Part shown: positions 1-6,288 of the stretch, piece after piece
How positions within the stretch are numbered: the stretch's first letter is position 1
Layout: each line of letters begins with the position of its first letter
Virus record (IMG/VR): IMGVR_UViG_3300011530_000017
Coordinates: 1 to 6,288 of that record
Source: a virus
Taxonomy: Duplodnaviria; Heunggongvirae; Uroviricota; Caudoviricetes
Length of the DNA: 6,288 nt
Reading direction: 5' to 3' (one strand)
Made by a program: the position numbers and the translations under genes
Notes under the pieces: generated by a model
Seen by the model: only the letters and a program-made list of their open reading frames with translations
Told to the model about the DNA's origin: nothing
The model's database searches: none

Positions 1-2112
1 TCAGTTGAGCTTAGCTGCAATCGACAGCTGCATTGGGCTATCTGAATTTTGAAGTCTTACTACAAATACCAATGATGAAGTTGTGCTTTCTGTAGCAACA
101 TAATTCACAGACGCCAGTCTTGGATATACTGAGCTTCCGTTATATGCATCAATGCTGAGGTATGGATTAACTTCTCCAGCTCCGGGCACATACGGCAGGC
201 TTAAACCAGATATCGTTATCTTCTGGTCGGAGGTACTAGACGCTGAGACTGTACCGGCCCCAGATTTCACTACCATCCGGTTACCACCAGAGCTACTCGT
301 CAACTCCAACGCAGCTCTCGACCCTGCATCTGTTGCGCCGTCGAAGCCGGACACCCAGGTACCCAGTCCACCCTCGTTGAATATGCGACCTCTTAACTGA
401 CCAGCCGTTCTCCAGAATCCGCGTGCTGAGTACCCGATACGTACATCAACAGTGTGGTTGAAACCGCCGTTCACAGCCAATGCCGTGCCGATATAACCGT
501 TGCTGTCTGTCCCGAAGCAGCCACGGATACTACCTGTTAAGTGGTTGTGATCGCCTTCGATTAAGACGCCAGACCCCGGGAGGTTATCTGCAACAGTCGG
601 GCTCCGTACGTGCTGGACGTTCACGGTATTGAACTGCCCGCCGAGGTAGATAGCCCAGCTAGCATAGTCTTTATTAGTTGTCTTCTCAGACTGCAAGCTA
701 TGGATGGTTCCGAAATCACTTATCTTGCCGCTATTCGTGCTGCTTTCAATAATAATAGCGGGAGGATATGTACTCATGGCATGCAACGGGACGGGAAGAT
801 GTTGACTATTCTGATGCGCGTCGAGCCTTGACCCCAAGACGTAGCTACTTTTCCTGAACCACGCACCGATCAAGCAGCTTTCAACAATCATTTGGCCGTA
901 CTGAACTCGGATAGTAAAAATATTCGCATCAGAGCCAAATACGGCACCGTAGCCGTTGTAGTTGCCATAGCTGTGGAAGAGTTCAAGGCTCACACCTCGC
1001 CAGGCTCTGAAGTTGGCGACTCGTTCATTCGGTGCCCAGAATGAACGCACGTCATCTGTAGACACATACCCATCCCCGGCTCCAACAATTTCGATGTCTT
1101 CGAGGTAGTAGTCCTGACTCTCGCAGTGCCAGCAATCGTTGCCACAGAACTGGATACGAATCTTCCGATGCGTGCCGATATGCCCCCACCCACGATCTGG
1201 GTCAGCGGCCTGGTACAGGCTACGGTTTCCACCCCAGTTCAGCGTTACAAGGCCGACGCTTGGAACATAGATAATCTTAATGTTCTCGAGGTGCATGTTC
1301 TCACCAGCAAGCAAAAGACCACAACCAACATCCTTCGCAGGAGTCCCTGAGAATTTTGATTTATTGCCGTGGATGGTCAGATTCTTAACTCCGGAACTGA
1401 AGCAGCCTGGCACGATCTGGCTGGCACTATCCGTCTTGTACGTGAGATAACCCTGCCCCATAATCACTGCATTACCAGTCCAGTTGTCCGGCGCTTTAAT
1501 CATTGTAGTTTCGAGCGTTACACCCTCAATAACGACTCGCGGTTTCAGCAGCAGATTAGCAGCACGGTACGTTTTAGCCCTGAGCTTAACAATGCCGCCA
1601 CCTTGTGCGTAGACGTAATCAATAGCCGTCTGTATTGCCGCTGTGTCATTGCTAACGCCGTCCCCCTTAGCATTGAACTGCTCAGCCGTGACATTTACAA
1701 GGGCATCCTTTAGAGTGCCATTTGGTGATACACCGACGAGTGAGCCATCTCCATTCTGAAGAACATATTTAAACTGGTCAGGCTCATACTTCAGTACATT
1801 TGGGAAATAAAATTCCTGCGATCCATATGCGTCAAACACAGCCATGCTGTGACCCTGCTCGGTCACAACCTTAACAATTTGCCCGCCATAAACTGGAAAC
1901 CCGGCAGCATTGATAATTAGCGGCTGCGGTATCTGAACAAGCGAGCCATCTTCATTTTCAATGTAAACCGGGATTTGGTTGGCCGGAATTGTTGGGTCTT
2001 TGTCTATCTTTCCGATGTAAATACGCCCGTTAGCGAGCGCTTTAAAAGAACGCGATGCAGTGAAAAGTTGGGACGGCATCCCGACTACGACATTAGCTGT
2101 GATATCTGACAT
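1..2112 (-). CDS. Tailspike protein (703 aa): P22-type head-binding N-terminal domain plus right-handed beta-helix receptor-binding/depolymerase module
   Basis: Start ATG at 2110..2112 (revcomp of cat), GGAG at 2120..2123 seven nt upstream, stop TGA at 1..3. The protein begins [40 protein letters not shown]...[13 protein letters not shown]...[28 protein letters not shown], closely resembling the P22 gp9 head-binding domain ([34 protein letters not shown]..., recalled from memory). From about residue 146 the motif [22 protein letters not shown] is the signature seen at the start of pectate-lyase-like beta-helix tailspikes. The ORF-track start at 2160 adds 16 residues ([16 protein letters not shown]) with no RBS and is rejected. 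Confidence 0.9.
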
Positions 2113-2219
2113 TTCATTGCTCCAGACGAATGATATGATGCAACCATGATGTGATTGCATACCGAAATGGTACTATTGAGTATTTATCCAGTAGGTTACG
2201 ATGCCATTCCACCCAACTG
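2113..2219. promoter_or_regulatory. Divergent intergenic region between tailspike and mnt-like gene: tailspike RBS, short inverted and direct repeats, possible promoter/operator
   Basis: Tailspike GGAG at 2120..2123. Inverted repeat ATGCAA (2138..2143) / TTGCAT (2155..2160) with an 11-nt spacer. ATGATG occurs at 2135..2140 and 2146..2151, 11 bp apart. On the minus strand TGGATAAAT (plus 2182..2190) is a weak extended -10-like candidate. No confident promoter can be assigned, and the region is cut short by the N-run. Confidence 0.3.
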
Positions 2220-2229
2220 NNNNNNNNNN
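2220..2229. other. Run of 10 N: assembly or sequencing gap of unknown true length
   Basis: Ten consecutive n characters in the sequence, falling inside or just upstream of the 5' end of the mnt-like gene. Confidence 0.95.
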
Positions 2230-2445
2230 CTCCACGCGAAAATTAAGCAGCGTGCGAAGATGAATAACAGGTCGCTGAACTCAGAGATAATTGCAGCGAT
2301 TGAAGAATCATTGGCTAAACAAAGCTCTGCATCTGTTTACATTGACGATGCAGATCGTATGGCAGAACAACAATCTGAGATTGTTAAGAAAATTGTCTTT
2401 GATACGCTTAAGACCATGTATAGCAATAATAAAAAGGAAACATAG
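2230..2445 (+). CDS. mnt: Mnt-like ribbon-helix-helix repressor, 5' end obscured by the gap (resolvable part 71 aa plus stop)
   Basis: The translation after the gap, LHAKIKQRAKMNNRSLNSEIIAAIEESLAKQSSASVYIDDADRMAEQQSEIVKKIVFDTLKTMYSNNKKET, parallels P22 Mnt (...REKLKFRAEANGRSMNSELLQIVQDALSKPSPVTGYRNDAERLADEQSELVKKMVFDTLKDLYKKTT, recalled from memory). Stop TAG at 2443..2445. The expected N-terminal beta-strand of the RHH fold is missing, so the true start lies in or beyond the N-run. The track's start at 2155 ([21 protein letters not shown]) does not look like Mnt and depends on the gap being exactly 10 nt. Confidence 0.8.
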   Translation, partial: LHAKIKQRAKMNNRSLNSEIIAAIEESLAKQSSASVYIDDADRMAEQQSEIVKKIVFDTLKTMYSNNKKET

Positions 2446-2515
2446 AAATCTAGTTTCCGGCTAAAATGGCATTGCCTTCATGATATCCTGTGAAAAACTA
2501 AGGAGAGTTAACCAT

Positions 2516-3001
2516 ATGAAAAAATCACTGTTAATTATCCCGCTTCTGCTGGTTGGATGCGCAAAAGTAAGTGACTATCAAGCAAGTTGCGAACAACGCT
2601 ATCAAAAGCTTAGCGATATGGCTAATTGCCTTGATGCCAGTGTGAAGAACGACTCACGCATGGCATCAGCACCAACACCTAAGCTGTATGTCCTTGCTGC
2701 AAAGATGCTCGGGCAAGGTGTCGATGAAGGCAAGATAAGTGACGCACAGGCAAGACTTGAGCTTCAGAATCTTTATGTTCAATTACAAAGCCAAGAACAA
2801 GCCCAACAAATAGCACAAAGCCAAGCATTCCAGCAGGCTTTATTGAATTATCAGGCTGTAAACACAATGCAAGCGATCGAGCAAAAAGCGCGCCAGCCTG
2901 TTATAACTCAACCTTACCCAACACGCGTTGACACATATACAAACTGCAATTCAGGATTTGGAAACACGGTAACATGCAACAGTAGCAGTAACATCAGATA
3001 A
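2516..3001 (+). CDS. Lipoprotein of unknown function (161 aa precursor), candidate superinfection-exclusion or lysogenic-conversion moron
   Basis: ATG at 2516..2518 preceded by AGGAG at 2501..2505 (10-nt spacing), stop TAA at 2999..3001. N-terminus MKKSLLIIPLLLVGC has a basic n-region, a hydrophobic core and lipobox L-V-G-C with Cys15. Residue +2 after the Cys is Ala, not Asp, which by the Lol sorting rule predicts outer-membrane targeting. The mature ~146-aa protein has a Gln-rich helical stretch (QNLYVQLQSQEQAQQIAQSQAFQQALLNYQAVNTMQAIEQ) and four further Cys (SCEQ, ANCLD, TNCNS, VTCNS) that could form two disulfides. The track's start at 2480 adds 12 residues with no RBS and is rejected. 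I do not recognise this protein as Bor, Cor, Llp, a spanin or SieA. Confidence 0.8.
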   Translation: MKKSLLIIPLLLVGCAKVSDYQASCEQRYQKLSDMANCLDASVKNDSRMASAPTPKLYVLAAKMLGQGVDEGKISDAQARLELQNLYVQLQSQEQAQQIAQSQAFQQALLNYQAVNTMQAIEQKARQPVITQPYPTRVDTYTNCNSGFGNTVTCNSSSNIR

Positions 3002-3091
3002 CAATCAGCAAAGATATCGCCTATGCAGAGGGATACGATAAACCTCGCGTTCTACATATTTGGTTTTTGCACGTTCCTGGTGTTTGAAAGG

Positions 3092-5089
3092 CTATTCTGA
3101 CAACGAATCAGACTTCGCACCCTGCGTCAGTGCATTAATCGCTTTTTGCGCTTGCTGCATGGCTTTCTCAAACGCTGTCGATCCGCGTGGGGTGTTTGCC
3201 ATTCGGAGCATTGCATTTCTGAATGGCTCGCTCTCATAGGCGCGAGTAAGAAGTCCGTAGCTTACTGCTGCGCCAGTTGTCGCCGGGTTCATTGCCGTCC
3301 CATACCCAATAATGAACGGGATAGTTTGCTGCCCTGTGGGTGTTGTTACTGCCGCTTTTGCAGCCTGCTGCGTGGATTGCAGGTAGTTTTTTAATCCTTT
3401 CAGATAAGCAGCGTCCTGCCCCTTAAATGTGATGCCAGTCTGGTTTTGCAGGATATTAAGCTGCCGAAGGAACTGGTCAGGGGATCCGCCAGATTTCTCC
3501 ATCGCCTTTCCAATGATGCCATTGCGCATTTGCGCCCTGCCAACACGACCAACTGAGTTATACAGCGTCTTAATTTCCGATTTGTTCTTGCTGAATAGCA
3601 TGTTGTTGACAACTTCCGGCGTCAGGTCGCCTTTCATGAGAACATTCTTCAGCCTGGTATTCTTTAGTTTCGCTGCTTCGTCAGCGTAGACGGCATTGGC
3701 CTGCTGATATTTACGGAGAGTATCGTTGCCAAGATTCTGACCAATGGCACCATTGATATCGTCGGTCATTGCCTTGTAAACTCGCTGAATGGCAGCATCG
3801 GAACGGTTTGGTAACACTGGCCGCTCACCCTTCACGTCCATTCTGAACTGGCTGCGCAGATCGCTTAATTGCTTCAAATCCAGATTTACCGGACCATCAG
3901 GACCAGCATTGCGAACAAGCTCATCACGATAGGACTGAAGTTTTGAAATAGTCTCGTTATCGGCGACCTTACCAAGCTTCTGCAGGTTAGATATTTCTGT
4001 ATCAATCTGCTGAATTGCTCGCGCAGGCTGAATGTTTACTCCAGCCCTAGCATTCTGAACCTGCTCCAGTCGATTACCGGCGGCACGACGAATTCCTGAT
4101 GTTTTCGCTTTAAGGCTGTCAATAACAACCGCTGGATCATACTCACCGAATTTATCAGCAAATCTCTGCACCAACTGGCTTCTCGCTTCCTGTTGCGTTG
4201 CTCTCATTCCGCTTGTGCCAGCCAGAGGGATATTTTCTGCTGTAGTCTGCGCCATTTTTCCGACGCGGGAAGTTGGTTGTAACAGGTCTGTGGTGTACAG
4301 AGGAACTCCTTCACGCTCTGCAAATCTGATAGCCTGCTGCGCTTCTGGCGCGATAGCACCACGAACGCCACGATAAGCAGCACCTAATCCACGTCCGGCA
4401 GCGTTAATAGCACCGCCAGTAAGTACACCAACGCCTAAATCGGTGGCGAGTGCTTCCGCATCATCTTTCGCACTATTTGCAGCAAGTGATCCAACTGCGT
4501 TTTCTGCGAGAAGTCGTGTTGCCCCCTGAGCAATTCGACCAGCAAGTGTTGGTGCCTGTGCCGCCGCTCTCTCAACGCCAGCAGGAGTGAGGTAAGGCAA
4601 TGCTTCAGCAAATACCCTTCCCTCTGTCGTTTGTGGAGTCAGCGCGCCTTGCTGAAGGCCAAAGTCCTGCTCTAATCCCTGCGTTGTTACTCGTGGCGCT
4701 GGTTGATATGTACCATCGCCAATACCGAGTTTACCGCCAGCCCATGCTGCCGCGCTTGTTACAGCATCGGCAACTGATGCAGGTATGTTTGCCACGTTCA
4801 CGCCAGCCTGCACCAGTCCGCGACCAGTCTCTTTTACTGCTTCGCCAAGATCAGACATAAATCCACTTTGCTGTGGTTGTTGCTGTGCTACTGGTTGTTG
4901 TGTCTCCACTGGCTGCACAGATGGCAATGGATAGGCAGCATAGAAAGCTTGCTTAGCCTGCTCTGCATTTTCTCCGGCTTGCGGGGCCACGACTTCATTG
5001 AAGTATTGCTCCTGAGCCAGCGCTTTTTGTTCTGGTGCTAACGCCTGATACTGTGGAGAGGCGATAACATCTTTCCATGCTTTAGCCAT
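3092..5089 (-). CDS. Ejection (DNA transfer / E) protein, gp16-like by position (665 aa)
   Basis: ATG at 5087..5089 with GGGGTGA upstream on the minus strand, stop TAG at 3092..3094. This is the last long ORF of the late operon immediately before the immI-like/tailspike region, the slot of P22 gene 16. The sequence has Gln/Ala/Gly-rich low-complexity stretches and no recognisable enzymatic motif. The call rests on synteny and composition, not on a remembered alignment. Confidence 0.75.
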   Translation of the reverse strand: MAKAWKDVIASPQYQALAPEQKALAQEQYFNEVVAPQAGENAEQAKQAFYAAYPLPSVQPVETQQPVAQQQPQQSGFMSDLGEAVKETGRGLVQAGVNVANIPASVADAVTSAAAWAGGKLGIGDGTYQPAPRVTTQGLEQDFGLQQGALTPQTTEGRVFAEALPYLTPAGVERAAAQAPTLAGRIAQGATRLLAENAVGSLAANSAKDDAEALATDLGVGVLTGGAINAAGRGLGAAYRGVRGAIAPEAQQAIRFAEREGVPLYTTDLLQPTSRVGKMAQTTAENIPLAGTSGMRATQQEARSQLVQRFADKFGEYDPAVVIDSLKAKTSGIRRAAGNRLEQVQNARAGVNIQPARAIQQIDTEISNLQKLGKVADNETISKLQSYRDELVRNAGPDGPVNLDLKQLSDLRSQFRMDVKGERPVLPNRSDAAIQRVYKAMTDDINGAIGQNLGNDTLRKYQQANAVYADEAAKLKNTRLKNVLMKGDLTPEVVNNMLFSKNKSEIKTLYNSVGRVGRAQMRNGIIGKAMEKSGGSPDQFLRQLNILQNQTGITFKGQDAAYLKGLKNYLQSTQQAAKAAVTTPTGQQTIPFIIGYGTAMNPATTGAAVSYGLLTRAYESEPFRNAMLRMANTPRGSTAFEKAMQQAQKAINALTQGAKSDSLSE

Positions 5090-6288
5090 TAATCACCCCA
5101 TAGTGAAGAAAAGTTACTGCTGGCTGCTGGCTGTGATACCTGTGCAGGTTGAGATTGCTGCCGCTGAGATTTACCAACATTAACGTTATATTGTTGGTTG
5201 TAATTGTTGGTGTATTCCTGAATCTCACGAATCGACTGCTGCATAGCCTCTGGGCTTGAATAGTCAACCTGCGGCATCCCCTGAAAATACATCTTCGCTT
5301 CTGCAACGGTGTTAATACCACTGGCACCCATGTCCCTTGCTGCCGCCACACCCTGATTCTGCATTCTGCCCTGAATACGTTGTGCTGAGTTATATAACTG
5401 GCGCTGCTCTTTTCCTGTTAATCGGCTGCGAACATCAGCACCAATTGCTGGATTACCTGCACCGCCTGTCATTCCTGTCATGAAATCGAGAGCAGAAGCG
5501 TCTGCATTTGCGATCGCGTCGATATCCTTCTTCATGGCATAGTTTTGTGCTGATGCAGACGATGTTGCAGGCGCTGCGATTGAACTGGCAGGAACGCGAA
5601 CCATATTCCCCTCGTTGTCGATGCCTTCGTAGAACGCATTAGCCCCAGCGCCGTGAAGCTTACCGCCTACCGTTACAGTTCTGCCATCTGATAACTGAAC
5701 TGTACGCTCATCATTCACAGCGATTCCTCTTGTTGACGCTCGCTGCATTGCCAAATCCTGACCTCGCCGCGCAGTAAAAGCAGATAAGTCCTGACCGCGC
5801 ATCGTGATGTTCTGACCTAGTGCTGTTAGCGCCTCGCCAGCCTGATTGCTGCGGATTGTCTCTGCAAGTTTTCCGCGGTCAATCTCACGACCAACGATTC
5901 TGTCTTGTGCCTGAAAATATTGTTCTGGACCAAGCGCATGCATTCCGATGAGATCGGCATACTGGCTGAACTGCTGAGGATTCTGCTGATACGCCTGCAC
6001 CACAGCTTCTGGCGTCAAGCCTAACTGCTGTAATGCTCCGGCATGTTTCTGAGCGGCAACCTGCACCGCCTGCGGGCCCGTTATGGCTGCCAGCTGAAGA
6101 TCACTGGCGGCATTACCAATCTGCTTATTTTTTTCAGCATCAATGAAGCCCAATCCCTGCTGAATAGCCTGAATCTGGTCAGGGTTGCTGGCCGCCAGTT
6201 GCTTTAATGCTTCCCGGTCACCAGATGCATAGGCCTGGCCGAAAGCCTGCTGAAATTGCTGTTGCTTGTCGTTATTCTGGATTTGCGA
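5089..6288 (-). CDS. Ejection protein, gp20-like by position (partial: 5' end lies beyond the right edge of the window)
   Basis: Stop TAA at 5089..5091 overlaps the downstream ATG as TAATG. The reading frame stays open from 6288 down to the stop (hand translation of 6154..6288 shows no stop: ...[55 protein letters not shown]...). The track's start at 6153 is a TTG inside this open frame and is rejected as the true start. Gln-rich C-terminus ([17 protein letters not shown]). Confidence 0.75.

Follow-up and report, generated by a model that had tools for sequence, protein, structure and literature searches.

A well-studied relative of the locus analyzed here is the immI region of phage P22, in which mnt lies between genes 16 and 9 together with arc, sar and ant, and in which a palindrome placed directly upstream of the -35 box of the mnt promoter (Pmnt) overlaps the strong promoter Pant. 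The same interval is highly variable among P22-like phages, and Villafane et al. (2008; PMC2629481) recognized ten types of gene 16/9 region in sixteen genomes. Those of ST64T, ST104 and Para1 contain just mnt and one unknown gene, and an E. coli B7A prophage is drawn in Fig. 3 of the same study. A spacer of ~120-150 bp, with its own palindrome at the position of Omnt and neither arc nor ant, separates mnt from the divergent tailspike gene in ST64T, ST104, L and ST160 (Villafane et al., 2008, PMC2629481; Zaworski et al., 2021, PMC8022706). In phage BTP1, the gene 16/tailspike junction encodes STnc6030, an antisense RNA expressed from the prophage that confers immunity (Owen et al., 2020, PMC7067206). 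An mnt gene divergent from the tailspike in the absence of arc and ant can be read in the annotated records of phages L, ST160, JEP4, vB_EcoP-720R6 and Sf101, and the allele family of the gene studied here is shared by hundreds of E. coli prophages as well as by phages Sf101 and IME10. Because it is seen in so many sequenced phages, the mnt-only form of the ant moron is a known and widespread arrangement of P22-like phages (PMC2629481, PMC8022706), of which the present locus is an ordinary case.

The stretch of DNA under analysis (hereafter, the window) is 6,288 bases long and represents the distal portion of a late operon from a P22-like (Lederbergvirus-type) prophage. As in P22, the mnt-like gene is found between a homologue of gene 16 (3092..5089) and a homologue of gene 9 (1..2112). 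The features of the window are as follows.

1..2112, minus strand: tailspike gene of the P22 gp9 type, with a head-binding domain and a pectate-lyase-like receptor-binding part.
1768..2112, minus strand: N-terminal Head_binding domain of the tailspike (Pfam, E 4e-59).
2113..2158, minus strand: 5' leader of the tailspike gene as read from the sequence, with RBS GGAG at 2120..2123 (minus strand) and an imperfect inverted repeat at 2138..2160.
2159..2173, no strand assigned: candidate Mnt operator ATACCGAAATGGTAC (RTACCR-AAA-YGGTAY), 2 bp upstream of the mnt -35 box.
2176..2202, plus strand: Pmnt-like promoter from a weight-matrix scan, consisting of TTGAGT (2176..2181), a 15-bp spacer and TACGAT (2197..2202).
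2220..2229, no strand assigned: run of 10 N, equal to 65 bp in relatives.
2230..2445, plus strand: codons 18-88 and stop codon of the mnt-like gene, encoding ribbon-helix-helix helices A and B and the C-terminal tetramerisation helix.
2516..3001, plus strand: predicted lipoprotein ORF of 161 amino acids (MKKSLLIIPLLLVGC...), in the position of P22 sieA.
3092..5089, minus strand: DNA ejection protein of the P22 gene 16 type, the far border of the variable region.
5089..6288, minus strand: ejection protein of the P22 gene 20 type (Pfam Inj_translocase PF16928, E 3e-38), running off the end of the window.

The first 115 residues of the tailspike share 74% identity with P22 gp9, and its body matches PF12708 (Pfam, E 9e-10). 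Outside the receptor-binding part of this protein the window matches E. coli genomes at 94-96% identity; a megablast search of 5,426 complete E. coli genomes with the receptor-binding part itself (1..1770, minus strand) returned nothing, and the tailspike is predicted to be of a rare or non-E. coli receptor specificity. Over its C-terminal 200 residues, the gene 16-type protein shares 36% identity with P22 gp16 and 99% with relatives annotated as members of the P22 gp16 family. In a close relative, the element at tRNA-Arg (argW, intS) in E. coli strain GPEC1292 (NZ_CM142781.1 1424000..1440000), the tailspike, mnt, lipoprotein, gp16 and gp20 genes are intact; this element is a deletion remnant that has lost all head, lysis, replication and immunity genes, and its gene 20 homologue is fused next to a truncated ral gene.

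Translation of the ORF at 2230..2445 (plus strand) yields LHAKIKQRAKMNNRSLNSEIIAAIEESLAKQSSASVYIDDADRMAEQQSEIVKKIVFDTLKTMYSNNKKET*. This fragment matches Pfam Repressor_Mnt (PF11423, E 6.5e-12), the C-terminal coiled-coil tetramerisation helix that distinguishes Mnt from Arc, as well as Pfam Arc (PF03869, E 1.2e-8), the latter over the helices only, a full-length relative reaching E 7.4e-15. The full 88-residue protein was taken from a 98%-identical relative in E. coli strain GPEC1292, and residues 6-78 of that protein align to residues 3-75 of the NMR structure of P22 Mnt (1mnt; E 2e-19), with a further match to the structure of the tetramerisation domain (PDB 1qey; E 4e-7). P22 Mnt and the window family are 49% identical over residues 6-81, both consisting of a ribbon-helix-helix domain and a tetramerisation helix. 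The window gene thus encodes a true member of the Mnt family of ribbon-helix-helix repressors, including the tetramerisation helix typical of Mnt. An earlier reading of this DNA (the original prediction) had described the C-terminal two-thirds of the protein as Mnt-like, which is right as to identity and too short as to extent, since the resolved part (residues 18-88 of 88) amounts to ~80% of the protein. The entire DNA-contacting beta-strand sits in the gap, and the comparison of operator-contacting residues with P22 Mnt that the original prediction had called for was accordingly made in relatives. The recognition strand reads (E/D)AQFHLRL in 85 close relatives, with Q9, H11 and R13 at the positions of H6, N8 and R10 of P22 Mnt; the arginine is kept, His6 is replaced by Gln and Asn8 by His.

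Homologues of Mnt are widely mislabelled in RefSeq and PHROGs (PHROG 795) as "partition protein ATPase" or "putative chromosome segregation ATPase", examples being Sf101_0014 (L002) and hits H47, H53, H67, H70 and H73. The Sf101 record also starts the mnt ORF too far upstream (97 amino acids), and mnt is left unannotated in that of IME10.

The original prediction had placed mnt some 100 bp plus a gap from the divergent tailspike start, had seen neither arc nor ant in the resolved sequence, and had left room for both in the gap. The first two observations hold. Between the tailspike start at 2112 and the N run lie 107 resolved bases (2113..2219); P22 Arc and Ant gave no tblastn match in the window, and sar (Rfam RF00262) is absent from it, the P22 control locus scoring 97.8 bits. 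The idea that the gap hides arc and ant fared less well. When the surroundings of the gap were searched by megablast against the 5,426 complete E. coli genomes, 439 genomes matched, 104 of them spanning at least 80% of the query, and in all E. coli hits that span the gap the matched stretch was 55 bp longer than the query. The 10 N therefore stand for 65 bp, which, from the alignment to GPEC1292 and Sf101, consist of 14 nt of leader, GTGAGGCATCAAGG, with RBS GAGG and of mnt codons 1-17 (MYSKYDEAQFHLRLPHE). On this account, the stretch 2150..2300 is expected to measure ~205 bp and to read GTGAGGCATCAAGGATGTACAGCAAATACGACGAGGCGCAGTTTCACTTGAGACTTCCGCATGAA.

The spacer between tailspike and mnt is exactly 121 bp in 71 of 84 related loci, which leaves no room for ant. 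The exceptions in length are due to HNH endonuclease genes or an IS3-family element, all to the left of the operator; their insertion points fall in 2113..2219, which the window resolves without interruption, and no relative among the 84 loci has an insertion within the hidden 65 bp. Given that the gap is flanked by the mnt leader on one side and codon 18 on the other, arc and ant would need to sit inside the mnt coding sequence. Beyond the window, arc had no tblastn match in ~165 loci of the orphan type, the same search finding it in essentially all 85 loci of the P22 type (upstream of mnt, a few of these show ant alone or the edge of a contig). Gaps in assemblies are often signs of repeats, and an IS element does occupy the spacer of one relative, so that arc, ant or some private insertion might be imagined in the window's own genome; yet with exactly 65 bp in every spanning relative, no insertion there in any of them, and no match to Arc, Ant or sar, we consider this very unlikely, to the point of giving it almost no weight. 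The insertions themselves are of two kinds. HNH/AP2-type homing-endonuclease genes are found at the first codons of the tailspike, with duplication of the MSDIT start, in L010, L023, L055 and L068 (728-bp spacer) and in L093 and L094 (672 bp), and in L058 (1457-bp spacer), whose mnt also carries R13I, the IS3-family element lies exactly at the left edge of the palindrome.

The original prediction had also proposed a search for an Omnt-like palindrome, and one was found: ATACCGAAATGGTAC (2159..2173) occupies the position of the P22 mnt operator. To place it among its relatives, 256 loci with Mnt homologues from IMG/VR, GTDB genomes and GenBank phages were tabulated by recognition strand, best upstream palindrome and upstream neighbour. 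They fall into three classes.

DPHFNFRM (P22): palindrome (A)GGTCCAC-N-GTGGACC(T); upstream neighbour arc; about 85 loci.
DPQFNLRL (L/ST64T, 720R6): palindrome AGACCAC-N-GTGGTCT; upstream neighbour tailspike; about 82 loci.
EAQFHLRL (the window's family, Sf101, IME10, JEP4): palindrome TACCR-AAA-YGGTA; upstream neighbour tailspike; about 85 loci.

Strand class and type of neighbour agree without exception wherever the upstream neighbour could be scored, a few loci ending at a contig edge, and the operator sequences of the three classes show occasional single-base variants. In the EAQFHLRL class, the automatic palindrome finder mostly chose the nearby leader inverted repeat, and the operator was read at the homologous position; RTACCR-AAA-YGGTAY is present there apart from one six-locus haplotype with a TACAG left half-site and the mutated copy of L011. 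The palindrome is perfect (GTACCA-AAA-TGGTAC) in a Buttiauxella locus and reads TACCG-AAA-CGGTA in JEP4. When the three classes are aligned from the mnt -35 box, they share a CCR-N3-YGG core and differ in their outer triplets and centre, the P22 operator being AGGTCCAC-C-GTGGACCT where that of the window is RTACCR-AAA-YGGTAY. His6 of P22 Mnt has been linked to the outer operator positions. The conserved arginine and the changes at the equivalents of P22 His6 and Asn8 (Q9/H11/R13 in the window's relatives as opposed to H6/N8/R10) would fit the shared core and the differing outer triplets and centre.

ATACCGAAATGGTAC thus corresponds in position to the operators of P22 and phage L, and varies along with the strand class. 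Neither the window nor the whole Sf101 genome contains a second copy of it, the L-type site is likewise unique in the phage L genome, and allowing up to 2 mismatches revealed no further copy in either phage genome beyond the site adjacent to mnt. Mosaic breakpoints between tailspike leaders fall immediately to the left of CATACC, indicating that the palindrome travels with mnt genes of the EAQFHLRL type. The mnt-only phages ST64T, ST104, L and ST160 differ from the window in belonging to the DPQFNLRL class with AGACCAC-N-GTGGTCT, in a protein identity of ~49% to the window family, and in having orf62 on the gene 16 side, where the window has the lipoprotein gene. Sf101, IME10 and B7A carry the same Mnt allele family as the window (92% identity); B7A is 95.6% identical to it across mnt and the lipoprotein gene (H28), and Sf101, the one of the three that was aligned, has the identical 121-bp spacer and operator. 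Sf101 and IME10 differ from the window in lacking the lipoprotein gene and in their C-terminal tail, …ELYKKDSS.

Promoters were scored with a simple sigma-70 weight matrix of our own making. The Pmnt-like promoter of the window, with its poor 15-bp spacer, scored 7.8 compared to 12.6 for P22 Pmnt, and the homologous promoters of JEP4, L and 720R6, with 17-bp spacers, scored 8.1-9.8. At the position of Pant, the best leftward candidate of the window (ATGGCA-17-AATACT) reached 5.8, compared to 15.9 for that of P22 (TTGACA-17-TATATT); the equivalents in three orphan types scored 4.3-5.8, nothing was found in 720R6, and the remnants differ between lineages.

We therefore propose, with a probability of about 0.7 and on the strength of sequence comparisons, that the window encodes a lone Mnt-family repressor acting on its own 15-bp palindrome to autoregulate Pmnt, in a locus whose 65-bp gap holds neither arc nor ant and whose Pant has decayed. 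A Mnt tetramer would bind ATACCGAAATGGTAC, abutting the -35 box of its own promoter, and, once bound, would autoregulate the prophage-expressed transcript of mnt, and probably of the lipoprotein gene, at the border of the tailspike leader. This transcript probably runs on into the lipoprotein gene, which holds the place that sieA has behind mnt in P22. The work of Sauer, Susskind and colleagues reportedly established that, in P22, Mnt favours Pmnt by repressing Pant; in the window, where Pant is gone, Mnt may either raise or lower the activity of Pmnt. As the strong Pant of P22 has decayed in the window, the tailspike is probably made by late-operon read-through alone. The suggestion in the original prediction of an orphan Mnt with a different target is borne out in so far as the gene is an orphan and its family has both the Q9/H11/R13 strand and a different palindrome, a situation that is not peculiar to the window.

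No evidence was found that the tailspike itself, whose leader had been named as another possible target, is regulated by Mnt. In the form that we considered, Mnt bound at 2159..2173 would set tailspike levels, either as a roadblock to late transcripts or by repressing a weak leftward promoter, and a prophage-made Mnt could, by extension, block tailspike synthesis by a superinfecting relative with the same operator. Every orphan mnt of both lineages (~165 loci) is indeed directly divergent from a tailspike gene while its other flank varies, the operator separates the tailspike leader from the mnt promoter, and the P22 region has been proposed to affect tailspike levels (PMC2629481). Together, this strict linkage and the presence at the same junction of the BTP1 antisense RNA conferring immunity (PMC7067206) make a control of late read-through attractive. 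However, the weight-matrix scan found no conserved leftward tailspike promoter common to the different leader types: the Pant equivalents are weak or, in 720R6, absent, and transcription from the alternative ATGCAA-19-TATCAT would start inside the RBS. We thus see no dedicated promoter, conserved among the tailspike leaders, on which Mnt could act as a repressor. Moreover, Sf6 and HK620, which are P22-like and devoid of any mnt, still make a tailspike. A gating of the tailspike by Mnt accordingly appears unlikely.

The imperfect inverted repeat of the tailspike leader (2138..2160; ATGCAACCA / TGATTGCAT) reaches 2 nt into the palindrome from the left. In the tailspike-sense RNA, one of its pairs is U-G, U-A or C-G among relatives, and one G-C is replaced by U-A in L008. 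Across the alignment, 97% of cells pair and one pair is changed on both sides; neither a shuffle control (104/500) nor the fold z-score (-1.16) was significant, such that an RNA hairpin in this leader is weakly indicated. Hairpins just upstream of the tailspike RBS also occur in the other leader types and in P22. Between ant and gene 9 of P22 (L003, 1560..1760), the hairpin is followed by a T run on the mnt-sense strand, whereby it resembles a terminator for transcription antisense to gene 9, and two copies of the motif GTGGCTACGGTGAATTTT lie ~100 bp from each other. The gene 9 leader hairpin is exactly where L and P22 cease to be homologous, and forms one edge of the arc-ant segment.

Sf101-type phages carry mnt wholly alone, with no cargo gene, and yet the gene is conserved. 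A purely self-regulating gene has no obvious selective value, and the account based on autoregulation probably misses an additional output of Mnt. A more far-reaching reading would make lone Mnt a stable second immunity device, kept by selection and directed at a structural gene. Made by the prophage, it would occupy the operator in front of the tailspike gene, either of an incoming phage with an operator of the same class or of the induced prophage itself, reduce late read-through into that gene and thereby yield tail-less, non-infectious particles. The strict linkage of the P22-type specificity to arc and ant, and the fact that each of the two old orphan lineages has an operator of its own, would both fit such a function, to which we nevertheless assign a distinctly low likelihood. 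Mnt would then be the protein counterpart of the BTP1 antisense RNA, as STnc6030 is likewise prophage-expressed from the gene 16/tailspike junction and transcribed against the late operon. It differs in being an RNA rather than a protein repressor, and the two are analogous only in location and possibly in purpose.

The Ant protein of P22 inactivates the repressors of other lambdoid phages, and its promoter, Pant, is repressed in trans by Mnt. On the basis of this P22 genetics, lone Mnt might spare the resident prophage from induction by repressing the ant gene of incoming relatives that carry a cognate operator. Against this reading, none of the ~165 loci of the two orphan strand types has arc or ant beside its operator, and the 16-mer operator was encountered in IMG/VR either next to mnt and the tailspike or in unrelated contexts attributable to chance. 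L120 and L164 do carry ant, but there the gene lies beyond mnt instead of being placed under the operator. The failure to find any phage with an operator of either orphan class in front of ant weakens such trans-protection to the point where it seems improbable. The IMG/VR scan, an exact search for the 16-mer operator, returned 119 stretches, from which 118 new loci were classified. Of these, 89 adjoin mnt and the tailspike; in another 2, mnt is present but the contig breaks off on its upstream side; the 27 loci without mnt were set aside as Mnt targets, being in unrelated contexts and about as numerous as expected by chance.

Some JEP4-type loci do have an antirepressor gene on the other side of mnt, converging with it, and the copy of L120 is 85% identical to P22 Ant; in JEP4 itself (L004, 3270..5930), KilA- and Rha-type genes and a C2-like repressor occupy that side. 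In the loci with an antirepressor, the orphan-type mnt and its palindrome still face the tailspike. The 27 loci without mnt include those of an unrelated phage group (L101, L105, L118, L124, L141, L146 and others), where the 16-mer CATACCGAAACGGTAC occurs twice, 515 bp apart, between the LexA-box-like CTGTATATACATACCG and the RBSs of two paralogous small genes; we judged it a coincidence as far as Mnt is concerned, yet it looks like a regulatory site in its own right.

The authors of the phage L study raised the possibility that such a gene is the non-functional remnant of a degraded immI region (PMC8022706), in which case lone mnt would be kept by linkage. The decay of Pant and a few broken alleles are in keeping with this view: L011 combines a stop at codon 5 with a mutated palindrome, and two other loci carry R13I. 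Yet L011 is the only premature stop among 88 alleles, and pN/pS of mnt in the close family was 0.11 (62 distinct alleles), near the value of 0.126 for the head-binding domain of the tailspike. Nucleotide diversity, computed from 69 loci with the 121-bp spacer, was 0.015 in the spacer and 0.003 in the promoter core, against 0.13 at fourfold sites of mnt, making the spacer ~9 times less diverse than the fourfold sites; the candidate operator (0.0146) was no better conserved than the spacer around it in the close family. Both the pN/pS of 0.11 and the low spacer diversity point to a lone mnt that is functional rather than decaying. Two separate orphan lineages, ~50% diverged, have also each kept a matching palindrome, and we regard the remnant interpretation as highly improbable.

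The predicted lipoprotein encoded downstream of mnt (161 residues, lipobox LVGC) belongs to PHROG 6067, a family of unknown function (E 1.6e-110). Pfam and PADLOC returned nothing informative for it, and NCBIfam returned one GspK match far below cut-off. Its pN/pS was 0.064. The gene accompanies most of the 88-residue mnt alleles (…TMYSNNKKET) and is absent with the 86-residue Sf101-type alleles (…ELYKKDSS). It may share a transcript with mnt and could serve in superinfection exclusion or lysogenic conversion.

Lone mnt genes are common, the stretch around the gap alone matching 439 of the 5,426 complete E. coli genomes. Purifying selection on these genes and the existence of lineages with their own predicted operators indicate that the published suggestion of a decaying remnant is probably wrong. 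What the present analysis adds to the published arrangement is the linkage of strand class, neighbour and palindrome across 256 loci and the evidence that lone mnt is under purifying selection. The three classes of recognition strand and predicted operator would make a natural specificity series for the well-studied Arc/Mnt model of DNA recognition.

Follow-up and report, generated by a model that had tools for sequence, protein, structure and literature searches.

A lysogen-expressed lipoprotein gene in the sieA slot of P22-like prophages: a candidate for superinfection exclusion in the periplasm

Short-tailed phages build a conduit that carries their DNA across the periplasm. How they do so is understood only in part, and the sole characterised protein thought to block the conduit is SieA. 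In P22, sieA lies, with its own promoter, in an interval that holds in the same orientation mnt, orf59a and the mnt terminator. We analyzed a 6,288-nucleotide stretch of viral DNA (the window) in which this place is taken by a gene for a small predicted lipoprotein. What might a lipoprotein do in the slot of an exclusion gene?

We found that the lipoprotein gene is real and under strong purifying selection. It occupies positions 2516-3001 on the + strand and encodes 161 amino acids plus a stop codon. The open reading frame as listed opens at an in-frame ATG further upstream, at 2480, giving a 173-amino-acid form. We rejected this longer form and place the start at 2516, because a Shine-Dalgarno sequence, AAGGAG, lies at 2500-2505 (+ strand), 10 nt before the ATG at 2516, because the equivalent Met-Lys-Lys is the start in every homologue, and because the PGAP/RefSeq form is also 161 amino acids long (WP_000749291.1). 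Comparison with the orthologue in Gally, a prophage of strain LF82, gave dN of 0.011 and dS of 0.226 (omega = 0.047). Close homologues (n = 94) are found in Enterobacterales and are 46-99% identical. Given this selection, these homologues and a transcribed orthologue (below), a spurious open reading frame was rejected.

The protein belongs to one catalogued family. It matches phrog_6067 with an E value of 1.6e-110 (residues 1-161 against profile positions 1-161). PHROG 6067, whose function is recorded as unknown, is the only family membership we found. Scans of Pfam and NCBIfam gave no match to the lipoprotein, a scan of PADLOC-DB gave 0 families at E<=10, and a sequence-profile search of the PDB gave nothing below an E value of 0.8. 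A literature search by protein identifiers found no paper on the protein, and databases name it 'hypothetical protein' or, in some RefSeq records, 'lipoprotein'. An initial reading of the sequence (the first-pass annotation) could name no family for it; this holds for Pfam, NCBIfam, PADLOC and the PDB, but the protein is catalogued as phrog_6067.

The protein is predicted to be exported, lipidated and sorted to the outer membrane. Codons 1-15 (positions 2516-2560, + strand) encode a type II signal peptide with its lipobox, MKKSLLIIPLLLVGC, so that the mature protein would start at Cys15 with Ala at +2. Residues 12-15 (L-V-G-C) fit the lipobox pattern [LVI][ASTVI][GAS]C. In a 70-sequence alignment, Cys15 does not vary and Gly14 is conserved at 90% or more. 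The lipobox is present in all 83 close homologues with complete N-termini, in which the +2 residue is Ala in 77, Val in 4 and Thr in 2, and Asp at +2 was found nowhere in the wider family. By the Lol rule of Enterobacterales, under which lipoproteins with a +2 residue other than Asp go to the outer membrane, sorting to that membrane is predicted.

The mature part is predicted to be soluble and helical, with no transmembrane helix. An AlphaFold2 model built on a broad family alignment (mean pLDDT of 88.7) has helices at residues 18-28, 32-45, 47-50 and 53-70, followed by a single long helix (76-125; pLDDT mostly 96-98, and 91 near its C-terminal end) that leaves the head by way of a Gln-rich segment. 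A beta-hairpin is modelled at 138-160 (pLDDT of 71-79). Of the five cysteines (15, 25, 38, 144 and 154), the invariant Cys25 and Cys38 fall in the helical head (18-96), and Cys144 and Cys154 pair in the C-terminal hairpin of the model. Residues 84-127 include 15 Gln (15/44). Foldseek searches of BFVD and the PDB with the better model gave no match at E<=0.001, and the modelled fold is thus without a specific relative in either collection. These results bear out what the first-pass annotation had said of the product: a well-formed 161-residue reading frame behind a strong ribosome binding site, a textbook lipoprotein signal with Ala at +2, a Gln-rich helical core and four extra cysteines.

The neighbours of the gene are those of a P22-like late region. 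To its left, a tailspike gene with a P22-type Head_binding domain runs on the - strand to about 2112. The 3' part of a mnt/Arc-like repressor gene (2230-2445, + strand; PF11423 Repressor_Mnt, 1.5e-11; PF03869 Arc, 1.7e-08) lies 70 bp upstream of the lipoprotein gene and is co-oriented with it. The mnt-like start codon is hidden by a run of N at 2220-2229; another locus (L003) has 65 nt, start codon included, where the window shows 10 N. To the right, convergent with the lipoprotein gene, is a gp16-like DNA-transfer (ejection) gene (3092-5089, - strand; phrog_770, 1.3e-235; 96% nucleotide identity to Sf6 gene 13), and beyond it a gp20-like gene, recognised from the gene listing and family matches, starts at 5089 (- strand). 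As the first-pass annotation had it, the gene stands between the last ejection-protein gene and the mnt-like gene, on the strand opposite to the late genes, and this is indeed the P22 sieA slot: sieA, orf59a and mnt of P22 have the same place and orientation.

The insert is best explained as a compact moron-type cassette consisting of the ribosome binding site, the open reading frame and about 20 bp. Breakpoints in blastn alignments put its left edge at the ribosome binding site, where homology to Gally starts (2499), and Gally carries an identical ATAAGGAGAGTTAATCATATG around the Shine-Dalgarno sequence. On the right, homology to Sf6 resumes at 3021, leaving a short 3' tail of the cassette at 3002-3020 (+ strand) and placing the gp16-like gene outside it. 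Sf6 has no lipoprotein gene, and nothing in that interval, despite flanking DNA that is 96% identical.

In the window, read-through from the mnt promoter into the lipoprotein gene is plausible from the arrangement of sites. A promoter-like sequence, CTGACA-17-AATGAT, lies at 2106-2134 (+ strand) in the divergent region between the tailspike and mnt-like genes; by consensus match only it is a candidate Pmnt, and it could also drive the lipoprotein gene. Scanning the window, we found no terminator-like site between the mnt-like and lipoprotein genes, no convincing promoter in the 70-bp gap after mnt and no terminator-like structure 3' of the lipoprotein gene (z = 0.05). Promoter-like sites were not more frequent than expected by chance (2 found, 2.4 expected from shuffled sequence). 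The window has mnt directly upstream. In Gally, by contrast, mnt and the lipoprotein gene are kept apart by a gene on the opposite strand, mnt ends in a terminator-like hairpin, and there are two promoter-like sites ahead of the lipoprotein gene. In Gally, the gene has a promoter of its own.

A small phage-encoded outer-membrane lipoprotein beside virion genes might be expected to act in the lytic cycle, either in lysis (as an o-spanin or a regulator) or as part of the virion. We consider this highly improbable. The gene lies on the anti-late strand and is transcribed while the late genes are silent (below), Gally has a separate holin/lysin/Rz cassette, the protein matches neither Rz1 nor any spanin family, and Sf6, whose gp16 is nearly identical, is viable without the gene. 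An o-spanin (Rz1) or other lysis protein was rejected on the location between mnt and gp16, the strand, the separate Gally Rz gene and the missing spanin match. The first-pass annotation had named an o-spanin as the kind of match that would speak against exclusion; we found no match to Rz1, Bor, Cor or any other characterised family, and the Gally lysis cassette is elsewhere in that genome.

We found that the Gally orthologue is transcribed in the lysogen. A published RNA-seq data set for LF82 (PMC9928086, S1 Table) covers this gene (GALLYPH_13/LF82_138), whose protein is 97.5% identical to that of the window; expression is given as log2(fpkm+5), with two values per condition. LF82_138 was at 6.29 and 5.96 in stationary phase in LB, 7.87 and 8.15 in condition B1 and 8.02 and 8.22 in condition B6 (both presumably DMEM), 10.29 and 10.30 after 1 h in THP1 macrophages, and 8.70 and 8.54 after 6 h (log2 fold change of 2.55, q = 4.7e-27) (PMC9928086). 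The rise in macrophages is about 16-fold. Across the same conditions the Gally gp16 gene stayed at 3.6-4.15 and the late genes at 2.3-4.1 (PMC9928086). In LB, among the genes of Gally, only the C2 repressor gene was expressed more strongly than LF82_138 (PMC9928086). The observation of transcription in the lysogen is new here, although the data are published, and it agrees with the prophage expression that the first-pass annotation had proposed and whose absence from lysogen RNA-seq it would have counted as contrary evidence.

The gene therefore has the properties of a moron, with a caveat. It is variably present, dispensable (as in Sf6) and transcribed in the lysogen, but the cassette has no recognisable promoter or terminator and the gene falls short of a published threshold. 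In LB, its normalised count was 70, 4.5-fold the prophage median of 15.6, and narrowly below the 5-fold cutoff (78 counts) by which the LF82 authors defined morons (PMC9928086). Because LF82_138 missed this cutoff, Gally was reported as moron-free.

The gene is common among P22-like prophages of E. coli. The open reading frame was present in 186 of 5,426 complete E. coli genomes, on the chromosome every time, and the carriers include O104:H4, LF82 and one O25b:H4-ST131 strain. A marker for P22-like prophages, conserved gp7/gp14, was fully present in 815 genomes, so approximately one fifth of these prophages carry the gene. Among 50,697 phage records, five contained it, all of them Lederbergvirus: Gally, vB_EcoP-720R6, VSe13, MS2 LVA and Proteus phage Brookers.

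The expression data and the list of carriers also raise the possibility that the protein does not act on phages at all and is a host-fitness or virulence moron, helping the lysogen under envelope stress or in the macrophage vacuole in the manner of Bor/Iss. From a level of about 6.1 in LB, the Gally orthologue reaches 10.3 after 1 h in THP1 cells; it is up in B1 and B6 too, its carriers include pathogenic lineages (the three named above), and it has chromosomal relatives outside mobile elements (below). However, the macrophage induction is common to mnt, the tailspike gene and their neighbours, that is, to the whole right arm of Gally (PMC9928086). Because the arm is co-induced, the rise is not gene-specific and could reflect either a role in host adaptation or a regional effect. 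The protein is similar neither to Bor/Iss nor to any lipoprotein with a known part in stress or virulence, and a role in macrophages would leave unexplained the strict slot beside the ejection genes in Enterobacterales that include the plant- and insect-associated Tatumella and Pectobacterium. We regard this explanation as doubtful, while still to be weighed.

We searched 1.84 billion cluster representatives exhaustively with a profile and found that the protein belongs to a broad unnamed family, newly defined here and much wider than PHROG 6067. By sequence the family comprises at least 242 clusters (242 at E<=1e-3, 94 at E<=1e-10). Its common architecture is a signal peptide, a domain of ~80 residues in which Gln22, Cys25, Cys38 and Ala79 are invariant, a linker of variable length and a C-terminal hairpin of the form T-x-C...G...C. 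A lipobox is present in the majority of members; in about six, the signal peptide is instead of the ordinary cleavable type. Among the 10-42 distant relatives scanned, none could be assigned to Pfam or NCBIfam families. For the protein itself and for these relatives, Pfam, NCBIfam and PADLOC scans gave only sub-threshold matches (GspK, TraV, RcsF and 'T6SS immunity lipoprotein'), the better of them to the signal-peptide region or a low-complexity stretch.

The close members of the family keep their place in the genome. In all seven loci with flanking sequence (E. coli, Gally, Proteus phage Brookers, Providencia, two Tatumella and one MAG, representing five genera and a metagenome bin), the gene lies between mnt/tailspike and gp16/gp20, 14-70 bp after the preceding co-oriented gene. 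Three of the ten distant members examined for context (P0152, P0166 and P0134) are non-lipidated, are 33-37% identical over the head domain, and occupy the same tailspike/gp16 interval of other P22-like prophages; such anchor-free divergent members in the same slot are also first described here, from their sequences. A fourth (P0155), from another temperate phage, immediately follows a CI-like repressor gene and has the orientation of that gene. Two more (P0139 and P0109) are in integrative elements with an integrase and a primase, one of them beside a T5orf172 gene. The short gap after mnt, 17-70 bp in several phages, and the members next to CI and in integrative elements count in favor of lysogeny-type expression.

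The soluble members point to the periplasm as the site of action, because they share the slot of the lipidated ones. The first-pass annotation had allowed for exposure on the cell surface and receptor masking from outside; the soluble relatives argue against that part of its proposal, whereas the lipoprotein signal itself, with a non-Asp +2 residue throughout the close homologues, stands. Taken together, we think it very probable that the protein is a lysogen-expressed, periplasm-facing accessory protein.

We found that, in the sample examined, the lipoprotein and SieA are alternatives at the same site. SieA shares with the lipoprotein the slot between gene 16 and mnt/tailspike, the orientation and expression from the prophage (PMC10883804). 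It is present in only 22 of 66 P22-like phages (PMC10883804), so the others must have something else in the slot. In our sample, P22-type SieA was found in 41 phage records, with 0 overlap with the five that carry the lipoprotein; each sampled phage has one or the other, never both. The two proteins differ in kind. There is no sequence similarity, tblastn with P22 SieA found nothing in the lipoprotein loci, and the SieA motif FxRYPxEAxxFNK is missing from them. SieA is a polytopic inner-membrane protein, whereas the lipoprotein is predicted at the outer membrane and its mature part has no transmembrane helix. Membership in the SieA family was rejected on these grounds (homology, motif and transmembrane helices). 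An exclusion phenotype has been demonstrated for SieA, whereas for the lipoprotein a role in exclusion is our inference.

Based on position, expression and compartment, superinfection exclusion acting in the periplasm is the best-supported reading, and we put its probability at roughly 0.4. The considerations behind it are the sieA slot, the fact that the gene and sieA were never found together in the sample, the lysogeny-type positions of relatives in other elements, the predicted compartment and rapid divergence. At one locus (L025), gp16 is 73% identical to that of the window and the slot protein only about 37%, indicating that the slot gene diverges or is exchanged much faster than the adjacent structural genes. 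Such fast divergence is typical of genes in conflict.

How might the protein exclude an incoming phage? We suggest that, after export, it would be lipid-modified at Cys15 and sorted by the Lol system to the inner leaflet of the outer membrane. In the model, a disulfide-bonded helical head would lie against the membrane, and a helix of roughly 50 residues would hold a disulfide-closed beta-hairpin out into the periplasm. Head and stalk-borne hairpin could then bind or cap a component that incoming phages deploy between the outer and cytoplasmic membranes. For P22-like phages, the target might be the conduit formed by the ejection proteins gp7, gp20 and gp16, or the virion murein hydrolase, and assembly of the conduit would be halted just inside the outer membrane. 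The protein would thus be a functional alternative to the inner-membrane SieA that other P22-like phages encode in the same slot. Escape from SieA is conferred by mutations in gp16 and gp20 (PMC10883804), which lends support to exclusion in the periplasm, because the conduit made by these proteins must be assembled across it.

Other small phage proteins act in the same compartment. Cor of phi80, N15 and HK022 and Llp of T5 are small phage lipoproteins that, working at the periplasmic face of the outer membrane, protect a cell that is infected or lysogenic. They do so by inactivating FhuA, which P22-like phages are not known to use as a receptor. T4 Spackle (Sp) is helical, contains disulfides and inhibits the tail lysozyme. 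Like Sp, which stops the incoming phage at the cell-wall stage, the window's protein is predicted to be small, secreted and periplasmic; with Cor and Llp it shares small size, phage origin and a predicted lipid anchor; with lambda Bor/Iss it shares the character of an outer-membrane lipoprotein moron expressed from a prophage. A published list includes Cor, and gives T4 Imm and Sp as injection inhibitors (PMC11436027).

The likeness does not extend to sequence or fold, in which we found no resemblance to Cor, Llp, SieA, T4 Sp/Imm or any solved structure. The match to the Cor family (phrog_1119, E = 0.035) covers residues 1-31, the signal peptide only. Set against Cor and Llp, the protein is double the length, its predicted architecture differs and some of its relatives are non-lipidated; there is no homology to Bor/Iss. 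Homology to Cor, Llp, Bor and TraT was rejected, with no Pfam match and a Cor match confined to the signal peptide. Judged by its sequence, the protein is positioned like SieA, Cor/Llp and T4 Sp and is a member of none of these families. It is probably a variant of the prophage-encoded envelope exclusion or accessory protein.

More tentatively, the unnamed family as a whole may form a second class of entry-blocking proteins in P22-like phages, independent of SieA. The members, with a lipid anchor in most cases and soluble in some, would intercept the ejection conduit or the cell-wall penetration of short-tailed phages from the outer-membrane side, and would have been co-opted likewise by other temperate phages and satellites, with relatives also on chromosomes. 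If so, a second, unrelated protein in the slot would offer an independent genetic handle on assembly of the ejectosome, since the mutations of phages that escape it should fall in its target. Such a protein would also account for what about one fifth of E. coli P22-like prophages carry in place of sieA, including those of O104:H4 and of the Crohn's-associated LF82, and would give a name and a function to more than 240 protein clusters, a family now lacking both. If the protein is instead a macrophage-induced fitness factor, it bears on the biology of adherent-invasive E. coli. The protein is of a familiar kind, yet it makes a good candidate that would be easy to test, given how common it is, the expression data already published, the size of its family and the possible second handle on the ejectosome.

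In Tatumella terrea, a Rap1a homologue adjoins the family gene. This neighbour prompted a further explanation, that the protein is an orphan immunity protein, which would shield the host from a toxin acting in the periplasm, for example a bacteriocin or an amidase or lipase effector of type VI secretion. Alignment with the Rap1a homologue by hhalign gave a probability of 0.5%, the T6SS immunity model for Rap1a/Tai4 (NF045617) scored 16.5 bits against a cutoff of 43, and there was no effector near the four distant-member loci examined. We regard orphan immunity as unlikely.

The wider family also has chromosomal genes. Four of the ten distant members have no mobile-element genes within 6-8 kb and are in apparently ordinary chromosomal surroundings, and the ancestral role may for that reason have been a function in the cell envelope unrelated to phages. 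The window's gene might then be a housekeeping gene for an envelope lipoprotein, captured by the phage and carried as a passenger that is neutral or mildly beneficial and has no part in phage biology. This is a still less likely explanation, as purifying selection is strong (omega of 0.05), the slot is kept across genera and over 33-97% sequence identity, expression in the lysogen is independent, and the family recurs in other mobile elements. A chromosomal copy in Pectobacterium peruviense, 53% identical over 88 residues, lies between holE and ycgN/minCDE. The distant relatives as a whole are mostly metagenomic.

The tailspike gene of the window (4-2112, minus strand) lies in a 719-aa ORF. 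As residue 17 of this ORF is the first of the head-binding domain, we put the start of the tailspike at about position 2112. The C-terminal 584 residues are pectate-lyase-like, with 'colanic acid degradation' as the top PHROG, and had no match by tblastn among the P22-like loci fetched. [quoted passage not shown]

Two other genes are incomplete in the window. A run of 10 N (2220-2229) lies within the mnt-like gene. At the corresponding place in ZY22049, the nearest relative of the window, there are 65 nt (L003 7720-7784), and the annotated Arc/Mnt start codon falls within them. The 5' end of mnt is thus masked in the window, and window coordinates that span the gap are compressed. The gp20-like gene (5089-6288, minus strand) is truncated by the window edge, as its reading frame is open up to the window end. 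A 354-aa ORF with a TTG start, called in this frame, does not give its real N-terminus.

We found that some members of the lipoprotein's wider family have no lipid anchor. P0152 (L020 7001-7414), P0166 (L025 7001-7387) and P0134 (L024 721-1185) have an ordinary signal peptide and lack the lipobox cysteine. Their genes occupy the tailspike/gp16 interval in other P22-like prophages. Between L025 and the window, the slot proteins are only about 37% identical, whereas the adjoining gp16 is 73% identical.

Relatives were also found elsewhere. A chromosomal relative in Pectobacterium peruviense (L010 8001-8411; 53% identity over 88 residues) adjoins a gene resembling holE (DNA polymerase III theta), and phage genes were absent within 8 kb of it. 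Since a theta-like gene adjoins the tailspike in Brookers, the Pectobacterium copy may be a remnant of a P22-like prophage arm. Small integrative elements with an integrase and a primase, resembling P4-like satellites, carry distant family members as cargo (L013 5497-6030; L016 5037-5426), and one of these members adjoins a T5orf172-domain gene.

Various small genes neighbor the slot gene in P22-like prophages. In Tatumella terrea, a secreted Rap1a homologue (L005 7604-7939, plus strand; PF18602, E 1.1e-13) is encoded directly upstream of the lipoprotein gene. Rap1a is a type VI amidase immunity protein, and the Tatumella gene has the appearance of prophage cargo, an immunity gene of the orphan kind. 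In a Citrobacter-type prophage, a gene for a 47-aa secreted His/Cys-rich peptide, MKKLIALALLFSFSVLSAATFAHSGGTDSNGCHTNRKTGDHHCHNRK (L020 6851-6994, plus strand), is upstream of the slot-protein gene. Genes for small membrane proteins without an assigned family accompany the lipoprotein gene in Providencia (153 aa; L006 7519-7980, plus strand) and Tatumella morbirosei (112 aa, weak match to DUF7442 'phage membrane protein'; L007 8440-8778, plus strand); both proteins lack the conserved motif of the P22 exclusion protein SieA. In Gally, a second lipoprotein gene, GALLYPH_14 (L001 4447-4866, minus strand; MKRIIGVVAGAILLSGC..., weak PEGA-domain match), lies between mnt and Gally's lipoprotein copy and is read in the opposite direction. 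According to RNA-seq of LF82, its expression was even above that of Gally's lipoprotein copy, reaching up to log2 11 in macrophages.
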